A DNA stretch of 64,000 nucleotides, taken from NCBI GenBank assembly GCA_028877205.1, contig JAPPHY010000011.1, positions 17,218 through 81,217 of the forward strand, given 5' to 3'. Every line of letters starts with the position of its first letter. Within the stretch, counting starts at the first letter, position 1. The notes beneath the pieces were generated by a model that saw nothing but the letters and a program-made list of their open reading frames with translations, was not told the origin of the DNA and did not search any database. Origin of the DNA: Chloroflexota bacterium (GTDB taxonomy: Bacteria > Chloroflexota > Dehalococcoidia > Lucifugimonadales > UBA2985). Positions 1 to 64,000 of this stretch are shown piece by piece. The position numbers were made by a program, and so were the translations under genes.

Positions 1-1000
1 GCTGGCTGGGAGTAACCACGTTCACCACCACCATCTGGTCGCCCCGTCTGCCCTTGGCCGAGTATGGCACTCCCCTGCCCTTGATGCGGAACTCGGTACC
101 GGACTGTGTGCCGCCGGGGATTCGCAGAGTCTCCGGCCCGTTGAGCGTGGGAACCTCAAGCTCATCGCCCAGCGCCGCCTGCGCGAAGTTAATGGGCAGC
201 TCCAGGAGGATGTCGTGGTCCCTGCGGGAGAAGACGCCGTGGGGCTGCACCACCAGGTTCAGGTAGAGGTCGCCGGGTGTTCCGCCGTTGGAACCCGCGT
301 CGCCCTCGCGGCTGAGGCGGACCTGCATCCCGTCCTCCACGCCAGGCGGGATGTCGACGCGGATGCGCCGCCGCCTTCGCTCGCGTGCGGAGCCGCGGCA
401 GTGGGTGCACGGGCTGGTGATCACACTGCCCTCGCCGTTGCAAGCGGTACATGCGCCCACCTGCGTGAACTGGCCGAAGATGCTGCGCTGCACCCTGCGG
501 ACCTGGCCGGAGCCGTTGCACTGGGCGCACTGGGCCGGCGCGCTGCCCGGCTCTGCGCCGCTGCCCCTGCACTCGCGGCAGGGCTCGACGCGCTCCACGT
601 CAATCTCGCGGTCGATGCCGAACACCGCCTCCTCGAACGTCATGGTGGTTCCAGCGTGTATATCGCGGCCGCGCTGCGGGGCGCGGCGTGCGCGGGCGCC
701 GAACCCGCCGAAGAACGCGTCGAATATGTCGCCGAAGCCGCCGAAGTTCTCGAACCCCTCGAAGCCGCTGCCCCGTCCCGCGCCCATGTGCCCGAAGCGG
801 TCGTACTGCGCCCGCTTCTGCGGGTCGCTGAGCACCTGGTAGGCAGCGTTGATCTCCTTGAACCGCTCCTGCGCGCCGGGATCCTTGTTCCTGTCCGGAT
901 GGTACTCCAGCGCCAAGCGCCTGAACTTGGTCCTGATGTCCTCCTGGGACGCGCTGCGAGGCACGCCGAGAACCTGATAGAAGTCTTTCTGGTTGGCCAT
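1..1000 (-). CDS. dnaJ: Molecular chaperone DnaJ. The C-terminal end runs off the window start, so it is absent from the ORF track.
   Basis: Own minus-strand translation from ATG at 1000-998: MANQKDFYQVLGV...LEYHPDRNKDPGAQERFKEINAAYQVL (J domain with HPD). G/F linker GFEGFENFGGFGDIFDAFFGG. Four zinc motifs: CRECRGSG, CAQCNGSG, CTACNGEG, CTHCRGS. Confidence 0.93.
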   Translation of the reverse strand, partial: MANQKDFYQVLGVPRSASQEDIRTKFRRLALEYHPDRNKDPGAQERFKEINAAYQVLSDPQKRAQYDRFGHMGAGRGSGFEGFENFGGFGDIFDAFFGGFGARARRAPQRGRDIHAGTTMTFEEAVFGIDREIDVERVEPCRECRGSGAEPGSAPAQCAQCNGSGQVRRVQRSIFGQFTQVGACTACNGEGSVITSPCTHCRGSARERRRRRIRVDIPPGVEDGMQVRLSREGDAGSNGGTPGDLYLNLVVQPHGVFSRRDHDILLELPINFAQAALGDELEVPTLNGPETLRIPGGTQSGTEFRIKGRGVPYSAKGRRGDQMVVVNVVTPSQ

Positions 1001-1192
1001 GCTGCTAATCTGTCCAAACGTGGAATTGACCAACCTACATTATATTGCACGCCGAATACAGAGCACAACCTGAGCCGGGCGCACGTCGGTTGCGCCGGTG
1101 CCTACCTTGGAGTAGATTACGGAAGCTCCCGCAACTCACGATCGCAGGCCCAGCAGACATCTCCGATTGGTAGCAGGGAGGCAACGCCCAAC

Positions 1193-3808
1193 GTGCGTCA
1201 ATCACCGAGTCTCGTATTAGTCACCCTGGCTGCGACAGCAGCGCTGCTGCTCGCGTCCTGCACCGCGGCGCCGACGCCCACGCCAACGGCAACTCTCGCA
1301 CCCACGCCATCGCCTGCACCGACGCCCACGCCTGCGCCAACGCTCGACGACACGACGGACGCGGAGAGGGAGGTGCTGGTGATGCTGTACTTCGCCACGG
1401 GCGGCGCGCACTGGGGCAGCAACAACAACTGGCTCAGCGACGCGCCGCTGGGCAACTGGTTTGGGGTCGACACGGGGGAGGATGGCCGCGTGGTGAGCCT
1501 CTACCTGTGGGGCAACGGCATGAGGGGAGAGATACCGCCGGGGCTGGAGACTCTCGAACGCCTGCGATGGCTCGAGCTAGGCAACAACGGGCTGCACGGG
1601 GAGATACCGCCGGAACTGGCCACGCTTGCCGATCTGCAGACGCTGTCACTCGGAGCCAACCAGCTGACGGGCGAGATCCCACCGGAGTTGGGCCAACTCT
1701 CCAACCTAGAAGAGCTGCGCCTCAGCAGCAACAGTCTAAGCGGCAAGATACCGGTGGAGCTTGGCGAGCTGTCCAGCCTGACTGATCTGAGCCTCTCCGA
1801 CAACAGCCTAACCGGGAGCATCCCGGCGGAGCTCGGCAGGCTCAACGAGCTGGAATCACTGCGACTCAACGGCAACCTGCTGAGCGGGGAGATTCCGCCG
1901 GCGCTGGGCAACCTCTCCAGCCTGAGGCAGTTGGACCTACGCCACAACCGGTTGAACGGGGGCATACCGCCTGAACTTGGCGATCTCCTAGAACTCCAGG
2001 TGCTTGCCCTGAGCGATAACCATTTGAGCGGAGCTATACCACAGGAGCTGGGCAACCTCCGCAACCTGCGTGAGCTCGCGCTGAGCAACAATCGGTTGAG
2101 CGGGGAGATACCGCCGGAGCTCGGCGAGCTATCCGACCTGCGGCATATCCGGCTCGCGGGCAACTGGTTCTCGAGGTGTGCACCCGAATGGCTGCTCAAC
2201 GTGCCGAACAACGACCTAGAGGAAATGGGCCAATCCTTCGGCAATTCGGTCTCAACTCAACCATCCACCGCGTCTGCGGAGTGGACCGCGCTTGCGGCCC
2301 TGTACTGCGCCACGAGCGGTACAACCTGGAGGGACGACACGAACTGGCTTAGCGATTCGCCTCTGGGAGAGTGGTACGGGGTCACCACGGACCAAGGCGG
2401 CCGAGTTGTGAAGCTGAAACTGTCGGAGAACCGTCTTAGCGGGAAGTTGCCGCCGGAGATCGGAAATCTCTCCAGCCTGGAGGAGTTGTCCCTCTCTCGC
2501 AACGAGCTCACGGGCGAGATTCCTCCTGAACTGGGCAGTCTCACAAAGTTGACACTGCTCAATCTCAGCAGAAACGAGTTGACCGGTGAGATGCCGCCGG
2601 AGCTCGGAAGCCTTGTCGACCTGCGGAGACTGTATCTTGACGTCAACGAGCTGAGCGGCGCGATTCCGGCGGAATTTGGCAGCCTCGTCAACCTGGAGAA
2701 CCTGATTCTCACCGCCAATAAGCTCAGCGGCCCGTTGCCGCCGGAGCTTGGACATCTCGCCAAATTGGAAGGACTCTATCTGGGATTCAACGAGCTTGAG
2801 GGTGAATTGCCTGCGCAGCTAGGCAATCTCGCCAGCTTGGAGAACCTGATTCTACCCTCCAACCGGCTCAGCGGCGTAATACCGCCAGAACTGGGCCGGC
2901 TTGTCAACCTGGAAGCGCTGCACCTCTACGGCAATCACTTGAGTGGAGAGATACCGCCGGAACTCGGAAGTCTAGTCAATCTCGATTGGCTGGACCTTTC
3001 CAGCAATGAGTTGAGCGGCGGAATTCCTCCTGAGCTGGGCTACCTCACCGGCCTGGTAACGCTTACGCTCGGGTCCAACCCGTTGGGCGGAGAGATTCCG
3101 CCGGAACTCGGAGGTTTAGCTGAGCTCCATTGGCTTGACCTTTCCGGGAGCGAGCTGAACGGGCCAATTCCGCCGGAGCTGGGCAATCTGGCCAACCTCC
3201 GAACCTTGTTTCTTTGGGGAAACGAGCTTAGCGGGCCGATACCGCCGGAGCTGGGCAGGCTCTCCAGCCTGCAATATATGGACCTCATGTACAACCAGTT
3301 GAGCGGACAGATACCGCCGGAACTGGGCAGCCTCACGAATCTGAACATCCTGAGTCTCAGAAGGAACGAACTAAGCGGCGAGATTCCGCCGGAGCTAGGC
3401 AACCTCGCCAGGCTGGAAGTATTGGACATCGACAGTAACGAACTGAGTGGAGAGATTCCGCCGGAACTGGGCAGGCTCGCCAACCTCAGATACCTGGTTC
3501 TGTCAGACAATATGCTGAGCGGTGAGATACCGCCGGAGCTGGGCAATCTAGCCAATCTTGAATCACTGAATCTGTCTGACAACAACCTGAGCGGAGAAAT
3601 ACCGATTGAGTTGGGCGATCTCTCCAAGCTCGAATCCATTTCTCTGTCGGACAACCACTTGAGCGGGGAGATTCCACCGGAGCTGGACAATCCCCCCACA
3701 CTGCGCAGTCTCTACCTCTCCGGCAACCGGTTTACGGGCTGCATCCCACCTGAGCTAACTGGCGTTCTCACCAACGATCTCTACCAGCTCGGGCTGCCGT
3801 TCTGCTAG
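1193..3808 (+). CDS. Exported lipoprotein with two tandem modules of plant-type 24-residue leucine-rich repeats (about 10 + 19 repeats)
   Basis: GTG at 1193 is in frame with the 215..3808 ORF, with RBS GGGAGG at about 1176-1181. Signal/lipobox VLVTLAATAALLLASC, then a PTPTPT linker. Repeat consensus LxxLxxLxLxxNxLSGEIPPELGx. Two cap segments: WLSDAPLGNWFGVDTGEDGRVVSLYL and WLSDSPLGEWYGVTTDQGGRVVKLKL. The part of the ORF upstream of 1193 is antisense to dnaJ. Confidence 0.85.
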   Translation: MRQSPSLVLVTLAATAALLLASCTAAPTPTPTATLAPTPSPAPTPTPAPTLDDTTDAEREVLVMLYFATGGAHWGSNNNWLSDAPLGNWFGVDTGEDGRVVSLYLWGNGMRGEIPPGLETLERLRWLELGNNGLHGEIPPELATLADLQTLSLGANQLTGEIPPELGQLSNLEELRLSSNSLSGKIPVELGELSSLTDLSLSDNSLTGSIPAELGRLNELESLRLNGNLLSGEIPPALGNLSSLRQLDLRHNRLNGGIPPELGDLLELQVLALSDNHLSGAIPQELGNLRNLRELALSNNRLSGEIPPELGELSDLRHIRLAGNWFSRCAPEWLLNVPNNDLEEMGQSFGNSVSTQPSTASAEWTALAALYCATSGTTWRDDTNWLSDSPLGEWYGVTTDQGGRVVKLKLSENRLSGKLPPEIGNLSSLEELSLSRNELTGEIPPELGSLTKLTLLNLSRNELTGEMPPELGSLVDLRRLYLDVNELSGAIPAEFGSLVNLENLILTANKLSGPLPPELGHLAKLEGLYLGFNELEGELPAQLGNLASLENLILPSNRLSGVIPPELGRLVNLEALHLYGNHLSGEIPPELGSLVNLDWLDLSSNELSGGIPPELGYLTGLVTLTLGSNPLGGEIPPELGGLAELHWLDLSGSELNGPIPPELGNLANLRTLFLWGNELSGPIPPELGRLSSLQYMDLMYNQLSGQIPPELGSLTNLNILSLRRNELSGEIPPELGNLARLEVLDIDSNELSGEIPPELGRLANLRYLVLSDNMLSGEIPPELGNLANLESLNLSDNNLSGEIPIELGDLSKLESISLSDNHLSGEIPPELDNPPTLRSLYLSGNRFTGCIPPELTGVLTNDLYQLGLPFC

Positions 3809-4015
3809 GCGGCGAAACTACGGCACAAGATTCTGCCCGCCTGCAATCTCTCGTAATCCTCGAGCCTCGAATGTGCCCGGGCTGGCAGTCTGCAGTTAGC
3901 TCCAAGAGCATGTGCCAAACTGCTACAGCTCGCCCTCAATAGACACCACGCGCGAGCTAACCTTGGACACGGTCTTCGAGTGTTGTACGGATGACCGAGG
4001 TCTCATTCAAGGCTA

Positions 4016-5362
4016 TCAGCATTCATCACCTGTGAACACGGCTCTGTCAGAACGGTTGCCTCTAGACATAGTTCCAAGCAAGTGTCCGCTTTCGTCAAAT
4101 ACAGGGGATCCTGAGTCGCCTGGTACGGCATAAGCATCTGCAATAATGTCCTTGCCTCGAACATCCTGTACGATCCCGGATTCCATCCGCAATTCTCCTG
4201 AACCGTATCCCCAAAAGAAGATTTCCTGGTCCGTTTGAGCGGGAGCGGAGGCCCTGAAAATGGGTTGAAGCGACAAGTCGGATAAAGATTGGGGAGAAAT
4301 GCTCAATCGAGCTCTGTCTATAGAAGCGCAGTGCTTCACGGGAGTTGCCGCAATTCGACTTTCGCTTCCTTGTAACTGAACTTCGATGCTCCCACATTCG
4401 TTTTCGTCCGCAACGATGTGATGTACGGTTAAGACTAGGCCCTCTTCGGCATCTACGATGATGCCAGTGCCCTTCGACCCAGTGGAGAATATCGAATTGG
4501 GTGTGCAATATACCTCGACTACATTCGCACTCAGTTTCTGAATCGATATGGAGGGATTCATCTCCAACTGCATTCCCTCGAATTCGCATCTAAACATATG
4601 GATGCGGCTCGAATACCCATGATCCCCGCTGACTCTTCCGATGACGGAGACGTGTTCCCCTCTCGTCAATTCTAGAGCCACACTAGTGTCTGCGTAGTAG
4701 CAATACAAGCTTTGTGGCCAGTATTCATCGCGGGAGGGAGTGAGGGTGACATAGTGCTCCTCTACCTCATCCACATAGCCCGATGTGGACACGGAGATTT
4801 TTCCATTCTCTTGGTACCGGAACCTAGCATTTGCGCGCACCTTGTTTTGGTAGTAGTCCTCCAAGAACTCGGCTAGTCCTAACTGGATAGGCATAGGGGT
4901 CGGGGTTGCGGTGGGAACTAGGGTTGGCGTTGGAGGAGGTGTCGCGGTAGGAAGAGGATTCTGAGTCGGGATCGCTGTTGAAGTGAGAATTGGTGCCGGG
5001 GTTGCGGTAGGGGTACGGCCGGGAGACTCTGTGGAAATATTGTCGTCACCTTCTGTGCCTACAAGAGCCCCAACGATGGCCAGCATGACGAACAAGCCAA
5101 TGAATCCCCCGCAACCAATTCCTCCCCACTTCAGGATCCTCTTGAATCCGCCTCCTTGGTTTGTGGTCCGAGCATCTCGGCTGATGTCCGAAAGGGAATT
5201 CCTGACAGGTGTTCCGCAACGTTGGCAGAACGATTGCCCTGGTGAGAGCCCCGTCCCGCATTTGACGCAGACGGTAGGGCCATTTACAGGAGCCCCGCAG
5301 CGCTGGCAAAAGGAATGGCCTGGAAGAATCTCGCTACCGCACTTACTACAGTTTGCCACCAC
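4016..5362 (-). CDS. Membrane-anchored trypsin-like (S1) serine protease with an N-terminal double zinc ribbon and an OB-fold (tRNA_anti-like type) domain
   Basis: N-terminus CSKCGSEILPGHSFCQRCG...CVKCGTGLSPGQSFCQRCG. TM segment WGGIGCGGFIGLFVMLAIVGALV. Pro/Thr linker. OB-like block YYQNKVRANARFRYQENGKISVSTSGYVDEV...VSVIGRV. Protease motifs LVLTVHHIV and VPGDSGSPVFDESGHLLG. Locally AT-richer (one 60-nt line at 4501 counted 26/60 GC). Confidence 0.8.
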   Translation of the reverse strand: MVANCSKCGSEILPGHSFCQRCGAPVNGPTVCVKCGTGLSPGQSFCQRCGTPVRNSLSDISRDARTTNQGGGFKRILKWGGIGCGGFIGLFVMLAIVGALVGTEGDDNISTESPGRTPTATPAPILTSTAIPTQNPLPTATPPPTPTLVPTATPTPMPIQLGLAEFLEDYYQNKVRANARFRYQENGKISVSTSGYVDEVEEHYVTLTPSRDEYWPQSLYCYYADTSVALELTRGEHVSVIGRVSGDHGYSSRIHMFRCEFEGMQLEMNPSISIQKLSANVVEVYCTPNSIFSTGSKGTGIIVDAEEGLVLTVHHIVADENECGSIEVQLQGSESRIAATPVKHCASIDRARLSISPQSLSDLSLQPIFRASAPAQTDQEIFFWGYGSGELRMESGIVQDVRGKDIIADAYAVPGDSGSPVFDESGHLLGTMSRGNRSDRAVFTGDEC

Positions 5363-5636
5363 TTAGACTCCCAGCAAGTACAATCTGCCGACGCCGCAGA
5401 ATTGCGGAGGGTCGCCTCGCATGCAGCTCGCCGACCGATTGCGTCTTCCCGCTGCGTATCGCTGCGAACTGTTGCCTAAGTTATACCACCCGTAATGTAT
5501 CGTCGCAACTTGCTGGACAACCTAGCGAGATTGATCGAAGTGCGGACTCTATCTCCCCCACCCGCGCCGCCACCCACCGTCGGCTGCCCGTTGTGGTAAT
5601 ATCCTCATCACCCATCCATCGCGGAGGTGCGGAGCC

Positions 5637-6830
5637 ATGGCAGGCCCACTCGACGGCATCGTGGTGCTGGACGTCACGCACGTCCTGGCCGGCCCGTTCG
5701 CCGCCGCCACGCTCGCCGACCTCGGCGCGCGGGTCGTCAAGATCGAGCAGCCCATCGTCGGCGACCGCGCACGCGCCAGCGGCCCCTTCATCGACGGCGA
5801 GAGCTCCTACTTCATGAGCATCAACCGCGGCAAGCTGGGCGCCACCATCGACCTGTCCATGCCAGAAGGCCGCGACGCCTTCCTCAGGCTCGTCGATAGC
5901 GCCGACGTCGTCCTGGAGAACCTCTCGCCCGGCGCCATGCGACGCCTGGGCCTCGATTATCCTGTCCTTTCTCAGCACAACCCCCGCCTCGTCTACGCCG
6001 CCATATCCGGCTTCGGGCAGGACGGCCCATACGCCCACAAGCGCGCGCTGGACGTCGTGGTGCAGGGCATGGGCGGCGTCATGAGCATCACCGGCGAGCC
6101 GGGCGGCCCTCCCCTCCGTCCGGGCGTGTCACAGGGCGACATCACCGCTGGCCTCTACAGCGTCATCGGCATACTCGCTGCACTGCAGGAGCGCGAGCGG
6201 AGCGGGCTGGGCCAGATGGTCGATATCGCCATGCTCGACTGCCAGGTAGCCATCCTGGAGAACGCGCTCGGCCGGTATTTCGCCACGGGCGAGGTGCCCC
6301 AGCCGCTGGGCACGCGGCACCCCGTCATCGCCCCGTTCCAGGCGTTCCGCACCGCCGACGGCTACGTGACCATCGCGCTCGCCGACGGCCGGCAGGACAT
6401 GTGGCCGCTCTTCTGCTCCGCGATCGACCGCATCGACCTGATCGACGACCCGCGATACGAGGACGGCTGGGTGCGCAGCCGGCAGTGGGACGTGCTCGAG
6501 CCCATCATCGCCGAGGCCATCGCCAAGAGGACGACCGCGGAGTGGATCGAGGAACTGGAGGCGCTGGGCATTCCCTGCGGCCCCATCAACACCATCGACC
6601 AGGTTGCGCACGACCCGCAGGTGCTCCACCGCGGGATGATCACGGACGTGCCGCACCCGCGCCTGGGCAGCGTGCGCATGACTAATACGCCCGTGGGCCT
6701 GTCACGCACGCCCGGCGGCGCGGAGCAGCCCGCCCCGGACCTGGGCGAACACACCGAGCAGGTACTCAGGGAGCTGGCCGGCATGAGCGACGAGGAAATC
6801 GCCGCGTTGCGGGAGTCCGGCGCGATTTAG
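5637..6830 (+). CDS. Family III (CaiB/BaiF) CoA-transferase
   Basis: GPLDGIVVLDVTHVLAGPFAAATLADLGARVVKIE. Catalytic-Asp region RALDVVVQGMGGVMSITGEPGGPP. RBS GGAGGTG upstream. Confidence 0.9.
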   Translation: MAGPLDGIVVLDVTHVLAGPFAAATLADLGARVVKIEQPIVGDRARASGPFIDGESSYFMSINRGKLGATIDLSMPEGRDAFLRLVDSADVVLENLSPGAMRRLGLDYPVLSQHNPRLVYAAISGFGQDGPYAHKRALDVVVQGMGGVMSITGEPGGPPLRPGVSQGDITAGLYSVIGILAALQERERSGLGQMVDIAMLDCQVAILENALGRYFATGEVPQPLGTRHPVIAPFQAFRTADGYVTIALADGRQDMWPLFCSAIDRIDLIDDPRYEDGWVRSRQWDVLEPIIAEAIAKRTTAEWIEELEALGIPCGPINTIDQVAHDPQVLHRGMITDVPHPRLGSVRMTNTPVGLSRTPGGAEQPAPDLGEHTEQVLRELAGMSDEEIAALRESGAI

Positions 6831-6857
6831 CCGCGGCGCGGCCGCCACACCACCGTC

Positions 6858-6970
6858 ATTCCCGCGCACGCGAGAATCCAGACCCCGGAGGTGGAGTTGG
6901 GAAGGACCGCCGCCCCACCGAGCGATAGATTCCTGCTCTCCGCTTTCGCGGGGACAAGCTTCGCAGGAAT
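6858..6970. repeat. GC-rich palindromic intergenic repeat units of the same family as those at 56218-56715
   Basis: ATTCCCGCG-ca-CGCGAGAAT at 6858-6877. ATTCCTGC (6929-6936) pairs with GCAGGAAT (6963-6970). Both are flanked by GTCATT/AATGAC as in the 56.2-kb cluster. Confidence 0.7.
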
Positions 6971-6983
6971 GACGGATATTGCC

Positions 6984-7616
6984 CTAGCCGCGGCCTTCGA
7001 ACAGGGGAAGCGCCGACTGCAGGTCCTCCGGCGTGTTGACGTCCGCCCGCACGACGGGATCGTCAAGCTCCAGCTTGTAGATGTCGGAGGCGTGGCGGCG
7101 CGTGACCTCGCGCAGGCCCTCGCTCTCCTCCGCGATGGCGAGCAGCTCCGGCAGCAGCGATGCGTCGAAGATCATCGGGTGGCCGCCGCGGCCGCCGTAG
7201 ACGGGACTGGTGATGAGCGGCGAGCGCGACAGGTGCGCCTCGATGACGGTCCTCAGGACGTCGGGCGGCCTCGGCTGATCCACGGCAAGCACCAGGATGG
7301 CGGTCGCGTCCGGCGAGAGAGCGCGGAGACCGGCCTTGATGGACGTTGTCTTGCCCTGCCGGTAGTCGGGGTTCTCGACGATGGTCACGTCGGAGCGGCC
7401 GGCGATCGGAGCTCCCACCTCGTCGCCTCTATGACCGACGACGACCACTAGCTGTGAAACGCCCGCGTCGAGCAGTGAACTGACCTGGTACTCAATCAGG
7501 GTCGCGCCCTGCCAGGGCAACAGCGCCTTGAGGCGGCCCATGCGGGTGGACTCACCCGCGGCCAGCAGGATGGCCGAAACTCCGCTCATCGACGGCGGAT
7601 CAGGCCGGTACGCCAA
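6984..7616 (-). CDS. MobA/MocA-like nucleotidyltransferase (molybdenum cofactor nucleotidylyltransferase family)
   Basis: VSAILLAAGESTRMGRLKALLPWQG...VVVVGH. Adjacent to and overlapping the XdhC gene. Start uncertain (TTG 7616 or ATG 7589). Confidence 0.75.
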   Translation of the reverse strand: MAYRPDPPSMSGVSAILLAAGESTRMGRLKALLPWQGATLIEYQVSSLLDAGVSQLVVVVGHRGDEVGAPIAGRSDVTIVENPDYRQGKTTSIKAGLRALSPDATAILVLAVDQPRPPDVLRTVIEAHLSRSPLITSPVYGGRGGHPMIFDASLLPELLAIAEESEGLREVTRRHASDIYKLELDDPVVRADVNTPEDLQSALPLFEGRG

Positions 7617-8721
7617 CCTTCTGGGCTATGCGCTGGAGGTAGCGGTTCTCCATGGTCATGCCCTTGCCGGAACGACCCTCGCGGAACGCCACGATCTCCG
7701 CCACGATGCTCAGGGCGATCTCCTCCGGCGTCTTGGCGCCGATGTCCAGACCCACGGGCGCGTGCACGGACTGCAAGCGCTCCAGCGGAATGCCGTTCTT
7801 CAGAAGCTCCTCGTAGATGAGGATGGTCTTGCGGCGGCTGCCCACCAGGCCGACGTAGCCCGCGGGGCTGCGGACCGCAGCCTCCAGCGCGCGGTCGTCC
7901 TCGCGATGGCCACGGGTAGCCACCACGACGGATGTGTTGGGCCGGATGTCCAGCTGCTTCACACCCTCGGCATAGTCCGCCACCACAACGCTGTCCGCCT
8001 CCGGGAACCGCTCCTTGTTGGCGAACTCCGGCCGGTCGTCGACCACGTGGAGGCGCAGGCCCATCATCTTGACTATCGGGGCCAGCGACTTGCTGATGTG
8101 TCCGCCCCCGGCGACAACCACCGCGGCCGGCGTGGTGAACCCCTCCAGGAAGACCTGCGCACCGTCCTGCGTGTTCAGGGACTTGACGCGGCCGTAGTCG
8201 ATCAGCTCGCGGAGGGCCTCGACGGCCTCTGCGTCGCGGGCCGGGTCGCCCAGGGAGCCCTTGGCCTCGCCGCTGGCGTCGATGCAGATCTTGTCGCCAA
8301 TCTGCCCCATGCCCTTCGCGGGCTTCAGCAGGGTGGCCACGCCCACGCTGGGGCTGCCGTCGTATGCGTCCACGATGCTGCTGACCGTGGGCTGCACGGT
8401 TTCAGGCTCCAGTACGGGGTCGATGAGGAAGTACATCGTGCCGCCGCAGACCAGCCCCTCCCTCGCGGCGATGTCCTCGTTCAGCTCGTAGTCGGTGATC
8501 GTAGGGCCGCCGCCGTCCCGCAGGAGCATCTTGGCTGCGAACCAGATGTCGCCTTCAACGCAGCCGCCGCCCAGGGTGCCGACGCCGCTGCCGTCCTCTC
8601 GAACGAGGAGCTTGGCGCCCGGCTTCTGGGGCGTGGAACCCTTGGTGCCCACCACCGTGGCAATCACGAAGGGCCGGCCGTTGCTGAGGAGGTTCTGCGC
8701 TTCTCTGAAAACATCTTCCAT
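7600..8721 (-). CDS. XdhC/CoxI family molybdoenzyme maturation protein
   Basis: N-terminal domain RPFVIATVVGTKGSTPQKPGAKLLV. Rossmann-like C-terminal domain AAVVVAGGGHISKSLAPI...VVVATRGHREDDRAL. Confidence 0.85.
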   Translation of the reverse strand: MEDVFREAQNLLSNGRPFVIATVVGTKGSTPQKPGAKLLVREDGSGVGTLGGGCVEGDIWFAAKMLLRDGGGPTITDYELNEDIAAREGLVCGGTMYFLIDPVLEPETVQPTVSSIVDAYDGSPSVGVATLLKPAKGMGQIGDKICIDASGEAKGSLGDPARDAEAVEALRELIDYGRVKSLNTQDGAQVFLEGFTTPAAVVVAGGGHISKSLAPIVKMMGLRLHVVDDRPEFANKERFPEADSVVVADYAEGVKQLDIRPNTSVVVATRGHREDDRALEAAVRSPAGYVGLVGSRRKTILIYEELLKNGIPLERLQSVHAPVGLDIGAKTPEEIALSIVAEIVAFREGRSGKGMTMENRYLQRIAQKVGVPA

Positions 8722-8821
8722 GACAGCACTCCCGGATGAATAGAGATACCTTACGAATTATAACACATCAGAGCAGAGTGTGAACGCGCCTGACAGCCGC
8801 GAGGACGCCGATAGGGACTCG

Positions 8822-9847
8822 CTAGTCCGGCTTGCGAGCGTGGACGAAGTACATCGGCGTGAAGATGCCGAGACTGCCGGCGTCGACCATGGCCCGGGCG
8901 CACAGGTTCAGTGTCTCCGCTACTCGTACCGAGCCCTGCGGTGCAAGGCGTACGGCCTCGAGCACGCGGAGCGTATTGGTCGTTATCCAGCGTCCGACCG
9001 CGGTGCTGCGGAAGCTGGCGAATGACAGCCCGGAACCCACGAGCGGCTGATACCAGGGAATCGATGGGCCCGGCTGCGTGGCCAGGTCTCGCGCCTCCAG
9101 CACCTCGAATCCGACCTTCTGAAACGCGTCGTCGACCGTTGCCTGATCGTCGATCACGAGCAAGGCACCGCCCAGCTGAAGATCAGCCTTGATCCTGACG
9201 TGATTGGGGTCGTTGGGGTCAAACCGCTCCGTCATGCAGTACTCGTAGACGCCGAAATGGCCTCCCGGCTTCAGGAGGCGGAAGGCCTCGCCGTAGATGC
9301 TGGACTTGTCCGGCGCGTGGGCCGACGCCTCGATGGAGTAAACAGCATCGAATGACCCGTCAGGAGCGTCAACGTGCAGGAAGTCACAGAGCATGAACTC
9401 GGCCAGGTGCGTCAGCCCCGCCTCTTCAGTGAACCTGCGGGCGTGCTCCAGCTGGTAGGCGCTGGTGTTCACGCCAACGATCCTGGCCCCGCAGTGGCGG
9501 GCGATCTCCAGCAGCGGCCCACCGACGCCGCAGCCAAGGTCGGCGACCACCATACCGGGCTTCAGTTCCAGCGCGTCAGCTAAGTTTCGCTCATGCCTGG
9601 CAATCGACTGCCTGAAGCTCTCGCCCGGAACGCGGGGCGCAAAGTGAAAGGACCGGCCCCATCCATACTCGTAGAAGTCCGTGGCGAGGTTGTAGTAGAG
9701 GTTGCTGACGTTCTTCTCGGCGCTCTCGGCGGCCTTTACGCCGCCGTCCCTGGCGGCAGTGAAGTCCTCCTCATACTCGCGGACGGTCGAGGCGATTACA
9801 GAATCTCCTGGCTTTTCCTTCAGTGTCCTGGAGAGCCTGAATGGCAT
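8822..9847 (-). CDS. Sterol C-24 methyltransferase (Erg6/SMT)-family SAM-dependent methyltransferase
   Basis: Collinear with yeast Erg6 as I recall it. YYNLATDFYEYGWGRSFHF (SMT region I), ADLGCGVGGP (SAM motif I), YSIEASAHAP, LLKPGGHFGVYEY, IPWYQPL, and C-terminal FTPMYFVHARKP (Sterol_MT_C-like). Confidence 0.8.
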   Translation of the reverse strand: MPFRLSRTLKEKPGDSVIASTVREYEEDFTAARDGGVKAAESAEKNVSNLYYNLATDFYEYGWGRSFHFAPRVPGESFRQSIARHERNLADALELKPGMVVADLGCGVGGPLLEIARHCGARIVGVNTSAYQLEHARRFTEEAGLTHLAEFMLCDFLHVDAPDGSFDAVYSIEASAHAPDKSSIYGEAFRLLKPGGHFGVYEYCMTERFDPNDPNHVRIKADLQLGGALLVIDDQATVDDAFQKVGFEVLEARDLATQPGPSIPWYQPLVGSGLSFASFRSTAVGRWITTNTLRVLEAVRLAPQGSVRVAETLNLCARAMVDAGSLGIFTPMYFVHARKPD

Positions 9848-9952
9848 CGAAACGTACCCCGCAGATCTTGGGAGGGTGTGACAACTGCGACTCTACCGAT
9901 GCAGTGCCGCCGTGTCAACCTTGGAGGCGGCGCAGCTCAGGCCCGACCGTGG

Positions 9953-10696
9953 CTAATTCCTGTAGGACGAGTCCTTCCGGTCGATCGTGCGCAGGAGCCA
10001 GGCCCACTCCAGGTCTACGGGCTCCCTGTCTGCCAGGGCAGCAGCCTGTTCAATGGCTGGCAAGGGCGCCCGGCGGATGGCTTGGCCGGTCGATTGGGCC
10101 AGCACCTGGACCTTGCACGCCTGCTCCAGCTGCCACATCCTGAGCCACGCCTCAGCGACGGAGCGGCCCACGGTCAGCAGGCCGTGATTGCGCATGATCA
10201 TCGCATTCTTGTCGCCGAGGTCGGTCACGAGCCGTTCTCGCTCGTCGATGTCCACGGCCACTCCCTCGAACTCGTGGTAAGCGACGCGCTCGTGAAACTC
10301 ATAGCCGTCCTGCTGAAGCGGCATCAGCCCTTTCGCCAACGCCGACACCGCCATGCCGTATGGCGTGTGGGTGTGCATCACGCAGGTCACGTCGTGCCTG
10401 GCTGCGTGTATGGCGGAGTGGATGACGTAGCCGGTGACGTTTATTCTGTGATCGCCTTCGTCGAGGATGTTCCCGTCCATGTCGATCGTGACGAGGTTCG
10501 AAGCCGTGACTTCCTCGTACCCGAGGCCGTACTCATTGATGAGGAACTGGTCCTCCGTGTCCGGCACACGCGCCGTGATGTGGTTGTAGATGAGGGATGT
10601 CATGCCGAAGTGGTCGGTGAGGCGATATGCGGCGGCCAGGTCTACGCGGGCCTTCCACTCGGCATCGGGGAAGTTGCTTCGCTCATCCTGCGTCAT
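9953..10696 (-). CDS. Class II aldolase/adducin family protein
   Basis: GYVIHSAIHAARHDVTCVMHTHTPYGMAVSAL...MRNHGLLTVG. Confidence 0.85.
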   Translation of the reverse strand: MTQDERSNFPDAEWKARVDLAAAYRLTDHFGMTSLIYNHITARVPDTEDQFLINEYGLGYEEVTASNLVTIDMDGNILDEGDHRINVTGYVIHSAIHAARHDVTCVMHTHTPYGMAVSALAKGLMPLQQDGYEFHERVAYHEFEGVAVDIDERERLVTDLGDKNAMIMRNHGLLTVGRSVAEAWLRMWQLEQACKVQVLAQSTGQAIRRAPLPAIEQAAALADREPVDLEWAWLLRTIDRKDSSYRN

Positions 10697-10943
10697 AGGT
10701 AGCTCCTTGTCTCATGTGCCGCCGCGCAACCTACGTTGTGCCGGAGCGACACGGGTCAGAGTCTCTCCCGAATGGTACCGCCTGGTGACTGCCCCGTCCA
10801 GCGGCTGCATTGGTCGATCGTGCGCGGCCTGCCGGTCGTCGCCGGCCACGACCTTCGTACTCCTGTTTCGCGGGCAAGGCCCGTGATAACATGGTGCTCG
10901 GCCACCTAACGGCACCTGAACGCTGGCAACACAGGAGTAGCCC

Positions 10944-11138
10944 GTGGGTATTTCGGGCGTGAAGGCCCTGACCTTTGACGTATTCGGTACCGTGGTCGAC
11001 TGGCGCGGAAGCATCATCCGCGAGGGTGAGCAGCTGGGCAGGGCCAAGGGCATCGACGTCGACTGGTCCGAGTTCGCCGACAGGTGGCGTGCGGGCTACG
11101 CCCCCGCAATGGCCCGCGTGCGGAGGACCGCCGCGTGA
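10944..11138 (+). pseudogene. Truncated 5' fragment (about 61 codons) of a type II haloacid dehalogenase gene. It is a diverged duplicate of the start of the intact gene at 14528.
   Basis: MGISGVKALTFDVFGTVVDWRGSIIREGEQLGRAKGIDVDWSEFADRWRAGYAPAMARVR matches residues 1-60 of the 14528..15241 product. Similarity ends at 11125 and a stop follows at 11136-11138. Confidence 0.85.
10956..11125 (+). repeat. Left copy of the ~170-bp imperfect direct repeat flanking the island (partner at 14540-14709)
   Basis: Hand alignment gives 10 mismatches in about 170 nt, and 7 of them are synonymous third-position changes. Confidence 0.9.
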
Positions 11139-11436
11139 GGCTCGCCGGGGATGTGCGCCAGCTCCGTCGACTCGACAAGGGGCATCCGACTGAGGGCATC
11201 GAGTAGCAATCGGTCAAGGATCGCAATGCGTTGAGCGTAGCAGAGCTACGCCAACATCGGCATCTCTTAACGAAAAATCCCATTTGCAGCAAACGCCGAT
11301 GACAAATTTGACGTCTTGACGAAACATAGGCCGATGGCTCATATTCCAGAGAGATTGAGGATACATCACAATGACCAGCGGGAGACTCGTCCCATGATAG
11401 GAAAATCTGACTGCCCACTAGTTCGAGGAGGACCAG

Positions 11437-12552
11437 ATGGTCAGCCTAGAAGCTAACGAGGGCGACAAGATATCGGCGATCGAAGCGGATGTGGAGGTTG
11501 AGGACCAAGACGTCGATTCAGTTGCGCCGGTGCGCTACGAGATCACCAGCTTCGGCGTAGACTTCGATGTAGAGGGGCTCTTCCGTCGCCTCGAACGAGG
11601 CGAAATCGCAATTCCAAAATTCCAACGGAACTTCGTCTGGAGTCTCAGACACTCCTCTAGATTCATCGAATCCTTGCTGTTGGGTCTGCCCGTTCCCGGC
11701 ATCTTCTTGTCTCGAGACTTCGACTCGGACAAGTACGTGGTGATCGACGGACAGCAGCGCCTCAAGAGCCTCCAGTTCTTCTGCAATGGAGTGTTTAACC
11801 CATCGGCTGAAGCAAACACACAGCGGACGTTCAAGTTGACTGGGGTTCAGCAAGAGTTCGAAGGACTAACGTACCAAGAGTTGTCACCCCGCGACAGGTT
11901 CCGTATCGACAACTCCGTCATTCACGCAACGGTCGTCAAACAGGACGCTCCGGCCGAGGACAATACAAGCGTATACCATGTCTTTGACAGGATTAACAGT
12001 ACTGGCCTACGCCTGTCAGCCCAAGAGATTCGCAGTGCTATATGTCACGGCAAGTTCATTGACAAGCTTGGCATCCTCAATGAGCATCCAAGCTGGAGGT
12101 CGATGTTCGGAAGAGTACACTCTCGGATGAGGGACCAAGAGCTTATACTCCGTTTCTTGGCATTTTTCTTCGACGAGGCTCTCTACAACCCTCCTATGTC
12201 AGAGTTCTTAACCGTGTTCGTTCAGAAGAATCGGAATCCACAGGATGATTTCCTTACGGAGTCTAATGACATATTCACCCAAACAATGGATGCCTTCATG
12301 GGTGCTCTGGGTGAACGCGCGTTCCGTATTGAACGGGCACTGAACGCTGCCATATTCGACTCGATGTCTGTCGGCTTGGCTAGGAGGATTGCCTCGTCGA
12401 ACAACCTTCCTGAGCCCGAGCCAATTAAGGCGGCCCACCGTTCTTTAATTGAAGATCGAGACTACTTGGAGGCGGTATCACGATCCACTGCAGATGAGCG
12501 GTCTGTTTCCATACGCATGACGAAAGCCGTCGAGCGCTTCGCAGTTCTGTGA
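11437..12552 (+). CDS. DUF262 (ParB-like nuclease/NTPase superfamily) protein without a DUF1524/HNH C-terminal domain
   Basis: IPKFQRNFVW and VVIDGQQRLKSL (DGQQR encoded at 11746-11760). Also FDRINSTGLRLSAQEIR and MRDQELILRFLAFF. RBS GAGGAGG before the ATG. AT-richer than the flanks (the line at 12181 counted 27/60 GC). Confidence 0.8.
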   Translation: MVSLEANEGDKISAIEADVEVEDQDVDSVAPVRYEITSFGVDFDVEGLFRRLERGEIAIPKFQRNFVWSLRHSSRFIESLLLGLPVPGIFLSRDFDSDKYVVIDGQQRLKSLQFFCNGVFNPSAEANTQRTFKLTGVQQEFEGLTYQELSPRDRFRIDNSVIHATVVKQDAPAEDNTSVYHVFDRINSTGLRLSAQEIRSAICHGKFIDKLGILNEHPSWRSMFGRVHSRMRDQELILRFLAFFFDEALYNPPMSEFLTVFVQKNRNPQDDFLTESNDIFTQTMDAFMGALGERAFRIERALNAAIFDSMSVGLARRIASSNNLPEPEPIKAAHRSLIEDRDYLEAVSRSTADERSVSIRMTKAVERFAVL

Positions 12553-12553
12553 G

Positions 12554-13057
12554 ATGCGTAATCGGGAACTCGCAAGCCAACTCGACTCGCTGAAGTCCCT
12601 GCTGGCAGTTACAGACACCGCCACGGGCGGCAATATAGAGCTCGTTGGTCATTGGGGAAGGTATCTCTGTGTCTTGACCGCCGGCTTCCTCGAGAACGCT
12701 CTAAGAGAAGTGTTTAGCGAATTCGTGAGAAATGCTGCTAGTCCTCAGGTAGCTAGTTTCGCCACTAGGAGATTGGAGCGAATCTCCAACCCAAAATCGG
12801 GCCGCTTCATCGAAACCGCACAAAGCTTCGACTTCGTATGGGCTAGCGACCTAGAAGACTTCCTGAATGCGGACGGAGGACGGAGGCGAAATGCTATAGA
12901 TTCGATTATGAGCAACCGCAACCGGATCGCCCATGGTGAGAGTGTTCAAGTATCCGTTGGCCGGGTCCGGGAGTACCTACCCGGTTGCATTCAAGTTGTC
13001 GAGTTTATTGAGAATCAGTTGCTCGGCACTACATCTCACGAGCCTAGAGCGGTTTGA
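12554..13057 (+). CDS. HEPN-domain protein (R-x4-H; resembles the MAE_28990/MAE_18760-type HEPN family), predicted RNase
   Basis: All-helical 167-aa protein. IDSIMSNRNRIAHGES contains R122-N-R-I-A-H127 (12917-12934). The ATG lies 1 nt after the DUF262 stop (TGAgATG). Confidence 0.65.
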   Translation: MRNRELASQLDSLKSLLAVTDTATGGNIELVGHWGRYLCVLTAGFLENALREVFSEFVRNAASPQVASFATRRLERISNPKSGRFIETAQSFDFVWASDLEDFLNADGGRRRNAIDSIMSNRNRIAHGESVQVSVGRVREYLPGCIQVVEFIENQLLGTTSHEPRAV

Positions 13058-13347
13058 CACGATAGGCAGTGGGAATCGAAACCCTCATTTGGTTATAGGA
13101 GCAAGCCGCAACCGTAGGAACCCTCCGTCGGACTGCGGTGCGACGATACTCCATGAAGCAGCGGGAGACGCTCCTTAGTGAGGTGAGTCGCATCAGTCCA
13201 CCGAAGCCGAGAGCTGAGAATGAGCGGTTGACTGACTCAGGCCCCGGACTATGTGATCCCCCAAAATAGTGCGTCAAGAGTGTAAACTAGGACGTGAAAT
13301 ACCCCTTGGAGGACAGGTCAGCTGGCCGATTCTTTATCGGTAACCCC

Positions 13348-13683
13348 CTAGCTCCTTTTCTCTCCCCTTCCCAAGAAAGTCAAGGCTGTTGCGATTAGCA
13401 GAAGTATCGTAGCCAGTATATATGCCAAATAAACGGCAACAAACCCGACGACGGCCGATACGAGCATCAGGCCCGCCGCCAGCTTTGGCTTTGCCATTGA
13501 CAGCGCGGCCCCAACCAATCCAGCGATGGATGCAGCCAAGGCTACGAAGCCGCCCGAAGTTACTGTTCCCGCGTCCTCGGCCCCTAGTGCTCCACCAATG
13601 CCACCAACAATCAAGGCAAATATGGCGCCGACGAATCCTGCTATGGAACCCAAGACGCCTATGATTAGTCCTGCTATTCGCAA
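13348..13683 (-). CDS. Small Gly/Ala-rich integral membrane protein (3-4 TM helices)
   Basis: MRIAGLIIGVLGSIAGFVGAIFALIVGGIGGALG...LMLVSAVVGFVAVYLAYILATILLLIATALTFLG. Lies 15 nt downstream of the lipoprotein gene. Confidence 0.6.
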   Translation of the reverse strand: MRIAGLIIGVLGSIAGFVGAIFALIVGGIGGALGAEDAGTVTSGGFVALAASIAGLVGAALSMAKPKLAAGLMLVSAVVGFVAVYLAYILATILLLIATALTFLGRGEKRS

Positions 13684-13698
13684 TGAGTACCCCCTTCT

Positions 13699-14145
13699 TC
13701 ACTCTCCCTTGAGGATGCTGCACCCCACTACATCAATGGTGAAGGGGTCTCTATCCTCTCCCTCGTCTCCCTTGCCGCGCAGAGTTACCCGGTCCCCCTT
13801 TGCGAGCGATGCTATATCGTTCAGGTGGCTTTGACTGAAGTGGCATCGCACGTTTTCGAGCGTGAAGTCTCCAGTAACCAAGTCCACCCAATAGGCCTGG
13901 CCGTCGCCACCGCCAAAGTCGCTCACCGTGCCACTGAGCGCCAGCACCTTCCCGTCGTACTTCTGGTCGGCAGCAATCCTGTTGCTCTCATAATCGTCAT
14001 ACATTTGCCTGGCAGTGACCCGTACCTCGATGGGCGAATCGGCGATCTCTAGTTCTACCTGCTCCACTTCTTCTTCAGATACGGTGCAGGCTAGCAAAAC
14101 TGCCACTACAAGTACCAGGCACGCGGCGAATCTGGAGTAATTCAA
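13699..14145 (-). CDS. Lipoprotein with an OB-fold (tRNA_anti-like type) domain
   Basis: Signal/lipobox FAACLVLVVAVLLAC. MYDDYESNRIAADQKYDGKVLALSGTVSDF...VRCHF...GDRVTLRGKG. Same domain pattern as the middle of the 4016..5362 protease. Confidence 0.7.
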   Translation of the reverse strand: MNYSRFAACLVLVVAVLLACTVSEEEVEQVELEIADSPIEVRVTARQMYDDYESNRIAADQKYDGKVLALSGTVSDFGGGDGQAYWVDLVTGDFTLENVRCHFSQSHLNDIASLAKGDRVTLRGKGDEGEDRDPFTIDVVGCSILKGE

Positions 14146-14176
14146 TCAAACCTCTCCGAACGAATGGACTTTACTT

Positions 14177-14201
14177 ATAGTCTATGGACTCATAGTCTAT
14201 G
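14177..14201. promoter_or_regulatory. Putative operator: two copies of the palindromic ATAGTCTAT(G), 15 bp apart, in the divergent intergenic region
   Basis: ATAGTCTATG at 14177-14186 and 14192-14201. ATAG-N-CTAT is self-complementary. It lies between the lipoprotein gene (start 14145) and the XRE gene (start 14223). Confidence 0.35.
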
Positions 14202-14222
14202 CATTGGTAGCGTCACTGTCAA

Positions 14223-14453
14223 GTGGACGCATATCAATCGGCGTTTGGCCGACACATACGCTACATACGGATGCTGCAGGGTTCCACCCAAGAGGAGGTG
14301 GCACACCGTGCTGGCATTCATGTGACCTACCTTTCCGGTATTGAGAGAGGCCAGAGAAACCCGTCACTGAAAAACATCCGTGCCATTGCTAAGGCCATGA
14401 ACGTAAACACTGCCGACCTGTTCTCATTCGAGCCGGAAAGTAGCTCCGAATAG
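14223..14453 (+). CDS. XRE-family helix-turn-helix transcriptional regulator
   Basis: FGRHIRYIRMLQGSTQEEVAHRAGIHVTYLSGIERGQRNPSLKNIRAIAKAMNV. GTG start. Confidence 0.85.
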   Translation: MDAYQSAFGRHIRYIRMLQGSTQEEVAHRAGIHVTYLSGIERGQRNPSLKNIRAIAKAMNVNTADLFSFEPESSSE

Positions 14454-14527
14454 TGAGCATCATGGGTAAATGTGCTCACATAGAGATCGGATAGCTGGAT
14501 CGGCGGCTGGCAATCTAGGAGAAGCAC

Positions 14528-15241
14528 ATGAGCATATCTGGCGTGAAGGCCCTGACCTTTGACGTATTCGGCACCGTGGTCGACTGGCGCGGCAGCATCA
14601 TCCGCGAGGGTGAGCAGCTAGGCAGGGCCAAAGGCATCGACATCGACTGGGCTGATTTCGCCGACAGGTGGCGTGCCGGCTACGCCCCCGCGATGGCCCG
14701 CGTGCGGAGCGGCGAGCTGCCCTGGACCAGGATCGACGTGCTGCATCGCATGATCCTTTATGGCCTGCTTGATGACTTCGGCGTCACGGGCCTCAGCGAA
14801 GACGAGAAGGATCGCTGGAATCGGGTGTGGCACAGGCTCGCTCCGTGGCCGGACTCCGTGCCCGGCCTGACACGGCTGCGCCAACGCTTCATCGTGGCCA
14901 CGCTCTCCAACGGCAACGTGGCTTTGCTCACCAACATGGCCAAGCACTCAGGCCTGCCCTGGGACTGCATCCTCTCCGCCGAGCTGGTGAGGCGCTACAA
15001 GCCCGACCCGGAGACCTACCTTGGCGCGGCGGACCTCCTGGGCTTGCGACCGGAGGAGGTCATGATGGTGGCGGCCCACAAGGGCGACTTGAGGTCGGCG
15101 CAGGCGGTGGGCCTCAGAGCCGCGTTCGTTGCGCGACCCGACGAGTTCGGCCCGAGTGTCGAGGTGGACGTGACGCCCGAAGCGGATTTCGACGTCAACG
15201 CCGCGGACATCGAGGAGCTCGCTATCAAGCTGGGCTGCTAG
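14528..15241 (+). CDS. Haloacid dehalogenase type II (HAD superfamily), intact copy
   Basis: ALTFDVFGTVVDW (DxxGT motif)...ATLSNGN...RYKPDPETY...AAHKGDL. Confidence 0.85.
   Translation: MSISGVKALTFDVFGTVVDWRGSIIREGEQLGRAKGIDIDWADFADRWRAGYAPAMARVRSGELPWTRIDVLHRMILYGLLDDFGVTGLSEDEKDRWNRVWHRLAPWPDSVPGLTRLRQRFIVATLSNGNVALLTNMAKHSGLPWDCILSAELVRRYKPDPETYLGAADLLGLRPEEVMMVAAHKGDLRSAQAVGLRAAFVARPDEFGPSVEVDVTPEADFDVNAADIEELAIKLGC
14540..14709 (+). repeat. Right copy of the ~170-bp imperfect direct repeat (partner at 10956-11125)
   Basis: See the left copy. Similarity to the left copy ends at the same codon (61). Confidence 0.9.
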
Positions 15242-15360
15242 ATCCGAGTGGCGCGTTACAAGGGCGTTGGGTGAGCGAGCATCTGGTATAGTAGTGGCTG
15301 GTGTCTTAGCGAAGTTGTTTTCGACTTCATGAACCCAGGGATTCCATAAAGGAGGGCGTC

Positions 15361-16251
15361 GTGCCTGTAGAGCAGCATTCAGAAGCGATGGAGCGTATAG
15401 CGTCGCAGTCTCAGGAAGTGGAGTGGTTGGGCAGCGGGTATGGCGGCGGGGCTGTGGTGGAAGGGCCAGTGTGGTGGAAGGAGGGAGGATACCTCCTGTT
15501 CAGCGACATCGGCAGTAACCAGATACTGAAGTGGGCGCCCGGCGAGGGCGTCACCGTGTTCCAGGAGCCGTCCAACAACTCGAACGGCCTCACGCGCGAT
15601 CCACAGGGGAGGCTGATCGCCTGCGAACACGGAGCACGCCGCGTGACCCGCCAGGAACCCGACGGCAGCACGACGGTGGTGGCCAACAGCTATCAGGGCA
15701 GGCGGCTGAACCGCCCCAACGACGTGGTGGTGAAGTCCGACGGGTGTGTATACTTCAGCGACCCGGGAGCGCCGGAACCGAACCTGGAACTGGACTTCTC
15801 GGGTGTATACCGGGTCTCCCAGGATCTTGGGACGCTGACCTTGCTCGTCCGGGACTTCGTCATGCCCAACGGACTGGCCTTTTCCCCTGACGAAGGCGTC
15901 CTGTACGTAAACGATTCCCGCCGCGGGCTCATTCGGGCCTTCGACGTCCTGCCCAACGGCGTGCTTGCCCTTTGGACCGACCGCGTCTTTGCGGATGTGA
16001 GAGGCGAGCGTCCCGGAGTAGCCGACGGCATGAAGGTGGATGTTGAGGGCAACCTGTACTGCGGGGGGTCCGGGGGCATATGGGTCTTCGACCCCTCAGG
16101 CAACCACCTGGGTACCATCGATCACGGGGCGACGGCTACAACCAACATGGCCTGGGGTGACGACGACTGGAGGACGCTGTACTTCACCACTCGCGATAGC
16201 CTGGGAAGGGTCCGGTTGGGCATACCGGGTATACCGGTGCCTGCGACCTAG
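15361..16251 (+). CDS. SMP-30/gluconolactonase/LRE-like beta-propeller protein
   Basis: VEGPVWWKEGGYLLFSDIGSNQILKW...RLNRPNDVVVKSDG...PNGLAFSPDE...ADGMKVDVEGNLY. GTG start with RBS AAGGAGGG. Confidence 0.85.
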   Translation: MPVEQHSEAMERIASQSQEVEWLGSGYGGGAVVEGPVWWKEGGYLLFSDIGSNQILKWAPGEGVTVFQEPSNNSNGLTRDPQGRLIACEHGARRVTRQEPDGSTTVVANSYQGRRLNRPNDVVVKSDGCVYFSDPGAPEPNLELDFSGVYRVSQDLGTLTLLVRDFVMPNGLAFSPDEGVLYVNDSRRGLIRAFDVLPNGVLALWTDRVFADVRGERPGVADGMKVDVEGNLYCGGSGGIWVFDPSGNHLGTIDHGATATTNMAWGDDDWRTLYFTTRDSLGRVRLGIPGIPVPAT

Positions 16252-16262
16252 TCGAGGAGGCC

Positions 16263-16763
16263 ATGTTGACTGCGACAGACAGTGTCCTCAGTAACAACGC
16301 CAAATACGCCGAAACGTTCGACAAGGCAGGCTTGCCGGTGACACCGGCGCTCAGCATGGTGATCGTGGCGTGCATGGACGCCCGCCTCGACACCCACAAG
16401 CTGCTCGGTATACAGGAAGGCGACGCGCACGTCATTCGCAATGCCGGCGGCGTCGTCACCGACGACGTCATCCGCTCTCTGGTGATCTCTCAGCGCCTGC
16501 TGGGCACAAACGAGGTAGTGCTGATACACCACACGGATTGCGGGATGCTGACATTTCGAGACGACGACGTGAAGGATGCGATTCAGGCCGACACCGGCCT
16601 GCGGCCATCCTTTGCGATGGAAGCATTCGACAATCTGGAAGCGGACCTGCGCCAGTCCATCGGTCGCATCAGGGCCAGTCCCTTTGTCCCGGCGAAAGAC
16701 CAGATTCGCGGCTTCGTCTACGACTGCGGCACTGGGCGTCTCAATGAAGTTTCGTCGAACTGA
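16263..16763 (+). CDS. Beta-class carbonic anhydrase
   Basis: VIVACMDARLD...HVIRNAGG...VVLIHHTDCGM. Confidence 0.85.
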   Translation: MLTATDSVLSNNAKYAETFDKAGLPVTPALSMVIVACMDARLDTHKLLGIQEGDAHVIRNAGGVVTDDVIRSLVISQRLLGTNEVVLIHHTDCGMLTFRDDDVKDAIQADTGLRPSFAMEAFDNLEADLRQSIGRIRASPFVPAKDQIRGFVYDCGTGRLNEVSSN

Positions 16764-16912
16764 CGCCCCTTTCGCCTATGCTAATTGGGGTCAGGGAAGT
16801 TCCGGACTCCATAGAGAGGTGGAAGAGACTCTTTCTGGCACCAGGGATGTTGAATTTGCCGGAGTAGATGGGACGTGATTCAGCCGCCCGGCCATACGCC
16901 CCCATCAAGAGT

Positions 16913-17764
16913 TCACCTGGTATTCGGCGCCCTCCGCAGCACTGCCAGCCCAAGACCGGCCAGCGCTACACCGACACCCGCCATTAGAGCCAGCGCCCAC
17001 GTCGGAGGCGTGTATCCGCCGACAACTGGAGGCTCCACGGCGCTGAGCGTGTAGGAGATGCGAGCGTAGTAGAGTCTGCTCAGGCCCTCGAAGCCGGAGT
17101 CGGTCCCGACGATCAGCCAGACCCCTCCTGCGCTATCCGATGCCACGACCAAAGGCTGCCCGGTGTTGTCGAGGGTCTTGATGCGGTATTCCAGGTTCAC
17201 CACCGCGGGGTTCGCCACATTGCCTAGGACCACCATGGACTCGCCGCCTCTGGCCTGGTTGCCCTTGTCTATGTTCATCCTCAGATGCCGGCTGCCGTCC
17301 ACCTCGGCCAGCGGCTCGACGGTGGACGCCCCCGCTTTCACGAAGACGCTCTCTCCGGGCGAGCCGCCTATGCCGATTAACCCGGCCGACACGTTCGTAG
17401 CCAGGTCTATGGACACGGAGACCGCGTATGCCGTGTTTGGCCTCAGCCCGTCAACGCGCCTCTTCAGGTACATGAACAGGTCGTCGCTGCGGTTGTGTCC
17501 CTGGACATAGATTCCGCTGCCTTCGAGACCATCGGGAAGCGAGCGGTGCCCGTGGTCCAGCTCGTAGATCGATTGGTCGTAGTCGACTGGCAGGTCTGCG
17601 AACCCGATCGTCCACCCCTGGGCGTCCCTATCGAAATCGAACCTGAACTCGCTAACACGCCCATCCTGTGCGAGCGCCGCCGACGGGCCAAAGAGGACAG
17701 CCATAACGACGAGTGCGGCAGCGAGCAGCATTGCTCGAGGAGCTCTTCGGCGCGAGGTTTGCAA
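16913..17764 (-). CDS. Secreted hypothetical protein with a C-terminal TM anchor and basic tail
   Basis: Signal peptide RAMLLAAALVVMAVLFGPSAALA. C-terminus WALALMAGVGVALAGLGLAVLRRAPNTR. No motif I recognise. Confidence 0.6.
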   Translation of the reverse strand: MQTSRRRAPRAMLLAAALVVMAVLFGPSAALAQDGRVSEFRFDFDRDAQGWTIGFADLPVDYDQSIYELDHGHRSLPDGLEGSGIYVQGHNRSDDLFMYLKRRVDGLRPNTAYAVSVSIDLATNVSAGLIGIGGSPGESVFVKAGASTVEPLAEVDGSRHLRMNIDKGNQARGGESMVVLGNVANPAVVNLEYRIKTLDNTGQPLVVASDSAGGVWLIVGTDSGFEGLSRLYYARISYTLSAVEPPVVGGYTPPTWALALMAGVGVALAGLGLAVLRRAPNTR

Positions 17765-17986
17765 TGTATCCTCTCTTCTTCTGACGATACGGTCCCGGCA
17801 AGTCAGCCACGGCCTGGATGCGAATCCACCCGCTTCCCGCGCACGAAGTCCCCGTCGTCCTGCCTGCCGGAATCCCGTCGCCTACGCGGGGTTTAGCATC
17901 ATCGAGGTGGACTGGAGTTGACTGAAGGCAATGCCGTTCTCAAGACCAGGATGGGACTGTGAGCGGAACTCGTCAATACACCCCGC

Positions 17987-19354
17987 CTAGTTTGAGCGAG
18001 ACGCCAATAGATTTGCCACCTCAATCGCGGCACTGTGGCCGCTGGAGAGAGCCCCGTTGACCGATGGCACGCGCATGTAGTCGCCGGCCAGCACAAGGTT
18101 GTCGATGCGCTCCGCGAGCTGTCCGGGGATCTTCGCCGCGGCTGCCAGCATTCCCGGCGTGCCCATGCACAGCGCCTCTTCCCAGCGGTAAACGCGAAAA
18201 TACAGTCCTTCGTGGTCGCCGGGAAGCGCAGAGCCTGGAGGCGCTTTACGGCGAGCGGCGCCCAAGAGCTGGCGCTTGATCTCTTCGTCGTCGAGCGGAA
18301 TGAGTTCCTTTGCGCGGTCGCGCCCGACGAGCAGGTCGAGAATGCTCCTGCCGGGAGGTGCGCAGGCGGGAAGAAAGGTGGACCGGTCCAGTAGAAGCGG
18401 CGTGTCGTCGTCCTCCGGGTAGAGCGCGCCGTGCCAGCCGGCAGGGAGTGGGCGGTGGTCGAGGCCAATCACCACGCGACAGCCGGTGGAGTAGCTGACG
18501 GTGCTGAGTGCGCGCCGAGTCTCAGGAGGCAGTTCGGGGATGAGTTCCGGCACCTTGGTGCCGGGGACGGCGCAGATGACCGCGTCCGTCTCGATGGTCT
18601 CCCCATCCGCCACCACGCCGGTCGCCGACCCGTCTGCGACTACGACCTTCCTGACCGGTGTCGATACGCGAATCGCATCTGCGCAAGCGTTCGCAAGCGC
18701 TTCGGCCAAGGAGCCGATGCCTCGCTCGGGCATATAGACCTTGCCTCCGCTCAGCATAGTTTCCCCAATGTAAGCCCGCATAAGCGCCTGGCCTGCGGGA
18801 AGTGGATCGCCAAGAACCATATCGAGGGGCCCTCTGAGTGTCACCTGTAGTTTCTCCGGCACACGAAGCCGCTTCAGGTAGTCTCCGAAGGACTCATCGT
18901 CGTCGATCTCGGCCAGGGGGCTGTCGCCTGCAAAGCTCATGTATGCCGATTGGCGATGGATCTGCCGCATGACCCTGAAGCCGGCCCACATGCCTGGGGG
19001 TGAGAGAAAGCCCATGGCAAAGGCCGTGCGCAGGTGGCGTACGAAGTTCCAGAGTGATTGGTCCGGCGTAGTGGTGACCCACCGCCCATTGCGGCGGTGA
19101 CCGAACTTCATCGTGGAGGGCACCAGCGGCAGGCCCAGCTCCTTGCAGATGCGGAATGCCGTGTCGTAGGTGGAGGTGAATACGAATGCGCCCATGTCCA
19201 GGGAGAATCCGTCCACCTTCTCGCCTTTTCCGCGTCCTCCCACGCGCTCCTGAGCCTCGAGCAGGAGAGGAGTGATGCCCAGCTTCGTCAGGGTGTAGGC
19301 CGCGCTGAGACCGGCGAAGCCACCGCCAACAATTACGACTCGCGGAGTGCTCAT
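17987..19354 (-). CDS. FAD-dependent oxidoreductase (amine oxidase / phytoene desaturase / protoporphyrinogen oxidase superfamily)
   Basis: RVVIVGGGFAGLSAAYTLTKLGITPLLLEAQERVGGR. C-terminal LVLAGDY. Confidence 0.8.
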   Translation of the reverse strand: MSTPRVVIVGGGFAGLSAAYTLTKLGITPLLLEAQERVGGRGKGEKVDGFSLDMGAFVFTSTYDTAFRICKELGLPLVPSTMKFGHRRNGRWVTTTPDQSLWNFVRHLRTAFAMGFLSPPGMWAGFRVMRQIHRQSAYMSFAGDSPLAEIDDDESFGDYLKRLRVPEKLQVTLRGPLDMVLGDPLPAGQALMRAYIGETMLSGGKVYMPERGIGSLAEALANACADAIRVSTPVRKVVVADGSATGVVADGETIETDAVICAVPGTKVPELIPELPPETRRALSTVSYSTGCRVVIGLDHRPLPAGWHGALYPEDDDTPLLLDRSTFLPACAPPGRSILDLLVGRDRAKELIPLDDEEIKRQLLGAARRKAPPGSALPGDHEGLYFRVYRWEEALCMGTPGMLAAAAKIPGQLAERIDNLVLAGDYMRVPSVNGALSSGHSAAIEVANLLASRSN

Positions 19355-19424
19355 ATGCGCCGATCCATTCTAGCCATCGTCGACCCATGGGACAGGCGTC
19401 TTGTAAGGTGTCGCTTACACTTGA

Positions 19425-19498
19425 TGGGCCGTCAGGGATTCGAACCCTGGACTCCCGGATTAAAAGTCCGGAGCTCTAACCGGCTGAGCTAACGGCCC
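19425..19498 (-). tRNA. tRNA-Lys (anticodon UUU), CCA not encoded
   Basis: Hand fold of the reverse complement: GGGCCGT-TA-GCTC-AGCCGGTTA-GAGC-T-CCGGA-CTTTTAA-TCCGG-GAGTC-CAGGG-TTCGAAT-CCCTG-ACGGCCC-A. Confidence 0.9.
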
Positions 19499-19528
19499 CG
19501 CGTTCTCTCGCCGATTCTAACCAACGCG

Positions 19529-20164
19529 CTATCGATTATCAATCGCGCCGTCATGCGTAAACGGTCGGTCTTCTGAGACCAACGAAAACTCGGAGAAAGG
19601 CCAGTATCGCACGACCACCTTCCCTACGACGTTGTCTATTGACACGGGTCCCCAGTGCCTCGAATCGCTGCTGCCGCGACGGTTGTCGCCCATCACAAAG
19701 TAGCTGTTGGGCGGTACAAGCACCGGCGCCAGGTTATCCAGGCCGCTCTCAATGAGGTACGGCTCATCGAGCAGTTCGCCGTCGATGTACACCGTGCCGC
19801 GCTGGATCGAAACGGTCTCGCCCGGCAGGCCGATGACCCGCTTCACAAAGTCCCGCGTAGGATCGTGGGGATAGCGGAATACGATGACCTCTGCGCGCTT
19901 GGGGGCATGGAACGGGTACAGGCGGCTGTCCTCCTCCCAGATGTCCACAAACGGCAGCAGGCGATCTATAGCCTCCGGGAACAGGTTGAAGTACACCAGC
20001 TTGTTCACGATTAGCCTGTCCTCGTGAGAAAGGGTGGGCTCCATGCTGGATAGCTCCACCCTGTAGTTTCGCACGGAGGACTGGAGCAGAAAGAAGATCA
20101 ACAGTGCCAGCGACACTGTCTCCAGGATGTCGGTTACGAATTCCCTTATGGTCGCGAACGACAA
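19529..20164 (-). CDS. lepB: Signal peptidase I
   Basis: SSMEPTL (catalytic Ser box), VKRVIGLPGE, GDNRRGSSDSRHWGPV. Confidence 0.9.
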   Translation of the reverse strand: MSFATIREFVTDILETVSLALLIFFLLQSSVRNYRVELSSMEPTLSHEDRLIVNKLVYFNLFPEAIDRLLPFVDIWEEDSRLYPFHAPKRAEVIVFRYPHDPTRDFVKRVIGLPGETVSIQRGTVYIDGELLDEPYLIESGLDNLAPVLVPPNSYFVMGDNRRGSSDSRHWGPVSIDNVVGKVVVRYWPFSEFSLVSEDRPFTHDGAIDNR

Positions 20165-20381
20165 GCTTGCATCCCCTCCGGCAGGTCAAAGGACAATTAT
20201 AGCCCGTAACGCGCTGCGAGTCATGGTGGCTGGCGAGCCTGACCATCGGGGCGCCTCGGTCCGAGTGCGATGAAGAAGCGTTGAGTCGGCCTTGTTGCTC
20301 CCGTGGCCGCAGTGCTATAATTCGCAGTCGGACGGAGGGAGCGGCACAGCACGCGAGGCAGCCGAACCTCCGCGTCGTCAA

Positions 20382-20456
20382 TCCCCGATAGCTCAGCGGT
20401 AGAGCGGGCGGCTGTTAACCGCTAGGTCGTAGGTTCGAATCCTACTCGGGGAGCCA
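20382..20456 (+). tRNA. tRNA-Asn (anticodon GUU), CCA encoded
   Basis: TCCCCGA-TA-GCTC-AGCGGTA-GAGC-G-GGCGG-CTGTTAA-CCGCT-AGGTC-GTAGG-TTCGAAT-CCTAC-TCGGGGA-G-CCA. Confidence 0.9.
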
Positions 20457-20622
20457 GCGCTCTTTCTCTCACTCGCCTCTGACCGGCCGCAAGCGCTTTG
20501 CCATGCGCCGCCGGAACCGCAATCGAACTCCCTCGGCCCGCTGCCCGCCAACCTCCGTTGCACTGGCAAGCGGAGCAGGTCGAGTCTCGCGGGAATATTG
20601 GATACCAGGGAACAGCGTTGCG

Positions 20623-20910
20623 CTACACCCCCTCCACGATTATCGTATTGGCGATGCAGCACCTTGAGCGCAGCTCCGCAAGCTCCTGGTATTCCGGTGA
20701 GTTGACTAGAGTGCGTAGCTGCTCATAGCTCTCGAACTCTATGACGACTACGCGGTTGGGCACTCGGTCTCCTGCCACAACCTCGACGGTCCCGCCGCGC
20801 GCGAGATACTTGCCGTCGTTAGCCAGGATGAGATCCAGCATCCCACGGGCGAATTCATCGAACAGAGCCGGATCTGTTACTTGCTGATCGGCGATCAAAT
20901 ATCCTGCCAT
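20623..20910 (-). CDS. DUF1330 family protein
   Basis: MAGYLIADQQVTDPALFDEF...YLARGGTVEVVAGD...VVVIEFESYEQ. Confidence 0.7.
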   Translation of the reverse strand: MAGYLIADQQVTDPALFDEFARGMLDLILANDGKYLARGGTVEVVAGDRVPNRVVVIEFESYEQLRTLVNSPEYQELAELRSRCCIANTIIVEGV

Positions 20911-20998
20911 TTCAACACCTCTCTTCTGGTCTCTTCGTCGGAGTGCGGCCAGTATACAACAATTGGGTTAACGTCGTGGCGGACCGTCGCGTATGGGG

Positions 20999-22726
20999 CT
21001 ATGCATCGACCTGTACCGTTACGATGTCGATTCCGTGGTACTTCCTGTGACGCACCGACGACGCGTAGTGGCGCAGCAGTCGGAACGAGAACTCGCCAAC
21101 GTCCGGCGTCTCGGCCTGATCGCTCATGTACGTGATCCGGTCCTCGATGTTCTCCTCAGAGAACACCGCCAGGAACTCCATCTCCACCGTGCCGGCCGCG
21201 GGGCGCGCGATGAGGACCAGACGCGGCGGCTTGTCCACGTCGTAATCATCGCGCAGTTGCAGCATGGTGGAAAGCGTCTCCTCTCCCGCGGAGCACAGTC
21301 TATCGATCGAGGCGTCGCTCCAGCCCATCCTGGAGCCCAGCCCGCGCAGGAACTCCTCTACGTTCGGCAGAGACGAGAGGTCCAGCTCGGTCTCCAGGCG
21401 CCTGCGGCGTGAGCCGGCAATCTGGACAACCAACGTCATCAGGATCGCAGCCAGTATGCTGACGACGACACTGTTGCCGAACGCCACTCCCCAAGGATTG
21501 CCCAGGGCTCCTGCGAGGACGTTCTGGGTCTGCAAGCCCACCCCGATCGAGAGCGACAGCCCGACGATGAGCGCCTTTTGCTGGTTGAGACCGTCCTGCA
21601 GGACTGTACGAATCCCCTCCACGAAGAGCAGTCCCATCACTATCATCAGGATTGCCCCGGTCACGGGCCGTGGGATTGTCAGGAGAATGGCGACCACCTT
21701 GGGCAGAAGAGCCAGCGCAATGAGCATCGCTCCTATGAAGTACCCCGTGCGGCGCGCGGCCACTCCCGTGAAGCTGATCAGCGAGATCGACGAAGGCAGG
21801 TAGATGATCGTCGGCAGGGTGCCCGCGATGCCGGACAGCAGTATGGCTGCGCCGCCTACGTTCAGGGTCCCCTGCACGCTGCGAAAGTCCACCGCCCGCG
21901 GTCTGCGCCAGGAGGCCTGCTGGATGACGGCTCCCTCGTTGCTGGCCTTGATGCCCACCACGACGCTCACGATCAGAAACACCAGCAACAGCGCCAGGAA
22001 GTCCTGGTCGAGGGCTGGGCTCAAGCCGGGCCACCCCGAGAACTCGGGGAGACCGGACCACGGGGCGTCAAGCGCCGGCCCGATGTCGTACACTCCAAGA
22101 GGCACTGCGACAACGCAGCCGACCGCGATGGTTGCGGGAATCGCCAGCAGCCTCAGGAGGCCGGAGGCGCGCAGCATGAGAATCGCCGCCACGGCCAGGG
22201 TGGCCGCTCCAACGGCCGGCCCGGCTATCGCGGGCGCGCCCTCGGGCACGTTCTCCATCCTGCCGATGGCTATGGGCATGGCGGAGGCCGCAATCACCAT
22301 GAACGCCACGCCGGACACAACGGGCGTGATGACCCTTCGCAGCTGGGCCAGCCAGAACGCCAGGGCGAACTGCACGAGCGCGGCGGCGATTATCAGGCTC
22401 GACATCACCTCCAGGCCGCCCTCCGTGACGGCCAGCACACAGACGGCCATGAACGGCGCGCCGGGTCCCATGAGCAGCATGTAGCCCGGTCCCAGCCGGC
22501 CAAGCTTGGCCGCCTGATAGGCCGTGGCCAGCCCGGCGATGATCAGGGACGCGAAGACCGCCCACGTCAGGTACCCTTCGCTTGCGCCGGACGCCACCGC
22601 GAATATGGTGACGAGTGTGACCGTGTTCGACAGCGCGATGACGCCGCCCTGCGCCGCCACGCCAAGCGTCACGGGAATGGGACACTTATCATCCGGCTCG
22701 TACTGTATGTGGTCGTTGACGCGCAT
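20999..22726 (-). CDS. NCS2 (xanthine/uracil/vitamin C permease)-like transporter with an extra ~140-aa C-terminal cytoplasmic domain
   Basis: About 12-14 hydrophobic segments. NCS2-like segment SISLISFTGVAARRTGYFIGAMLIALALLPK. Soluble tail from about LDLSSLPNVEEFLRGLG to the end. Confidence 0.6.
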   Translation of the reverse strand: MRVNDHIQYEPDDKCPIPVTLGVAAQGGVIALSNTVTLVTIFAVASGASEGYLTWAVFASLIIAGLATAYQAAKLGRLGPGYMLLMGPGAPFMAVCVLAVTEGGLEVMSSLIIAAALVQFALAFWLAQLRRVITPVVSGVAFMVIAASAMPIAIGRMENVPEGAPAIAGPAVGAATLAVAAILMLRASGLLRLLAIPATIAVGCVVAVPLGVYDIGPALDAPWSGLPEFSGWPGLSPALDQDFLALLLVFLIVSVVVGIKASNEGAVIQQASWRRPRAVDFRSVQGTLNVGGAAILLSGIAGTLPTIIYLPSSISLISFTGVAARRTGYFIGAMLIALALLPKVVAILLTIPRPVTGAILMIVMGLLFVEGIRTVLQDGLNQQKALIVGLSLSIGVGLQTQNVLAGALGNPWGVAFGNSVVVSILAAILMTLVVQIAGSRRRRLETELDLSSLPNVEEFLRGLGSRMGWSDASIDRLCSAGEETLSTMLQLRDDYDVDKPPRLVLIARPAAGTVEMEFLAVFSEENIEDRITYMSDQAETPDVGEFSFRLLRHYASSVRHRKYHGIDIVTVQVDA

Positions 22727-22918
22727 GAGTTCGACCTACATTCCAGCGCTCTGGGCGGAGTCGGGGGAACGGCGCGTGGCCATTGTACCCGAAGAGCAGT
22801 GACGAAGGTGTGATTCTATGGATCGGTTGGAAGTGCCCAAACGGCTTCAACTGGAAATCGAGCCTTGCCGCGCATAGTCTTACCGCCAAAGGCCGATTCC
22901 CGCAGTGAATTGCTGTTG

Positions 22919-22994
22919 TGGTGGAGCTGGGGGGAGTCGAACCCCCGACCTCCTCAATGCCATTGAGGCGCTCTCCCGACTGAGCCACAGCCCC
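22919..22994 (-). tRNA. tRNA-Ala (anticodon GGC), CCA encoded
   Basis: Reverse complement GGGGCTG-TG-GCTC-AGTCGGGA-GAGC-G-CCTCA-ATGGCAT-TGAGG-AGGTC-GGGGG-TTCGACT-CCCCC-CAGCTCC-A-CCA. The G3:U70 Ala identity pair is present. Confidence 0.9.
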
Positions 22995-23054
22995 ACGAAT
23001 CCAGAATATACCAGAGGCCCCGCGCGGGTGCAACCGCGGCTCTCGCCGTGAGGC

Positions 23055-23576
23055 TCACCCCACGCGGCTTGCCGCGATGTAGGCGCCAACTCCAATCGCC
23101 AGGAGCGTGAACAGGCCTGGAGCAAGGAATCTCACCACCAGCGGATCCAGCGTACTGGCCGCCAGAACGCTCGCAACCGCGTAGCTGGCAACCACGCCGG
23201 CCGCGGCGATGTACTGTAGCAGCCGCCCGCGCTTGCGGTTCGTCGACACGCTTATCGCCTCGCCCGTCAGGAAACCTATGCCCAGCAAGACGAGCCACGG
23301 CAAATACGGTATCGAGAACACCCGGAAGAAGAGCAACCCCCACGCAGCGCCCGTCGATCCCGCAATCACGACCGCAGTTATGACCGCCTTGGTGATCGTC
23401 AGGCCGTCGAGCTGGAATGTTGGCAGACGCGTTACGCGAGCGCAGTCAGGGCAGCGTGCGCCCACGTCGGACTGGACCAGGCATCGCGGGCAGATGAGGG
23501 TGCCGCACCGGCTACAGCCCAGGCGGCTCTCCACCCTGGGGTGGCGCGCGCAGTAGGTGGCCTCAGGACCGGCCAA
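23055..23576 (-). CDS. Membrane protein with an N-terminal B-box-like zinc-ribbon (4 TM helices)
   Basis: YCARHPRVESRLGCSRCGTLICPRCLVQSDVGARCPDCAR followed by TM helices. I prefer the TTG start at 23576 with GGAGG 9 nt upstream, inside the plsY 3' end. The ORF-track start at 23678 would overlap plsY. Confidence 0.55.
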   Translation of the reverse strand: MAGPEATYCARHPRVESRLGCSRCGTLICPRCLVQSDVGARCPDCARVTRLPTFQLDGLTITKAVITAVVIAGSTGAAWGLLFFRVFSIPYLPWLVLLGIGFLTGEAISVSTNRKRGRLLQYIAAAGVVASYAVASVLAASTLDPLVVRFLAPGLFTLLAIGVGAYIAASRVG

Positions 23577-23580
23577 CGCC

Positions 23581-24246
23581 CTAGACCTCCGGGGGGCGTC
23601 TGAACACCCAATCCTCGCGGCTGCCCGCGTCCCTGTCGAAGAGCAGCCTGTGGAACAACGCCCTGTGCCACGGCTCACCCTCAGGGAGCTGCTCTCCGTT
23701 GGACAGCATGCGCTTCGCCGCAGCCAGGAGCACGAGACCCGTGCAAAGCCCGGTAACGTGCGGAGGGCTTCCCAGCGCCACGCTCCAAGCAGGGGTCAGC
23801 AGCAGCGCCAGACCAACCCACAGCGCGGAGCTGCGAGTGACCAGCCACCCAACGGAGGCAATCAGGACTGCCGCCAGAAGTTCCGGCCATGCCAGCACCA
23901 GCAGCACGCCTATGGTTACCGTGATGCCCCGGCCTCCCGTCAGGCCAAGGTAGACCGACCAGTTGTGACCGGCGACGGCGGCCAGTCCCGCCGCCACTGC
24001 GACCCAGGGGTCCGTCCCAAACTCCCACGCCACGTAGGCGGGAATCGAGCCCTTCACCAGCATGTCGAATGCGAAAACTGCCAGTCCGATCCCCTTCCCC
24101 ACCTGGACCCACACGTTCGATGCGCCCGCATTGCCGCTGCCAAAGCGCCGTATGTCGATTTTCCGCGAGACGCGGCCGACCGCGTAGGCCATAGGAATTG
24201 AGCCAATCAGATAGCCGAGCAGTACCAGTGCGGCGTCCGTCAACAT
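23581..24246 (-). CDS. plsY: Glycerol-3-phosphate acyltransferase PlsY
   Basis: LLGYLIGSIPMAYAVGRV...DIRRFGSGNAGASNV...GGRGI. Confidence 0.9.
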   Translation of the reverse strand: MLTDAALVLLGYLIGSIPMAYAVGRVSRKIDIRRFGSGNAGASNVWVQVGKGIGLAVFAFDMLVKGSIPAYVAWEFGTDPWVAVAAGLAAVAGHNWSVYLGLTGGRGITVTIGVLLVLAWPELLAAVLIASVGWLVTRSSALWVGLALLLTPAWSVALGSPPHVTGLCTGLVLLAAAKRMLSNGEQLPEGEPWHRALFHRLLFDRDAGSREDWVFRRPPEV

Positions 24247-24350
24247 TTCTTTAACTCTTGCGGCGCGCTATGGCGGCCGCCTCACGCAGGCTCTGAGCTT
24301 CCAATCGGACGGGTGTGCACCTGTCGCGGCGTGACTTGATTCGCACGGCG

Positions 24351-25193
24351 TCATTGCCTCGAAGCCGATAGCTCGGCGGCTCGCTCTCGAAGGCGGTCCA
24401 CTATGACGAGCGGCGGCCCGGAGACGCCCGGCTCCTCCTCGCCCGGCGTGCCGAACGCGTGGTAGTCGCTGCCTCCGCAGGGGATCAGGGCGTATCGGTC
24501 GGCCATCGCACCAAACGTCTCAACGTCCTTCGGGGTGTACTCCTTGTAGTACACCTCAATGCCGGCCAATCCGGCCTCCGCAAGCTCAGGCAGCAGCAAC
24601 TCCACGTTGTCCACAACGTGGGGATGCGCAAGAACCGGAACGCCGCCCACGCCCAGGATGTACTGGACCGCCTCCGCGGGCGTCATCTTATCCCTCTCGG
24701 CGTATGCAGGGCCGTTGCGACCGATGTAGTGGGTGAACGCCTCCTGCGGATAGGTGATGTAGCCCTTCTCCACCATCGCCTGCGCGATGTGGGGGCGGCC
24801 GACGGCGCCCTCCGCCAGCTCGCAGACTCGCTCCCAATCCAACGGCAGGCCCAGCGCGGCCAGCTTGTCCACCATCTCCCGCGCCCGGTCCACGCGGCCG
24901 TCGCGGAAGCTACGCAGAGTTTGCTGGAACGCCTCGTCCTCGTATCGGATGAAGTAGCCGAGCATGTGAATCTCGTTGCCGGGTATGTCGGTGCTCAGCT
25001 CCACGCCCGGTATGATGGTCAGCTGCGGGAATCGAGAGGCCGCCTCAAGGGCCTCCGGTATGCCCTCCGTCGAGTCGTGGTCGGTTATGGCGGCCGCGCG
25101 CAATCCCTTGGCTGCGACGAGCTCGACCAGCTGAGTGGGCGTAAGCCGGCCGTCGGAGTGAGTGGTGTGAAGGTGCAGGTCGGCTTCGACCAC
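24351..25193 (-). CDS. PHP-domain metal-dependent phosphoesterase
   Basis: ADLHLHTTHSDGRLTPTQLV...AITDHDS...LAHP...GGSDYH. Confidence 0.85.
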   Translation of the reverse strand: MVEADLHLHTTHSDGRLTPTQLVELVAAKGLRAAAITDHDSTEGIPEALEAASRFPQLTIIPGVELSTDIPGNEIHMLGYFIRYEDEAFQQTLRSFRDGRVDRAREMVDKLAALGLPLDWERVCELAEGAVGRPHIAQAMVEKGYITYPQEAFTHYIGRNGPAYAERDKMTPAEAVQYILGVGGVPVLAHPHVVDNVELLLPELAEAGLAGIEVYYKEYTPKDVETFGAMADRYALIPCGGSDYHAFGTPGEEEPGVSGPPLVIVDRLRERAAELSASRQ

Positions 25194-25195
25194 GG

Positions 25196-25963
25196 CTATC
25201 CAATCTCCCTGTCCACGCGTGCGATTGCCGTCGCCCTGCCCGTCACCTCGTCAATATCTATCATCACCGAGTTGAAACGGACGGGGCCGCTTGCGACCGT
25301 CAGTCGGTGCGGCATCTGGTGAAGGAACCGCTCAAGAGCGTCCTGAACGTTGCTGCCTATGACGGAGTGGCGAGGCCCCACCATGCCCAGGTCGCTGACG
25401 TACGCCGTGCCGTTGTGCAGCAGCCTGGCGTCCACGGTGCCCACGTGCGTGTGAGTCCCCACCACTGCGCTGGCCCTGCCGTCCAGGTACCAGCCCATAG
25501 CCGTCTTCTCGGACGTAGTCTCGGCGTGGAAGTCAACCAGCACCACGCGGCGTCTTTCACCGAGTCGATCCATGAGGGCGTCCATAGCTCGAAACGGGCA
25601 GTCGTAGTTGCCCACGAACACGCGGCCCATGAGGCTAACCACCAATACGCCGTTTACCTCCACGCTACCCCTGCCTGGCGCCGTGGGTGGATAGTTGAGC
25701 GGCCTGAGGATGGGCAGGTCCGAGTCCAGGTGAGGGATGATCTCTCGCTGGTCCCAGATGTGGTTGCCGGACGTGATTGCGTCCACGCCGGCGTCGAAGA
25801 GCTCCTGGGCGGTGTCCAGGGTGAGACCAAAGCCTGCGGCGGCGTTCTCGCCGTTGGCCACCACAAGGTCGATGGTGAACTCGTCCCGGAGGCCGGGAAG
25901 CAGCGCCTGCACGGCGCGCCGCCCCGGCCTGCCGATGACGTCGCCGATCATCAATGCTCGCAA
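25196..25963 (-). CDS. YmdB-like (TIGR00282-type) metallophosphoesterase
   Basis: MRALMIGDVIGRPGRRAV...VVANGENAAAGFGLT...TSGNHIWD...DFHAETTSEK. Immediately downstream of rny, as in the rny-ymdB pairing known from Firmicutes. Confidence 0.85.
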   Translation of the reverse strand: MRALMIGDVIGRPGRRAVQALLPGLRDEFTIDLVVANGENAAAGFGLTLDTAQELFDAGVDAITSGNHIWDQREIIPHLDSDLPILRPLNYPPTAPGRGSVEVNGVLVVSLMGRVFVGNYDCPFRAMDALMDRLGERRRVVLVDFHAETTSEKTAMGWYLDGRASAVVGTHTHVGTVDARLLHNGTAYVSDLGMVGPRHSVIGSNVQDALERFLHQMPHRLTVASGPVRFNSVMIDIDEVTGRATAIARVDREIG

Positions 25964-26056
25964 ACAGCCGTCCCCCGACAGGCCGCTGAGCGACCGTGCC
26001 TCCGTGGCGAATTGCGCATATGCTCCTTGGCCGGAATGCGGTAGGAAGGACTTGCC

Positions 26057-27583
26057 CTAGCGGGCGACCTCCACCGCGCGAGTCTCACGTATAACCGTCA
26101 CCTTGATGAGGCCGGGGTAGACCAGCGTGTCCTCGATTTTCTTGACCACGTCTCTGGCCAGCTTGGAGGCCATCACGTCGTCTATCTCCGCGGACTTGAC
26201 CAGTATTCTGACCTCGCGGCCGGCCTGGATGGCGTAGCTCTTCTCCACGCCCGGGAAGCTCTGCGCCACCTTCTCCAGTTCCTCCAGCCGCTTGGCGTAG
26301 TGCTCCAGCGTATCGCGGCGTGAACCGGGCCGGGCCGCGCTGATGGCGTCCGCAGCCGCTACGATGAACGCCTCCACCGAGCCGCGCTCCTCGTCGTGGT
26401 GCTCCATGATGGCGCGCTCCACTTCGTGCGGTATGCCATACCTGCGGGCCACGTCCGCGCCGATCTCGGCGTGCGGGCCCTCCACCTCGTGTGTGAGAGC
26501 CTTGCCGATGTCGTGCAGCAGGCCGCCGAGCTTGGCAACCTCGATGTTGGCGCCTATCTCCGCTGCCAGCATCGCCGACAGCTGCGAAACCTGCACGCTG
26601 TGCTGCAGGATGTTCTCACCGTAGCTGTAGCGATACTTCAGTCGGCCCAGCAGTTTCACCAGCTCAGGGTTCATGCCCCGGGCTTTCGCCTCGAAGACGG
26701 CCCGCTCCCCCTCCTCGCGGATGTTCTCCTCCACCTCATTGCGGGTCTTCTCCACCACCTCCTCAATGCGAGCGGGGTGAATCCTGCCGTCCGAGATGAG
26801 CTTGGTGATGGCCTGCCTGGCGATCTCCCGCCGGACGGGGTCGAAGCACGAAATGGTGACGGCCTCAGGCGTGTCGTCGATGATGAGGTCGACGCCCGTG
26901 GCGGCCTCTATGGCGCGGATGTTGCGCCCTTCCCGCCCGATCAGACGACCCTTCATGTCGTCGTTGGGCAGGCTGATGACCTTCACCGAGTTCTCGGACA
27001 CCACGTCCGAGGCAAGGCGGTGGATGGCCAGCGTGATGACCTTGCGTGCGTTCTGGTCCGCCTCGTCCCTGGCCACCTGCTCTACGTCTCTGTAGCGCCG
27101 TGCTACCTCGTATTGGATCTCCTCTTCGGCCTTGCGCATGAGAAGATCCCTGGCGTCGTTGACCGAGAGGGAAGCAAGGTTCTCCAGAATCTCGGTCTCC
27201 TGCCGCTTCATCTCCTCCAGCCTAGTGTGCTCCTCCTCAAGCCGCTTTTCCTCAGCCGCCTGGTGCCGTTCCCTGTTGTCCAGATTGTCCGCACGCCGCT
27301 CGATGTTCTCCTCGCGGTTGGCCAACCTTCGTTCCTGGCTCTGCAGCTCCGACCGCCGCTCACGCAGGTCCGCTTCCGCCTGCGTGCGAAGGCTCAGGGC
27401 CTCCTCCTTGGCCTCAAGGAGGGACCTCTTTCGCTCCTCCTCCGCCTCCTCCACGATTCGGGACGCCTCTGCGACGGCGTTGCTGGTTCGCCTGCCCAGA
27501 ACGACGGCTCTCAAGACGAATCCGGCTGCTGCTCCTGTCCCCAGGGCTGCCAGGACGGCCAGGACAAGGATCAATGCGTCCAT
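26057..27583 (-). CDS. rny: Ribonuclease Y
   Basis: N-terminal TM, Glu/Arg coiled coil, KH domain (GRLIGREGRNIRAIE), HD domain (LQHSVQVSQL...GGLLHDIGKA). Confidence 0.93.
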   Translation of the reverse strand: MDALILVLAVLAALGTGAAAGFVLRAVVLGRRTSNAVAEASRIVEEAEEERKRSLLEAKEEALSLRTQAEADLRERRSELQSQERRLANREENIERRADNLDNRERHQAAEEKRLEEEHTRLEEMKRQETEILENLASLSVNDARDLLMRKAEEEIQYEVARRYRDVEQVARDEADQNARKVITLAIHRLASDVVSENSVKVISLPNDDMKGRLIGREGRNIRAIEAATGVDLIIDDTPEAVTISCFDPVRREIARQAITKLISDGRIHPARIEEVVEKTRNEVEENIREEGERAVFEAKARGMNPELVKLLGRLKYRYSYGENILQHSVQVSQLSAMLAAEIGANIEVAKLGGLLHDIGKALTHEVEGPHAEIGADVARRYGIPHEVERAIMEHHDEERGSVEAFIVAAADAISAARPGSRRDTLEHYAKRLEELEKVAQSFPGVEKSYAIQAGREVRILVKSAEIDDVMASKLARDVVKKIEDTLVYPGLIKVTVIRETRAVEVAR

Positions 27584-27788
27584 TGTCCCAAACCCTCCTT
27601 TCCGACCGGGCCGCCAGGGCCCGGAAATATCCGTGCCCCCGCGATTAGGGGGTCTTGGTCGATGTTAATCGCGGACAGACAGGGTGTCAAGGAGACGTGT
27701 CGGCGCTCACCCAGCCGGCGCGGAGTGCGCGCACTGCCCAGCTCACGAGCGCCGCCATGCGTCCCGCGTGATGCCGTATAATGGGCGC

Positions 27789-28394
27789 ATGCCACTACGC
27801 GAATCCGGCCACCCCGAGCGAGCCGCCGACCACCGCGACACCCTGGCGAACGCGCCGCGCGTAGTGGTCGTGGGCTGCACCGGCTCCGGCAAGACGACGG
27901 TCGCGCGCAGCCTCGCACGGCTGCTCGACGTACCTCACGTGGAACTGGACTCGCACAACTGGGAGCCGAACTGGACCGCCGCGCAGACGGACGTCTTCCG
28001 CGAGCGCGTGCGCGATGCGCTGGCGGGAGACGGCTGGGTGGTCGACGGCAACTACTCCGCCGTTCGCGACCTCGTCTGGCCCCGGGCGGCCCTGCTGGTG
28101 TGGCTCAACCTGCCGTATCGAGTGGTCTTGTGGCGCCTCCTGTGGCGCACCCTGAGGCGTGTGTTTACGCGGGAGGAGCTGTGGAACGGGAACCGGGAGG
28201 AGTTCAGGACGCAGTTCCTGAGCAGAGACTCGCTGTTCAGGTGGCAGGCCGACAGCTTCCGCCGGATTCGCAGGACGATTCCCGCGGCCGTCGAACAGCC
28301 GGAGCACGCGCACCTGGACGTGGTGGTGCTGCGGTCGCCGCGGGGGGTGCGCGACTGGCTGGCGGCGCTCGCCGGCGCCCTCGATCAGAGGTAG
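27789..28394 (+). CDS. P-loop NTPase / adenylate-kinase-like protein (topology-modulation FlaR-like)
   Basis: VVVVGCTGSGKTTVARSLARLLDVPHVELD. Internal ATG at 27789 preferred over the ORF-track start at 27684. Confidence 0.7.
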   Translation: MPLRESGHPERAADHRDTLANAPRVVVVGCTGSGKTTVARSLARLLDVPHVELDSHNWEPNWTAAQTDVFRERVRDALAGDGWVVDGNYSAVRDLVWPRAALLVWLNLPYRVVLWRLLWRTLRRVFTREELWNGNREEFRTQFLSRDSLFRWQADSFRRIRRTIPAAVEQPEHAHLDVVVLRSPRGVRDWLAALAGALDQR

Positions 28395-28519
28395 CGCGGC
28401 CGGTCTCCTTGCTCCTGGTTCGACGCGCCATGCGAGTGCGCGGAGCAGACCGCGTCGGTATCGTGGTACACTATAGCCTTGCCCATTTTGCCGGACCAAG
28501 TCAGCTAAAGGAGGAAGCC

Positions 28520-29413
28520 ATGAATCCCGGAAGTGGAAACGACCAGACAACCCTGGACTTCACCCTGAAGTACAACCCGCCCATGGACCACGAGGCGGCC
28601 GAGCGCAATCTGAAGCACATCAAGTCCATTCTGGACAGCCTTGGCGTGGTCTTTATGATGGGGTCAGGCTCCTGCCTGGGAGCGGTGCGAGACGGGGCGT
28701 TCATCCCCTGGGACGATGACATAGACCTGGTGACCGTGCTGGGCGTCAACGGGACGACAGAGAATTCGATCGACACTACTACGGAGGCGTTTCGCGCCGC
28801 GGGCTACCACGCGGACAGGCTGGACGGCACGGGCTCGTCAACGGTGATGACGATGAGGGACGGCGTAAGGGTAAGCCTGGAGTGGCTGCGCATATCGGGC
28901 GACCACGTCTTGACCTACCCGGGCATCTCGCTGCCCACCTCCATGTTCACGCAGCCCAAGGAGATCGACTTCCTGGGCGAGCGGTTCAACGTGCCGAACC
29001 CGCCGGAGGAGTACCTGGCCTTGAAGTACGGCCCAGAGTGGCAGACGCCCAGGCGCACGGGGGAGTACGAGCGTGACGTGGTGGTTAAGGTGCCCAGCGT
29101 GGAGATCGAGGGCAGCCCGTGCTGGGTGCGCGTTCTGGATGAGTCCGACAACCCGGTGGCGGGCGCGGAGATCTCGCTGGTGGGCGGCGCGACGTCCCGC
29201 ACTGACGCGCAGGGATACGCGGAGGTGACGCTGCCGGGCTCGTACTACTTTGCGCTCATGATCAGGTACCCGGGCCACGAGGAGGTGCTGTACATGGAGG
29301 AGCTTGAGCCGGGCGGGCGTTTCGTGTACAGGGCCGGGTCGATGGCCGCGGCCCGGCAGGAGGCCGGCGGCGAGACGGGCACGATAGGCAACGTCATGAC
29401 GCGCGAGGAGTAG
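28520..29413 (+). CDS. LicD-family nucleotidyl/phosphocholine-transferase-like protein with a C-terminal carboxypeptidase-regulatory-like beta domain
   Basis: FMMGSGSCLGAVRDGAFIPWDDDIDLV. C-terminus CWVRVLDESDNPVAGAEISLVGGATSRTDAQGYAEVTLPGSYYF. RBS AAGGAGGAA before the ATG at 28520. The ORF-track extension back to 28100 is rejected. Confidence 0.7.
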   Translation: MNPGSGNDQTTLDFTLKYNPPMDHEAAERNLKHIKSILDSLGVVFMMGSGSCLGAVRDGAFIPWDDDIDLVTVLGVNGTTENSIDTTTEAFRAAGYHADRLDGTGSSTVMTMRDGVRVSLEWLRISGDHVLTYPGISLPTSMFTQPKEIDFLGERFNVPNPPEEYLALKYGPEWQTPRRTGEYERDVVVKVPSVEIEGSPCWVRVLDESDNPVAGAEISLVGGATSRTDAQGYAEVTLPGSYYFALMIRYPGHEEVLYMEELEPGGRFVYRAGSMAAARQEAGGETGTIGNVMTREE

Positions 29414-29632
29414 GGGTGGATGGGACTTACCCGCCGACGAGGTGAGGCGTGTCGGCTTGGTGCAATACCCTGGGTAGCCCACCTACCCGTATGAGGGGCC
29501 TCCTTTTGAATTGTCTCACCTCCAGGATGGCCCCTCCTATTCGTCTTGGCTAGTCTCACAAGTCTCTGAATGAAACATATCCCTTGTTCCTACCCTGTTC
29601 CTACCCTCAGTCCTCCTCTAGCGTCGACTAGT

Positions 29633-30151
29633 TCACAGTCCGGCAGCACATTGCCCGGCGACCGTTATCTCGTCATTGTACTTGGCGTCGAAACGAGACT
29701 CGCCTCGGTTCGGGAAGTCCCAAATGGAGAACTCTGCTGCCATTGACTCAGCAGCGACCAGCAAGGGGCTATTGTCCAAGTCCAGAGAGGCTGTTGCCCA
29801 AACTGCCTCTATGCCCAGTCCTGGCCCCGACAGGTGCCCCCCAATGAACCTCCACGGACGGTCATCGTTGCTGTCCACGACATAAACATCGATAACCTGC
29901 GCGTCTCCATAAGCAGTAAGTCCGGCATTTAGTTGCTGAATAAGTGCACTGGGAGCGTGGTAACACCGCGGACTGGCGATTCCAGCGGACGGGGGCGCGG
30001 TGTGGAATGGCGCAGTCGTTGGGGTATCAATCGGGGACAAGGTTGGAAGCGGTGCCCTCGTGGGTGTGGGTTCCGAGTCACAGGCTGCTATAAGTAGCAT
30101 CGTCGCAATCAGCATCGCTTGTCGCACAGCAGAGCCCCCTTCTGTAGTCAT
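29633..30151 (-). CDS. Hypothetical lipoprotein with a Pro/Thr linker
   Basis: MLIATMLLIAAC-DSEPTPTRAPLPTLSPIDTPTT. ATG at 30151 preceded by GAGGATGGG. Confidence 0.55.
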   Translation of the reverse strand: MTTEGGSAVRQAMLIATMLLIAACDSEPTPTRAPLPTLSPIDTPTTAPFHTAPPSAGIASPRCYHAPSALIQQLNAGLTAYGDAQVIDVYVVDSNDDRPWRFIGGHLSGPGLGIEAVWATASLDLDNSPLLVAAESMAAEFSIWDFPNRGESRFDAKYNDEITVAGQCAAGL

Positions 30152-30285
30152 GTCCCATCCTCGCGCATGTGCTTGCCCTGCGCAACAGTTGCGAGGCGCG
30201 CGTACCAGCACACCTTGCTCGTCCAACGCGGCGGAACTCCGCCGCGCAGCTATTGCCATAATTCGTACCGTGATGTAGGATATAG

Positions 30286-30756
30286 GTGAGAAAACAACTA
30301 GAGGTTGAAGATTTCATGGACGAATTGGATAGGAAGATAGTCGGAATACTCCAGCAAGACGGCAGGGCCTCCAACGCCAAGATCGCCCGGCAGCTCGGCG
30401 TCAGCGAAGGCACCATCCGTCGCCGACTCAAGCGGCTGATAGAAGACGAGGCCATACAGGTGATGGCGCTCCCAGAGCCCAACAAGCTCGGCTTCAACAC
30501 CGAGGCCATCGTCGGCCTGCAGGTGGATCCCAGCAAGATCGAGAACGTGGCAGCGGAGCTGTCGAAGGCGCCCGAGGCGCTGAACGTCGCCGTGACCACC
30601 GGCGCATTCGACCTGTTCGCGTGGGTGGCGCTGCCGTCGCCGGAGGACCTCCAGAGCTTCCTGCTCGGCAAGGTGGGGCAAATCGACGGAATCCGGCGCA
30701 GCGAGACCTTTGTGACCATGTCCGTCAAGAAGCGCGCCTTCACGAGGCTGACCTAA
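30286..30756 (+). CDS. Lrp/AsnC family transcriptional regulator
   Basis: LDRKIVGILQQDGRASNAKIARQLGVSEGTIRRRLKRLIEDEAI plus a C-terminal AsnC ligand-binding domain. The start may be the ATG at 30316. Confidence 0.85.
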   Translation: MRKQLEVEDFMDELDRKIVGILQQDGRASNAKIARQLGVSEGTIRRRLKRLIEDEAIQVMALPEPNKLGFNTEAIVGLQVDPSKIENVAAELSKAPEALNVAVTTGAFDLFAWVALPSPEDLQSFLLGKVGQIDGIRRSETFVTMSVKKRAFTRLT

Positions 30757-30792
30757 TCTCGACATGCCGGACATGATCCGGACGGTTTCGCT

Positions 30793-31221
30793 GTGTTAGG
30801 CATCGCCTTCGGCCTCATGGCCGCCACCTGCTGGGGTTTCAGCGCCATTCTGGTGCGGCTGGGCCTGCAGCACATTCGCCCCACCACGGGCACGTGGCTG
30901 TCGCTGCTTCCGGGCTGCATCCTGGTGATGTCGCTCGCGCTGATCTTCAACCCGGACGTGTTCCCCGAGCTGACGGCCGTCGCGTTCCTGTGGTTCGCGC
31001 TCAGCGGGCTGTTCAACTTCGCGCTCGGCCGCTTCTTCAACGCCGTGAGCATTCAGATGGCCGGGGTGGCGCGCGCCACCCCGTTGTTCAGCACGGCGCC
31101 CCTCTTCGCCACGATCCTGGCCGTGATCTTCCTGGGCGAGTCCATCACGCCGTGGCTCATCGCGGGAACCGTGACCATCGTCTGCGGCATAGCGCTGATA
31201 ACGAGCGAGCAGGCGCGATGA
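30793..31221 (+). CDS. EamA/DMT-superfamily half-transporter (first of a pair)
   Basis: 4-5 TM helices. ATCWGFSAILVRLG...ATPLFSTAPLFATILAVIFLGE. Confidence 0.7.
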   Translation: MLGIAFGLMAATCWGFSAILVRLGLQHIRPTTGTWLSLLPGCILVMSLALIFNPDVFPELTAVAFLWFALSGLFNFALGRFFNAVSIQMAGVARATPLFSTAPLFATILAVIFLGESITPWLIAGTVTIVCGIALITSEQAR

Positions 31222-31697
31222 AGGCGATCCAGTCGAGACTCCGCGGTGGCGGCCGCATCTGGCTCGGGTACGGGTTTGCGATGGGCGCTGCGCTGTCCTA
31301 CGGGGCGTCGCAGACCGTGGGCAAGCACGTGACGACCGAGTACGCGCCGCCGCTGGTGGGCACCGCCTTCGCGCTACTGTTCGGGCTGGCCTACGTATCG
31401 GTGATGTTCCACCGACACATCCCCACCGACATCAGAACCAGCTCGCGGAAGGGTTTCCTGTGGTTCGGCCTGTCAGGCATCGCTTCGGCGTCCGGCGTCA
31501 CGTTCCTCTACTTCGCGCTGAGCAAGGCGCCCGTGGTGGTCGTCTCGCCGGTGGTGGCGATAAACCCGCTGATCACGCTGACGCTGGCGCACCTGCTGCT
31601 CCAGAGGCTGGAGCGCATCACGAAGCGGACCATACTCGGCACGCTGCTGGTGGTGCTTGGCGTGGTGATAATCACGCTGAGCCGCAGCACGTCGTGA
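31218..31697 (+). CDS. EamA/DMT-superfamily half-transporter (second of a pair)
   Basis: The ATG at 31218 overlaps the upstream stop (ATGA). MGAALSYGASQTVGKH...VVSPVVAINPLITLTLAHLLLQ. Confidence 0.65.
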   Translation: MKAIQSRLRGGGRIWLGYGFAMGAALSYGASQTVGKHVTTEYAPPLVGTAFALLFGLAYVSVMFHRHIPTDIRTSSRKGFLWFGLSGIASASGVTFLYFALSKAPVVVVSPVVAINPLITLTLAHLLLQRLERITKRTILGTLLVVLGVVIITLSRSTS

Positions 31698-31832
31698 GGG
31701 GCGAGCAGTGTCCGTAGTAGCGATCTTCCTGCTGCTTCTTGCCCTGCTGTTCTTCCTGGCGATAGGCGGCGTATACCTGGCGCTGCTCGGCTACGCCAGG
31801 CTGTCGGAGCGCAGGAAGCGCGGCGAATAGAC

Positions 31833-32750
31833 TCAGGCTGCGCGCATCGCCCTGAGCGGGCGGCCCGTGTCGAGCTGTTCCGCTCGCACGCCTTTGCGTT
31901 CCAGGATCAGGACCAGGCACTTCGGCCCGCCGCCCGCCTTCAGAAACTCGCTGACGTCCACCTCGTGGACCTTGTACCCCCTGGCCCGCAGCTCCGACCC
32001 GACCACCGGGCAGTCTGCGCTGATCACAACGTGGCGGCCTATGACGACGGAGTTGCAGGCGAAGCGGCGAGCTTCCTCCTCCGGGACCTTAATCGCATCG
32101 GGAAAGCGATCCTCAATCAGCGCGCGACCTTCCTCAGTGAATGCGCCCGGATAGTAGAGGATGGAGCCGTCCGCGAGAGGACACGCGCAGGTGTCCAGGT
32201 GATAGAACCAGGGGTCGGCCAGCTCCAGCGCCAAGACTTCCTTCCTCAGCAGCCGGCCTACGCGCTCGACCGCCTCCCGGTCTGACCGGAACGTGTACCC
32301 GGCCAGGAGCAAGTCACCGGCGGCGAGCAGGTCGCCCTCTCCCTCGAAGCGCAGGTCAGGCGGCAGCCTCACGACGCGGTAGCCCTTCGACTCAAACCAG
32401 GACTGCCAGTGGAGCTCTTCCCGCGCTCTCTCGGGATAGCGGAAGCTGGAGGCGATGAACGTGTCGCCCGCGAGCAGCCCAGCGTTGGCCGTGAACACGC
32501 AATCCGGAAGCCCTGCCACTGGGACAACGAGTTCCACCTTCGCCCCGATTTCACCACCCAGCAAATGGTACAGAGCCTTCCATTGCTTCCACGCCTCCTT
32601 GCGATCAACCCTGTTGCGCGTGTCCATCCAGGGGTTGATCTCGTACCTGACGTCAAAGTGGTACGGCGGGCACATCAGGATGCGAGTCTCGCTACCTCGA
32701 AGGGCAGTCCGTATTTCCTCGAATAGTCCGGTCTTCATGTCAGTCTCCAT
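31833..32750 (-). CDS. Amidinotransferase / dimethylarginine dimethylaminohydrolase-fold (guanidino-group modifying) enzyme
   Basis: ILMCPPYHFDVRYEINPWM...C-terminal GGGPKCLVL (catalytic Cys motif). Confidence 0.7.
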   Translation of the reverse strand: METDMKTGLFEEIRTALRGSETRILMCPPYHFDVRYEINPWMDTRNRVDRKEAWKQWKALYHLLGGEIGAKVELVVPVAGLPDCVFTANAGLLAGDTFIASSFRYPERAREELHWQSWFESKGYRVVRLPPDLRFEGEGDLLAAGDLLLAGYTFRSDREAVERVGRLLRKEVLALELADPWFYHLDTCACPLADGSILYYPGAFTEEGRALIEDRFPDAIKVPEEEARRFACNSVVIGRHVVISADCPVVGSELRARGYKVHEVDVSEFLKAGGGPKCLVLILERKGVRAEQLDTGRPLRAMRAA

Positions 32751-32807
32751 CTATCGCCACGTCACAATCCCGGAAACTCCGTCTGGCGTGGCGAGTTCCG
32801 AATACGG

Positions 32808-34370
32808 CTAGCTAAGGTCCGCCTTCAGCCCCTGAGCCAGCTTGATCTCATCCGCGTGGTTGACCGTCCAGGATACCTTGTGAGTCACCGCCTCCAGCAG
32901 GCCGGCGGCCGATGGCATCCCCGTACCACTCTTCTTCAGTCCGCCGAATGGCAGGTGCACCTCAGCGCCGATGGTCGGCAGGTTCACGTATCCAACGCCG
33001 AAGTCGCACGCCTCCCGGGCTGCGCGTATGGTCCTGTAGTCACGGCTGCACACGGACAGCGCGAAGCCGTACTCGGAGTCGTTGTATATCCGGGCTGCCT
33101 CATCAAGGTCGTCGAAGGGTATGATCCCCACGTGCGGCCCGAAGACCTCCTCACGGAGCACCCTCGCCTTCGGGTCGTGCTCCATCGTGTAGACGAAGGG
33201 CCGGACGAAGTACCCGCCGGCGTACTCGCCGTCCTCGAGGCGGCCGCCGTCCAGGTGCACAGTGGCGCCCTCCTCGACCGCCAGCCGGCAGTAGTACTCG
33301 AACTTCTCGACCCCGGCGTCGCTGACCAGAGGGCCCATGAACGTGGCCTCGTCCAGTGGGTCACCGATGCGGATCTTCCTCGCCCGCTCCACGAAGGCGT
33401 CGACGAAGCGATCGAAGATGCCGCGCTGCACGAGGATGCGCTCCGCGGAGACGCAGCGCTGGCCGGTGGTGCGGAAGGCCGAGATGACGGCGGCGTTCAC
33501 GGCCAGGTCGAAGTCCGCGTCATCGAAGACAATCATGGCGTTCTTGCCGCCCATCTCGCACACGCAGTACTTGCGATAGTCCCTGGCGCACGCTTCCTTG
33601 ATTCTCGCGCCCACCTCCGCTGAGCCGGTGAACAGCACCACGTCCACGTCCGGGTGTGTCACAAGGGGCCAGCCCGCCTCTTCGCCGTAGCCCTGCACCA
33701 GGTTCAGGACTCCCGGCGGCAGCCCGACCTCGTCGAAGTACTCGACGAGGCGCTGGCCGATGAGCGGAGTCTCCTCGGCGGGCTTGAACACCACCGTATT
33801 GCCCTCGACAAGTGACGGGCAGATCAGCCACAGCGGTATTGCAAACGGGAAGTTCCAGGGCGCGACGGCCGCCACCACTCCCTTCGGCTTCCGGTGGATG
33901 AATACGTCCTTCTCCGGAATCTCCGACGCCAGCACCTCTCCCCACTCCGTGCGCGCCCTGCCGAACCAGTACTGAGCTGCGTGAATGCCCTCCACGATGT
34001 CGGCGCGGGCCTCTGCGATGCACTTGCTGGACTCCATGCTCAGCAGCTGCGCCAGCTCCTCCTGGTCCCGTTTCACCAGCTGGACAAAGGCGTCCAGGTA
34101 CTCCGCGCGGCGGATACGCGACTCCCTCTTCCAGCCTTGAAATGCGGCACGGGCTGCGGCCACAGCGCCCTCCACCTCCAGTATCCCCGATCGAGGAAAG
34201 ACCCCGAGAAGCTCACCGGTATTCGCGGGGTTTCTGTCCTCGAATGTCTCCCCGATGGCCGCAGCCCAGGTGCCGCCGATGTAGTTCGTTCCCCTGGTAA
34301 TTGTGGACAACATCTCCGCCTCCTTCCCAGCAATGGCCGAGCTATTCGCCTGTGCCATTGAAATCACCAC
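32808..34370 (-). CDS. NAD(P)-dependent aldehyde dehydrogenase
   Basis: VAAVAPWNFP, VLFTGSAEVG, CEMGGKNA (catalytic Glu), GQRCVSAER (catalytic Cys). The true start is possibly the internal MLSTITRG. Confidence 0.88.
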   Translation of the reverse strand: MVISMAQANSSAIAGKEAEMLSTITRGTNYIGGTWAAAIGETFEDRNPANTGELLGVFPRSGILEVEGAVAAARAAFQGWKRESRIRRAEYLDAFVQLVKRDQEELAQLLSMESSKCIAEARADIVEGIHAAQYWFGRARTEWGEVLASEIPEKDVFIHRKPKGVVAAVAPWNFPFAIPLWLICPSLVEGNTVVFKPAEETPLIGQRLVEYFDEVGLPPGVLNLVQGYGEEAGWPLVTHPDVDVVLFTGSAEVGARIKEACARDYRKYCVCEMGGKNAMIVFDDADFDLAVNAAVISAFRTTGQRCVSAERILVQRGIFDRFVDAFVERARKIRIGDPLDEATFMGPLVSDAGVEKFEYYCRLAVEEGATVHLDGGRLEDGEYAGGYFVRPFVYTMEHDPKARVLREEVFGPHVGIIPFDDLDEAARIYNDSEYGFALSVCSRDYRTIRAAREACDFGVGYVNLPTIGAEVHLPFGGLKKSGTGMPSAAGLLEAVTHKVSWTVNHADEIKLAQGLKADLS

Positions 34371-34571
34371 TTACTGAAATTGTAACCCGGCGTTGTGGAA
34401 TCCGTCAAAATGGTGACGAATATCACGAACATCCTGGGGTGCGCGCAGTGCAATGCGCACAGTAGAGTGAACGGAATCACGAAGTCGTGAATTCTGTCAC
34501 GCGTCGCGAGGTGAGGCGGCGGTTTCCGAGGTCTCGGAAGATAGGCCACACGAAGGCGCAGAGGGGCTCCC

Positions 34572-36311
34572 CTAGCTCTGCCGGTAGCGATTGACGATCG
34601 GCAGGCGGCGGTCGCGTCCGAACGCGCGCGGCGTTATCTTGACCCCGGGCGGCGACTGGCGGCGCTTGTACTCGTTGCGGTCCACCCTCGCGATCACGCG
34701 GCCCACCGTGTCCGCGTCGATGCCCATGTCCACGATGTCCGCGTAGCTGCGGTCCTGCTCCACGTACGCCTCCAGGATCCGGTCCAGCAGGTCGTAGGGC
34801 GGCAGCGTGTCCTGGTCGGTCTGGTCCGGCTTCAGCTCCGCGCTGGGCGCCTTGTCCAGCACGCTGGCAGGAATGACGTTCGCGGGCGAGCCGTGCTCGT
34901 TGCGATACCTCGCAAGCCGGTACACCAGCATCTTGGGCACGTCCTTGATCACTGAGAAGCCGCCCGCCATGTCGCCGTAGAGCGTGGCGTAGCCGGTGGC
35001 GAACTCGCTCTTGTTGCCCGTCGTGAGCACCAGCCAGCCGTGCTTGTTCGACAGACCCATCAGGATGTTGCCCCGAATGCGCGTCTGCAGGTTCTCCTCC
35101 GCCACGTTGGGCTGCGTGCCGCTGAACGGCTCCGCGAGCATGTGCAGCATGGCCTCGAATGCCTCTTCGATGGGGATCGTCAGCAGCTCGGCGCCCAGGT
35201 TGCCGGCCACGGCCTTCGCGTCTATCAGGCTGCCCTCGGATGAGTAGCGCGAAGGCATCGCCACGCAGACCACGTTCTCGCCGCCCAGGGCGTCGGCGGC
35301 GACGGCCGCCGTCAGGCTGGAGTCGATGCCTCCCGACAGGCCGATCAGCACCTTCCCGAACCCGCTCTTGCGCACGTAGTCGGCGGTGCCAAGCACCAGA
35401 GCTGAGTACACCTCCTCGAGCGGGTCGAGGGGCTCGACGATACAGCCGTCGAGAGCCGGCCTGGCAGGAGCGGGCGTGTGCTCCGAGTGGAATACCAGCT
35501 TCGAGGCGCCAACACTGCTAAGGATCGGCCGCTCCTTGCGTGGCCTGGGGTCGCGGAGGCGATGCTGCAACACTGCATCCACGTCCAGGTCGGCCACCAC
35601 GAGGTCCTCCTCGAACTGCGGGCCACGTGCTACGAGCTCTCCGCCCTGGTCGTAAACCATGCTGCCGCCGTCGAAGACCAGCTCGTCCTGGCCGCCGACC
35701 AGGTTGGTGTAGGACACGTAGACGCCATTGTCGGCCGCTCGGGTGGCCACCATTCGCTCGCGAAAGGCCAGCTTACCGGCATGGTAAGGGCTCGCGTTGA
35801 TGTTCAGGATGACCTCTGCGCCCGCGTCGCGCTGCACGGCCGAGGGGCCGAGGGCGTACCAGATGTCCTCACAGATGTTCACGCCGACATGGACGCCGTT
35901 GACCACGTACACGGGGCAAACGGAGCCGGCCTTGAAGTAGCGATCCTCGTCGAACACGCCGTAGTTGGGCAGGTACATCTTGTGGTAGACGCCCAGGAGC
36001 TGCCCGTCGTGGGCGACCGCGGCGGCGTTGTAGATGTCACCCTTCAGGTCGACGAAGCCGACAACGACCGTGATGCCGCGGGAGCCGTCCACCACACGCT
36101 GCATGGCGTCGAGGTTGGCGCGTATGAACGACGGCTTGAAGAGCAGGTCCTCCGGCGGATAGCCGGGGATGGCCATCTCCGGGAAGACGACGAGGTCGGC
36201 CTGCTGCTCCCTGGCGCGCTCGACGTACTCCAGCACCTTGGAGGTGTTGCCCTCCAGGTCACCTACCGTCGTGTTGATCTGGGCCATAGCCAAACGCAGC
36301 TTGCGCACCAT
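34572..36311 (-). CDS. nadE: Glutamine-dependent NAD+ synthetase
   Basis: N-terminal CN-hydrolase domain (LVVFPEMAIPGYP...NICEDIW). C-terminal synthetase with LIGLSGGIDSS. Confidence 0.92.
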   Translation of the reverse strand: MVRKLRLAMAQINTTVGDLEGNTSKVLEYVERAREQQADLVVFPEMAIPGYPPEDLLFKPSFIRANLDAMQRVVDGSRGITVVVGFVDLKGDIYNAAAVAHDGQLLGVYHKMYLPNYGVFDEDRYFKAGSVCPVYVVNGVHVGVNICEDIWYALGPSAVQRDAGAEVILNINASPYHAGKLAFRERMVATRAADNGVYVSYTNLVGGQDELVFDGGSMVYDQGGELVARGPQFEEDLVVADLDVDAVLQHRLRDPRPRKERPILSSVGASKLVFHSEHTPAPARPALDGCIVEPLDPLEEVYSALVLGTADYVRKSGFGKVLIGLSGGIDSSLTAAVAADALGGENVVCVAMPSRYSSEGSLIDAKAVAGNLGAELLTIPIEEAFEAMLHMLAEPFSGTQPNVAEENLQTRIRGNILMGLSNKHGWLVLTTGNKSEFATGYATLYGDMAGGFSVIKDVPKMLVYRLARYRNEHGSPANVIPASVLDKAPSAELKPDQTDQDTLPPYDLLDRILEAYVEQDRSYADIVDMGIDADTVGRVIARVDRNEYKRRQSPPGVKITPRAFGRDRRLPIVNRYRQS

Positions 36312-36536
36312 GCCGTCTCACCTGCGCGAGATTTGCGAATGAGTATAGCACACGGGGCGCGTCGATATAGGATGGGCTCAAGCGGACTCGAATAGCGCGG
36401 GCCGTGATCAGGCCGATTGTAGCCCGCACGCCCATTGTGTACAATTTCGCCGGATGCCAGCTCTACACGAATGGCAGTAAGTTCAAGCAGGACATCAGCG
36501 CGCCCTGACGGCAGCGTTGGCCCTTGCGGAGATCAA

Positions 36537-36842
36537 ATGTTTGCGTACGACGAAATTGTGACCGTGCGAGACAGGGACGGCGTCGAGTACGGGCGTTGTC
36601 ACATGGTCGGCTGGGTGAACGTCAGCGACGACGGTACGGGCCGATGGCACGGCGAGCTCATGGGCATCGACGGGCGGTTCTTCGAGTTTGCGCTCGTGCA
36701 GGTGGAGAAGAAGGCGCTGCTCATTGAGTGCGAGGACGGTGCTACGGCGCGCATACTGCCGCCGACCATGATGGACGCTCAGAGCACGGGCACACGCTGC
36801 TTCTTCGAGGGCATCTGGCCGCCGCCGCGGCCGGTGGGCTAG
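36537..36842 (+). CDS. Hypothetical protein
   Basis: ATG at 36537 with GGAGA upstream. No recognisable motif. Its 3' end overlaps the convergent methyltransferase gene by 4 nt. Confidence 0.4.
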   Translation: MFAYDEIVTVRDRDGVEYGRCHMVGWVNVSDDGTGRWHGELMGIDGRFFEFALVQVEKKALLIECEDGATARILPPTMMDAQSTGTRCFFEGIWPPPRPVG

Positions 36843-38071
36843 CGCCTAGTCAGCACTACCAACTGCTCCGCCTTTATGCGCCGGTCCGGCGCGCCGGTGG
36901 CCGGGTTCACCCTGTACGAGAACAGGTTCTTGCTGACTATAGTGTCCACAAGCGTGGCCTCGTGCTGCCAGCCGAGCGCCTCAAAGTGCTCGACGAATAT
37001 GCGGTCGATGGGTATAGGCCGAGTGCGGATAGTGGCCGGCCCCACGAAAAGCAGTAGCTTCTCCGATATTCGCTCCTGCAGTTGCGTGAGTGTGCCCAGC
37101 ACACCGAAGAAGTAACGCCGGTACAGGCGCGCCATGTGCGGCTCCCGGATGGCCTCCAGGCACTCGTGGTACGTATCGGAGTGGATTGGAATCTCCGGCA
37201 CGTCCTGGTAGGGAAATTCCAGCTTGCTTAGCCTTCGCACCGCCTCCGCGGAGTGCCCCAGCCAGAACAGGTCCATCTTGGATGCGCGGATGTACTCCTG
37301 CGCCTGGAGGTAAGGCGGCGAGGTGATGAGCACGTCGTGGGCCGTTTCGGACGTCATGGCCAGGCCGTCTATGCCCGCACGCACGGCGGAGCGCACGGGC
37401 TTGGGGCCCAACGCGGCGTACTCCGCCTGCGCGGCCAGCACGAGCTCCACGCCTTCCCGCACTCGCCTGTAGAACTCGCCCTGCCAGTCTGCCTGCTCCA
37501 GCCTGTCTGCCCGCGCCCTGGCGACCTTTGACCGGGACAGCTTCTGTCGCTTCTCGTCGTCCAGGGAGAAGTAGCGCGTGGTCTTCATCAGGGGTATGAG
37601 CAGCGCCCGCCTGGTGTCCGGGTTGGTCAGGGAGTGGTAGAAACCCCACGCCTCCGCAATCATCGGGAGGAACGGCTCGGGGTACCAGTAGGCCACGTTG
37701 GGCCAGTCCGGTTCGAACGGTGTGCGGTGGGCGCGCATATCGTCGACCAAAGCGGCGGCGTCCACGTCCGCTGGGGACGCGATGGCGACATCGTGAAGCG
37801 GCTTCAGGAGCGGGTTGAGGTCCCACAGCTCGTAGTCGTGGCCTGCGATGCGAGCCACGGCCCCCGCTGTGCCGTAGCCGGCGAATGGGTCGATCACGCT
37901 CGTGCCCGGCGCGGCGTAGCGCTTCAGGGCGTAGGCGATGACCTGAGGGATGAATTTGGCCGGGTACTTGTAGAGGCCGAAAGTGGCGTAGGTGGTGGAT
38001 GGGATCTCCGGCACCAGGTCGCGGAAAACCACGGCAGTCTCCGTGGCCGTGGGGCGGTCTGAGTGGGCCAA
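36839..38071 (-). CDS. DNA (N6-adenine or N4-cytosine) methyltransferase with no adjacent restriction gene
   Basis: YKYPAKFIPQV, motif I VIDPFAGYGTAG (about residue 60), motif IV LITSPPYLQAQEY (about residue 240). Confidence 0.75.
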   Translation of the reverse strand: MAHSDRPTATETAVVFRDLVPEIPSTTYATFGLYKYPAKFIPQVIAYALKRYAAPGTSVIDPFAGYGTAGAVARIAGHDYELWDLNPLLKPLHDVAIASPADVDAAALVDDMRAHRTPFEPDWPNVAYWYPEPFLPMIAEAWGFYHSLTNPDTRRALLIPLMKTTRYFSLDDEKRQKLSRSKVARARADRLEQADWQGEFYRRVREGVELVLAAQAEYAALGPKPVRSAVRAGIDGLAMTSETAHDVLITSPPYLQAQEYIRASKMDLFWLGHSAEAVRRLSKLEFPYQDVPEIPIHSDTYHECLEAIREPHMARLYRRYFFGVLGTLTQLQERISEKLLLFVGPATIRTRPIPIDRIFVEHFEALGWQHEATLVDTIVSKNLFSYRVNPATGAPDRRIKAEQLVVLTRR

Positions 38072-38291
38072 GGGAGTCGGTATCGCGATGACATTCCTCT
38101 CGTAAGTGAGCGGTCTAGTGTCTTGCTGGAATCCTACAGGGTATCCAGCGGTTCTACCAAGTCGTGAGAGCTCGGCTTCGGCAGCATTTGACAGCCATAC
38201 GCGCCAAATCTAGAATGGGCGTGTCTGTGATTCGGTGCAGGCGTGGCGGACGGTTCCTAGTGGCGCATCGCGAGGGTAAGGAGGCAGCTTC

Positions 38292-38528
38292 ATGACTACC
38301 AAGGCGTACGTGCTCATAGAGACTGCGGTTGGCAAGACCAGGGACGTGCTGATGGAGCTCCGCTCGGTTCACGGCGTGAGGGAGGCTGACGCGGTCACGG
38401 GCGAGTACGACGTGGTGGCCGTGGTCGAGGCGGAGAGCCTGAACGCCATTGGTGACCTGGTCACGGGCAACATCCACACCATCGGCGGCATCCAGCGCAC
38501 CACAACCTACCTCTCAGTAAGCATGTAG
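38292..38528 (+). CDS. Stand-alone Lrp/AsnC ligand-binding (RAM) domain protein
   Basis: AYVLIETAVGKTRDVLMELRSVHGVREADAVTGEYDVVAVVEAES. Confidence 0.75.
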   Translation: MTTKAYVLIETAVGKTRDVLMELRSVHGVREADAVTGEYDVVAVVEAESLNAIGDLVTGNIHTIGGIQRTTTYLSVSM

Positions 38529-38626
38529 CGGGTGTCGAACCCGCGTCTGAGGTTCCACGAATGGCCCGCGCCGCAGACTGAGGCGCAGGTACGCGGTCAG
38601 TGTGGGCACGGGAGCAGCATTTCTCC

Positions 38627-38971
38627 ATGACCGATCAGTGCATCTTCTGCAGGATCGCGCGAGGCGACATCCCTAGCGATATGCTGGACCGCGACCACAC
38701 GGCATTCGTCATCAGGGACATCAACCCAAAGGCGTCCACACATCTGCTCGTGATCCCACTTGAGCACGTGACCCGCATCGCCGACTTCAAAGTGGACGGA
38801 GGCGGCCTGCTTGGGCACATGATGCTGATGGCGCGCGACGCCGCCCGGCGCGAGGGGATGGTCGAGTCCGGGTACAGGCTGGTCATCAACCAGGGACCGG
38901 ATTCCGGACAGGAGGTCGATCACCTGCACCTGCACGTACTCGGCGGCAACCGGCTGGGGGCGATGGGCTGA
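38627..38971 (+). CDS. HIT (histidine triad) family protein
   Basis: CIFCRIARGDIPS...NPKASTHLLVIP...QEVDHLHLHVLGG. Confidence 0.9.
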   Translation: MTDQCIFCRIARGDIPSDMLDRDHTAFVIRDINPKASTHLLVIPLEHVTRIADFKVDGGGLLGHMMLMARDAARREGMVESGYRLVINQGPDSGQEVDHLHLHVLGGNRLGAMG

Positions 38972-39025
38972 TGCCGGAGACGACTTTCGGCCGGCAACAG
39001 CCAGGCTCGACGAGGAGGCGGCGCG

Positions 39026-39328
39026 TTGCTTCGTGATCTGAGGATCGATGACGACGGCGTCCACATTGACTGGGACGACGGCCATTCAGGATTCTGGCCC
39101 CACCGCTACCTGCGCGGCCACTGCTGCTGTGCAGGCTGCGTGGAGGAGATGACAGGCCGCCGCAGGATCACGGAGGACGACGTGCGCGAGGACGTATTCG
39201 CGATCGAGTGGATGCCGATAGGCCGCTATGCCGTGCAGTTCCTCTGGAGCGACGCCCACGACTCCGGCATCTACCCGTTCGAGCTGCTGCGGCGCCTGTG
39301 CCGCTGCCAGGAATGCGTGCTAGGATAG
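39026..39328 (+). CDS. DUF971 (gamma-butyrobetaine hydroxylase-like N-terminal) domain protein
   Basis: VHIDWDDGHSGFWPHRYLRGHCCCAGC...YAVQFLWSDAHDSGIYPFELLR. TTG start with RBS GAGGAGG. Confidence 0.75.
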   Translation: MLRDLRIDDDGVHIDWDDGHSGFWPHRYLRGHCCCAGCVEEMTGRRRITEDDVREDVFAIEWMPIGRYAVQFLWSDAHDSGIYPFELLRRLCRCQECVLG

Positions 39329-39424
39329 CGCGGTCGGCGCGCAGGCGGCGTGTGGCGGGTTCGGGCTGCATCGTATAGAATGGCGTGGCGGGCCATCAGC
39401 CGCAGGCCCAAAGGGAGGTGCCCC

Positions 39425-40069
39425 ATGACCGCAAGTGATACAGGCGCAAAGCTTGTTCCCGTCACCGTCTGGTACGACTACATCTGACCCTGGTGCTACG
39501 TGGGACTGGCCAGGTTGGACCAGCTTGAACAGGACTTTCCGCTCGACGTAACGTACAAGAGCTTCTACCTCAGGCCGGACATGCCCCCGGAGGGCATCGT
39601 GCGACAGCCGCGGGAGGGCGAACAGGTTGGATCGCCGCTGACGGGCCACCTGGGCGAGGTGGCTGAGGAAGCCGGTCTGGTGATGCGCCGCGCGCCGCTC
39701 ACGCCCAACACCCGTCTGGCCTTTGAGGCCTCCGAGTTCGCAAAGGACGCGGGCCTCTTCGAGCCGTTCCACCGGGAGTGCTACCGCGCATTCTGGGAGG
39801 ACGGAGCGAACCTCGGAGAGTTGGCAGTGCTCCAGCAGATCGGCAAGCAGGTGGGCCTGGATCCGGCCGCGATGGAGGAACGCCTGGCCGCGGGTCACTA
39901 CACCCCTGCCGCGCAGTCGCAGTACGAGGAGGCCCTTTCGATCGGCGTGAGAGGCATTCCGTCCTTCATCATCGGGCGGTACTTCTTCTCCGGAGCCCAG
40001 CCCTACGACCTCTTCAAGAGGGTGGCTGACATGGCGCAGAAGGAGGAGGCCGGCGAGGGCGAAGGCTGA
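39425..40069 (+). CDS. DsbA/FrnE-family thiol:disulfide oxidoreductase, predicted selenoprotein (in-frame UGA at 39485-39487 giving a U-P-W-C redox motif)
   Basis: ATG at 39425 preceded by RBS AAGGGAGGTG. It reads MTASDTGAKLVPVTVWYDYI-TGA-PWCYVGLARLDQLE, in frame with the ORF-track ORF 39500..40069. The family normally has C-P-W-C-Y at this spot. C-terminal GIPSFIIG...GAQP. Confidence 0.6.
39506..39523 (+). promoter_or_regulatory. Candidate bacterial SECIS-like hairpin downstream of the UGA
   Basis: CTGGCC-AGGTT-GGACCAG: a 4+2 bp stem with one bulged A, and a G/U-containing apical loop 25-29 nt after the UGA. Hand fold only. Confidence 0.3.
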
Positions 40070-40118
40070 CGCAACGCGGCCCAACAGAACTTTGTAACAA
40101 GAATCACATGGAAACCTC

Positions 40119-40148
40119 TTGCGTAGGCGGAAGCGCTCGGTGTATCTT
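40119..40148 (+). promoter_or_regulatory. Putative sigma-70-type promoter of the orphan small transcription unit
   Basis: TTGCGT (40119-40124), 18 nt, TATCTT (40143-40148). Confidence 0.3.
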
Positions 40149-40160
40149 GTGGGTACGCTA

Positions 40161-40176
40161 AGAAAGGAGGTGATCC
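40161..40176 (+). promoter_or_regulatory. Extended Shine-Dalgarno: 16-nt perfect complement of the canonical 16S rRNA 3' tail
   Basis: AGAAAGGAGGTGATCC is the reverse complement of GGAUCACCUCCUUUCU. A TTG start follows 9 nt after GGAGG. The 14-codon ORF at 40180-40224 encodes MLSDKRAVSEVSVA. Confidence 0.5.
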
Positions 40177-40280
40177 ATATTGTTATCTGATAAACGGGCT
40201 GTTAGTGAGGTGTCTGTAGCGTAAACGGCACTGGACGCAAGCCGCTCCGGTATCCGTTTGCGGAATACCGGCAGGCACCG

Positions 40281-40351
40281 GACCCCGAAGCTCCCGGCTC
40301 AAGTCCACCGGGACAGTCTTCAGACTGAAGCGCTTCGGGGTCTTTCCTTTT
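40281..40351 (+). terminator. Compound intrinsic terminator (long-range stem enclosing two hairpins, then a U-tract)
   Basis: GACCCCGAAGC (40281-40291) pairs with GCTTCGGGGTC (40332-40342). Inner hairpins: CCCGG/CCGGG (40293-40312) and CAGTC-TTCA-GACTG (40314-40327). Followed by TTTCCTTTT. Confidence 0.55.
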
Positions 40352-40568
40352 GCGCGATTTCAGGCGTGCAACCGCCGCATCATGCCGAGGCGATCAGGCA
40401 GTGAAATTGGTCATCAGGTCAACACGGGCGCGGAACTCTCACTGGCCGGACACTGACCCTATCAGTGTCCACAAGAGTTGACGCCTACGTCAGAGCTAAT
40501 TCAAGTGGACAGGCAACGTGAAACTGTCCAAATCTGTGTCCAAATCCGGTCAGAGGGAAACGCTGAAG

Positions 40569-41717
40569 CTAGTCGAAGCTCTTCAGCTCTCGTACGGTAT
40601 CCGCGTCCAGCTTCCTTATCACCGCCTCAACCAGGTCCACGGTCCGGTCGAAATCCTCTCGACTGATGATGCCGTTATGACTGTGCAGATAGCGGGTGGG
40701 CACGGCGATGTTGATGGACGGCGCGCCCTTGTGCGTTCGCTGCATTTCCGCTCCGTCTTCGCCATAGCCGCTGAGCACGTCGAACTGCACCGGGATGTCG
40801 TTCTCGCGCGCCGTGTCCACGAACAGATCCCGCAGCTTCAGGCTGGGCAGCATCGACGAGTCGTGCAGGAAGATGGCGGGGCCGCTTCCCACCTTTTCCT
40901 GCGCTTCCTCCTGCGAGATGCCCGGGTAGTCGCTCGCAACACCGGACTCCAGGTTGATCCCTAGGTCCGGCTCCACCGCGAAGCTGCTGGTGTGGGCCCC
41001 CCTGAGGCCGACCTCCTCCTGCACGGTGGCGACGCCGTAGAGCGTGTTGGGCGGCGGCGACTCCCTGAGGCGGCGCATGACCTCGACGATGACGGCCAGG
41101 CCAACGCGGTCGTCCCACGCCTTCCCAAGGTATAGCGCGCCGCCGTTCAGTTGCGTGAACCGGCTGTCCGGAGCTATGGGGTCGCCGGGCCGGATGGCTA
41201 GTCTCTCCTCCGCGTCCTCCTTGCTGGATGCGCCCACGTCTATGAACATCTGCTCGCGCTTGAACAGCTGCCCGCGTGCCTCCGCCGTCATCACGTGGGG
41301 CGTCTTCACGCCGGTGACTCCCAGCACGGGGCCATTCCTGGTCATGATGACCCATCGCTGGTTGATCAGGGCCTGGTCCAGCCAGCCGCCCAGGGGGAGG
41401 AACATCACGTATCCTTCCTTGGTGATCAGCTTGACCATGAGGCCCACCTCGTCCATGTGGGCGGCCAGCATGACTCGCGGCGAGCCGCCATCCTCGCCCA
41501 GCCTCCCGATGAGCGAGCCGATTCCATCCGTATCCAGTCCGTCGCAGAGGCCGGACAGCTCGCGCTGCATGATGGCCCGTACCGGGCCCTCGAAACCGGA
41601 CGGGCCGTGGGCGTTGGTCAGCTCCTCCAGCAGAGATTCGACGTTGTCCATGGCTTGCACTCCTGGTAGCGTGGTAGGGCGTAGCGTACTCGCAAATGGC
41701 GCGGTGTCAAGCTCCAC
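40569..41717 (-). CDS. M42 family aminopeptidase (FrvX / glutamyl aminopeptidase-like)
   Basis: LTNAHGPSGFEGPVRAIM...LAAHMDEVGLMVK...ATVQEEVGLRGA. Confidence 0.88.
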   Translation of the reverse strand: MELDTAPFASTLRPTTLPGVQAMDNVESLLEELTNAHGPSGFEGPVRAIMQRELSGLCDGLDTDGIGSLIGRLGEDGGSPRVMLAAHMDEVGLMVKLITKEGYVMFLPLGGWLDQALINQRWVIMTRNGPVLGVTGVKTPHVMTAEARGQLFKREQMFIDVGASSKEDAEERLAIRPGDPIAPDSRFTQLNGGALYLGKAWDDRVGLAVIVEVMRRLRESPPPNTLYGVATVQEEVGLRGAHTSSFAVEPDLGINLESGVASDYPGISQEEAQEKVGSGPAIFLHDSSMLPSLKLRDLFVDTARENDIPVQFDVLSGYGEDGAEMQRTHKGAPSINIAVPTRYLHSHNGIISREDFDRTVDLVEAVIRKLDADTVRELKSFD

Positions 41718-41833
41718 GGCGTCTCGTGTCCCGCGCGCTGGCGGTAGCGGGATGGCGGCGCGCGGGGTATAATCCGCTTGTCGTTCGCACGTGGCAGCCT
41801 GACCGGGCTGCGGAGCGCGGCGGCGGAGACTTC

Positions 41834-44497
41834 ATGCAGCCAATTGAATTCGAGAAGTTCACCCTTTCGAACGGGCTGGACGTCATACTTCACCGGGACA
41901 ACGCCCTGCCCCTGGTGGCCGTCAACGTCTGGTACCACGTAGGCTCCAAGGACGAAACGCCGGGCAAGACGGGCTACGCCCACCTCTTCGAGCACCTCAT
42001 GTTCGAGGGCTCCAAGCACCACAACAGCGGCTACTTCGAGCCGCTGCAGGAAGTTGGCGCAACCCTCAACGGCTCCACCACGCCCGACAGGACCAACTAC
42101 TGGGAGACCCTGCCATCGCACTACCTGGAGCTGGCCCTCTGGCTGGAGTCGGACCGGATGGGCTTTCTCGTGGACGCCCTGGACCAGAGCAGGTTTGACA
42201 TCCAGCGGGACGTGGTGAAGAACGAGCGTCGCCAGAGCTACGAGAACCGGCCCTACGGCGTCTCCGGCATCCACCTGCAGGGCGCGGTCTATCCGCTGCC
42301 GCATCCCTACCACTGGCCCACCATCGGCTTCCACGAGGACCTGGACGTAGCAACCCTGGAGGACGCAATCGCCTTCTTCCGGCGGTTCTATACGCCATCC
42401 AACGCAAGCCTGGCCATCGCAGGGGACATTCGCCCGGAGCAGGCCGCCGAGCTGGCTGAGCGCTACTTCGGCGACATCCCCCCCGGCCCATCCCTGCCTC
42501 GAGCAACCCGCACCGACACTCCCCTGCAGGGCCGCGCGGATCTGACTCTCCATGACAAGGTCACGCTGCCTCGCTGGTCTATCGTGTGGCCCACAGTCCC
42601 GCGCTTCCACCCGGACGAGGCCTCACTCTCCGTGCTGGCCTCCCTGCTGGGCGACGGCAAGAGCTCGCGGCTGCACCGGTCGCTGGTCTACGAGCGGCAA
42701 ATCGCGCAGAGCGCGGCGGTACGCCACGGCCCCTCGGAGATCGCCGGCGACTTCCACCTGGACGTTACGGCGGCCGCCGGCCACACTGCGGAGGAGGTCG
42801 CGGAGACCGCCCTCACCGAGCTCAGGCGACTACAGGACGCGCCGCCTCTGCCGGAGGAGCTGGAGCGCGTCAGGAACCGCCTCGAGTGGCAGCAGGTGCG
42901 TCTGTCAGCCAACATCGGAGGGTTCGGCGGCAGGGCTAACCGCCTCAACTCCTACAACGTTTTCGCCGGAGACCCGGGACGCATGAACTCGGACATGGAG
43001 CGATTCCTGGCCGTGCAGCCGGAGGACGTACAGCGGGCTGCGAGGGCGTACCTGGGCGAGAGGCAGGTGCAGATGGTGGTCCTGCCGGAGCCGTCCCGGA
43101 GCCACGCAAGCGCCGGTATCGACCGCACGCATCGACCGTCCCCCGCTACTCCCGGCGCGTTCACTCCTCCCCTGCCGGAGCGCAGGCGACTGTCCAACGG
43201 CCTGGAGGTGCTGGTCGTCGAGAAGCGAGAGCTCCCGGCCGTGTCCTTTGCATTGGTGCTGAACAGCGGCGGCGCGAGCGATCCGGCCTCGCTGCCCGGA
43301 CTGGCGTCCTTTACCACCGCGATGCTGCAGGAGGGCACCGCCGGCCGCACGAGCAGCCGGATAGCCGACGAGATGGAGTTCATGGGCAGCCAGCTGGCCA
43401 CGATGACGGGACGGGAGACCACGACCCTGGCTTCCGAAACATTGACCCGCCACTTCCCCAAGGCGCTGGAGATAGCCGCCGACCTGGTGCAGAACGCGGC
43501 CTTCCCCGCGGAGGAGCTGGACCGAGTCCGCAGGGAGCGTCTCACATCGCTAAGGAGGATGCGGGACGACCCCACGGCCATGGCGGCCCGCCATGCGCCC
43601 GGTCTGATCCTGGGCAGGGAGAGCGCGTTCGGCCATCCCATCAGCGGGAACGAGGAGTCCGTCCAAGCGATCTCGCGCGACGACATGGCGGGCTTCTACC
43701 GGCGGGACTACGGACCGGGGGGATCGACCCTCGTGGTCGTGGGCGACGCCTCGCTCGATGAGGTTGCGGAGCTGGCGGAGCAGTGGTTCGGATCCTGGCA
43801 GGCTGCGTCCGGCAACGGAGCCGCCCATGCCGCGCAGGCAGACGGCGCCCCGCCGACACCCACCACGCTGTACCTGCTGGACAAGCCCGGCGCTGCGCAG
43901 TCCGTGATCCGGGTCGGGCTGACCAGCGTGCCGCGACGCCATCCAGACTACCCAGCGCTCGCTCTGCTGAACCACCTCTTCGGCGGCCAGTTCACCGCCA
44001 GGCTCAACATGAACCTGCGAGAGGACAAGGGGTACAGCTACGGCTATCGCTCCTGGTTCGAGTGGCACCGGGGCCTGTCGCTGTTCATGGTCGGCGGAGG
44101 CGTGCAGACCGCAGTCACGCGTGAGGCGGTGGAGGAGACCCTTCGAGAGCTCCGCGACCTGGTCGGCGAGCGGCCCGTGACGGAGGCGGAGTTCGAGTCG
44201 GCCAGGACGGCGATGCTGCGCCAGTTTCCCTCATCCTTCGAGACGTCGTGGCAGGTGCTGGAACAGCTCGTGCATGCGGTGTTCTTCAACCTGCCGGACG
44301 ACTACCACCGTACCCTTCCCGCCGCCATCGAGGCGGTGACGCTGGAGGACGTGAGGCGAGCGGCGGCTGAGCTGGTCGACAACGGCCGGCTGACGCTGCT
44401 GGTGGTCGGAGACCGCGAGACAATCGAGCCAGGCCTGCGAGACGTGGGCCTCCCCCTGCGCCTGCTGGACCAGGAAGGACTAGAGGTCCAGGAGTGA
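41834..44497 (+). CDS. Two-unit M16 (pitrilysin) family zinc peptidase
   Basis: ATG at 41834. YHVGSKDETPGKTGYAHLFEHLMFEGS (HxxEH). A second non-catalytic M16 half begins at about residue 470. Confidence 0.88.
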   Translation: MQPIEFEKFTLSNGLDVILHRDNALPLVAVNVWYHVGSKDETPGKTGYAHLFEHLMFEGSKHHNSGYFEPLQEVGATLNGSTTPDRTNYWETLPSHYLELALWLESDRMGFLVDALDQSRFDIQRDVVKNERRQSYENRPYGVSGIHLQGAVYPLPHPYHWPTIGFHEDLDVATLEDAIAFFRRFYTPSNASLAIAGDIRPEQAAELAERYFGDIPPGPSLPRATRTDTPLQGRADLTLHDKVTLPRWSIVWPTVPRFHPDEASLSVLASLLGDGKSSRLHRSLVYERQIAQSAAVRHGPSEIAGDFHLDVTAAAGHTAEEVAETALTELRRLQDAPPLPEELERVRNRLEWQQVRLSANIGGFGGRANRLNSYNVFAGDPGRMNSDMERFLAVQPEDVQRAARAYLGERQVQMVVLPEPSRSHASAGIDRTHRPSPATPGAFTPPLPERRRLSNGLEVLVVEKRELPAVSFALVLNSGGASDPASLPGLASFTTAMLQEGTAGRTSSRIADEMEFMGSQLATMTGRETTTLASETLTRHFPKALEIAADLVQNAAFPAEELDRVRRERLTSLRRMRDDPTAMAARHAPGLILGRESAFGHPISGNEESVQAISRDDMAGFYRRDYGPGGSTLVVVGDASLDEVAELAEQWFGSWQAASGNGAAHAAQADGAPPTPTTLYLLDKPGAAQSVIRVGLTSVPRRHPDYPALALLNHLFGGQFTARLNMNLREDKGYSYGYRSWFEWHRGLSLFMVGGGVQTAVTREAVEETLRELRDLVGERPVTEAEFESARTAMLRQFPSSFETSWQVLEQLVHAVFFNLPDDYHRTLPAAIEAVTLEDVRRAAAELVDNGRLTLLVVGDRETIEPGLRDVGLPLRLLDQEGLEVQE

Positions 44498-44603
44498 GCC
44501 TCCTGAACCAGCAGTCCGCATCCGTCTTGCCCCCGCTAGCCGGACGCTCAAGACTCCTCCGGTTTCACCTACGCTACATCCCTTCCCGCTCCGACGAGGC
44601 GTC

Positions 44604-45599
44604 ATGGAGCTGAGCCTCGCGCCGGCCATAGGGCTGTTCCTGGCGGCGGCCGTCGTGATAGTGATTGCGGCCTCGTTCCTGGCGGCCGCGGCGGACGTCA
44701 TCGCGGCGCGGATGGGACTCGGGCGGCTGTGGGTCGGGTCGCTCCTGCTGGCCGGCGCTACGTCGTTGCCGGAGCTTGTAACGGCCGTTGCGGCCTCCAT
44801 CGGCGGCTCCGCCGAGCTTGCCGCGGGAAACGTCCTCGGCGCCAACATGCTGAACGTCAGCAACCTGGCCATCATCATGGCCATTTGGGGCGGGCGCGAG
44901 GTGTTCCGGCAGCTGGCGCCGCAGCAGACGTGGGTTGCCGGAGCGGCGATACTGCTCACGGCAATGGCCACGCTATTTGCCGCCACGCAGATAGACTTCA
45001 AGCTGCTGGCCATCAGCGTCCCCGCCATCGCCATCATCGTGGTCTACGTGATCATATCCCGCATCCTGCGCAAGTTCAGCATGGAGGGAGAAGAATCCGC
45101 CGAGGATGAAGAGGAGCCGGCGCACTCGCTGGCGTGGGGATGGGGTGTGTTCCTTGCCGCAGCCGCGGCGATTTTCGTGTCCGGCCCCGCGCTCGCCATC
45201 AGCGCAGAGGCCATAGCGGACGCTACCGGCATTGGTTCCGGCTTCGTGGGCGTATTGGCGGTGGCGTTTGTGACCACCCTGCCGGAGCTCACCACCACAA
45301 TCGCAGCCTTCCGCATGAAGGCCTACGATCTGGGCCTCGCCAACATGTACGGTACCAACTCCTTCAACATCGTGGCGCTGGCGGCCGCAGACCTGGCCTA
45401 CACGGACGGCTCGTTCTATAGCTTCACGAACGCAGGTACGATCGCCGCCGGGCTGTTCGCCATCCTGCTGATGTCGCTGGGACTGGTGCAGTTGGCGATG
45501 CGACGCCCGCTCAAGCAGTTCTCGTTCACCGAGCCAAGCGCGCCGCTGTTCGTGACGATCTACCTGATCGGGCTGTTCGTGGTGCTGCGGCTGGCGTGA
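44604..45599 (+). CDS. Ca2+/cation antiporter (CaCA, YrbG-like)
   Basis: Two alpha-repeats: GATSLPELVTAV and FVTTLPELTTTIAAF. Confidence 0.85.
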   Translation: MELSLAPAIGLFLAAAVVIVIAASFLAAAADVIAARMGLGRLWVGSLLLAGATSLPELVTAVAASIGGSAELAAGNVLGANMLNVSNLAIIMAIWGGREVFRQLAPQQTWVAGAAILLTAMATLFAATQIDFKLLAISVPAIAIIVVYVIISRILRKFSMEGEESAEDEEEPAHSLAWGWGVFLAAAAAIFVSGPALAISAEAIADATGIGSGFVGVLAVAFVTTLPELTTTIAAFRMKAYDLGLANMYGTNSFNIVALAAADLAYTDGSFYSFTNAGTIAAGLFAILLMSLGLVQLAMRRPLKQFSFTEPSAPLFVTIYLIGLFVVLRLA

Positions 45600-45609
45600 A
45601 GCCGCCCGG

Positions 45610-46296
45610 CTAGCCCGCCAGCGTAGTTCCAACCAGCCTGCCTATGCCAAAGGTGACAGTGGCAGCGGCGCCGCCTGCGAGGGCCATTCTCGCAGCACCC
45701 CACAGCGGGTTGCGGTTGGACGTCTTGGCCAACGTGCCTCCCACCAGCAGCAGTGCGGCCGCACTCAGGGCAGCGCTTGCCGGAACATTGAGCGAGGCGG
45801 TCCCGAACAGGTACGGGATTATAGGAATCAAGGCGCCGGCAACGAATGCGGTGAAGGAGCTGACGCTTGCGCCGATTGGTGAGCCAAGCTCGTCCGGGTT
45901 CAGCCCCAGCTCTTCGCGAACCATGGTGTCCAGCATGGCTTCCGGGTCGGCCCTTAACCGCCTGGCCACCGTTTCCGCTTCCTCCTGCGAGAGGCCCTTG
46001 GAGCGGTAGATCGCGACCAGTTCCTGCTCCTCCTCATCGGGCTGCATGGCGATCTCGTCCCGCTCCTTCTCGATCTGGTACTCGTACACGTCCCTCTGCG
46101 AGCGCACGGAAACGTACTCGCCCGCGGCCATGGAGAATGCGCCCGCGAGCAGACCGGCGACGCCGGCCAGAAGGACGATGTCGGGATCGCCCGTACCGCC
46201 TGCCACTCCCATCACCAAGCTGAAGTTGGAGACTAGGCCATCGTTCACGCCTAGCACGGCGGCTCTGAGGTTTCCGTAGCTGGTCGAGGCGCGCAT
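45610..46296 (-). CDS. VIT1/CCC1 family iron/manganese transporter
   Basis: LRAAVLGVNDGLVSNFSLVMGVAG...AGEYVSVRSQRD. Confidence 0.85.
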   Translation of the reverse strand: MRASTSYGNLRAAVLGVNDGLVSNFSLVMGVAGGTGDPDIVLLAGVAGLLAGAFSMAAGEYVSVRSQRDVYEYQIEKERDEIAMQPDEEEQELVAIYRSKGLSQEEAETVARRLRADPEAMLDTMVREELGLNPDELGSPIGASVSSFTAFVAGALIPIIPYLFGTASLNVPASAALSAAALLLVGGTLAKTSNRNPLWGAARMALAGGAAATVTFGIGRLVGTTLAG

Positions 46297-46394
46297 CTGT
46301 ATCGGTCCGTCTACCTGGCGGACAGGGACTACCGGCCGGCGAAGAAAGCGGCACTGCCTGCTTCCCCTTGCCTATAGGCCGGAGCCTGCGCGGG

Positions 46395-46862
46395 CTAGCC
46401 CTCCGCCAGGTCCTGGATCATCAGCTTCACCAGGTCGTGCCGGGTGATTATACCCACAAGCTCCCTGCTGCGCGTGACCGGAATCCTTTTGAAGCCCTTG
46501 CTGATCATGATGTCAGCCACCTTAGCGACCGAATCTTCCTCATCGACGGTTGCCACAGGACGGCTCATGACCTCCTTGATCCGCCTGCTGCTCACCTCGC
46601 GTGACACCCTCTCCAGCGTCTCCGGCCGCACGAACGATCCCATGAGGGTGTACAGATAGTCCGACATTGGAAGGAACTTGCGGTGGAAGCCGAAGTCCGA
46701 GTGGGTGATTATGCCCGTCAGCTTTCCACTGCCGTCGACTACCGGGAGGCAGCTTGTGCCGTACTTCAGCATGAGCGACGCCGCCTCCGCAACCGTGGAC
46801 TCCTCCGTGACGGTGACCACGGGCCTGCTCATTATGTCGCGTGCGTTCACGTCTGCCTCCAT
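46395..46862 (-). CDS. CBS-domain pair protein
   Basis: Two CBS repeats: ARDIMSRPVVTV...LPVVDGSGKLTGIIT and IKEVMSRPVATV...IPVTRSRELVGIIT. Confidence 0.85.
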   Translation of the reverse strand: MEADVNARDIMSRPVVTVTEESTVAEAASLMLKYGTSCLPVVDGSGKLTGIITHSDFGFHRKFLPMSDYLYTLMGSFVRPETLERVSREVSSRRIKEVMSRPVATVDEEDSVAKVADIMISKGFKRIPVTRSRELVGIITRHDLVKLMIQDLAEG

Positions 46863-47072
46863 CCCGGGCTTCGCCGGCCCGCGCCAAGCCTCCTCCCAGA
46901 TGCGTTCTCTACACCAATTCTACCGCGTTCGGCGGCGCCTGTCTCCCGCGCCGGCTGCGGTGATTGTGGCGAGTAGGCGTTGCGTAGCTGTCGCAGGCCA
47001 TGCAGATTGCCTGGCCTGCACAGCCGTTGCGCCTGAACTAGCGCGGCCGGCGGAAACGTGACGGGGTCCCGC

Positions 47073-47753
47073 TCACGCGCGGCGCGGGGTCAGCTGCGGC
47101 AGCCGCGCGATCACGTCATGGAAGTCGTTGAAGGGGAAGTGGGGGATGCCGTTGGCCTCGCAGTGGGCGCGGAGCCGGCCGCAGGCGAACACATAGTCGA
47201 CCTGACCGGCCAAGCATGTGTCCGAGAATCCGTCTCCCACGGACACAACTGTGTATCCCATTTGAGCGTACTTGAGCGCATGGTAGCACTTGCATGCGCC
47301 AACGGAGTCGCAGATCTCGGGGCATTCGTCGTAGACCACGCGCACCCGCTCACCCGCGTCGAACGTGCCGCGGCTGCTGAACACGGGCACGTCCGAAAGC
47401 CCATGAGCCGAGAGAACGGAGCGAATGTAGAACCCCAGCCCGCTGGACACTACGTTCAGCGGAATGTCACCCTCGCGGCACAGCTCCACCAGCTCCCTCA
47501 GGCCGGGTCTGACTACCGCCTCCTCCCGCACGAAGCGGGCCATCTCCTCTTCCCTGTCGCTGGGCAGGCAGCCGAACTCACTCGCAAGGCACTCGCGTCC
47601 CACGATGAGTCCGGCCTCCCGCATCGGCTCAAAGCGGCGCCAGTCCTCCAGGGCAAAGGCGTCCAGAAGCGCGACCCCCATGTCCTGCTCCGTCACCGTG
47701 CCGTCGAAGTCGATCAGGAGCGCGAGCTTGCCGGGGACGTCAGGCTGTGTCAT
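47073..47753 (-). CDS. HAD-IB family phosphatase (MtnX-like)
   Basis: LLIDFDGTVTEQD...NVVSSGLGFYI...SVGDGFSDTCLAGQVDYVFA. Confidence 0.65.
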   Translation of the reverse strand: MTQPDVPGKLALLIDFDGTVTEQDMGVALLDAFALEDWRRFEPMREAGLIVGRECLASEFGCLPSDREEEMARFVREEAVVRPGLRELVELCREGDIPLNVVSSGLGFYIRSVLSAHGLSDVPVFSSRGTFDAGERVRVVYDECPEICDSVGACKCYHALKYAQMGYTVVSVGDGFSDTCLAGQVDYVFACGRLRAHCEANGIPHFPFNDFHDVIARLPQLTPRRA

Positions 47754-47785
47754 GTTGCTGTCGGTGCAGGCTGGATGGGCTCCGC

Positions 47786-50053
47786 TCAGCCGGCGGATTT
47801 CACCGCGCGGCGGTTGCGGAAGAGGCCCGGCTCCACGAATGCGCTCGGCGAGGAGGCGGCCTCGTCTATTACCTCCAGCACGGATACGATTGCCGGGCTG
47901 GTCAGCAGCCGCTCTCTCTTTTCCGGCGTGTCCGCCAGCGGCTCATAGCCCTCTAGCGACGCGTTCTGCTCGTCCAGGATCTCCGCCACCTTCGCCAGCG
48001 CCCGCTCGATGTCGGCCTGGCTTATGACCTCGTGAAGCCTCCAGTTTGCCAGCACCGCGCTGTCGATGCGCTCGGTGGCCCGGTCCTTCATCTCCTCAAC
48101 CCTGTCGAAGTTCGCCACGCCGCTGCACCCGATACCCCGGTTCACCCACGGCTCCGCGTAGGCTAGCATGCTATGGACGTACCGCATCACCAGGCTCTCC
48201 TTCACGTCCGCGTCGGACACCTTGGAGGCGTCCAGCAGCGGGAAGGTGAGCAGCGTATTCCTGCCGATGTTCAGCGCCGGCGAGTCCTCCATCGCCTGCT
48301 GCACCTCGTCCACGTCAACCATGTGATAGTGCATGGAGTGGAGGTCGCTGGGGTAGGGAGCGGGCACCCACGCAGTGTTGCCGCCCGTCCGGGGGTGGTT
48401 TATCTTCACCTGGAGCATCTCAGCCATCGCGCGGTTCCTGACCTGCATGCCCTTGCCGATCTTCCCGCTCTTGTGGATGCCCGTCTGTATGCCCACGTCG
48501 ACGTTGTGGCGCTCGTAGCTGGTGTTGTAGGTGGCCGCGGTGAGGTCGTCCCGCACGTCTACGGGACCGGCCTGCATCTGGACTCGAATCTGAGAGCCGG
48601 TGCGGTCCAGGAAGCCGGTGTTGATGAAGAACGTCCTGCTCTGCGAGGCCTGGAGGGCGTCCGCGAGCTGGAGCGTCATGCCGAGCTCCTCGTTCATGAT
48701 TCCGATGAGGATGGTGCCCGACGCCAGGCCCAGCCGCTCCTCGATGGCCTCGAACAGCCTCATCTGCTCGGCTACCTCCTCCGCCGTGCAGAGCTTGGGT
48801 GTGACCTGGTACACGAAGCCCTTGCTGCTGTTCGGACCGCGGACCGGCATGGGGCCGCTTCTCTCTGCCCTGTCCTCGCCGCTCGAGCCCTTGTCGTGGG
48901 AGGTGGCTATAAGGCTGGTCAGCAGCAGACCAACCATACGCTCCGGCACCTCCTCGCCGTTCAGTGTGACGCCGTTGGTGTACATGTGGAGGGACACGTT
49001 GCGGACCGACATCAGGCTGGTACCCTTCAACGTGCATGCGTTGCCGTCCGGGTCCGTCATGGTCCGGTCTGAGTTGATGGTCTTGAGGTTGCCGCGGGAG
49101 CCGAAGGCCTGCAGGTCGCCCCGGATTACGCCGAGGTAGTTGCGAAGCCCTGCAACCTGGTCTTCCGCGTCCACGACAGTCACCGCGTCCTCGAAGTCGA
49201 TGATGTTAGTCAACGCGGACTCCACCACGAGGTCGCGGAACTGCCCGTTCTCCGAATCGACGGCGCCGCCCTCGTAGAGCTGAATCTGGACGCGCAGCCC
49301 GTTGTCGGTGAGATAGAAGTCGGCGAGCTGCCCGTCGCCGCCCAGGTTGAATCCGATGAACTTGTCCGGCTCCTGAAGCCGCGCCTCTCGCTCGTCCCGC
49401 GTTTGCGCCACCAGCTCGTACCGGCCGCCGGCGCCGCGCGCCACGGAGTACCGTGTCACGTCGTCGAACCGCACGCCGTCCGCCCACGCGGCCACGTGCT
49501 CGTCCAGGAAGGCGTTGGTCTCCTCCACCACCATCCGCAGCCTTGCGGGGCGCTGTGTGTCGCGGTCTATCTCCGGGTGCACGTCGCTGAGGAAGTAGGC
49601 GTCGTAGAGACTGCCCCACCTGGCGTTTGCGCCTCCCACTACCATGCTGGCGTTGGTCACCGGCGTGACGAGCTCAGGGCCGTTCTGGTCCATCTCGGCG
49701 TCAAGCTGCGGCGTGGTCATGCGGAAGTCCACGGGACCGGCGGCCGGGAGGTAGCCGATGTCCACCATAAACTTCTCCAGCTCCTCCGCGTCGCTGTCTG
49801 CCGTTTCCGGCGAGGGGCTCCAGCCGTTGCTCCGCTTCTCCCGGTAGTAGTCGTCGATCCTGCCCTGGGTCTCCTGGCGCATGACCAGCAGCTCCCGGTT
49901 CCGAGGGCCAAACTGCTCCACGAGATCGCCCAGTATACGGAACACCTCGTCGGCAGTGCGCCCGGTGCCTTCCACAACCTCGTCCCTGACGAACGCGTAG
50001 AGCCGGTCGTCTACTTGCAGCGTGCCGCCCGAGTCCAGACTTACCTGTGCCAT
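47786..50053 (-). CDS. glcB: Malate synthase G
   Basis: Collinear with GlcB as I recall it: ANARWGSLYDAY, IIDFEDAV, FINTGFLDRTGSQI, GKGMQ, TAWVPAPY, MHYH, MKDRATERI, LANWRL. Confidence 0.9.
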   Translation of the reverse strand: MAQVSLDSGGTLQVDDRLYAFVRDEVVEGTGRTADEVFRILGDLVEQFGPRNRELLVMRQETQGRIDDYYREKRSNGWSPSPETADSDAEELEKFMVDIGYLPAAGPVDFRMTTPQLDAEMDQNGPELVTPVTNASMVVGGANARWGSLYDAYFLSDVHPEIDRDTQRPARLRMVVEETNAFLDEHVAAWADGVRFDDVTRYSVARGAGGRYELVAQTRDEREARLQEPDKFIGFNLGGDGQLADFYLTDNGLRVQIQLYEGGAVDSENGQFRDLVVESALTNIIDFEDAVTVVDAEDQVAGLRNYLGVIRGDLQAFGSRGNLKTINSDRTMTDPDGNACTLKGTSLMSVRNVSLHMYTNGVTLNGEEVPERMVGLLLTSLIATSHDKGSSGEDRAERSGPMPVRGPNSSKGFVYQVTPKLCTAEEVAEQMRLFEAIEERLGLASGTILIGIMNEELGMTLQLADALQASQSRTFFINTGFLDRTGSQIRVQMQAGPVDVRDDLTAATYNTSYERHNVDVGIQTGIHKSGKIGKGMQVRNRAMAEMLQVKINHPRTGGNTAWVPAPYPSDLHSMHYHMVDVDEVQQAMEDSPALNIGRNTLLTFPLLDASKVSDADVKESLVMRYVHSMLAYAEPWVNRGIGCSGVANFDRVEEMKDRATERIDSAVLANWRLHEVISQADIERALAKVAEILDEQNASLEGYEPLADTPEKRERLLTSPAIVSVLEVIDEAASSPSAFVEPGLFRNRRAVKSAG

Positions 50054-50204
50054 GAGTCGCTCCTTGACGGTGGAATTCTGAAGTATCGAATGCGACGCCG
50101 TTGCTCAGGGCGCGGCGTCGCCGGAATGGGCTTGTGCGCGACCGATATTATCGCCCATACGGCCGCAGCCCGCAATGGCTGCTCGCAACGAGCCGGCTCC
50201 AATG

Positions 50205-50744
50205 CTAGATGGGCGACCCAGTCATCCCCTGCATGCTGCGGAGGAGCCACATCTCGCCCAGGTGGCTGAACCCGTGGGTCAGCACGTTCTCCATGAGCAC
50301 CTGCACGCCGGGCCTTTCGCCCATGGGCCTGACGGTGAAGATTCGCTCCAGGTCTGCGTCGGTGATGGAGGCCAGGTAGTCGGCAGAGGACTGCCAGACC
50401 GCGCGCATGTAGGGCAGGAACTCCTCGATGGATGGGAGGTGAACGGCGGCGGCATCCTCCGCGCTCATGCCAGTTCCCTGTGCCACGCGCTCCAGGCCGA
50501 ACTTCTCGTGCCAGCCGTCCTCCAGCCAGACGGGGGGCCTCCGCTCCTGTAGTACGAACCGCACCAGGTTGTCCTCGGTGCGCACGTAGTGCCACAACGC
50601 GAAGGCGATGTGGTTGCCGCCGTCCGGCGGCCGCCAGTGGAGCTGCTCCGTGGTGAGGTCGGTTGTGGCGGTCTCCAGCTCCTCGTGCAGGCGCTGCAGG
50701 TGGGAGCCGATAAGCTCTACGATAGCCATAGGTGCACCTCTCAA
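50205..50744 (-). CDS. DinB-superfamily (four-helix bundle, metal-binding) protein
   Basis: LTTEQLHWRPPDGGNHIAFALWHYVRTED...LTHGFSHLGEM. Confidence 0.7.
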   Translation of the reverse strand: MRGAPMAIVELIGSHLQRLHEELETATTDLTTEQLHWRPPDGGNHIAFALWHYVRTEDNLVRFVLQERRPPVWLEDGWHEKFGLERVAQGTGMSAEDAAAVHLPSIEEFLPYMRAVWQSSADYLASITDADLERIFTVRPMGERPGVQVLMENVLTHGFSHLGEMWLLRSMQGMTGSPI

Positions 50745-50819
50745 TGGATTGTTGGTGTCGGTAGGCTTGCCCCAGTATGGGGCTGCGGCCGCTCGCCGGT
50801 CAATGGCGGCGCTCCTCGC

Positions 50820-51611
50820 CTACGAGCCCTCCAGCGCCTTCCGGATCTGCTCGCCCTCGCGGCGCCAGAAGCCGAATAGGATTCCCAGGTCGGTGCCAAC
50901 CGAGAAGTGCCTGACACCCATGTCCAGGTACTCTTTCGCCTGGTCCGCCGTGCCGATCTCTGCCCGCGGCGGCACGCCCATCCTCAACGCGGTCTGGAAC
51001 ACCTGAAGCCTGGCCGCGTCCACCTCCGGGTGTCGGGCGTCGCCGGGGCGGCCGATGTTCATCGAGAAGTCGGCGGGGCCCCACTGTACCATCTCCACGC
51101 CCGGCTCGCTCAGAATCTCCTCCAGGCTGTCCAGCGCTCCCTTCTTCTCGACCATGAACGCGAGCACCGTGTCAGCGATGAGCTGTACGTACTCCGGCGT
51201 CCCGCCGTAGCCCATGTAGGTGTTGCGGCGGGTGGCCACCCCGTAGTGGCCGCCGTGGTCGGGGTGGTCCGGCCTCACGGCCGTGATGCACTCCCGCACG
51301 TCTTCTATCCCGCGCAGGTCGGTGAAGAGCACGCTGCCGAACCCCGCGCCAATCCCGCGCTGTGCCAGGTACGGCATCAGGCTCTGGTCAATCTTGATCA
51401 TGGCGCCCATGCCGTATAGCTCGGCGGTGCGGCAGAGGCTGTCGAGATCGTGCAGGTCGAAGGAGCCGTACTCCGCCACGAACTCCACGTAGTCGTACAG
51501 CCCCGTGTTGCCGAGGGCCTCGATTGCGGCGGGCCACACGCCTACCACGTGGGTGCTGAGTGTGGGTTCGCCCGCCGACAGCTTCTCTCTGAGCACGTTT
51601 CGTCTTGGCAT
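50820..51611 (-). CDS. HpcH/HpaI family aldolase
   Basis: About 260-aa TIM-barrel pattern: YDYVEFVAEYGSFD...MIKIDQ...EIGTADQAKEYLDMGVRHFSVGTD. Confidence 0.7.
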   Translation of the reverse strand: MPRRNVLREKLSAGEPTLSTHVVGVWPAAIEALGNTGLYDYVEFVAEYGSFDLHDLDSLCRTAELYGMGAMIKIDQSLMPYLAQRGIGAGFGSVLFTDLRGIEDVRECITAVRPDHPDHGGHYGVATRRNTYMGYGGTPEYVQLIADTVLAFMVEKKGALDSLEEILSEPGVEMVQWGPADFSMNIGRPGDARHPEVDAARLQVFQTALRMGVPPRAEIGTADQAKEYLDMGVRHFSVGTDLGILFGFWRREGEQIRKALEGS

Positions 51612-51744
51612 GTACTCCTCCTCCTTAAATCAGCAGCTTTGCACATATCCTATCGGCAACTCTCTCTCACGTCCATGTCTATTGGTTCTCATGTTATGAG
51701 TATGTTTCCCGCAAACAACATGTTCAGGGGCGGGAGAATCAGAG

Positions 51745-52080
51745 ATGAGAATCGGCTTCAGCCAGTCCAAGAAGATCGGCGATTTCGCCGAGGTATATCA
51801 GCACAATGTCGCGCCGCACAACTATAACAGCCACCTGTCCAGCTTCATCTGCGCCAGCCTGTGCGCGACCCTGCCGAACGTGCGAATCATGGAAATCGAC
51901 ATCGACGACGTGCCCTGGAAGGACGAAATGACCACCGCAGTGCCGGAGATAATCGACGGCTACATGACCATCCCGACCGGGCCCGGCTGGGGAGCGGACG
52001 TCAACGAAGAAGTCGCACGAGCATACCCCTGGGACGAGGTCAGCCTCTCTACAGTGCAGGCGCGGGGCCACAGGGTGTAA
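51745..52080 (+). pseudogene. C-terminal remnant of an enolase-superfamily (mandelate racemase / galactonate dehydratase-like) gene
   Basis: KKIGDFAEVYQHNVAPHNYNSHLSSFICASLCATLPNVRIMEID...IPTGPGWGADVNEE matches only the last ~110 residues of the family. There is an in-frame TGA at 51697, and AT-rich non-coding DNA lies upstream. Confidence 0.65.
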
Positions 52081-52131
52081 CTGCGGCAGGGATGCGGCGA
52101 GAGCACTGAATCAACAGAATAGCGCCGTACA

Positions 52132-53112
52132 TCACCCGTACACATCCGGATTGGCGCAGTTGGGAAGGCGGCTGCCCTCCAAGCCCGCGGCCAGGTTGTC
52201 GGCGGCCATGTTGGCCATGAGCAGGCGCGTCGCCACGCTCGCGCTCGCGATGTGAGGCGTGACGACGGCGTTTGGCAGCGACAGCAGCTCATCACGCGCA
52301 TCGATTGGCTCGACGGCCGTGACGTCGAGCGCGGCCATCGCCGGCCGTCCCCGCCGGAGCGCCGCCACGAGCGCGTCCTGGTCCACGACGCCTCCGCGGG
52401 CCGTGTTCACCAGGATGGCCGTCTCCTTCATCAGCGCCAGCTCCCGCTCTCCGATAATGTGGCGGGTTTCCGCGGTGAGCGGCACGTGCAGCGACACGAA
52501 GTCGGACTCGCGCAGCAGGCGATCTAGCTCGGCGGGTTCGGCGTTGAGGTCCGGCGGCGCGGGCGCGTTGGATCGACGGGTGTAAAGGACGCGCATGGAG
52601 AACCCCTGCGCGCGGCGGGCCACCGCCTGCCCGATGGCTCCGAACCCTACGATCCCCAGCGTAGCGCCGTAGAGGTCTCGGCCCAGCAGCACGCTCGGCC
52701 CCCACGTCTGCCACTGACCGGCGCGCACGTAGGCGTCTGCCTCCACGATTCGCCGCGCAGCCGAGGTGAGCAGCGCGAACGCGTAGTCCGCCGTGGTCTC
52801 CGTGAGCACGCCCGGCGTGTTGCCGACCGGGATGCCTCCCGCCGTGGCCGCCGCCAGGTCGATGTTGTCCGTGCCCACGGCCATGTTGCTCACGACGCGC
52901 AGGGAGGGCGCAGCCTCCAGCAGCGCGGCGTCGATGCGGTCGGTTAGCAGGCACAACACGCCGTCGGCCAGGGCAGCGCGCTCCCGCAGGCTGTCGTAGT
53001 CAGGCGGCATATCGCTGTCCCACAGATCCACCCGGTAGAGGGCTGCCAGCCTGTCCAAGACCTCTTGCTGCAGCCGACGAGTTACGAATACGCGAGGCGT
53101 TTCAGCTGCCAA
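52132..53112 (-). CDS. D-2-hydroxyacid dehydrogenase (glyoxylate/hydroxypyruvate reductase type)
   Basis: TLGIVGFGAIGQAVARR, NTARGGVVD, VVTPHIASA. TTG start at 53112 with GGAGG 8 nt upstream preferred over the ORF-track 53205. Confidence 0.85.
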   Translation of the reverse strand: MAAETPRVFVTRRLQQEVLDRLAALYRVDLWDSDMPPDYDSLRERAALADGVLCLLTDRIDAALLEAAPSLRVVSNMAVGTDNIDLAAATAGGIPVGNTPGVLTETTADYAFALLTSAARRIVEADAYVRAGQWQTWGPSVLLGRDLYGATLGIVGFGAIGQAVARRAQGFSMRVLYTRRSNAPAPPDLNAEPAELDRLLRESDFVSLHVPLTAETRHIIGERELALMKETAILVNTARGGVVDQDALVAALRRGRPAMAALDVTAVEPIDARDELLSLPNAVVTPHIASASVATRLLMANMAADNLAAGLEGSRLPNCANPDVYG

Positions 53113-54229
53113 TGCGAATACCTCCAACGAATGAGGCCACCGCGCGGGCCGCTGCCGACTCGATGCGTTGCAGCGTGTCGCCGGCCTCATCCTGAGACGG
53201 CGCAAGCTCGTATACCTCGTCGATTCCGAGCGCCGCGCGGCCCTCGGCGTCCAGCCCGACTATCGCGGCTACACATGGCGAGCCATGCTCCCGCGCCAGC
53301 GCGGCCACGCCGCAGACGCCCTTGCCCGCCCGCGTCTGCGCGTCCAGGCGTCCCTCGCCCGTGAGCACGAGATCTGCACCGGCCAGCGAGTCCGCGAGGC
53401 GCACCGCCGCGCTCACCACCTCGAATCCAGGCCTGAGGGCGGCGCCGCAAAAAGCCACGAGGCCGGCGCCTAGCCCGCCCGCCGCACCTGCACCCGGCAT
53501 ATCCAGCACGTCAAGACTCATCCGCTCCTTCACTACCTGCGCAAAGCGACGAAGCGCTGAGTCCAGCAGGGCCACCTGCGCCGGGTCGGCGCCCTTTTGC
53601 GGCCCGAACACGGCCGCGGCCCCTTCCGGCCCGCATAGAGGGTTTGTGACGTCGCAGAGCGCAATCACGGACGCCGATGCCAGCGCCGGATGCGCGCCCT
53701 CGCAGTCAATTGAAGCGAGCCGCGCAAGGGATGCTCCGCCCGGAGGCAGGTCGCGTCCACGCTCGTCCAGAACTCGGAAGCCGAGCGCCTGCGCCATGCC
53801 CACTCCGGCGTCGTTGGTGGCGGAGTCGCCCAGGCCAACGAGGATGCGACGGTACCCGCTCTCCAGAGCCGCACGGATGAGGTCTCCGGTGCCGCGTGTT
53901 GTGGTGACGGTCGGATCGCGTTCCGAGTGCGCGAGAAGCGCAAGGCCGGAGGCCGCCGCGGTCTCGATGACGGCAGTCTCACCGTCGCCGAGCACGCCCC
54001 AGCGCGCTTCAATCGGGCGGCCCAGCGGGTCAGCGGCCGGCGAAGTGACCCAGCGCCCGCCCGTGGCGGTGACCAGCGCGTCGACGGTGCCGCCGCCGCC
54101 GTCCGCGATGGGGACGACGGTCACGCATGCGTCCGGCATAGCGCGCACTACACCCAAGCGCATGGCTTCGGCCGCATCGGCGGCGGACGCCGTGCCCTTG
54201 AACGCCTGGGGAGCTACCACGACCTTCAT
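53102..54229 (-). CDS. Glycerate kinase
   Basis: MKVVVAPQAFKGTASA...PIADGGGGTVDAL...TGEGRLDAQT. Confidence 0.88.
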   Translation of the reverse strand: MKVVVAPQAFKGTASAADAAEAMRLGVVRAMPDACVTVVPIADGGGGTVDALVTATGGRWVTSPAADPLGRPIEARWGVLGDGETAVIETAAASGLALLAHSERDPTVTTTRGTGDLIRAALESGYRRILVGLGDSATNDAGVGMAQALGFRVLDERGRDLPPGGASLARLASIDCEGAHPALASASVIALCDVTNPLCGPEGAAAVFGPQKGADPAQVALLDSALRRFAQVVKERMSLDVLDMPGAGAAGGLGAGLVAFCGAALRPGFEVVSAAVRLADSLAGADLVLTGEGRLDAQTRAGKGVCGVAALAREHGSPCVAAIVGLDAEGRAALGIDEVYELAPSQDEAGDTLQRIESAAARAVASFVGGIRIGS

Positions 54230-54363
54230 TGCGCCTCGCGGTGCTGGATGGGCGGTGACTGACGGCCCGATTGTACCTCATGGGCAGGCGCCGGTCGAGC
54301 AGTCGCGAGAAGGCGAAACGGTTATTGACAATACGCCTAGCAAGCTCCATAATGCACGCTAGT

Positions 54364-55158
54364 ATGTCTCTTCGCACCTCCCTACGGGGCTTCCATGCCC
54401 TGCTCGCAGCAGCCTTCCTGACAACCATATTGGTCGTGGCGTGTTCGCCAGACCCCACGGCTACACCGGTTCCGACCGATACGCCCGTGCCCACGGCAAC
54501 CCCTACGCCTACGCCAACTCCCGCGCCCACGCCCACTCCGACACCAGAGCCGACTCCCACGCCGGAGCCCGCGGGGGACATGATGTCCGGGATGATGATG
54601 GACGAGAACATGACCGGCGGCGACGTTATGGCCATGATGAGTGAAGAAGAGGTCGAGTGCGTGCAGGAAGCGGTCGGCGATGAGGGCCTCACAGCGATGG
54701 AGGCGATGCCCATATTCTTGCTCTCAGACTCAATGGCCATGGTCGCGGACTGCTTCTCAACAGAGCTTGCAACCAGCCTGGCCGTCGCCTTCACGTCCGC
54801 CGCGGCGGGCGGGCTGAGCGCCGAGAGCAGCGCTTGTTTGATGAACTTCTACACCGAGTCCGGTGCGACTCCTCCCGACGAATCCGACCCGGCAGCATCC
54901 ATAGCCTACCTGTTCGGCTTCCAATTGTGCCTGACCGACGAGGAGGCGATCGCGCTCGCAGGAGGAGACGAAAGCATACCTCTCCCATCGCAGCTGAAGT
55001 GCCTGACCGCCCAGGTGGACCAAGAGGCCCTTACCCTGCTGCTGACCAGCTTCCCAGAGCTGTTGTCGGGCAGCGCGTCGCCGGAGCTGCTGCAGGCGAT
55101 GCAGCAAGTGCAGGTCGCATCGGAGGCCTGCGGCGTAGACCTACTGACGTTAGGTTGA
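54364..55158 (+). CDS. Hypothetical lipoprotein with a Pro/Thr linker and a Met-rich segment
   Basis: ATG at 54364. LAAAFLTTILVVAC-SPDPTATPVPTDTPVPTATPTPTPTPAPTPTPTPEPTPTPEP, then GDMMSGMMMDENMTGGDVMAMM. Confidence 0.65.
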   Translation: MSLRTSLRGFHALLAAAFLTTILVVACSPDPTATPVPTDTPVPTATPTPTPTPAPTPTPTPEPTPTPEPAGDMMSGMMMDENMTGGDVMAMMSEEEVECVQEAVGDEGLTAMEAMPIFLLSDSMAMVADCFSTELATSLAVAFTSAAAGGLSAESSACLMNFYTESGATPPDESDPAASIAYLFGFQLCLTDEEAIALAGGDESIPLPSQLKCLTAQVDQEALTLLLTSFPELLSGSASPELLQAMQQVQVASEACGVDLLTLG

Positions 55159-55253
55159 GGCGCGCGGCGTCCCCTGGTTGACACCTCCTCAACTGCCCCA
55201 ATATAGTTCGCCTGTGCCCGCAGTTTATCTCAGTCCAAGCATGGAGGCGCGTC

Positions 55254-56195
55254 ATGGCTCAGGAGTTCGGACAGGGCGAGTTTCGTTACACCTACGCTGA
55301 GGACTGGGCCAAGCTGCCCGAGGGCATGACCTTCGTGGAGTGTCCGGGAGTGGCCGTGGACTCACAGGACCGGGTATTCGTGCTTACCCGCGGGGAGCAC
55401 CCGATCATCGTCTTCGACAGCGACGGGGCCTTCCAGCGCACGTTCGGCGAGGGCTTTTTTAGCAACCGCACCCACGGCCTCTACATCGCGCACGACGACT
55501 CGCTGCTTGTGGCCGACGACGGCCTTCACACCATACAGAAGTTCAGCCCGGACGGCCAGAAGCTCATGGAGATCGGCGAGAGGAATCACCCGGCGCCCAG
55601 GTGGAGCGGCCAGCCGTTCAACCGGCCAACCTCCGCCGCAATCATGCCCAGCAACGGCGACGTCTACATCTCCGACGGCTACGGCAACTCCCGCATACAC
55701 GCCTATACCGCCGCCGGCGAGTACAAGTTCTCATGGGGCGAGCCCGGCATCGATGCCGGCCAGTTCATCCGCCCCCACAACATCGCCATCGACGCCGACG
55801 ACCGCGTGTACGTAGTGGATCGCGAGGCGCACCGCATCCAGATCTTCTCCCCGACCGGCGAGTTCATCACGATGTGGAACAACATCCACCGCCCCGACTC
55901 GATGGTGCTGTGGCAGGACCACATTTACATTGGAGAGCTCAACGGCATGGGCGGCGTGGACGATGCACCCGGCCTGGGCCATCGCGTGGGAGTTTACACG
56001 CTTGACGGCGAGCTGGTGTGCCGGTTCGGCGACAAGGAGGAGGGCGAGGGAGCGGGCCAGTTCATCGCGCCCCACGGCATCGCAGTCGACTCACGGGGAG
56101 ACATATACGTCTCTGAGGTCTCGTACACCATCCGCGGCTCGCACATGGACCCGCCGAGAGAGCTCCGTAGCCTCTCCAAGTACAGCCGCGTGTGA
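55254..56195 (+). CDS. NHL-repeat beta-propeller protein (peptidyl-alpha-hydroxyglycine lyase-like)
   Basis: Repeated GQFxxPHGIAxDxxxxxYVxD units, e.g. GQFIRPHNIAIDADDRVYVVDREAHRIQIF and GQFIAPHGIAVDSRGDIYVSE. Confidence 0.8.
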   Translation: MAQEFGQGEFRYTYAEDWAKLPEGMTFVECPGVAVDSQDRVFVLTRGEHPIIVFDSDGAFQRTFGEGFFSNRTHGLYIAHDDSLLVADDGLHTIQKFSPDGQKLMEIGERNHPAPRWSGQPFNRPTSAAIMPSNGDVYISDGYGNSRIHAYTAAGEYKFSWGEPGIDAGQFIRPHNIAIDADDRVYVVDREAHRIQIFSPTGEFITMWNNIHRPDSMVLWQDHIYIGELNGMGGVDDAPGLGHRVGVYTLDGELVCRFGDKEEGEGAGQFIAPHGIAVDSRGDIYVSEVSYTIRGSHMDPPRELRSLSKYSRV

Positions 56196-56217
56196 TGGAC
56201 CGCAGACCCCAGTCGTC

Positions 56218-56715
56218 ATTCCTGCGGAAGCAGGAATCCATCACCCTCTTCCTCACCGGGGTGCTAGACCCCCGCTTCCGCATCAAGTGCGGGACAAGCT
56301 TCGCGAGGGTGACGGGGAGGAAGTCCAGACCCGCTCAATTGGTTCGACTAGCTCACCATGAGCGGGTCGTAGACTGAGGGGCGCCTCCAAATCCGCTCAT
56401 CCTGAGCCTGTCGAAGGACATGAGCGGGCAAGCTCCATCCTTCATTCCCGCGGAAAGCGGGAATCCATCCCCGATCGTTGCGCATGTAGTAGACTCCTGC
56501 CCGTATCGGGGTATGGGCCAAGGCTTGCGCAGGAGTGGCTACGAGGGGTTGGTATTCCCATTCCTGTCATTTCGACCGCGGCGGAGAAATCCAGGGCGGC
56601 GGTACACCGAGCGACCCCCGGCACATAAAGTAACCCTGCCAATAGAGGCGGGAGGGAGCACTACAGCGACACGTCCTAGATTTCTCGACTTCGCTGCGCT
56701 GCGCTCGAAATGACA
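56218..56715. repeat. Cluster of GC-rich palindromic (REP/MITE-like) elements filling a ~575-bp intergenic region
   Basis: ATTCCTGC-GGAA-GCAGGAAT (56218-56237). GACCCGCTCA/TGAGCGGGTC (56328-56368). CCGCTCAT/ATGAGCGG (56393-56427). ATTCCCGC-GGAAA-GCGGGAAT (56444-56464). TGTCATTTCGA (56565-56575)/TCGAAATGACA (56705-56715) with inner AGAAAT/ATTTCT. Confidence 0.8.
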
Positions 56716-56770
56716 GCGAGGGCAGGCCGAGATCGCGAAGGGCAGTCGAGGCGCGGAGGACGCTTCTCGG

Positions 56771-57529
56771 CTACCCCCGTCCTATGTAGGGCATCTTGGT
56801 GGCCATGATGGTCATGAACTGCACGTTGGCGTCCAGCGGCAGGTTGGCCATGAACAGGATCGACTCCGCCACGTGCTCCACGTCGAACGTGGGCTCGACC
56901 GCCACAGCGCCGTGAGCCTGCGGCACTCCGCTCTCCATCCTCTGTGTCAGGGCCGTCAGCGCGTTGCCTATGTCTATCTGGCTACAGGCGATGTTGTACT
57001 TGCGACCGTCCAGTGAAATGGACCTCGTCAGACCGGTCACGCCGTGCTTTGTTGCCGTGTAGGGAGCGGAGTTGGGCCTTGGAACGTGCGCGGAGATTGA
57101 GCCGTTGTTGATTATCCGCCCGCCCATCGGGTCCTGGACCTTCATGATCTTGAAGGCCTCCTGCGCGCAGAGGAAGGGGCCTGTGAGATTGGTTTCCACG
57201 GCAGCCCTCCACTGGTCATAGGTCAGGTCCTCGAACAGGACCGGGGGAGCGCCCGTGCCGGCGTTGTTGAACAGCACGTCCAGCCGCCCGAAGTTCTCGT
57301 GTGTCCTGGCGAATAGGGCCAGGATCGCCTCTGGATCCCTCACGTCCGTGGGTACAGCCAGCGCACGAGACGCATGCTCACCGGCCTCCTCGACAGTCTC
57401 CTGAAGTGTTTCGGCGCGGCGGCCTGCCAGGACCACCGAGTACCCGTCACGTAGCAGGGCCAATGCAGAGCTCCGCCCGATGCCGGACCCTGCGCCTGTA
57501 ACGACAGCTATCCTTTCCTCGGAGTTCAT
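56771..57529 (-). CDS. Short-chain dehydrogenase/reductase (SDR)
   Basis: [23 protein letters not shown] (YxxxK). Confidence 0.88.
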
Positions 57530-57676
57530 GTCCGGGACCTCCCTTTTTCTGTCCGCTTACCGGTTGTTACGCATCCCCTGGACTCCCGCGGCGTTGCCAA
57601 GTGCCCGCTCGCCCTTCGACATGCTCAGAGCCTGCCCCGTACCTGATACGGGGGTGAGCGTACTAGATTGCCCGCA

Positions 57677-58537
57677 CTACACGCGCAAGTCCCTGCGCTG
57701 AAAGCCCACGTGCGCTACGCCCAGGCAGACTAGCACCACGACCAGCATCACGCCTGCGTGCGCCGGGTTCAGGCCGTTCACCAGCGGCGTATCACCGTTG
57801 TAGTAGTGCATCAGCGATAGCCACTTGGCCGGCTCCATGACCTGCGACAGCAGGCTCAGCGTATTGAGCACCCATCCGCCTGCCACAACGGAGGCGCCGA
57901 CAGCCACGCTGAGGCCATGCCGGCCCGTCACGGCGCCGACTGCGAAGGCCACGCCGCCAAATGCCAGCCCCAGCAGCGCCAGGCTGAGGCACATCTCCGC
58001 GAGCCGCACTGCACCAATATCCATGCCCACGACTCGCGCGCCAACCACCAGAACAATCCAGATGAAAGTCGACAGTTCGAGAATGGAAACCGTCATGGCG
58101 GCGTACTTCTCCAGCACCAGCCTGTTACGGGAGACCGGCTGCGATAGGAGCAACTCCATCGTCCCGGCGCGCTCTTCGCCCGCAACCGCGCCGCTGCCCC
58201 GGCCGACCGCGAACACCGCCATTAGCATCGGCACCATGAATCCGAACAGCTCGGCGTTCAGGTAGCCCGCCGGAGTCGCGATATTCGCCAGGTCCGAGGC
58301 GCCGAACATGGCCATCAGGCTGTCGGGGTACTGGTCGACCAACTCCTGGAACCCTTCTATCCCCTCTATCGTGGGGTAGAAGCCGACCATCACGCCGACC
58401 AGGATACCGGCTCCCAGGCTCCACCACACCATCGACCTGCGCTGGTCTCTGAGCGTCTTCAAGAATATGCTGCTCAGCATGCCGCTTCTAACCGATGCCG
58501 TAGCGGGCCGACCTTGCAATACCTGTTGGTGGCTCAT
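57677..58537 (-). CDS. ABC-2 type transporter permease
   Basis: Six TM segments. The ATG overlaps the stop of the upstream ATPase gene (ATGA). Confidence 0.7.
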   Translation of the reverse strand: MSHQQVLQGRPATASVRSGMLSSIFLKTLRDQRRSMVWWSLGAGILVGVMVGFYPTIEGIEGFQELVDQYPDSLMAMFGASDLANIATPAGYLNAELFGFMVPMLMAVFAVGRGSGAVAGEERAGTMELLLSQPVSRNRLVLEKYAAMTVSILELSTFIWIVLVVGARVVGMDIGAVRLAEMCLSLALLGLAFGGVAFAVGAVTGRHGLSVAVGASVVAGGWVLNTLSLLSQVMEPAKWLSLMHYYNGDTPLVNGLNPAHAGVMLVVVLVCLGVAHVGFQRRDLRV

Positions 58538-59442
58538 CGATCACCATCCTCTCCCACGCCGTAGTAGGCCAGGAACGCCTCCTCCAGGCTCGGCTCGCGG
58601 GTGGTCACGTTGACGATCTCGTAGCGGCCCGCCGCCTTGAACAGCTGCGCCAGAGACCCTTCGATGTCGCAGCGCAGGAAGCTGTCCGATACGCTCATGT
58701 TGCGCACGCCGGCAATGTCCCGGAAGTCGCCCGGAGCTATCTGCCCGCCAAACTCGATCTCGATACTGCGCACGCGCCTGCCCCGGAGAGTCGCCACGTC
58801 CTCAACCGCAACGATCCGTCCCTCACGTATGATGCCCACGCGGTTGCAGATCTCCTCAACCTCCGGCAGCACGTGGGACGATAGGAACACCGTCCGACCC
58901 TCCTCCCGGGCCTCCAGCAGAAGGCCTTTGAACTCCTCCTGCATCAGAGGATCCAGGCCTTGGGTCGGCTCGTCCAGCACCAGCACCTCGGGCTTGTGCA
59001 TGAACGCCTGGATCACCACCACCTTCTGGCGATTCCCGTGGGACAGCGTGTCGATTCGGCGTGTGAGGTCACAGGAAAGGCGCTCGGCGAGCTGCTCGAC
59101 CTCACGCCAGTCCACGCCCCCGCGCAGGCCGGCCGTGTGCGTCAGGTACTCGCGCCCCGTAAGGCTGCCGTACAGCCCCGGATCGCTGGGCATGTAGCCA
59201 ACGCGCCGGCGCACCTCGATCGCATCCGCCTGCGCGTCGAGCCCCAGCACCTTCAGCGAGCCGCTGGTCGGCCTGATAAGGTCGAGCAGGATACGGATGG
59301 TGGTGCTCTTGCCGGCCCCGTTCGGGCCGAGGTAGCCGAATATCTCGCCCGGCATCACCTCCAGGTCCACGTCGATCACGCCGCGCTGCGCGCCGTAGAA
59401 CTTGGTGAGCTTCTCGAGTTTGATGGCCGGCTCAGTCACCAT
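58534..59442 (-). CDS. ABC transporter ATP-binding protein
   Basis: Walker A GPNGAGKST, signature LSHGNRQK, Walker B VLVLDEP. Confidence 0.9.
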   Translation of the reverse strand: MVTEPAIKLEKLTKFYGAQRGVIDVDLEVMPGEIFGYLGPNGAGKSTTIRILLDLIRPTSGSLKVLGLDAQADAIEVRRRVGYMPSDPGLYGSLTGREYLTHTAGLRGGVDWREVEQLAERLSCDLTRRIDTLSHGNRQKVVVIQAFMHKPEVLVLDEPTQGLDPLMQEEFKGLLLEAREEGRTVFLSSHVLPEVEEICNRVGIIREGRIVAVEDVATLRGRRVRSIEIEFGGQIAPGDFRDIAGVRNMSVSDSFLRCDIEGSLAQLFKAAGRYEIVNVTTREPSLEEAFLAYYGVGEDGDR

Positions 59443-59448
59443 TCCACC

Positions 59449-59814
59449 CTACGCCCGCCCTGGCCTGAACCGCATTGCAGACCACACGTCGTCCAGCGAC
59501 ACCTGCCGCACGCCGCGCAGCCCCTCGCGCCTCAGCATGTCCCACAGAATGTCGCGGTTGAGGTCGGTGCCCAGCTTCCCGGCCTTGGGATATGCGATGT
59601 ATGCGATGGCGTCGCGCCGGGCCGCCTCCACGAAGGGCGCAGAGTTAGGCTCGACCTCCGATGAGTCCCGCACGAACACCAGCACCACGTCGGCCTGCTC
59701 GCCGGCTTCGGCCTCGTGCGCCGACTCCGGCAACTCGAGTGCGAATCCCTCCGGCGCGTTGCCCACCAGCACCGATGCTCCCGGCTTTATCTGCAGCTTT
59801 CCAACAAGGTTCAT
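59449..59814 (-). CDS. DUF3052-like hypothetical protein
   Basis: KLQIKPGASVLVGNAP...ADVVLVFVRD...AIAYIAYPK. Lies 6 nt upstream of the ABC ATPase gene. Confidence 0.45.
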   Translation of the reverse strand: MNLVGKLQIKPGASVLVGNAPEGFALELPESAHEAEAGEQADVVLVFVRDSSEVEPNSAPFVEAARRDAIAYIAYPKAGKLGTDLNRDILWDMLRREGLRGVRQVSLDDVWSAMRFRPGRA

Positions 59815-59966
59815 AACGCCTTACCAGCAACTACCTATTATACAGCATAGGATGACGCGCAAACGACGACGCGTCGTGATATAATGGCGCCCATCTAAGG
59901 GCCGCCGTGCGTATGGACTCGTAGTCCGCACACGGCCGCCCAAATCGGCGGAGCAAGGAGGAAGCG

Positions 59967-62393
59967 ATGGCAGAGGTTTTCGAAGGACTCAAGGTCGTTG
60001 ACTTCACCGAAGGGATGCTGGGAGCGGTTACCACCATGGTGCTCTCGGACTTCGGGGCCGACGTGGTCAAGGTGGAGCCTCCCGGCGGACACCGGTCCAG
60101 GAGCATTCCCGCGGCCCAGCAGTGGAACCGCGGCAAGAGAAGCGTGGTACTGGACCTGGAGAACGCGGAGGACCAGGAGAAGGCGCGACGATTGTCGCTT
60201 CAGTCGGACGTGGTCATCGAGAGCTTCACGCCCGGCGCCACCAATCGCATGGGCATCGACTACGAGACTCTCAGGGCCCAGCGTCCCGACCTGGTCTACG
60301 TGTCGCTGACCGGCTGGGGGCAGAAGGGCCCCTACGCGCACTACAAGCCCTACGAGGGCGCGGTGGCAGCCAAGATCGGCAGGATGATGGTCTTCTCCGG
60401 GCAGGCCAACCGGCCCGGGCCACACTACGCGGCGGTGCAGACCGCACACCACGCCGCCAACATGGGTGCCGTGCGCGGCATCATCGCCGCGCTCCACGTG
60501 CGAGACAAGACGGGCCAGGGCCAGAAGGTGGAGACCAGCCTCATGCAGGCCATGAACCTCTACGAGTTCATCGACCTGGTCTTCTGGCAGATGATGGTAC
60601 GCTTCCCTGACGTGTTCACGGAGCACCCCTGGCTGCGCGGCTACCCCACGCTCGCTTACATCCCGGTGCGCACCAAGGACGGCGAATGGATACAGATGGC
60701 GAACACCGTTCAGCGCCTCTTCGTGGCCATGATCCACGACATCGGCCTGGGCCACATCTTCGAAGACCCCCGCTTCGAAAAGGCGCCCGTGCTCCTGCCC
60801 GATGACCGCGAGGAGCTGCGCATGATCATGCTGTCCCGCTTCCAGGAGCAGACTCTGGAGGAGTGGATGGACCTGTTCGTCAACAAGACCAGGGACGTCG
60901 CCGCAGAGCCATACCGCACCTCCGAGCAGGGCATGACCCATCCCCAGATGATCCACAACGGCCACGTGCGGGACGTGGAAGACCCGGTGGTGGGCATGAT
61001 GAAGCAGCTCGGCCCCATTTCGCTCATGTCGGACACGCCCGGCCGGATTCAGGGGCCTTCGCCGCTGCCCGGCCAGCACACCGAGGAGGTGCTGGCGTCG
61101 CTGAACGGCTCCAACGGCCACCACGCCAACGGCTACGGCTCCGAGCCTCTGCCCACGCACCCGTTGGAGGACGTAACAGTGCTGGACCTGGCCACGGTCA
61201 TCGCCGGGCCGCTCGGCTGTGCCCTGCTGGGCGAGATGGGAGCAAGGGTGATCCGCATCGAGCCGCCCGGAGGCGATCTGCTGCGAGGCATGTCGCTGGG
61301 CGTAACCGCCAACAAGACGATGGCCGGCTCAGAGGACATCTGCCTGGACCTCAGCACGGAGGAGGGCCAGAAGATTGTGCACCAGCTGGTGGCCAAGGCA
61401 GACATCCTGGTACACAACATGCGCCCCGGCGCGCCTGAGCGTGTGGGCATAGGCTTCGACCAGCTCATGGAGATCAACCCGCAGTTGGTGTACGTCTACG
61501 CCGGAGGCTACGGCCCCACCGGTCCGCACTCGCACCGACCGTCCATGCACCCCATACCCGGCGCCGTCTGCGGCGGCGTGGTCACACAGATGGGCAAGGG
61601 CGCCATACCGCCTGCCGACCAGGAAATGACCCTGGAGGAGATCAAGGAGACCTCGCGCCGGTTCGGCCGCGCCAACGAGGGCAACCCCGATCCCAACTCG
61701 TCGATGGCCGTCTCAGTGGCGGCCCTGCTGGGCTTCCACGCCCGAAAGCGCACGGGCAAGGGCCAGTACATCACCTCGGCAATGATCCAGGCCAACGCAT
61801 ACGCCAATGCCGATGACTTCTTCTGGTACGAGGGCAAGCCCCCTCGGCAGATGCCCGACGCCGACGGCTACGGCCTCCACGCCCTCTACCGCCTCTATGA
61901 GGTCGAGAAGGGCTGGGTCTTCCTGGCCGCGCCGTGGGAGGAGGAGTGGCAGGCACTGTGCGAGACGATCGGCCGGGCGGACCTGCTGACCGACCCGCGG
62001 TTCGCTACCCCTGAGGCCCGCCGCGAGAACGACGATGCGCTGGTCGAGGAGCTTGGCAGCGTGCTCGCCACCCGCGAGCCCTCGGAGTGGGAGAAGCTGC
62101 TCATCGACGCGGGCGTGACGTGCGTCCGGGCGGAGGACTCCGGGCCGTACCAGTTCCACATGGAAGACCCGCACGTCCGGGAGAACGGCTACCTCACGGA
62201 GGTGGAGTCGGTGAGGTTCGGCAAGTTCTGGCGCTACAGCCCCATAGTGCGGTTCTCGCAGACCTCCCCCAAGGCGGGTGCAGGCCCACTGCGTGGCCAG
62301 CACAACGACTCCGTGCTCGAGGAGCTTGGATACAGCGCAGAGCAGATCGGCGACCTGGAGCAGCGGAAGGTAATCGCCAGGGAGGCTGTATAG
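59967..62393 (+). CDS. Tandem-duplicated family III (CaiB/BaiF) CoA-transferase, two complete domains in one 808-aa chain
   Basis: Domain 1: FEGLKVVDFTEGMLGAVTTMVLSDFGADVVKVEPPGG. Domain 2: LEDVTVLDLATVIAGPLGCALLGEMGARVIRIEPPGGD. Confidence 0.85.
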   Translation: MAEVFEGLKVVDFTEGMLGAVTTMVLSDFGADVVKVEPPGGHRSRSIPAAQQWNRGKRSVVLDLENAEDQEKARRLSLQSDVVIESFTPGATNRMGIDYETLRAQRPDLVYVSLTGWGQKGPYAHYKPYEGAVAAKIGRMMVFSGQANRPGPHYAAVQTAHHAANMGAVRGIIAALHVRDKTGQGQKVETSLMQAMNLYEFIDLVFWQMMVRFPDVFTEHPWLRGYPTLAYIPVRTKDGEWIQMANTVQRLFVAMIHDIGLGHIFEDPRFEKAPVLLPDDREELRMIMLSRFQEQTLEEWMDLFVNKTRDVAAEPYRTSEQGMTHPQMIHNGHVRDVEDPVVGMMKQLGPISLMSDTPGRIQGPSPLPGQHTEEVLASLNGSNGHHANGYGSEPLPTHPLEDVTVLDLATVIAGPLGCALLGEMGARVIRIEPPGGDLLRGMSLGVTANKTMAGSEDICLDLSTEEGQKIVHQLVAKADILVHNMRPGAPERVGIGFDQLMEINPQLVYVYAGGYGPTGPHSHRPSMHPIPGAVCGGVVTQMGKGAIPPADQEMTLEEIKETSRRFGRANEGNPDPNSSMAVSVAALLGFHARKRTGKGQYITSAMIQANAYANADDFFWYEGKPPRQMPDADGYGLHALYRLYEVEKGWVFLAAPWEEEWQALCETIGRADLLTDPRFATPEARRENDDALVEELGSVLATREPSEWEKLLIDAGVTCVRAEDSGPYQFHMEDPHVRENGYLTEVESVRFGKFWRYSPIVRFSQTSPKAGAGPLRGQHNDSVLEELGYSAEQIGDLEQRKVIAREAV

Positions 62394-62571
62394 AGCCAGG
62401 CTAAAGTGGGCGGGCGCAGGCGAAATTATTACAATTTTCCGCCGTTTCTGCCCACGGTCCGGTTACGCGGGAGCTTGCCGCCACTTGACACTAGGAATGC
62501 GTCTGTGGTAGACTCCCGCAATCGGTAGCAAACCCGACCACATCGCGGTTAATCGCTACAATGGAGGGGAG

Positions 62572-64000
62572 ATGTTACGAAAAGCGTTGCACCTTAGGAC
62601 CCTAGTCGCAGTGCTGCTCGGCGCCGTGATGGTGTCGGCCGTGGCGTGTGGAGAAGATCCCACGGCCACGCCCGTGCCCACCAACACGCCGCAGCCGACG
62701 GCAACGCCTGAGCCCACGCCCACCGAGGCGATGATGGAGCCCACCGCAATGATGGAGCCCACCGAGGCGCCAGTGGCGGACACGCAGACCAACCTCGGTC
62801 TGAGCGCCCAGGCCATTATGGACCACCCCAACTTCAAGGCGGAGTGGGGCGAGCCTCAGTACGGCGGCACCATTGCGATGCGCACCAACGTGCCGGTCAG
62901 GACCGGCTCCCCATACCGGGGCAGTGGCAACAGCCACTACGTGGGCAACCAGATGACTTTCCGTGACACGCTTGTCATGGTGGACCCGTGGATCGGCTGG
63001 TCCGGCGGCATCCAGGGCAACGTGGCAGAGAGCTGGGAGGTCTCGGATGACCAGCTCACCTACACCTTCCACCTGCGCCAGGGCATCAAGTTCCACGAGA
63101 AGACCGACAACCACCAGGTAGACATGCCCGGATTCGGCCAGGAGCTCGTGTGCGAGGACGTTGCCTTTCACATGAACTTCATCGGCTCCGACCGCTACTG
63201 GGACGAGGGCGGTTCGCTCTCCTCTCTGGTTCCCGGCGGTACAACCTGGACCTGCCCGGACGGGCCTGAGGGCTACACCGCCCAGGCCGTGCTGGACAGC
63301 GGCATCCCCTTCCCCGGGATCCTGAACCTGCTCAGCATCCCCGGCGTGTACGGAATCACCAACGCAGAGTGGCTGGCGTGGTCTCTGGAAACGCTAGACG
63401 TCCAGGCGATCCGCACATACCCCGAGTACACCATCCACCTGGGTACCGGGCCCTTCATGCCCTCCGACCTCACACCCGAGGTGGTAGCACAGGGCGTCCG
63501 GAACCCCAACTACTGGAAGGAAGGCCTTCCCTTCCTGGACGTCTTCGAGTACCACACCATAGCCGACCCTGCCACGGCATTCGCCAGCTTCTCCACGGGG
63601 AAGATCGACCTCATGGGGCACGGCAGCGGCTCTCCCTATCCCGCCCAGGTGGAGCAGGCCAACCGCGACTTCCCTGAGCTGGGCTTCGCGCCCAACCACT
63701 ACTTCGGTGGCAGGGCCGTGGGATTCAACACCGAGAAGCCCCCGTTCGACGACGTGCGTGTGCGCCGTGCAGTGAACTTGGTCATGGACCGGGAAGCCTG
63801 GAAGGAATTCCAGAACATCCCCGGCACCGACCTCTACGCCGGCTACGTCCCGGCGGGCTTCTTCAACGCCGAGGGACGGGCCTTCGACCCGATGGGCCAC
63901 TCGGTTGAGGAGATTCTCCAGTGGGACGGATGGCGACAGCCCAAGGATGATGACATCGCTCTGGCCGTTAGTCTCATGGACGAGATTTACGGCCCCGGTG
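62572..64000 (+). CDS. ABC transporter substrate-binding lipoprotein, family 5 (peptide/nickel type). The 3' end is beyond the window, so it is absent from the ORF track.
   Basis: Own translation from the ATG at 62572 (RBS GGAGGGG): MLRKALHLRTLVAVLLGAVMVSAVAC-GEDPTATPVPTNTPQPTATPEPTPTE...YGGTIAMR...AESWEVSDDQLTYTFHLRQGIKFH. Confidence 0.8.
   Translation, partial: MLRKALHLRTLVAVLLGAVMVSAVACGEDPTATPVPTNTPQPTATPEPTPTEAMMEPTAMMEPTEAPVADTQTNLGLSAQAIMDHPNFKAEWGEPQYGGTIAMRTNVPVRTGSPYRGSGNSHYVGNQMTFRDTLVMVDPWIGWSGGIQGNVAESWEVSDDQLTYTFHLRQGIKFHEKTDNHQVDMPGFGQELVCEDVAFHMNFIGSDRYWDEGGSLSSLVPGGTTWTCPDGPEGYTAQAVLDSGIPFPGILNLLSIPGVYGITNAEWLAWSLETLDVQAIRTYPEYTIHLGTGPFMPSDLTPEVVAQGVRNPNYWKEGLPFLDVFEYHTIADPATAFASFSTGKIDLMGHGSGSPYPAQVEQANRDFPELGFAPNHYFGGRAVGFNTEKPPFDDVRVRRAVNLVMDREAWKEFQNIPGTDLYAGYVPAGFFNAEGRAFDPMGHSVEEILQWDGWRQPKDDDIALAVSLMDEIYGPG

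Follow-up and report, generated by a model that had tools for sequence, protein, structure and literature searches.

The gene analysed here is of an already known kind: it belongs to a large bacterial clade of sponge-symbiont sterol C-24 methyltransferases (SMTs) whose description and in vitro testing date from 2022 to 2025. Brown et al. 2023 (PMC10070321) retrieved 7966 SMT homologues from IMG metagenomes; of the 24 bacterial SMTs that they assayed, 20 were active, three yielded 24-isopropyl sterols, and 24-ethyl sterols were obtained from three symbiont SMTs. Their material included symbiont contigs in which the SMT adjoins a fused SMO/OSC, as well as a Chlamydiae MAG with an active SMT and no other sterol genes. 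Ten further SMTs were assayed by Brown and Welander 2025 (bioRxiv 10.64898/2025.12.19.695621), who identified 25 residues conserved in all active SMTs. Overall, ten of the 34 tested bacterial enzymes were inactive in vitro, four of them residue-complete, and 24 of the 28 that carry all conserved residues were active. Kelly et al. 2022 (PMC9531527) reported that SMT1/ERG6 is enriched in sponge-symbiont MAGs, that ERG24-CYP51-LSS clusters occur in 115 of 537 sponge MAGs (Dehalococcoidia included), and that sterol genes, the SMT among them, frequently lie dispersed over bacterial chromosomes.

An SMT gene of this type was found in the window, i.e. the whole 64-kb stretch of DNA analysed in this work. 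It lies on the minus strand, which had been left unstated in an earlier note on this DNA. Its features are the following:

8822..9847, minus strand: SMT coding sequence, 341 aa, from the ORF list and its translation (ATG start, stop codon included)
9641..9673, minus strand: sterol-binding Region I, YEYGWGRSFHF, residues 59-69 (Erg6 81-91), from alignment and motif match
9254..9541, minus strand: Methyltransf_11 core (class I SAM-methyltransferase), residues 103-198, from Pfam
9515..9541, minus strand: SAM-binding Region II, DLGCGVGGP, residues 103-111, which opens the Methyltransf_11 core
9167..9169, minus strand: Gly227, equivalent to Erg6 position 249, from alignment to Erg6
8828..9022, minus strand: Sterol_MT_C, residues 276-340, containing FTPMYFVHARKP, from Pfam

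The product combines a Region II of the form DxGxGxxGP, a Sterol_MT_C domain and a Region I of the form Y81-E-Y83-GWGxxFHF. Sterol_MT_C (PF08498) was detected with 85.9 bits against a cutoff of 21.7 bits (E=2e-24) over profile positions 1-65 of 66, and Methyltransf_11 with E=6.6e-20. The latter core includes both Glu173 (Erg6 E195) and Gly195 (Erg6 G217). Further motifs are IEASAHAP (residues 172-179), PWYQPL (residues 264-269) and the C-terminal motif FTPMYFVHARKP (residues 329-340). All the motifs quoted in the earlier note (Region I, the SAM motif, IEA..HAP, PWY.PL and the C-terminal block) are present, and its proposal of a full-length Erg6/SMT homologue is borne out by the intact 341-aa ORF, the Pfam domains and the end-to-end alignment to Erg6.

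For this comparison, the Saccharomyces cerevisiae Erg6 sequence was checked against 28 residue numbers given in bioRxiv 10.64898/2025.12.19.695621. Amino acid identity between the window SMT and Erg6 was 39.7% over 340 aligned positions with short gaps only (pairwise alignment), and 37.8% in an alignment of 152 sequences. Both proteins share the Region I core YEYGWG.SFHF, Region II, E195, G217 and the C-terminal FTPM..ARKP block, whereas Erg6 is longer by about 22 N-terminal residues and by a 13-residue C-terminal tail. Position 249 is Asp in Erg6, which transfers just one methyl group and sits within the complete ergosterol pathway of a eukaryote; the window SMT has Gly at this position.

Once aligned to Erg6, the window SMT proved identical at 25 of the 25 residues conserved across active SMTs (list of Brown and Welander 2025). 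Tyr is found at Erg6 positions 81 and 83 (Tyr59 and Tyr61), Gly at position 249 and Ala at position 243, and five of the eleven propylator-enriched residues are present (A152, H180, G249, L343 and F362). According to bioRxiv 10.64898/2025.12.19.695621, in which mutagenesis was carried out, Gly249 is required, though not enough, for propylation, Phe at 81 or 83 raises C30 output, and E243A lowered C30 output in Chl_SMT. Gly249 is common to the window SMT and to the propylating bacterial enzymes, i.e. A. aerophoba JGIcombinedJ30088_10000835 "1 of 2", Ga0209021_1000146, JGIcombinedJ30088_1000330310 and Chlamydiae sp. "1 of 2". All four of these have Phe at 81 and/or 83, whereas the window SMT has Tyr at both positions; moreover, one propylator adjoins a fused SMO/OSC, CYP51, ERG24 and SdmAB, and the window SMT is without such neighbours. 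Gly249 was retrieved in 80 of the 87 clade members, whereas 59 of 64 distant SMTs from soil or freshwater carry Asn or Asp.

Two assayed enzymes, whose contigs were recovered by a metagenome scan, fall within the same clade as the window SMT in a simple neighbor-joining (NJ) tree inferred with BLOSUM62. The first (L083), encoded on LXNJ01000389.1 from a Petrosia ficiformis metagenome, was assayed by Brown et al. 2023 and appears again in Brown and Welander 2025; it is 61.6% identical to the window SMT across all 341 residues. The second (L085), i.e. Ga0209754_100026449 on contig Ga0209754_1000264 from an Aplysina aerophoba metagenome, was assayed by Brown and Welander 2025 and is more distant (54% identity) and belongs to a sister subclade, L085-L087. 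Tyr81, Tyr83 and Gly249 are common to the three proteins. Supplementary Figure 1 of bioRxiv 10.64898/2025.12.19.695621 places both assayed enzymes in its active section, in a block labelled (2) that immediately follows the four propylators. Each of them apparently adds two carbons, a class read from the row order of an OCRed figure, and this reading agrees with the 2023 count of three symbiont SMTs yielding 24-ethyl sterols (PMC10070321). The SMT of LXNJ01000389 further resembles that of the window in keeping the 25 conserved residues, in having no cyclase adjoining it and in its sponge-associated, Dehalococcoidia-type context. The two differ in that activity was measured in an assay for the former and is predicted from sequence for the latter, and in that the former lies in an SDR/SRPBCC/SSF/FAD oxidase/GPP34::P450/MMPL/Rieske island whereas the window SMT is located between an aldolase and XdhC/MocA. 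The NJ tree, which carries no support values, groups the window SMT with assayed, active bacterial SMTs.

While domain architecture, residue states, clade membership, purifying selection, the loss of synteny and the lack of sterol-synthesis genes in the 64 kb are shown by the sequence data, we infer the activity, methylation number and sterol source of the window SMT. It is likely to be a functional SAM:delta-24-sterol C-methyltransferase, probably carrying out one to two successive methylations. By analogy with the family, SAM would bind at the DLGCGVGGP loop and the sterol side chain would sit between Region I (Tyr59/Tyr61) and Gly227. C-24 of a delta-24(25) sterol, e.g. desmosterol, would then receive the methyl group, which yields 24-methyl(ene) sterols. 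Since Erg6 position 249 is occupied by Gly, the delta-24(28) product is likely to be methylated a second time, leading to 24-ethyl(idene) sterols. A third transfer, which would build a 24-isopropyl side chain, is conceivable and disfavoured because neither 81 nor 83 is Phe. From the residue states, the predicted products are thus C28 and C29 sterols, with C30 scarce or absent.

General databases proved less specific. The NCBIfam scan of the window SMT returned generic methyltransferase families only, all far under cutoff, and no curated prokaryotic SMT model exists in this collection. Similarly, the PDB sequence search returned generic class I methyltransferases only, the best being MitM (4e-21); PDB 6f5z, "24-sterol C-methyltransferase" by name, matched only the core (4.5e-8), and no solved SMT structure was found among the PDB matches to anchor substrate contacts. 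SMT-like triterpene methyltransferases of Botryococcus braunii act on non-sterol olefins, and the window enzyme might likewise act on squalene, another triterpenoid or a polyprenyl lipid. The missing curated model and structure leave room for such a substrate, as does the lack of a sterol-synthesis gene nearby. We nevertheless hold this to be decidedly unlikely: Region I is intact, 25 of 25 residues of sterol-active SMTs are kept, two clade members methylate desmosterol and 24-methylenecholesterol in vitro, and in related loci the neighbouring genes are of sterol type, encoding a transporter with a sterol-sensing domain and an oxygenase resembling KshA.

The distribution of the gene was assessed at several levels. 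A protein search gave 3623 matches at E<=1e-10, including more than 100 full-length 341-aa proteins at 66-87% identity, and a scan of species-representative genomes gave 212 relatives. Most of the latter belong to Dehalococcoidia or other Chloroflexota, the other hosts being Acidimicrobiia (Candidatus Poriferisocius), Latescibacterota and Gemmatimonadota; many of them come from sponge MAG projects. When the SMT family (E<=1e-30) was clustered at 50%, 358 clusters were obtained, and the clade of the window SMT corresponds to approximately one of them. At 61-87% identity, this clade occurs in hundreds of sponge-symbiont MAGs from four phyla. The earlier note had mentioned reports of bacterial SMT homologues from uncultured, partly sponge-associated bacteria, which is right (PMC10070321, PMC9531527); the rarity of bacterial SMTs that it also stated no longer holds for the sponge niche, given the 212 relatives and 3623 matches found here and the homologues counted in IMG (PMC10070321).

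The four phyla are interleaved in the NJ tree at 68-72% identity to the window SMT, which fits horizontal spread within the sponge niche, and horizontal transfer is the probable route by which the gene was distributed among sponge symbionts. The clusters of Kelly et al. (PMC9531527) present a comparable picture, with the same sponge niche, hosts among Dehalococcoidia, Acidimicrobiia and Gemmatimonadetes, SMT1/ERG6 enrichment and evidence of horizontal transfer.

The window SMT is hosted by an uncultured member of the Dehalococcoidia (Chloroflexota) that lives in association with sponges. An identical protein is recorded for sponge-metagenome contigs ROBB21-1_SAMN13943215/14, whose names presumably refer to the metagenomes of coral-reef demosponges published by Robbins et al. 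2021 (PMC8163846). The window contains dense bacterial genes and three tRNAs, and it encodes near the SMT a 1197-aa eukaryote-like protein with leucine-rich repeats (Pfam). Leucine-rich-repeat eukaryote-like proteins are typical of sponge symbionts. A 933-aa M16 peptidase was also noted among the window genes during Pfam annotation of the stretch. Contamination by the eukaryotic host was ruled out by the bacterial neighbours, the three tRNAs and the occurrence of homologues on closed bacterial chromosomes of 2-5 Mb. Recent foreign insertion was likewise ruled out on the basis of composition, since the GC content of the SMT gene (63.4%) matches that of the window (63.6%).

The best genome match was a closed Dehalococcoidia chromosome, OY821663.2 (L001), whose SMT is 82% identical to that of the window and whose XdhC, CoA-transferase and MocA are 92%, 87% and 86% identical, respectively. 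The dN/dS ratio was about 0.15 (0.108/0.693 against L001 and 0.076/0.553 against another close relative, L082), and the window SMT is under purifying selection. These data bear on whether the gene could be a non-functional or decaying remnant of horizontal transfer. Its isolation, with pathway partners not seen in the window, and the proportion of tested bacterial SMTs that are inactive in vitro (~30%) would be compatible with decay. Set against this are an intact ORF of the clade-typical 341 aa, the dN/dS value, the retention of all catalytic and binding residues, a GC content equal to that of its surroundings and the maintenance of the clade in hundreds of genomes, which together make a relic highly unlikely. 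Purifying selection, the assays of clade members and an intact Region I make both a relic and a non-sterol substrate unlikely, and a functional sterol methyltransferase is the reading retained below.

The genes surrounding the SMT were then considered. They are arranged as follows:

9953..10696, minus strand: class II aldolase, upstream neighbour, from Pfam
9890..9918, minus strand: promoter-like site TTGACA-17-TAGAGT with 10 of 12 matches, within the 105 bp that separate the aldolase from the SMT start (consensus match only)
8757..8784, minus strand: promoter-like site TTCACA-16-TATAAT with an upstream TG and 11 of 12 matches, in the gap from the SMT stop to the XdhC start
7600..8721, minus strand: XdhC, downstream neighbour, from Pfam
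about 6984..7589, minus strand: MocA-like NTP_transf_3 gene, downstream, from Pfam

The neighbours named in the earlier note (class II aldolase, XdhC and MocA) were confirmed by Pfam. Aldolase, SMT, XdhC and MocA genes stand head to tail on the minus strand, with a gap of about 100 bp on each side of the SMT. Among relatives, L001 (where 2.7 kb are inserted) and L082 (which lacks the aldolase) are alone in retaining the arrangement; the aldolase/XdhC/MocA adjacency is absent from the approximately 85 other clade loci, and an aldolase directly adjoins the SMT only in the identical contig, in no other relatives. Three promoter-like hexamer pairs were counted in the region versus 0.6 expected, Chloroflexota promoters being poorly defined. 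An operon with aldolase, XdhC and MocA was rejected, as no order is conserved and promoter-like sites occur in both flanking gaps, and the "operon-like context" put forward earlier is uninformative. The second site (8757..8784) argues that XdhC/MocA form a separate transcription unit and, given the lost synteny and the sites in both gaps, the SMT gene looks like a stand-alone unit. XdhC and MocA serve in molybdenum-cofactor maturation and have no relation to the SMT, and the aldolase is functionally unlinked to it.

Sterol-synthesis genes were searched for in the window using Pfam on nearly all genes, and cyclases were additionally searched for with a DCTAE/QW motif scan of the window and the clade loci. 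None of oxidosqualene cyclase, squalene epoxidase, CYP51, sterol reductase (ERG24) and SdmAB was found in the 64 kb, in agreement with the earlier note as regards the cyclase and the epoxidase. The window therefore holds no sterol gene cluster, defined as an SMT adjoining a cyclase and two or more further sterol-synthesis genes. Neither a cyclase nor any other sterol-synthesis gene was found within 10 kb of 87 clade loci, and the clade differs in this respect from the clusters of Kelly et al. (PMC9531527), which carry ERG24, CYP51 and LSS and may or may not include an SMT. Fused cyclases adjoining an SMT were detected in four distant soil contigs only, whose SMTs are 43-46% identical to that of the window.

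Two origins of the sterol substrate were weighed in the light of this result, and we give them roughly equal weight. The bacterium may make no sterols itself, the SMT alkylating sponge-derived (host or diet) sterols and feeding the unusual 24-alkyl sterol pool of the sponge; we regard this as a serious possibility, somewhat short of an even chance. It would account for the lack of sterol-synthesis genes in the window and around the 87 clade loci, and it has a precedent in the Chlamydiae MAG (PMC10070321), whose SMT was likewise proposed to alkylate acquired sterols. The genome view, however, is limited to 64 kb, and ERG24-CYP51-LSS clusters are known from sponge Dehalococcoidia MAGs in which sterol genes are often scattered (PMC9531527), so that a cyclase could lie elsewhere in this genome. 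Alternatively, the SMT may complete a bacterial sterol pathway whose cyclase and demethylase genes are located elsewhere on the chromosome, an option of comparable, tentative standing. The same scattered genes and the steroid gene clusters of 115 of 537 sponge MAGs speak for such de novo synthesis (PMC9531527), as do the symbiont contigs with an SMT adjoining a fused SMO/OSC (PMC10070321). It is weakened by the count of 0 of 87 clade loci with an OSC within 10 kb, all OSC-adjacent SMTs in our sample being the distant soil enzymes.

Additional insight was gained from the loci of relatives. In approximately ten Dehalococcoidia loci (L083, L054, L025, L042 and L043, and partly L007, L009, L010, L026 and L060), the SMT is part of an island that includes an SDR, an AHSA1/SRPBCC lipid-binding-fold protein, an SSF symporter and an amine-oxidase-like flavoprotein. 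The island also contains a GPP34::P450 fusion (674 aa, with only faint similarity to CYP120 or CYP51), an MMPL transporter bearing a sterol-sensing domain (SSD) and a Rieske/KshA_C oxygenase. Taken as a whole, this island looks like sterol handling without a cyclase, and the proximity of the SMT to an MMPL/SSD RND transporter, the GPP34::P450 fusion, SRPBCC and Rieske/KshA_C favours the use of host sterols. Two points temper this argument, i.e. neither the window nor the relatives closest to it, L001 and L082, contain the island, and an SSD-RND pump would be equally able to export self-made sterols.

Side-chain-alkylated steranes, above all 24-isopropylcholestane, are read as eukaryote or sponge fossils. 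Each bacterial enzyme that builds alkylated side chains weakens this eukaryote or sponge reading. We consider it unlikely, on present evidence, that a cyclase-less Dehalococcoidia symbiont alkylates sponge sterols to 24-ethyl or even 24-isopropyl products through an SMT with Gly249. If true, the sponge sterol profile behind the 24-isopropylcholestane "earliest animal" biomarker would in part be shaped by abundant Chloroflexota symbionts and not by the animal. The window SMT is one more member of a documented and very large sponge-symbiont clade and, as such, leaves the general picture unchanged. Finally, as a cyclase never adjoins the SMTs of this clade and some relatives carry the island, the remodelling of host sterols by symbionts becomes testable on existing closed genomes.

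Position 249 (yeast Erg6 numbering; Gly227 in the window's product) was compared in an alignment of 151 sterol C-24 methyltransferases (SMTs) retrieved from the loci. Glycine was nearly fixed at this position in the sponge-symbiont clade (80/87), whereas Asn or Asp was found in 59 of the 64 soil and freshwater SMTs; the glycine on which propylation depends is thus a trait of the clade as a whole and not a rarity.

Loci from Latescibacterota (L012 and L058), Gemmatimonadota (L033) and Acidimicrobiales (L008) were further compared with those of Dehalococcoidia. As the SMTs of four phyla share 68-72 % identity with the window's SMT and are interleaved in the tree, their sequences indicate horizontal transfer of the SMT gene among sponge symbionts.

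Besides the SMT gene, the following features were identified in the window:

215-3808, plus strand: LRR protein (1197 aa), nearly all leucine-rich repeats (LRR_1, 297 bits; LRR_8 in 10 stretches)
5637-6830 and 59967-62393, plus strand: several family III CoA-transferase genes
11437-13057, plus strand: adjacent genes encoding GmrSD_N (371 aa) and HEPN_RiboL-PSP (167 aa) proteins
17987-19354, minus strand: full-length flavin amine oxidase (455 aa), 8 kb away from the SMT gene
19425-19498: tRNA-Lys(TTT)
20382-20456: tRNA-Asn(GTT)
22919-22994: tRNA-Ala(GGC)

Family III CoA-transferases are abundant in Dehalococcoidia sponge symbionts, and one of those in the window is of double length (808 aa). 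The GmrSD_N/HEPN_RiboL-PSP pair, around which GC content drops to 0.54 (12-14 kb), looks like an anti-phage defence module. The LRR protein belongs to a eukaryote-like repeat class enriched in sponge symbionts (PMC8163846).

A homologue of the amine oxidase (82 % identical; 8221-9576 of L015, another Dehalococcoidia chromosome) is encoded directly upstream of SMT, this being the one instance in which the two genes were found side by side.

An SMT island that contains no cyclase is conserved in one Dehalococcoidia subclade (L083 and related loci):

8236-19665 of L083 (contig LXNJ01000389.1, Petrosia ficiformis metagenome): cyclase-free SMT island, with further copies in L054, L025, L042 and L043

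Partial versions are present in L007, L009, L010, L026 and L060. The island comprises genes for an SDR, an SRPBCC/AHSA1 protein, an SSF symporter, an amine-oxidase-like flavoprotein, a 674-aa GPP34::P450 fusion, an MMPL/sterol-sensing-domain RND transporter and a Rieske/KshA_C oxygenase. Brown et al. (PMC10070321) did not describe it as a sterol cluster. This island is possibly a module for sterol uptake and remodelling.

Follow-up and report, generated by a model that had tools for sequence, protein, structure and literature searches.

Defence genes come and go at variable genomic spots without mobility genes of their own, and genes can be disrupted by illegitimate (microhomology) recombination. 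Campbell-type or site-specific integration can rebuild the gene it targets, and elements that lack an integrase but are bounded by att sites are regarded as cis-mobilisable elements. Two described anti-phage systems serve here for comparison. PD-T4-2 (Vassallo et al. 2022, PMC9519451; domain content in PMC10952713) consists of a DUF262/ParB-like gene lacking the DUF1524 nuclease and, adjacent to it, a PF18735 (RiboL-PSP) HEPN gene, while Menshen comprises the proteins NsnABC (PMC12065111).

The window, the whole stretch of DNA analysed, spans 64 kb, and the locus under study is the 3.4 kb between two copies of a haloacid-dehalogenase-type (HAD) hydrolase gene, together with its flanks. Within it lies a two-gene cassette (11313–13057, + strand), recognised by Pfam, by PADLOC and by nucleotide identity to the contigs L089–L095. 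Its first gene is DUF262/ParB-like (11437–12552, +; Pfam GmrSD_N 1.9e-28; PADLOC NsnA 4.5e-68 and PD-T4-2_A 2.7e-50). The second begins 1 nt past the stop of the first and encodes a RiboL-PSP HEPN protein of 167 aa (12554–13057, +; Pfam HEPN_RiboL-PSP, PF18735, 7.4e-17, 62.3 bits for a cut-off of 28.4). A promoter-like site precedes both genes (11316–11345, +), a DGQQR motif (VVIDGQQRLKSL) is present in the DUF262 translation and an Rx4H motif (RNRIAH) in that of the HEPN gene. GmrSD_N is the sole Pfam domain of the DUF262 protein, with no DUF1524/HNH nuclease domain.

The cassette has the same two-gene layout as PD-T4-2, a PD-T4-2_A match over the whole profile (positions 19–361 of 363) and, for its candidate gene B, the PF18735 match; the DGQQR and Rx4H motifs are further points in common. 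It differs from PD-T4-2 in that its DUF262 protein fits the NsnA model of Menshen with a higher score (positions 34–377 of 385), that its HEPN partner matches no PADLOC model at E≤0.01, gene-B models included, and that its host is a Dehalococcoidia metagenome-assembled genome rather than E. coli. NsnA is the best PADLOC match of the DUF262 protein, and the two share the predicted sensor architecture of ParB-DUF262 followed by a C-terminal DNA-binding region; in contrast to Menshen, the partner is a HEPN protein and not NsnB plus NsnC. Identity with Menshen was rejected, with no NsnB ABC ATPase within 10 kb, no NsnC, and the HEPN gene as the sole downstream gene of the operon. The cassette is probably a PD-T4-2-like DUF262 and RiboL-PSP HEPN pair acting as an anti-phage system, in which, judging from knowledge of the families, the ParB-like NTPase would probably be the DNA sensor and the HEPN RNase the effector. 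It would add such a pair to an uncultured Dehalococcoidia lineage that is probably sponge-associated.

The DNA at 11301–13039 is 77–83% identical to that of L089–L095 and occurs in five or more unrelated settings, with transposase, restriction-modification and toxin-antitoxin genes as frequent neighbours. Cassette homology begins at a TTGACG box in all loci compared; around the cassette, the left end of the conserved DNA varies among loci and the right end fades out. In L093–L095 the stump of a serine recombinase gene (the first ~85 of 531 residues) lies ~260 nt ahead of the cassette, the same pattern as the HAD stump described below. The cassette resembles defence genes at variable spots in being a small, self-promoted, recombinase-free operon found in many unrelated contexts, with gene stumps (HAD; serine recombinase) on its upstream side, and differs in that the insertion here would have struck one of two nearby copies of one gene. 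A transposon or insertion sequence was rejected: neither terminal inverted repeats nor a target-site duplication was found at 11126 or 13255, and the conserved DNA has ends that vary between loci on the left and fade out on the right. The lack of an integrase or transposase, reported earlier for the interval, holds for ~10 kb on each side, where the precomputed Pfam annotation contains no integrase, transposase or recombinase domain.

The foreign part of the interval is ~2.1 kb of AT-richer DNA (~11126–13255), and nucleotide homology places its left junction in HAD codon 61, the foreign DNA starting exactly at the codon 61 break. Ahead of the cassette promoter stands foreign DNA that is non-coding or a gene remnant (11126–11312, +), of which 11121–11245 is homologous to L091 3884–4007 (score 55 vs 25 ± 3.5 for shuffles, maximum 40), a stretch that precedes the same cassette in an unrelated contig. 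An antisense open reading frame overlapping this segment has no Pfam match.

The DNA to the left is anchored by a native class II aldolase gene (9953–10696, −; Pfam Aldolase_II 1.9e-51). The aldolase and adjoining intergenic DNA (10179–10810) are 85.6% identical to positions 3–635 of the reverse complement of L110, a contig from a relative ~14% diverged (aldolase dS 0.71, omega 0.07). The intergenic region and 5′ leader ahead of the left HAD copy occupy 10697–10938 (+), where 10697–10810 falls inside this strong block, 10811–10851 is an indel relative to L110, and 10852–10938 aligns with L110rc 636–722 (score 60; shuffles 20.5 ± 3.6, 0/500 reaching 60). By its homology to L110, the DNA preceding the left copy is native up to the ribosome-binding site (RBS).

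In L110 the aldolase is followed by genes for a membrane protein, an OB lipoprotein and an XRE HTH regulator, the three-gene block lying 186 nt from the aldolase leader; the contig has no HAD copy on either side of the block and no DUF262-HEPN genes. The same block occupies 13256–14515 here, 86.4% identical to and collinear with L110rc 822–2080, with a membrane protein gene (13348–13683, −; dS 0.29), an OB-fold lipoprotein gene (13699–14145, −; Pfam tRNA_anti-like 1.7e-16; dS 0.56) and an XRE HTH regulator gene (14223–14453, +; Pfam HTH_3 1.2e-17; dS 0.36), at omega 0.09–0.20. Because block and aldolase show comparable divergence from L110 (dS 0.29–0.56 and 0.71, all omega <0.2), the three block genes are ancestral despite low GC (0.535 here, 0.539 in L110), and on these comparisons the block is resident and not cargo. 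The tail between cassette and block (13058–13255, 198 nt) has no significant similarity to cassette flanks elsewhere or to L110, and no match to the HAD protein by tblastn. L110 homology ends at 14515, and from 14516 on the sequence is homologous to the HAD genes found in the closest relatives (L083, L001). Since the resident block separates the foreign DNA from the right HAD copy, that copy does not adjoin foreign DNA, and the two copies therefore do not mark both ends of a single insertion.

The locus is a mosaic rather than a single foreign island, and the events at it are ordinary genome turnover that alters no general principle. The first-pass annotation had described the interval as AT-richer, with accessory-type genes only, and had proposed that it was foreign DNA. 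The low GC was borne out (0.50–0.57 over 11250–14500, flanks 0.62–0.68, window 0.636), and ~11126–13255 with its DUF262-HEPN pair is indeed foreign, but 13256–14515 is low in GC yet ancestral, its three genes being resident by L110 synteny and comparable dS. Treating the whole 3.4 kb as one foreign piece fails on L110, which has the block beside the aldolase without HAD or DUF262-HEPN genes, and neither integration nor one-sided homologous replacement at HAD fits a native leader and a resident block. Gene-end repeats around AT-richer DNA resemble the scar of a single integration, a caution for readings made from sequence only: one related contig turned a third of the interval into old, resident DNA, and low GC alone is no sign of recent arrival. 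The alternative arrangement is known from this single related contig, 2.1 kb of a short-read Logan assembly, so the ancestral state rests on two lineages and no outgroup.

The left repeat copy (10922–11125, +) comprises the HAD RBS and codons 1–61, a stump, and the right copy (14506–14709, +) is the 5′ end of an intact gene (14528–15241, +; Pfam Hydrolase 7.8e-16, HAD_2). Ungapped comparison at offset 3584 confirmed the reported 10 differences in 170 nt between 10956–11125 and 14540–14709, and local alignment with self-BLAST extended the repeat to 204 nt (90.2%, E=4e-75); this pair is the only long-range repeat that self-BLAST found in the window. The RBS and first four codons, previously called different, are far more diverged than the core (9 differences in 32 nt) but still homologous. 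Open reading frames and Pfam agree with the earlier account of a left copy broken at codon 61, whose frame (10944–11138, 64 aa) leaves that of HAD after this codon and stops 4 codons beyond the break, and of an intact right copy of 237 aa. The copies are 6–10% diverged, with a 94% match in the 170-nt core. On recount, synonymous changes make up seven of the ten differences in the core, as first stated, with 2.6 expected under random mutation (P=0.0036); dS is 0.20–0.28, dN 0.02–0.04 and omega 0.11–0.14. The mostly synonymous differences mean that both copies were once parts of working genes. The proposal that they diverged under purifying selection is thereby upheld, the substitution pattern showing divergence while both were functional, with purifying selection dominant.

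The left copy is 87–89.5% identical at the nucleotide level to relatives' HAD genes, and the closest homologues of the intact HAD protein (86–91% protein identity) lie in a different context, after a ribulose-phosphate epimerase gene. The motif GCTGGCAA stands before both copies. No remnant of the left copy's 3′ part was found in the 64-kb window, in a search that included tblastn with the HAD protein; no full-length left-type gene is present in the intact protein's 90% cluster or in the stump's own cluster; and no aldolase adjoining HAD at another site turned up in 80 species-level genomes.

The best reading, to which we give a probability of about 0.5, is that an ancestral block lay between two HAD copies and that a small mobile two-gene anti-phage cassette recently displaced the left copy's 3′ part, leaving that copy truncated beside three old resident genes. 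The population's ancestor would have had two HAD genes, at site A after the aldolase leader and at site B after the regulator gene, the second derived by local duplication or from a close relative, and both would have diverged while functional. Later, ~2.1 kb of foreign AT-richer DNA (11126–13255) would have inserted into the site-A copy and taken the place of all that followed codon 61, probably by illegitimate recombination at few-base microhomology (CGGAG). We assume that the left copy's 3′ part was deleted alongside this insertion, in which no recombinase, terminal inverted repeat or target-site duplication would take part. The cassette would carry its own promoter, and hydrolase function would now come from the intact site-B copy. 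The insertion was presumably recent, and the stump would still be present because the event is young; its dN of 0.02–0.04 is far lower than expected for a stump dating back to the L110 split. The bracketed-island look would mislead because the insertion struck one of two nearby HAD copies, and the locus would offer a dated case in which gaining a defence cassette cost the genome a redundant gene copy. Against this reading stand the reliance on one related contig, the missing 3′ remnant, the absence of a full-length left-type gene from the two clusters and of another aldolase–HAD site from the 80 genomes, and the 198-nt tail without a match; in addition, L110 lacks HAD at both sites, and two working ancestral copies need two gains here or two losses there.

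That absence at site A would suit a stump that came with the cassette, which would have entered a HAD gene in another genome before a fragment of HAD 5′ end plus cassette moved to site A. The cassette does move with variable flanking DNA, and the stump begins at the same −12 boundary as HAD homology to relatives. We nevertheless consider this unlikely: it leaves to chance the 94% match (170-nt core) of an imported fragment to a gene 3.4 kb away, and it requires two illegitimate junctions, one of them exactly at the RBS behind the native leader.

The first-pass annotation instead favoured a single integration, worked out here as a 3.4-kb element (11126–14527 plus a surrogate HAD 5′ end) entering a single resident HAD gene by a site-specific event or one Campbell-type crossover in ~200 nt of homology, making both copies at once. 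The geometry fits, as the left copy has the native leader and ends where homology ends and the right copy begins at the homology start and continues into the whole gene; the entire interval is low in GC, the copies differ like alleles of two lineages, and gene-end direct repeats, of which one is cut short and the other whole and which enclose no integrase, recall cis-mobilisable elements. Against it, L110 carries the rightmost 1.26 kb of the proposed element beside the same aldolase leader, with no HAD piece on either side, and this DNA has diverged similarly to the aldolase. Integration before the L110 split should have left neutral decay in the stump, whose dN is just 0.02–0.04, whereas integration after it would have the same three genes reach the same spot twice. 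The DNA between the HAD repeats is partly ancestral, the foreign segment stops short of the right repeat, and neither an integrase nor a conserved att core was found; among the loci tested, no other one has part of a HAD gene next to the cassette or to the three-gene block. An integrative element with a surrogate gene end was accordingly rejected, 13256–14515 being syntenic with the aldolase in L110 without both repeats, and the single-integration model is disfavoured, with a small chance of being right.

An equally improbable history, that the left copy never worked and was a partial copy of the right 5′ end made during cassette insertion, for example by repair template switching, would find a possible microhomology in the GCTGGCAA before both copies and would explain the missing 3′ remnant. 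The copies are, however, 6–10% diverged with a strong synonymous excess; with one branch neutral, ~37% synonymous differences would be expected and 7/10 are seen (P ~0.035, binomial from site counts), and the left copy's leader is native, not copied. Wrong joining of copies from two co-existing strains is very improbable: the short Logan contig L087 does stop within the repeat at 10985, as at a de Bruijn graph branch, but the repeat is just 204 nt and 90% identical, easily resolved by an assembler, and the identical arrangement recurs, with 0–1 mismatch over 18–20 kb, in three independent assemblies, whose contigs measure 69, 88 and 132 kb.

A broader conjecture, to which we give little credence, is that the DUF262-HEPN pair may spread among sponge-associated bacteria as a mobile unit free of recombinases, landing preferentially in genes in sense orientation, with the 5′ stumps providing read-through beside its own promoter. 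Single genes (HAD, SMP30) may likewise behave as modules whose sharp edges fall a few bases beyond the coding sequence, and short GCTGGCAA-like motifs may be where a recombination route not yet described joins them. The right neighbour of the intact HAD gene is an SMP30/gluconolactonase gene module (15324–16251, +; Pfam SGL 3.4e-49), and exactly these positions are 88% identical at the nucleotide level to a gene on a multi-copy element found in nine different contexts.

Self-BLAST and local alignment revealed a single long-range repeat in the 64-kb window (10922-11125 vs 14506-14709, 204 nt, 90.2% identity, E=4e-75), the remaining self-matches all falling inside one repetitive gene at 1500-3800. 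The duplicated 5' end of a haloacid dehalogenase (HAD) gene described in the first-pass annotation is real, with 10 mismatches over 170 positions between 10956-11125 and 14540-14709 (offset 3584 nt). On the left, the copy is reduced to an ORF of 64 aa, out of the HAD frame beyond codon 61; on the right, it forms the start of an intact HAD-family hydrolase of 237 aa (14528-15241). The first 32 nt of the repeat (RBS and codons 1-4), previously called different, are indeed far more diverged, yet still homologous between the copies. Codons 5-60 gave dS 0.20, dN 0.024 and omega 0.12, dS rising to 0.28 with codons 2-4 added. Seven of the 10 differences are synonymous, against a mean of 2.6 under random mutation of the same sequence (P=0.0036) and about 37% expected from site counts had the left copy been dead since separation (binomial P ~0.035). 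This synonymous excess indicates that the stump was part of a working HAD gene, here or elsewhere, for most of the time since the copies separated.

The lipoprotein encoded between the copies has a single close relative in the protein collection, on the 2129-nt Logan contig L110 from sample SRR24576265, which represents a diverged lineage. In window orientation, L110 3-635 corresponds to 10179-10810 (aldolase and upstream region, 85.6%) and L110 822-2080 to 13256-14515 (86.4%), a block of three genes encoding a 111-aa membrane protein (13348-13683, minus strand; only a weak, sub-threshold Pfam match to DUF4064, 0.0012), an OB-fold lipoprotein (13699-14145, minus strand; Pfam tRNA_anti-like, 1.7e-16) and a 76-aa XRE-type regulator (14223-14453, plus strand; Pfam HTH_3, 1.2e-17). 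The first stretch of the 186 nt separating the two L110 segments aligns to 10852-10938, reaching the RBS of the left HAD copy (score 60 vs 20.5 +/- 3.6 for shuffles, reached by none of 500); for the other 99 nt, comparison with selected window regions, HAD gene included, gave nothing significant. On the right, homology runs to 14515, and the closest relatives' HAD genes (L083 and L001) start to match at the very next base, 14516. The final 49 nt of L110 contain no HAD sequence and also lack a significant match in the window regions they were compared with. L110 therefore has the order aldolase, leader, block, with neither a HAD copy nor the two-gene cassette found in the window.

Between the window and L110, dS and omega were 0.71 and 0.07 for the aldolase, 0.56 and 0.09 for the lipoprotein, 0.36 and 0.11 for the regulator, and 0.29 and 0.20 for the membrane protein. 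The simplest reading of this comparison is that the three block genes are old residents of the locus; the earlier description of the whole 3.4 kb as accessory cargo does not hold, since the block adjoins the aldolase leader in L110 without HAD or cassette. The reported AT-richness was confirmed, GC being 0.50-0.57 between the copies vs 0.62-0.68 outside, but low GC is no mark of recent arrival here, as the block is equally AT-rich in both lineages (0.535 in the window, 0.539 in L110). Had the stump existed since the L110 split, its dN should have reached some 0.15-0.35; the measured value is lower by a factor of about 10, which argues that the truncation of the left HAD copy is young.

The segment 11121-11245 shares homology with DNA flanking the cassette in another locus, L091 (score 55 vs 25 +/- 3.5 for shuffles), indicating that foreign DNA starts at the codon-61 break; overlap at this junction is limited to a few bases (window CGGAG, L091 CGAAG). 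The right end is blurrier. Similarity to other cassette copies fades soon after the HEPN stop codon, the 198-nt tail before 13256 showed no significant similarity when compared with the cassette flanks of other loci, and native sequence is back from 13256. No inverted repeats or target duplications were found around the foreign segment (about 11126-13255), which rules out a transposon, and an integrative element was rejected after its defining features were looked for and not found. As first noted, integrase and transposase genes are missing: no recombinase or transposase domain lies within about 10 kb on either side. In three other loci (L093-L095) the cassette sits about 260 nt downstream of a serine recombinase gene stump, which retains residues 9-86 of the 531 in the full-length L100 protein; the situation mirrors that of the HAD stump in the window.

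L100 (2038-3857) and L101 (368-2307) each carry, intact, a small RHH gene and behind it a large serine recombinase gene (530-570 aa); of the latter, only the first ~85 codons remain in L093-L095 (~9150-9630), immediately 5' of the cassette. The GC-rich start of the foreign segment (11126-11260) is open on the reverse strand (..QRIAILDRLLLDALSRMPLVESTELAHIPGEPHAAV..), where it resembles a section of a winged-helix protein. This stretch lacks a start codon and continues into the HAD stump, and the corresponding frame is closed in the similar L091 DNA. The stretch may be what is left of a gene carried along with the cassette.

The cassette encodes a DUF262/ParB-like protein (11437-12552, plus strand; Pfam GmrSD_N, 1.9e-28; PADLOC NsnA, 4.5e-68, and PD-T4-2_A, 2.7e-50) and a RiboL-PSP HEPN protein (12554-13057, plus strand; Pfam PF18735, 7.4e-17, with no PADLOC match). 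This pair has the domain content listed for PD-T4-2, DUF262 plus PF18735 HEPN (PMC10952713), a system protecting E. coli against phage T4 (PMC9519451). NsnA of Menshen is the top-scoring model for the DUF262 protein; however, Menshen requires an ABC ATPase and a third gene besides NsnA (PMC12065111), and it is ruled out because both are missing at the locus. Judged by its domains, the cassette is assigned as a putative further member of the PD-T4-2 kind. A putative second HEPN near 63712-63921 was dropped, being a weak tblastn hit (E=0.001) with no ORF behind it.

Relatives of the DUF262 protein at 75-84% identity are common in ENA metagenome assemblies, and none was found among viral contigs. 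Across the seven loci fetched, L089-L095, which represent five or more distinct contexts, the window is matched at the DNA level over 11301-13039 only, at 77-83%, and the similarity starts in every case at a TTGACG box, which a promoter scan pairs with CATATT (11316-11345). The neighbours vary by locus, among them metabolic genes, transposases of the IS66 and rve types, and genes for toxin-antitoxin and restriction functions, and in L094 an rve-type insertion sequence sits between the two cassette genes. The gene tables of all seven lack the membrane protein, lipoprotein and regulator. These comparisons indicate that the cassette is mobile and the other genes between the copies are not.

We favour, at a probability of about 0.5, the reading that two HAD genes flanked the resident block and that the cassette, entering by illegitimate recombination, then took the place of the left gene's 3' portion. 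The right copy would have kept the hydrolase function; the second HAD gene could stem from local duplication or from import from a close relative. Against this stand the lack of a HAD gene in L110 at both site A (behind the aldolase leader) and site B (behind the regulator gene), the fact that the alternative arrangement is known from one short contig with no outgroup, and the failure to find the 3' remnant of the left gene anywhere in the window, which was checked also as a sign of a larger island. That the stump hitch-hiked in with the cassette is unlikely, as it leaves the nearness of the intact HAD gene to chance. Still less probable is the original proposal of a one-step integration or replacement creating both copies: it presupposes that the block belongs to the element, against the evidence of L110, and that the event is old, against the low dN. 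A partial copy made during cassette insertion is just as doubtful, fitting the substitution pattern poorly. Misassembly can practically be dismissed, because the arrangement recurs in three assemblies (contigs of 69, 88 and 132 kb), with 0-1 mismatch over 18-20 kb, and is not a one-off.

With two HAD genes as the starting state, the event is ordinary genome turnover, a defence operon having landed at a variable site, in a gene copy that was redundant. Its main value is a corrected annotation, with the warning that gene-end repeats and low GC are no proof of a single insertion.

The source is an uncultured Chloroflexota (Dehalococcoidia-type) metagenome-assembled genome, with SAMN13943213 and SAMN13943215 as source samples. 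A short-read contig (L087, Logan SRR10996925, 2148 nt) is identical to the window and ends at 10985, within a 32-nt stretch identical in both HAD copies, as expected if both copies occurred in this sample and split the assembly graph.

The sequence CGCTGGCAA or GGCTGGCAA precedes each HAD copy (10921-10931 and 14505-14515). The reverse complement of L110 carries GCTGGCAATC at site B (~2068-2080), where the stop codon of an apparent reverse-strand reading frame overlaps it, and GCCGGCGAC at site A (~700-712). Each HAD copy follows the GCTGGCAA motif, which is native at site B and almost native at site A and could represent microhomology; it may be either a recombination target or a chance match.

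The empty site suggested earlier, with aldolase-HAD-SMP30 adjacency, was not encountered: in 80 HAD-centred loci from species-level genomes, neither the aldolase nor the SMP30 gene nor any of the island genes was found in the neighbourhood. The closest HAD homologues (86-91% protein identity) follow an arginine-biosynthesis cluster and a ribulose-phosphate epimerase gene in four of four look-ups; they match the window over the HAD gene alone (about -12 to +15) and are hence uninformative about this site. In L083-L085 and L096 (HAD at 10001-10714 in each), HAD is preceded by a spacer of between about 50 nt and 1.1 kb and followed by DNA that differs in each genome, placing HAD at the edge of a variable region in those relatives too. 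Exact look-ups of the aldolase and SMP30 proteins returned the same population only, and an aldolase scan of JGI metagenomes found relatives of 52-71% only, on short contigs.

The SMP30/gluconolactonase gene adjoining the intact HAD gene (15324-16251) is 88% identical at the nucleotide level to a gene in L097-L105, with exact limits from 37 nt before the start to the stop codon. Its counterpart encodes an identical protein in these nine different contexts, as part of a repeated element that is 4.1 kb or longer and whose right end is fixed at 357 nt past the stop codon; a transposase-like HTH_29/HTH_32 gene (487-519 aa) lies beside it in seven of the nine and is absent in the window. Farther upstream, a 1197-aa ORF (215-3808, plus strand) with many diverged internal repeats at 1500-3800 (64-74% identity, offsets multiples of ~72 nt) probably encodes a repetitive surface protein, and its repeats are followed by an AT-richer stretch (GC 0.50-0.56 at 3500-5250).

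Follow-up and report, generated by a model that had tools for sequence, protein, structure and literature searches.

A probable divergent PD-T4-2-type DUF262–HEPN gene pair on a low-GC island of a Chloroflexota-like chromosome

PD-T4-2 of E. coli ECOR65 is an anti-phage pair consisting of a DUF262 protein and a RiboL-PSP-type HEPN protein (Vassallo et al. 2022; PMC9519451). Protection against T4 was shown in the native host ECOR65 as well as after transfer into K-12, and deleting the pair from ECOR65 restores T4 plaquing; a strain carrying PD-T4-2B H127A was built, and the four site-directed mutants in that paper were reported to be without protection (PMC9519451). The authentic sequence, located here via the deletion primer given in Vassallo et al. 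2022, encodes a DUF262 protein of 364 aa and a HEPN protein of 167 aa within a P4-like satellite. RiboL-PSP-HEPN and MAE_28990 HEPN families are both listed in operons with ParB genes by Anantharaman et al. 2013. A literature search found no mechanistic study of PD-T4-2 or of DUF262+HEPN pairs.

The DUF262 plus HEPN architecture is therefore already known and tested, and the pair described here would add a divergent copy. A preliminary description of this DNA, which knew of no experimental characterisation of such a pair, is outdated in that respect, PD-T4-2 having been tested against T4 (PMC9519451), but its proposal of a candidate two-gene defence module is reasonable because the two genes are organised like those of a validated anti-phage system. 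From sequence comparison, the pair is probably a divergent PD-T4-2-type anti-phage system that was brought into a Chloroflexota-like chromosome on a low-GC island of ~3.4 kb.

Organisation of the locus and the surrounding island

The two genes lie in a 64,000-nt stretch of DNA (the window), together with the following features.

11437–12552, + strand: gene 1 (A subunit), PD-T4-2A/NsnA-like ParB-DUF262 protein, 371 aa, without a nuclease domain
12554–13057, + strand: gene 2 (B subunit), RiboL-PSP-type HEPN protein, 167 aa, putative RNase effector
12550–12556, + strand: gene junction TGA-G-ATG, predicted translational coupling, from sequence
11425–11432, + strand: Shine-Dalgarno-like GAGGAGGA, 4 nt 5′ of the gene 1 ATG, read from the sequence
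11316–11345, + strand: promoter-like TTGACG-18-CATATT upstream of gene 1, weak (9/12 consensus matches)
10922–11125, + strand: left island boundary; copy of a 204-nt direct repeat formed by a displaced 5′ piece of a HAD-hydrolase gene
14506–14709, + strand: right island boundary; second copy of the repeat, covering the 5′ end of the intact HAD-hydrolase gene and its ribosome-binding site

The letters between the genes read ...CTG TGA G ATG..., so that only one base lies between the stop of gene 1 and the ATG of gene 2, and the two coupled open reading frames are as first reported. The promoter suggested at the same time fared less well: the TTGACG-18-CATATT site is present at its assigned position, but the region contains four promoter-like sites, against 2.1 ± 1.5 in shuffled sequences, so the site is not distinguishable from chance and carries no weight. 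Scoring followed sigma-70 rules, which are uncertain here as the host is probably a Chloroflexota MAG.

G+C content is 0.50–0.57 over about 11200–14600, compared with about 0.60–0.70 in the flanks, and this stretch is bounded by the 204-nt direct repeat; the preliminary description had already placed the pair in an island. The repeat copies are imperfect (90% identity, right versus left), and a 64-aa orf at 10944–11138 is a second copy of the N-terminus of the HAD protein, whose gene lies at 14528–15241. The island, which lacks an integrase, sits inside this HAD-hydrolase gene. It carries three other orfs (DUF4064, OB-fold lipoprotein, XRE), and the next genes 3′ of gene 2, encoding the DUF4064 membrane protein and the OB-fold lipoprotein, are on the opposite strand. 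All three were rejected as parts of the system, with conserved-neighbour counts of 0, 0 and 3 (weak XRE), respectively, over 80 loci. Genes around the island are metabolic and do not form a defence island, a point against the defence reading. An Rfam search (E up to 1) for structured RNA over 10500–15000 gave nothing, and the closest tRNA is at 19425, not in the vicinity of the island.

Domain make-up of the two proteins and relationship to known systems

Four segments within the coding regions are referred to below.

11437–11529, + strand: acidic, disordered N-terminal tail of gene 1 (residues 1–31; pLDDT <50)
11572–12039, + strand: ParB/Srx-like DUF262 NTPase domain of gene 1 (residues 46–201), from Pfam match and motifs
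12040–12549, + strand: C-terminal all-helical domain of gene 1 (residues ~202–371), with AlphaFold2 helices from residue 195 to 369
12917–12934, + strand: codons for the R122-x4-H127 motif (RNRIAH) of gene 2, a putative catalytic motif conserved in homologues

The sole Pfam match of gene 1 is GmrSD_N/DUF262 (PF03235; E 1.9e-28, residues 46–201). The DUF262 motifs QRxxxW, DGQQR and FxxxN are intact (QRNFVW63, DGQQR104 and FDRIN183), the first two as noted in the preliminary description, and Q63, R64, W68, D104, G105, Q107, R108 and N187 are invariant in 70/70 homologues. The Pfam search identified neither DUF1524 nor HNH, nor any other recognisable nuclease domain, in agreement with the lack of a DUF1524/HNH half noted previously. 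The first 34 residues include 10 acidic and 2 basic residues, and the net charge of the tail is ≤ −4 in 91% of 70 family members; at the same position the PD-T4-2A tail has 12 acidic and 0 basic residues. In the AlphaFold2 model the C-terminal half consists of helices only, and the PADLOC NsnA and PD-T4-2_A profiles align with gene 1 through residues 366–368. By analogy, this domain appears to be the counterpart of the ‘ParBDB’ DNA-binding domain of NsnA, SspE and GmrSD, and is a putative DNA binder; the name of the domain and the proposal that it binds DNA are those of Li et al. 2025 (PMC12065111). In PADLOC, gene 1 matches NsnA (4.5e-68, 228 bits, residues 27–366) and PD-T4-2_A (2.7e-50, 169 bits, residues 22–368, profile positions 19–361 of 363), and BLASTP gives 30% identity with authentic PD-T4-2A (E 2e-34). 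The best Foldseek match of the gene 1 model is BrxU (7p9k, E 5e-5), followed by ParB-N, SspE (6jiv), Noc and DndI.

Gene 2 passes the threshold of Pfam HEPN_RiboL-PSP (PF18735; E 7.4e-17, 62.3 bits, cut-off 28.4 bits). Its single R-x4-H copy, RNRIAH at residues 122–127, is conserved: R122 and H127 are invariant in family alignment A1, and among 70 genome homologues H127 is kept in 70/70 and R122 in 67/70. The AlphaFold2 model is all-helical (mean pLDDT 92.4), in line with the small all-helical protein with R-x4-H described at the outset. The threshold passed and the conserved R-x4-H liken gene 2 to the RiboL-PSP-HEPN family, although it is not fused to the name-giving endoribonuclease L-PSP domain. 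HEPN_MAE_28990 (PF18737) was rejected, scoring 16.6 bits (E 0.009), under its 26.8-bit cut-off; the association of MAE_28990-type HEPN genes with ParB stated in the preliminary description is borne out by the ParB operons in Anantharaman et al. 2013, but the family of gene 2 is RiboL-PSP. When the gene 2 model was compared with PDB structures by Foldseek, no match was significant (none with E below 0.37), the weak HEPN matches being 2hsb, 5yep, 7bxo, 7ae6, 4nqf and 3o10 (TM-scores 0.36–0.53), and a sequence profile of the family found nothing among PDB sequences. No PADLOC v2.0 model, including three for PD-T4-2_B, matches gene 2.

The window pair and PD-T4-2 share gene order (A then B, adjacent, same strand) and tight coupling. 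Their A subunits are alike, with DUF262, a helical C-terminal domain, no nuclease and an acidic N-terminal tail, while the B subunits are alike in Pfam family, length (167 aa) and R122/H127 position only. PF18735 also holds PD-T4-2B (HHpred table in PMC9519451; precomputed Pfam for P0241), in which RNAAAH occupies the same residue numbers, 122–127, as RNRIAH in gene 2. BLASTP produced no alignment between gene 2 and authentic PD-T4-2B, and hhalign of the gene 2 family against PD-T4-2B was colinear in the family–family comparison (residues 6–129 vs 7–129) but not significant with either the single sequence (E 0.53) or the family (E 0.06). The sole bridge between the two is transitive, through the HEPN protein of an E. 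coli plasmid (locus L003), which matches gene 2 (E 2e-11) on one side and PD-T4-2_B (4.4e-4) on the other. PD-T4-2A is about equally distant from every other A subunit compared (27–33% identity), which places the window pair in another subfamily, larger than that of the tested system. In both cases the carrier is mobile DNA, a P4-like satellite hotspot in E. coli and the integrase-less island in the HAD gene here, and the hosts differ (E. coli versus an uncultured Chloroflexota-like MAG).

An N-terminal DUF262 NTPase with DGQQR is common to gene 1 and to GmrSD, BrxU and SspE, which carry a DUF1524 His-Me nuclease; gene 1 has none, and its effector would be a separate HEPN protein, presumed to act on RNA rather than on DNA. 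BrxU and the DUF262 protein of the DndI system (9jfl) are also longer (580–600 aa versus 371 aa). With Menshen (NsnABC; Millman 2022, Li et al. 2025), gene 1 shares the architecture of NsnA (ParB-DUF262 plus ParBDB), its best PADLOC match, and the proposed logic, from DNA sensor to RNase effector, is shared as well, but in Menshen NsnB (AAA_15/DUF3696) serves as transducer, whereas in the window pair the HEPN protein directly follows the sensor. A strong NsnA match is not by itself a sign of Menshen because authentic PD-T4-2A also matches this profile (1.6e-58). Membership of Menshen was excluded as the locus contains no NsnB or NsnC: the island encodes no ATPase and no third same-strand gene, so no NsnC (inPIN plus nuclease), and none of the four island orfs (gene 2 and the three others) is hit by a PADLOC model for NsnB or NsnC.

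Linkage of the two genes across genomes, plasmids and viral contigs

A DUF262 gene lies directly upstream of the gene 2 homologue at 80/80 genome loci from many phyla, which answers the question of neighbourhood conservation raised in the preliminary description. Inter-gene gaps at 77 family loci are mostly −4 to +3 nt, with clusters at −4 (18 loci), −1 (9), 0 (13) and +1 (7). Pairwise identities among A subunits track those among B subunits (r = 0.78, reached in 0/999 permutations). These data support the view that the adjacency of genes 1 and 2 is not due to chance and that they form one conserved, tightly coupled unit. The subfamily of the window pair was seen in Chloroflexota, Cyanobacteria, Nitrospirota, Acidobacteriota, plasmids of Actinomycetota and other groups.

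Gene 1 matches 736 plasmid records, and all eight plasmid relatives inspected have a HEPN gene directly downstream. HEPN partners from plasmid pairs of Phaeobacter, Arthrobacter, Hymenobacter, E. coli and Rhodococcus match gene 2 by BLAST (E 1e-17 to 2.5e-11). For viral-contig DUF262 relatives of ~30% identity or more, an R-x4-H HEPN gene (profile match) is next in 17 of the 26 with downstream sequence, three of the 26 having no R-x4-H HEPN orf, and 5/6 of the viral-contig HEPN partners tested score above the Pfam RiboL-PSP threshold. HEPN fusion to DUF262, looked for as a sign of contact between the two proteins, was not found in seven long or atypical viral-contig DUF262 proteins or in the A subunit of the Hymenobacter plasmid. 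A Menshen-like AAA_15 plus DUF3696 ATPase is encoded downstream of three DUF262 relatives (L118, L120 and L125; 26–31% identity).

Proposed mode of action and alternative roles

Gene 1 would encode a ParB-like DUF262 NTPase with a helical DNA-binding domain, i.e. the sensor module of GmrSD, BrxU, SspE and Menshen NsnA without a nuclease, and gene 2, translated in step with it, would form an RNase centre from R122-x4-H127 upon dimerisation. In the resting state A and B may be held in a complex in which the RNase is silent. Binding of the A subunit to invading phage DNA, or to some feature of it, would lead to an NTP-dependent conformational change that releases or activates the HEPN RNase, and cleavage of RNA would then stop translation and block phage production. 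For the window pair and PD-T4-2 alike, we infer this order of DNA sensing by the ParB-like NTPase and then licensing of the RNase, and the trigger, any A–B contact, the RNA target and the death of the infected cell are likewise what we infer. A bolder joint reading, entertained tentatively and on balance doubtful, is that the pair represents a large, mostly environmental DUF262–HEPN subfamily, functionally distinct from E. coli PD-T4-2, with a HEPN protein that has diverged past recognition from PD-T4-2B, and in which the acidic A tail is a nucleic-acid mimic that keeps the sensor or the RNase shut until displaced by phage DNA. If true, it would constitute a direct sensor-to-RNase switch that, unlike Menshen, needs no ATPase transducer.

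HEPN toxins are well known in toxin-antitoxin (TA) systems (HepT/MNT), and the pair might instead be mainly an addiction module, with the HEPN RNase as toxin and the DUF262 protein as neutraliser, stabilising plasmids or islands rather than sensing phage. Many relatives are indeed on plasmids, as the number of plasmid records matching gene 1 attests, often next to classical TA genes or genes for partition (PemIK on E. coli IncF, RelE/ParE on A. baumannii pAB1, ParA in Phaeobacter); the pair is the main cargo of a 3.9-kb E. coli plasmid, and tight coupling and co-inheritance fit a TA pair equally well. However, the sole tested homologue was selected and validated as phage defence, its native deletion restoring T4 plaquing, and a 371-aa NTPase with an invariant catalytic motif would be unusual for a simple antitoxin. 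A mainly TA role is considered unlikely on these grounds, although TA and defence roles are not mutually exclusive.

The division of labour could also be the reverse, with the A subunit as the true effector, binding modified or foreign DNA and blocking or nicking it much as type IV restriction systems do, and the HEPN protein accessory or regulatory rather than an RNase. In GmrSD, BrxU and SspE the DUF262 proteins target modified DNA (PMC10952713), BrxU is structurally nearest to the gene 1 model, and PD-T4-2 protects against T-even phages, carriers of glucosyl-hmC DNA. The lack of any recognisable nuclease domain in gene 1, DUF1524/HNH included, the near-invariance of the HEPN R-x4-H in the family and the presence of PD-T4-2B H127 among the residues mutated in the set reported without protection make this arrangement quite improbable, more so than a TA role. 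That gene 1 is an orphaned Menshen NsnA, as its best PADLOC match might suggest, with gene 2 an unrelated HEPN neighbour by chance, is already refuted by the neighbourhood analysis: the HEPN neighbour is kept at every one of the genome loci, the DUF262 genes followed by an NsnB-like ATPase are the more distant ones, PD-T4-2A itself matches the NsnA profile, and the island holds neither an NsnB-like ABC ATPase nor NsnC.

Taken as a probable PD-T4-2-type system, the window pair is of modest overall importance, and its locus is no better place for work on mechanism than the E. coli system. The conserved motifs, strict coupling and conserved acidic tail nevertheless offer concrete handles for biochemistry. 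For the loci examined, a working rule is that a small R-x4-H protein after the DUF262 relative marks it as PD-T4-2-like, and an AAA_15/DUF3696 ATPase in that place marks it as Menshen. The HEPN partner evolves fast enough to escape the B models of PADLOC v2.0, a detection gap, and PADLOC counts may be underestimates because pairs go uncalled if a PD-T4-2 call needs both subunits. The PD-T4-2 architecture reaches far past the Proteobacteria: it occurs in uncultured genomes of Chloroflexota-like type and in numerous further phyla.

The gene pair and its low-GC island

The gene pair and the other features of the island that carries it are as follows.

10922–11125 and 14506–14709: imperfect direct repeat (204 nt, 90% identity) bracketing a low-GC island of ~3.4 kb
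11437–12552, + strand: gene 1 ORF (371 aa), DUF262/ParB-like A subunit
11437–11529: acidic disordered tail (gene 1 residues 1–31), preceding the ParB-like domain
12554–13057, + strand: gene 2 ORF (167 aa), HEPN B subunit
13348–13683, − strand: DUF4064-like membrane protein (PHROG 6780, a phage family of unknown function, 1.9e-16)
13699–14145, − strand: OB-fold putative lipoprotein, tRNA_anti-like (PHROG 8545, ‘superinfection exclusion Sie-like’, 1.5e-9)
14223–14453, + strand: XRE/HTH_3 regulator (76 aa) at the right end of the island

Gene 1 has a GAGGAGGA run 4 nt upstream of its ATG, and there is a single base between its stop codon and the ATG of gene 2 (CTG-TGA-G-ATG). Gene 1 carries all three DUF262 motifs (QRNFVW, residue 63; DGQQR, 104; FDRIN, 183), and its sole Pfam match is GmrSD_N/DUF262 (PF03235; E 1.9e-28, residues 46–201), with neither DUF1524 nor HNH found in this search. 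Gene 2 has a single R-x4-H motif (RNRIAH, residues 122–127) and matches Pfam HEPN_RiboL-PSP (PF18735) at 62 bits (cut-off 28.4 bits). The preliminary description, which had noted the DUF262 hallmarks, the missing DUF1524/HNH half, the 1-nt junction and an all-helical partner with an R-x4-H HEPN motif, was right in all material points except the HEPN family: MAE_28990, named there, scores 16.6 bits, under its 26.8-bit threshold, and PF18735 takes its place.

Modelling of gene 2 (48-sequence alignment) gave a confident all-helical structure (pLDDT 92.4). Because Foldseek returned no significant PDB match for this model, with weak matches to the HEPN structures 2hsb, 5yep, 7bxo, 7ae6, 4nqf and 3o10 (TM-scores ≤0.53), support for the putative HEPN assignment comes from the sequence profile together with the invariant motif rather than from fold comparison. 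The gene 1 model (pLDDT 83) has three parts, the disordered acidic tail, an alpha/beta ParB-like domain and a helical C-terminal half, and its top Foldseek match is BrxU (7p9k, E 5e-5), followed by ParB-N domains, SspE, Noc and DndI. This fits a predicted ParB/Srx-type NTPase joined to a helical domain, the latter named ParBDB by Li et al. 2025 (PMC12065111).

The pair lies within a stretch (~11200–14600) with a GC content of 0.50–0.57, in a genome of ~0.60–0.70, and the same sequence is also found in MAG GCA_028874055.1. The flanking 204-nt repeat duplicates the start of a HAD-hydrolase gene (ribosome-binding site plus the initial ~60 codons), the left copy being a truncated 64-aa ORF (10944–11138). 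This looks like insertion of an element into the 5′ end of the HAD-hydrolase gene, bringing its own replacement 5′ end; no integrase was identified in the island. Profile hits of the XRE regulator are to PADLOC ‘control protein’ models from restriction-modification systems (2.6e-16) and to phage repressor families, and a promoter-like TTGACA-17-TAGACT (14222–14194) points in the opposite direction to it. The island resembles the remains of a prophage or satellite, with accessory genes, and the genes around it are metabolic. The OB-fold lipoprotein and DUF4064 protein may be prophage leftovers that form a second exclusion module, one acting at the cell surface; neither gene accompanies the DUF262-HEPN pair in other genomes. 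Since none of the three other island genes is a conserved neighbour at homologous loci, the functional unit is the pair. On two other Dehalococcoidia chromosomes (loci L033 and L053), homologues of the HAD-hydrolase and SGL (gluconolactonase-like) genes that flank the island are found just upstream of a DUF262-HEPN pair, in a different arrangement; insertions may recur in this gene neighbourhood.

Linkage of the two genes in genomes, plasmids and viral contigs

A search for gene 2 homologues in GTDB (one genome per species) gave 80 loci from Dehalococcoidia, other Chloroflexota, Cyanobacteria, Nitrospirota, Acidobacteriota, Planctomycetota, Pseudomonadota, Gemmatimonadota, Poribacteria, Latescibacterota, Firmicutes and others. 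Checked across these genomes, the DUF262-HEPN neighbourhood was conserved: all 80 have a gene 1-family gene immediately upstream in the same orientation, 77 being scored by script and the remaining three having DUF262 directly upstream with an apparent ~100 nt overlap, probably a product of choosing the longest possible ORF start. Intergenic gaps cluster at −4, −1, 0 and +1 nt. Pairwise A–A and B–B identities are correlated (r = 0.78; 0/999 permutations as high), and the two genes are therefore inherited together. Across 70 pairs the HEPN catalytic residues are H127 in all and R122 in 67, and Q63, R64, W68, D104, G105, Q107, R108 and N187 of the A subunit are invariant (70/70).

Of 70 family members, 91% have the acidic tail (typically 8–18 Asp/Glu and 0–2 Lys/Arg), as do eight of the nine plasmid and E. 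coli A subunits compared; it was also noted at 5001–5090 of the compared locus L005, and PD-T4-2A, from a validated two-gene anti-T4 system, likewise has one. Composition is conserved and sequence is not, and the tail could be an autoinhibitory or partner-binding element.

Gene 1 matched 736 plasmid records (tblastn). In all eight relatives inspected (30–44% identity; plasmids of Hymenobacter, Kocuria, Arthrobacter, Rhodococcus and Phaeobacter, two E. coli kinds and A. baumannii pAB1), the gene immediately 3′ is annotated, or shown here, to encode a HEPN protein, and each of the four partners tested exceeds the RiboL-PSP threshold. IMG/VR relatives at or above ~30% identity are mostly followed by a ~160–240 aa protein with R-x4-H: among 26 with downstream sequence, 17 had a HEPN-profile match and three had no such ORF, and 5/6 partners tested were over the RiboL-PSP threshold (Pfam). 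At three further loci (L118, L120 and L125; 26–31% identity) the next gene encodes an AAA_15 plus DUF3696 ATPase, corresponding to NsnB of the NsnABC system Menshen. Within the loci sampled, the downstream neighbour tells the PD-T4-2-like clade from the Menshen clade.

Three IMG/VR loci (L099, L101 and L108) encode DUF262 proteins of 420–445 aa, ~30% identical to gene 1, with no R-x4-H ORF directly downstream and only a short ORF ~135–147 nt away; these may break the pairing rule or may pair with something else. The A subunit of the Hymenobacter plasmid (L001, 2446–4011) has an extra N-terminal MTaX1 (‘methylase-associated X1’) domain (1.6e-28), and PD-T4-2-like sensors therefore gain N-terminal domains, as described for type II Menshen NsnA.

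Relationship to PD-T4-2 and candidate mechanism

An association of RiboL-PSP HEPN domains with ParB genes was already reported by Anantharaman et al. 2013. The preliminary description treated the DUF262-HEPN pairing as experimentally uncharacterised, but PD-T4-2, recovered by functional selection from E. coli ECOR65 and labelled ‘DUF262, HEPN’, is of the same kind and validated. HHpred by its authors assigned PD-T4-2A to PF03235 and PD-T4-2B to PF18735 RiboL-PSP (97.8% probability); the system protected K-12 against T4, its deletion from ECOR65 restored T4 plaquing, and a PD-T4-2B H127A strain was made, the paper’s four site-directed mutants being reported to lose protection (PMC9519451). Searching E. 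coli genomes with the published lambda-red homology arm located the authentic locus in 17 genomes; in strain 2009C-3133 it is part of a P4-like satellite, with psu on one side and the integrase gene on the other.

Gene 1 shares 30% identity (E 2e-34) with PD-T4-2A (364 aa), which is approximately equidistant (27–33% identity) from every other A subunit compared. PD-T4-2B resembles gene 2 in length (167 aa) and motif position (RNAAAH, 122–127), with no BLASTP alignment between the two and a colinear, non-significant match of their family profiles (hhalign, E 0.06). A relationship between gene 2 and the HEPN proteins of the plasmid pairs is clear (E 1e-17 to 1e-6), and one of these, encoded on the small E. 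coli plasmid, has a weak PADLOC PD-T4-2_B match (4.4e-4). Against PADLOC, gene 1 matches NsnA (4.5e-68) and PD-T4-2_A (2.7e-50), and gene 2 matches no model. Assignment to Menshen fails for lack of NsnB and NsnC, and assignment to GmrSD/BrxU/SspE for lack of DUF1524. We conclude that the pair and PD-T4-2 share one architectural and evolutionary family, in which the pair falls within a different and larger subfamily whose B subunits are strongly diverged.

A literature search found no mechanistic study of PD-T4-2. In GmrSD, BrxU and SspE, features of the DNA are sensed by the DUF262 NTPase, which in turn drives the nuclease attached to it (PMC10952713), and NsnA is proposed to be the DNA sensor of Menshen (Li et al. 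2025, PMC12065111). By analogy with these systems, the best-supported mechanism is that the A subunit, being ParB-like, would recognise and bind phage DNA and, through NTP binding or hydrolysis, license the HEPN RNase, whose cleavage of RNA would then stop infection. Domains, motifs, coupling and co-inheritance are shown by the present analysis; the trigger, A–B contact, RNA target and cell fate are inferred. The leading alternative is that such pairs serve in toxin-antitoxin action or addiction, a role suggested by the many plasmid-borne pairs that adjoin toxin-antitoxin and partition genes, and compatible with defence. The 3948-bp E. coli plasmid pLR-27_3 (L003) consists essentially of a replication gene, a VbhA-family antitoxin gene and a DUF262-HEPN pair, which fits either role. 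Interpretation of the pair as a defence module, as first proposed, is reasonable and the underlying finding real. Its subfamily is missed by the PADLOC B models, and the pair is a new, divergent representative of a system type already known and validated by experiment.

Follow-up and report, generated by a model that had tools for sequence, protein, structure and literature searches.

The window, the 64 kb stretch of Dehalococcoidia (Chloroflexota) DNA analyzed here, carries a DsbA/FrnE-like gene with an in-frame TGA at codon 21, and this TGA is very probably a genuine, deeply conserved selenocysteine (Sec) codon. The gene is a further member of a selenoprotein family known since 2005. An earlier note, made from the sequence alone, had placed Sec at the first redox position of a DsbA/FrnE-like protein; this assignment is borne out by a Pfam PF01323 match that runs across the TGA, by alignment with the CPWC motif of FrnE, and by TGA at the same codon in 79 of 79 orthologues.

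The DsbA/FrnE-like gene and its product

The ribosome-binding site, the ATG at 39425, the TGA at 39485-39487, and the GTG at 39500 listed in the earlier note were all confirmed in the sequence. From the ATG, the frame reads MTASDTGAKLVPVTVWYDYI-TGA-PWCYVGLARL... and continues to a terminal stop (Table 1). In 65 of 80 orthologues, too, a Shine-Dalgarno-like motif stands ahead of the in-frame ATG that lies farthest upstream. The gene is intact and has a strong coding signal (GC3 0.85). Scans for sigma-70 promoters and intrinsic terminators found nothing.

Table 1 Features of the DsbA/FrnE-like gene and of its surroundings, in window coordinates
Feature	Position	Strand	Basis or remark
Full-length DsbA/FrnE-like gene, predicted selenoprotein	39425..40069	+	Translation: 214 codons, Sec = codon 21
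Shine-Dalgarno-like ribosome-binding site AAGGGAGGTG	39411..39420	+	4 nt upstream of ATG 39425; sequence read directly
Beta-1 strand codons V-P-V-T-V-W-Y-D-Y-I	39455..39484	+	Upstream of UGA; left out by gene callers
In-frame UGA, predicted Sec residue 21	39485..39487	+	TGA in 79/79 orthologues; aligned with first Cys of CPWC
Predicted redox motif U-P-W-C (Sec21, Cys24)	39485..39496	+	P, W, C invariant in 76 distinct sequences
SECIS-like hairpin	39506..39523	+	7-bp stem, -6.6 kcal/mol; CUGGCCA-GGU-UGG(A)CCAG
Pro179 codon, G-I-P-S-F loop	39959..39961	+	Pro invariant in alignment; matches FrnE G-V-P-F
Terminal stop TGA	40067-40069	+	Translation
Borderline Rfam match to Ms_IGR-5 (actinobacterial sRNA)	40155-40349	+	45.5 bits, cut-off 45
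HIT-family gene	38600-38971		Ends with TGA 38969-38971
DUF971/GBBH-like_N gene	39026-39328		Same frame as HIT-family gene, 18 codons on
410-aa ORF with SPPY motif	36839-38071	-	No Pfam match on record
GmrSD_N restriction-endonuclease-domain gene, then RiboL-PSP HEPN gene	11422-13057	+	GC3 0.57-0.63
Leucine-rich-repeat protein gene	2-3808	+	>1268 aa, extends past window start
Family III CoA-transferase gene	5637-6830	+
Family III CoA-transferase gene	59967-62393	+	808 aa, two CoA_transf_3 domains

With Cys put in place of the TGA, the 214-aa protein matches the Pfam DSBA family (PF01323) over residues 13-198 (E = 2.3e-29; score 103 bits, cut-off 25.6). Among solved structures, FrnE of Deinococcus radiodurans (PDB 5CNW, 5CP1) comes closest; it is a cytoplasmic disulfide isomerase of the DsbA family, and 5CNW matches residues 8-195 at E = 1e-22. 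Since the C-P-W-C-Y-I-G segment of FrnE aligns column for column with [TGA]-P-W-C-Y-V-G, the TGA sits at the position of the nucleophilic N-terminal Cys. U21-P-W-C24 is the sole conserved Cys/Sec pair of the protein; one further Cys, residue 119, is unconserved. Pro179 (P154 in the truncated-protein numbering of the alignment) lies in what we take, from family knowledge, to be the cis-proline loop of thioredoxin-fold oxidoreductases, facing the active site with the proline presumably in the cis conformation.

FrnE and the window protein share the beta-1/C-P-W-C-Y-x-G segment, the G-x-P-F cis-Pro loop, and the lack of a signal peptide. They differ in that FrnE has Cys at the first redox position and 260 residues, whereas the window protein would have Sec and 214. 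The C-terminal tail of FrnE bears a second Cys pair that is taken as a FrnE-defining feature. This pair is absent from the window protein, which ends at residue 214 in an acidic, Cys-free tail (...AQKEEAGEGEG). As the Cys-bearing tail is missing, the protein is, judged by its sequence, FrnE-like rather than a FrnE orthologue.

Periplasmic DsbA of Escherichia coli belongs to the same Pfam clan and likewise combines a thioredoxin fold carrying an inserted helical domain with a CxxC-type site. Its motif is C-P-H-C, in contrast to U-P-W-C here, and classical DsbA-type PDB chains match only the C-terminal half of the window protein (E about 1e-4). On inspection, the N-terminus MTASDTGAKLVPVTVWYDYI enters beta-1 directly, with no hydrophobic h-region, and the N-termini of the orthologues are polar and variable. 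The missing N-terminal hydrophobic segment points to a cytoplasmic protein. Given the absence of a signal peptide, the P-W dipeptide, and the weak sequence relationship to DsbA, the protein is probably not an oxidant of secreted proteins.

By analogy with the established chemistry of CxxC and UxxC oxidoreductases, Sec21 would be placed where the first helix of the thioredoxin fold begins, across from the Pro179 loop. There it would act as the nucleophile that attacks substrate disulfides, or would itself become oxidized, and Cys24 would resolve the intermediate to give an intramolecular selenenylsulfide. Compared with Cys, Sec has a lower pKa and undergoes faster exchange. The protein is thus probably a cytoplasmic thiol-disulfide oxidoreductase or isomerase.

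Outside close relatives, the gene neighborhood is not conserved, which leaves no operon partner to propose. Scanning the window for read-through returned off-frame noise only, apart from one same-frame continuation in which the TGA at 38969 would extend the HIT-family gene into the DUF971 gene. We rejected this candidate because gene callers give a normal length for each of the two genes; the TGA is most likely an ordinary stop, with the DUF971 gene a separate one behind it. The 410-aa ORF contains an SPPY motif (…ITSPPYLQAQEY…) that recalls N6/N4 DNA methyltransferases and lies beside the DsbA-like gene in close relatives only. About 85 nt past the DsbA-like stop, within a ~500-nt stretch that has no convincing ORF, is the Ms_IGR-5-like match; relatives show matches at 10657-10850 in both L006 and L012 (50.1 and 46.5 bits). 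The element starts with AAGGAGGUGAUCC, presumably complementary to the 3′ end of 16S rRNA, and at its end a GC-rich hairpin precedes a U-rich tail. Elsewhere in the window, the GmrSD_N/RiboL-PSP pair looks like an acquired defense islet, its GC3 comparing with about 0.8-0.9 in most neighboring genes. The leucine-rich-repeat protein comprises tens of LRR units, and more copies of the family III CoA-transferase genes flank the orthologue in L009 and L010.

Conservation of the TGA and alternative readings

We compared the DNA of 80 orthologous loci, each from a different GTDB species. All are Dehalococcoidia/Chloroflexota MAGs, and many are closed chromosomes. To the question raised with the original assignment, whether orthologues carry TGC or TGA here, the alignment gives a uniform answer: TGA occupies the Sec21 codon in all 79 loci that reach the site, TAA or TAG in none, and a homologue at 63% identity has TGT. 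The TGA stands in the context V-x-V-W-Y-D-Y-I-[TGA]-P-W-C-Y-[VI]-G, with an upstream in-frame Met in every orthologue. Among the 76 distinct sequences, it is invariant at all three positions, while the 10 codons before it and the 5 after it vary almost exclusively at third positions. The P, W, and C codons of the motif vary synonymously only, and the beta-1 codons keep an alternating hydrophobic pattern. The terminal stops of the 80 orthologues are mixed (TAG 42, TGA 19, TAA 19).

About 75 close relatives, 46-94% identical, came up in a homologue search; the distant homologues all have C-P-W-C. OZ252018.1 and OY821663.2 are relatives with 91% protein identity. Cys occupies the UGA column in P0010/L002 (63% identity, TGT codon) and in 46 other CPWC homologues. 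Both P0010 and P0062, the latter 40% identical to the window protein, are full-length with C-P-W-C. A metagenome scan with the Cys-substituted protein matched Cys-form relatives only because its back-translated patterns demanded a Cys codon.

One alternative accepts that the UGA is recoded by the SelB/SECIS route but holds that the inserted residue is Cys, delivered by a tRNA-Sec-like tRNA(Cys), or a near-cognate Trp. Recoding of UGA to Cys by SelB and a non-canonical tRNA(Cys) has been reported to occur naturally in some bacteria (Mukai 2016; Vargas-Rodriguez 2018; both cited in PMC8762117), and database entry P0012 has Trp at the UGA codon, although this is a gene-calling choice. Both versions are very unlikely in view of the many selenoprotein genes and the Sec biosynthetic system of related genomes. 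Trp as nucleophile would moreover abolish a redox motif that is under strong selection, and a plain TGT or TGC, as used by one relative, would do for Cys. Should a tRNA-Sec-like tRNA(Cys) and a SelB-type factor nevertheless decode the UGA as Cys across the Dehalococcoidia clade, the hairpin still serving as recoding signal, the 'selenoprotein' genes of the entire clade would be selenium-independent; we give this scenario very little credence.

Less probable again is that the UGA terminates translation and that the functional product is a 189-aa protein from GTG 39500, perhaps accompanied by a 20-residue peptide encoded separately upstream. Public gene calls of the clade all annotate the gene in this truncated form, exceptions among close relatives being P0010 and P0062 (C-P-W-C) and P0012 (W-P-W-C, with the TGA translated as Trp). 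Yet these calls, ~125-190 aa for close relatives, start raggedly at Met, Leu, or Val at many positions downstream of the redox motif, as is typical of a truncation artefact. A product from GTG 39500 would also lack beta-1 and U-P-W-C, both of which are under purifying selection at the amino-acid level (76 sequences), and the Pfam and FrnE alignments run through the TGA.

A single base separates TGA from a Cys codon, and the earlier note had offered a TGC-to-TGA pseudogenizing mutation or a sequencing error as its alternative. Such a mutation, or a sequencing or assembly error confined to this contig, has next to no probability and is excluded by the recurrence of the TGA in an independent assembly (scaffold L001, 99.94% identical to the window over 1.7 kb), in three additional samples that carry a 94%-identical protein, and in all 79 orthologues, with the remainder of the gene intact and GC3 high. 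A genome in which TGA is reassigned to sense throughout (genetic code 4 or 25), which would allow the frame to read through, has equally little to recommend it: TGA terminates 12 of the 32 long high-GC3 ORFs of the window and this gene itself, as it does the 19 orthologues counted above, and a predicted-gene scan of the window found no other credible in-frame TGA. Taken together, the invariance of the codon, its coding-type flanks, and the mixed terminal stops exclude error, pseudogene, split gene with a downstream start, and genome-wide reassignment.

The SECIS-like hairpin downstream of the UGA

If Sec is inserted, the ribosome would meet the UGA and the hairpin at 39506-39523 would serve as a bacterial SECIS, recruiting SelB-GTP-Sec-tRNA(Sec) so that Sec is inserted in place of termination and elongation proceeds to the true stop at 40067. 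The candidate hairpin starts 19 nt downstream of the UGA. Its pairs are C39506-G39523, U39507-A39522, G39508-C39521, G39509-C39520, C39510-G39518, C39511-G39517, and A39512-U39516, with A39519 bulged and an apical GGU loop at 39513-39515. The hairpin had been drawn by hand in the earlier note, with its loop 25-29 nt past the UGA. It does fold at that position, at the free energy given in Table 1, and its nucleotides are invariant in the window subclade against a background of 87% variation.

Folded alone, the window sequence gives no signal, its stability relative to shuffles being z = 0.01, and we therefore applied comparative tests. Against synonymous recodings, the window hairpin region scores z = -0.9. 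In 75 distinct orthologues, the 48 nt after the UGA are more stable than synonymous recodings of the same peptide, with a mean z of -1.16 and 24% below -2, compared with a mean of -0.24 for control segments (three per gene). RNAalifold on the 75 post-UGA sequences returned no clade-wide consensus structure because hairpin registers differ among subclades; in its place, we used an explicit pair count and a synonymous-site test. Neither at gathering nor at permissive thresholds does any SECIS-type model of Rfam match the hairpin.

The majority clade has its hairpin at positions +16 to +36, counted from the U of the UGA (UCGGCC-UGGANCG-GGGUCGA). Compensatory double changes occur in four of the seven pairs, 22 cells in all, a result matched by 0 of 500 shuffles, and 86% of cells are paired versus 15-55% when the register is slid. 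The window subclade comprises six species (the window, L012, L013, L014, L019, and L020), and the hairpin codons CTG GCC AGG TTG GAC CAG are identical in all six. By comparison, 87% of the other degenerate codons of the gene whose amino acid is invariant show synonymous differences, and the six-codon window of the hairpin is the sole case of zero variation among 86. In L002, the Cys form with TGT, the corresponding 18 nt form no stem (-0.8 kcal/mol), a single case. Support for the predicted hairpin is thus comparative rather than single-sequence.

In the alignment of the 57 nt from the UGA (75 orthologues), the hairpin loop lies about 20-26 nt past the UGA in most orthologues and 25-29 nt past it in the window subclade. 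A variant hairpin with a GGCC loop occurs in L015-L017. The differences in register suggest turnover of the putative SECIS within a conserved coding segment, the hairpin having apparently shifted register between subclades while Sec appears fixed in at least 79 species.

The SelB-binding SECIS of E. coli fdhF resembles the window hairpin in being intragenic, in lying right after the UGA, and in having a G-U loop and one bulge. The two share no sequence similarity, however; the bulge of the window hairpin is an A on the 3′ side, its binding of SelB is putative, and its register varies among subclades of the DsbA-like clade.

Selenoprotein family, Sec use in the lineage, and annotation

A 'DsbA-like protein' (COG2761, UxxC) was among the selenoprotein families that Zhang, Fomenko & Gladyshev (2005) newly described from the Sargasso Sea, with nine sequences and a predicted SECIS (PMC1088965); the statement in the earlier note that DsbA-like selenoproteins are described from marine metagenomes was right. 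Members were subsequently recognized in Anaeromyxobacter, Desulfovibrio, and Desulfotomaculum (PMC1794560). A survey of 2016 put the number of DsbA-like selenoprotein genes at 45, in 41 organisms (PMC5029168), and the family appears in a 2026 review under the name 'DsbA-like protein form 1, PF01323, UxxC' (PMC13188914). Form 1 and the window protein belong to the same Pfam/COG family, with Sec first in the CxxC motif, and in both genes a SECIS-type hairpin whose small apical loop contains a G lies just downstream. Cys-form homologues of form 1 are widespread, and the family comes from marine and environmental metagenomes. We see no essential difference between the two; the present sequences form a Dehalococcoidia clade with predicted Sec in all 79 species examined.

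The window contains three ordinary tRNAs, and no tRNA-Sec, SelA, SelB, or SelD was found in its 64 kb. Sec machinery was likewise absent from the ±10 kb flanks of the orthologues (1.67 Mb), which we searched with ARAGORN and by tblastn with E. coli SelA, SelB, and SelD, the SelD and SelA queries having been validated against PDB. A weak SelB-like match in L022 was rejected; it is EF-Tu in a tuf-secE-nusG-rplKAJL cluster. Selenoprotein genes are seldom linked to sel genes, and the missing sel genes in the window and the flanks are therefore unremarkable. In BSepDB, which requires at least two of SelA/SelB/SelD for a Sec-utilizing species, 'Dehalococcoidia bacterium 10f4566d-ab44-49ae-b774-fc9f760c6436' has a Sec system and 46 selenoprotein genes (PMC13326102). 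This isolate is our locus L084, and its DsbA-like gene is in the TGA form.

We also scanned all orthologue-locus DNA without bias for in-frame TGAs that align between species with coding-type substitutions. The DsbA-like cluster was recovered first, followed by ArsC-family and UGSC-family genes. The ArsC/Spx-family gene (~118 aa; PF03960, E = 2e-15) carries a conserved in-frame TGA where the catalytic Cys would be (YWWPR-U-SSC-RKxRELL). It is present in 15 genomes (L025, L035, L041, L047, L057, L065, L070, L075, L076, L078, L079, L080, L082, L086, and L087) and is found ~10 kb further downstream than the DsbA-like gene (L035, for example, + strand, TGA offset 20097). From its sequence, it is a predicted second selenoprotein family of these genomes. 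UGSC-family genes (GD-UGSC-SSC) with an in-frame TGA occur in three genomes (L024, - strand, offset 11114; L044, - strand, 11051; L061, + strand, 1559). They match PF24696 at E = 4e-57 and exceed the cut-off of NCBIfam NF041046, 'UGSC family (seleno)protein'. Counting both families, known selenoprotein genes other than the DsbA-like one (ArsC-like, UGSC) lie within 10 kb in 18 of the orthologue-bearing genomes. SelB and tRNA(Sec) presumably act in the genome of the window as well. The clade is in keeping with published evidence for very large selenoproteomes in some Dehalococcoidia.

The earlier note had warned that gene callers would truncate the gene, and the public call on the near-identical scaffold L001 is indeed 189 aa long. 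Truncated or mistranslated records account for essentially the whole clade: about 75 protein clusters (P0001-P0075) and 79 species-level genomes. No NCBIfam model covers this clade of DsbA-like selenoproteins, and for that reason public protein records truncate the clade as a whole. Because the calls are cut after the active site or mistranslated, functional inference from them misses the redox center. The practical value of the finding therefore lies in annotation. The clade also provides a clean comparative set for work on the coexistence of a SECIS with coding sequence and on its shifts inside that sequence: 79 species with Sec apparently fixed, hairpins in two registers, and one Cys revertant whose hairpin has decayed. 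For biology, it adds one more clade to a long-known selenoprotein family of many bacteria and leaves understanding unchanged. The finding is mildly notable for the apparent fixation of Sec across at least 79 Dehalococcoidia species, for SECIS registers that differ by subclade, and for a truncation that affects the entire clade.
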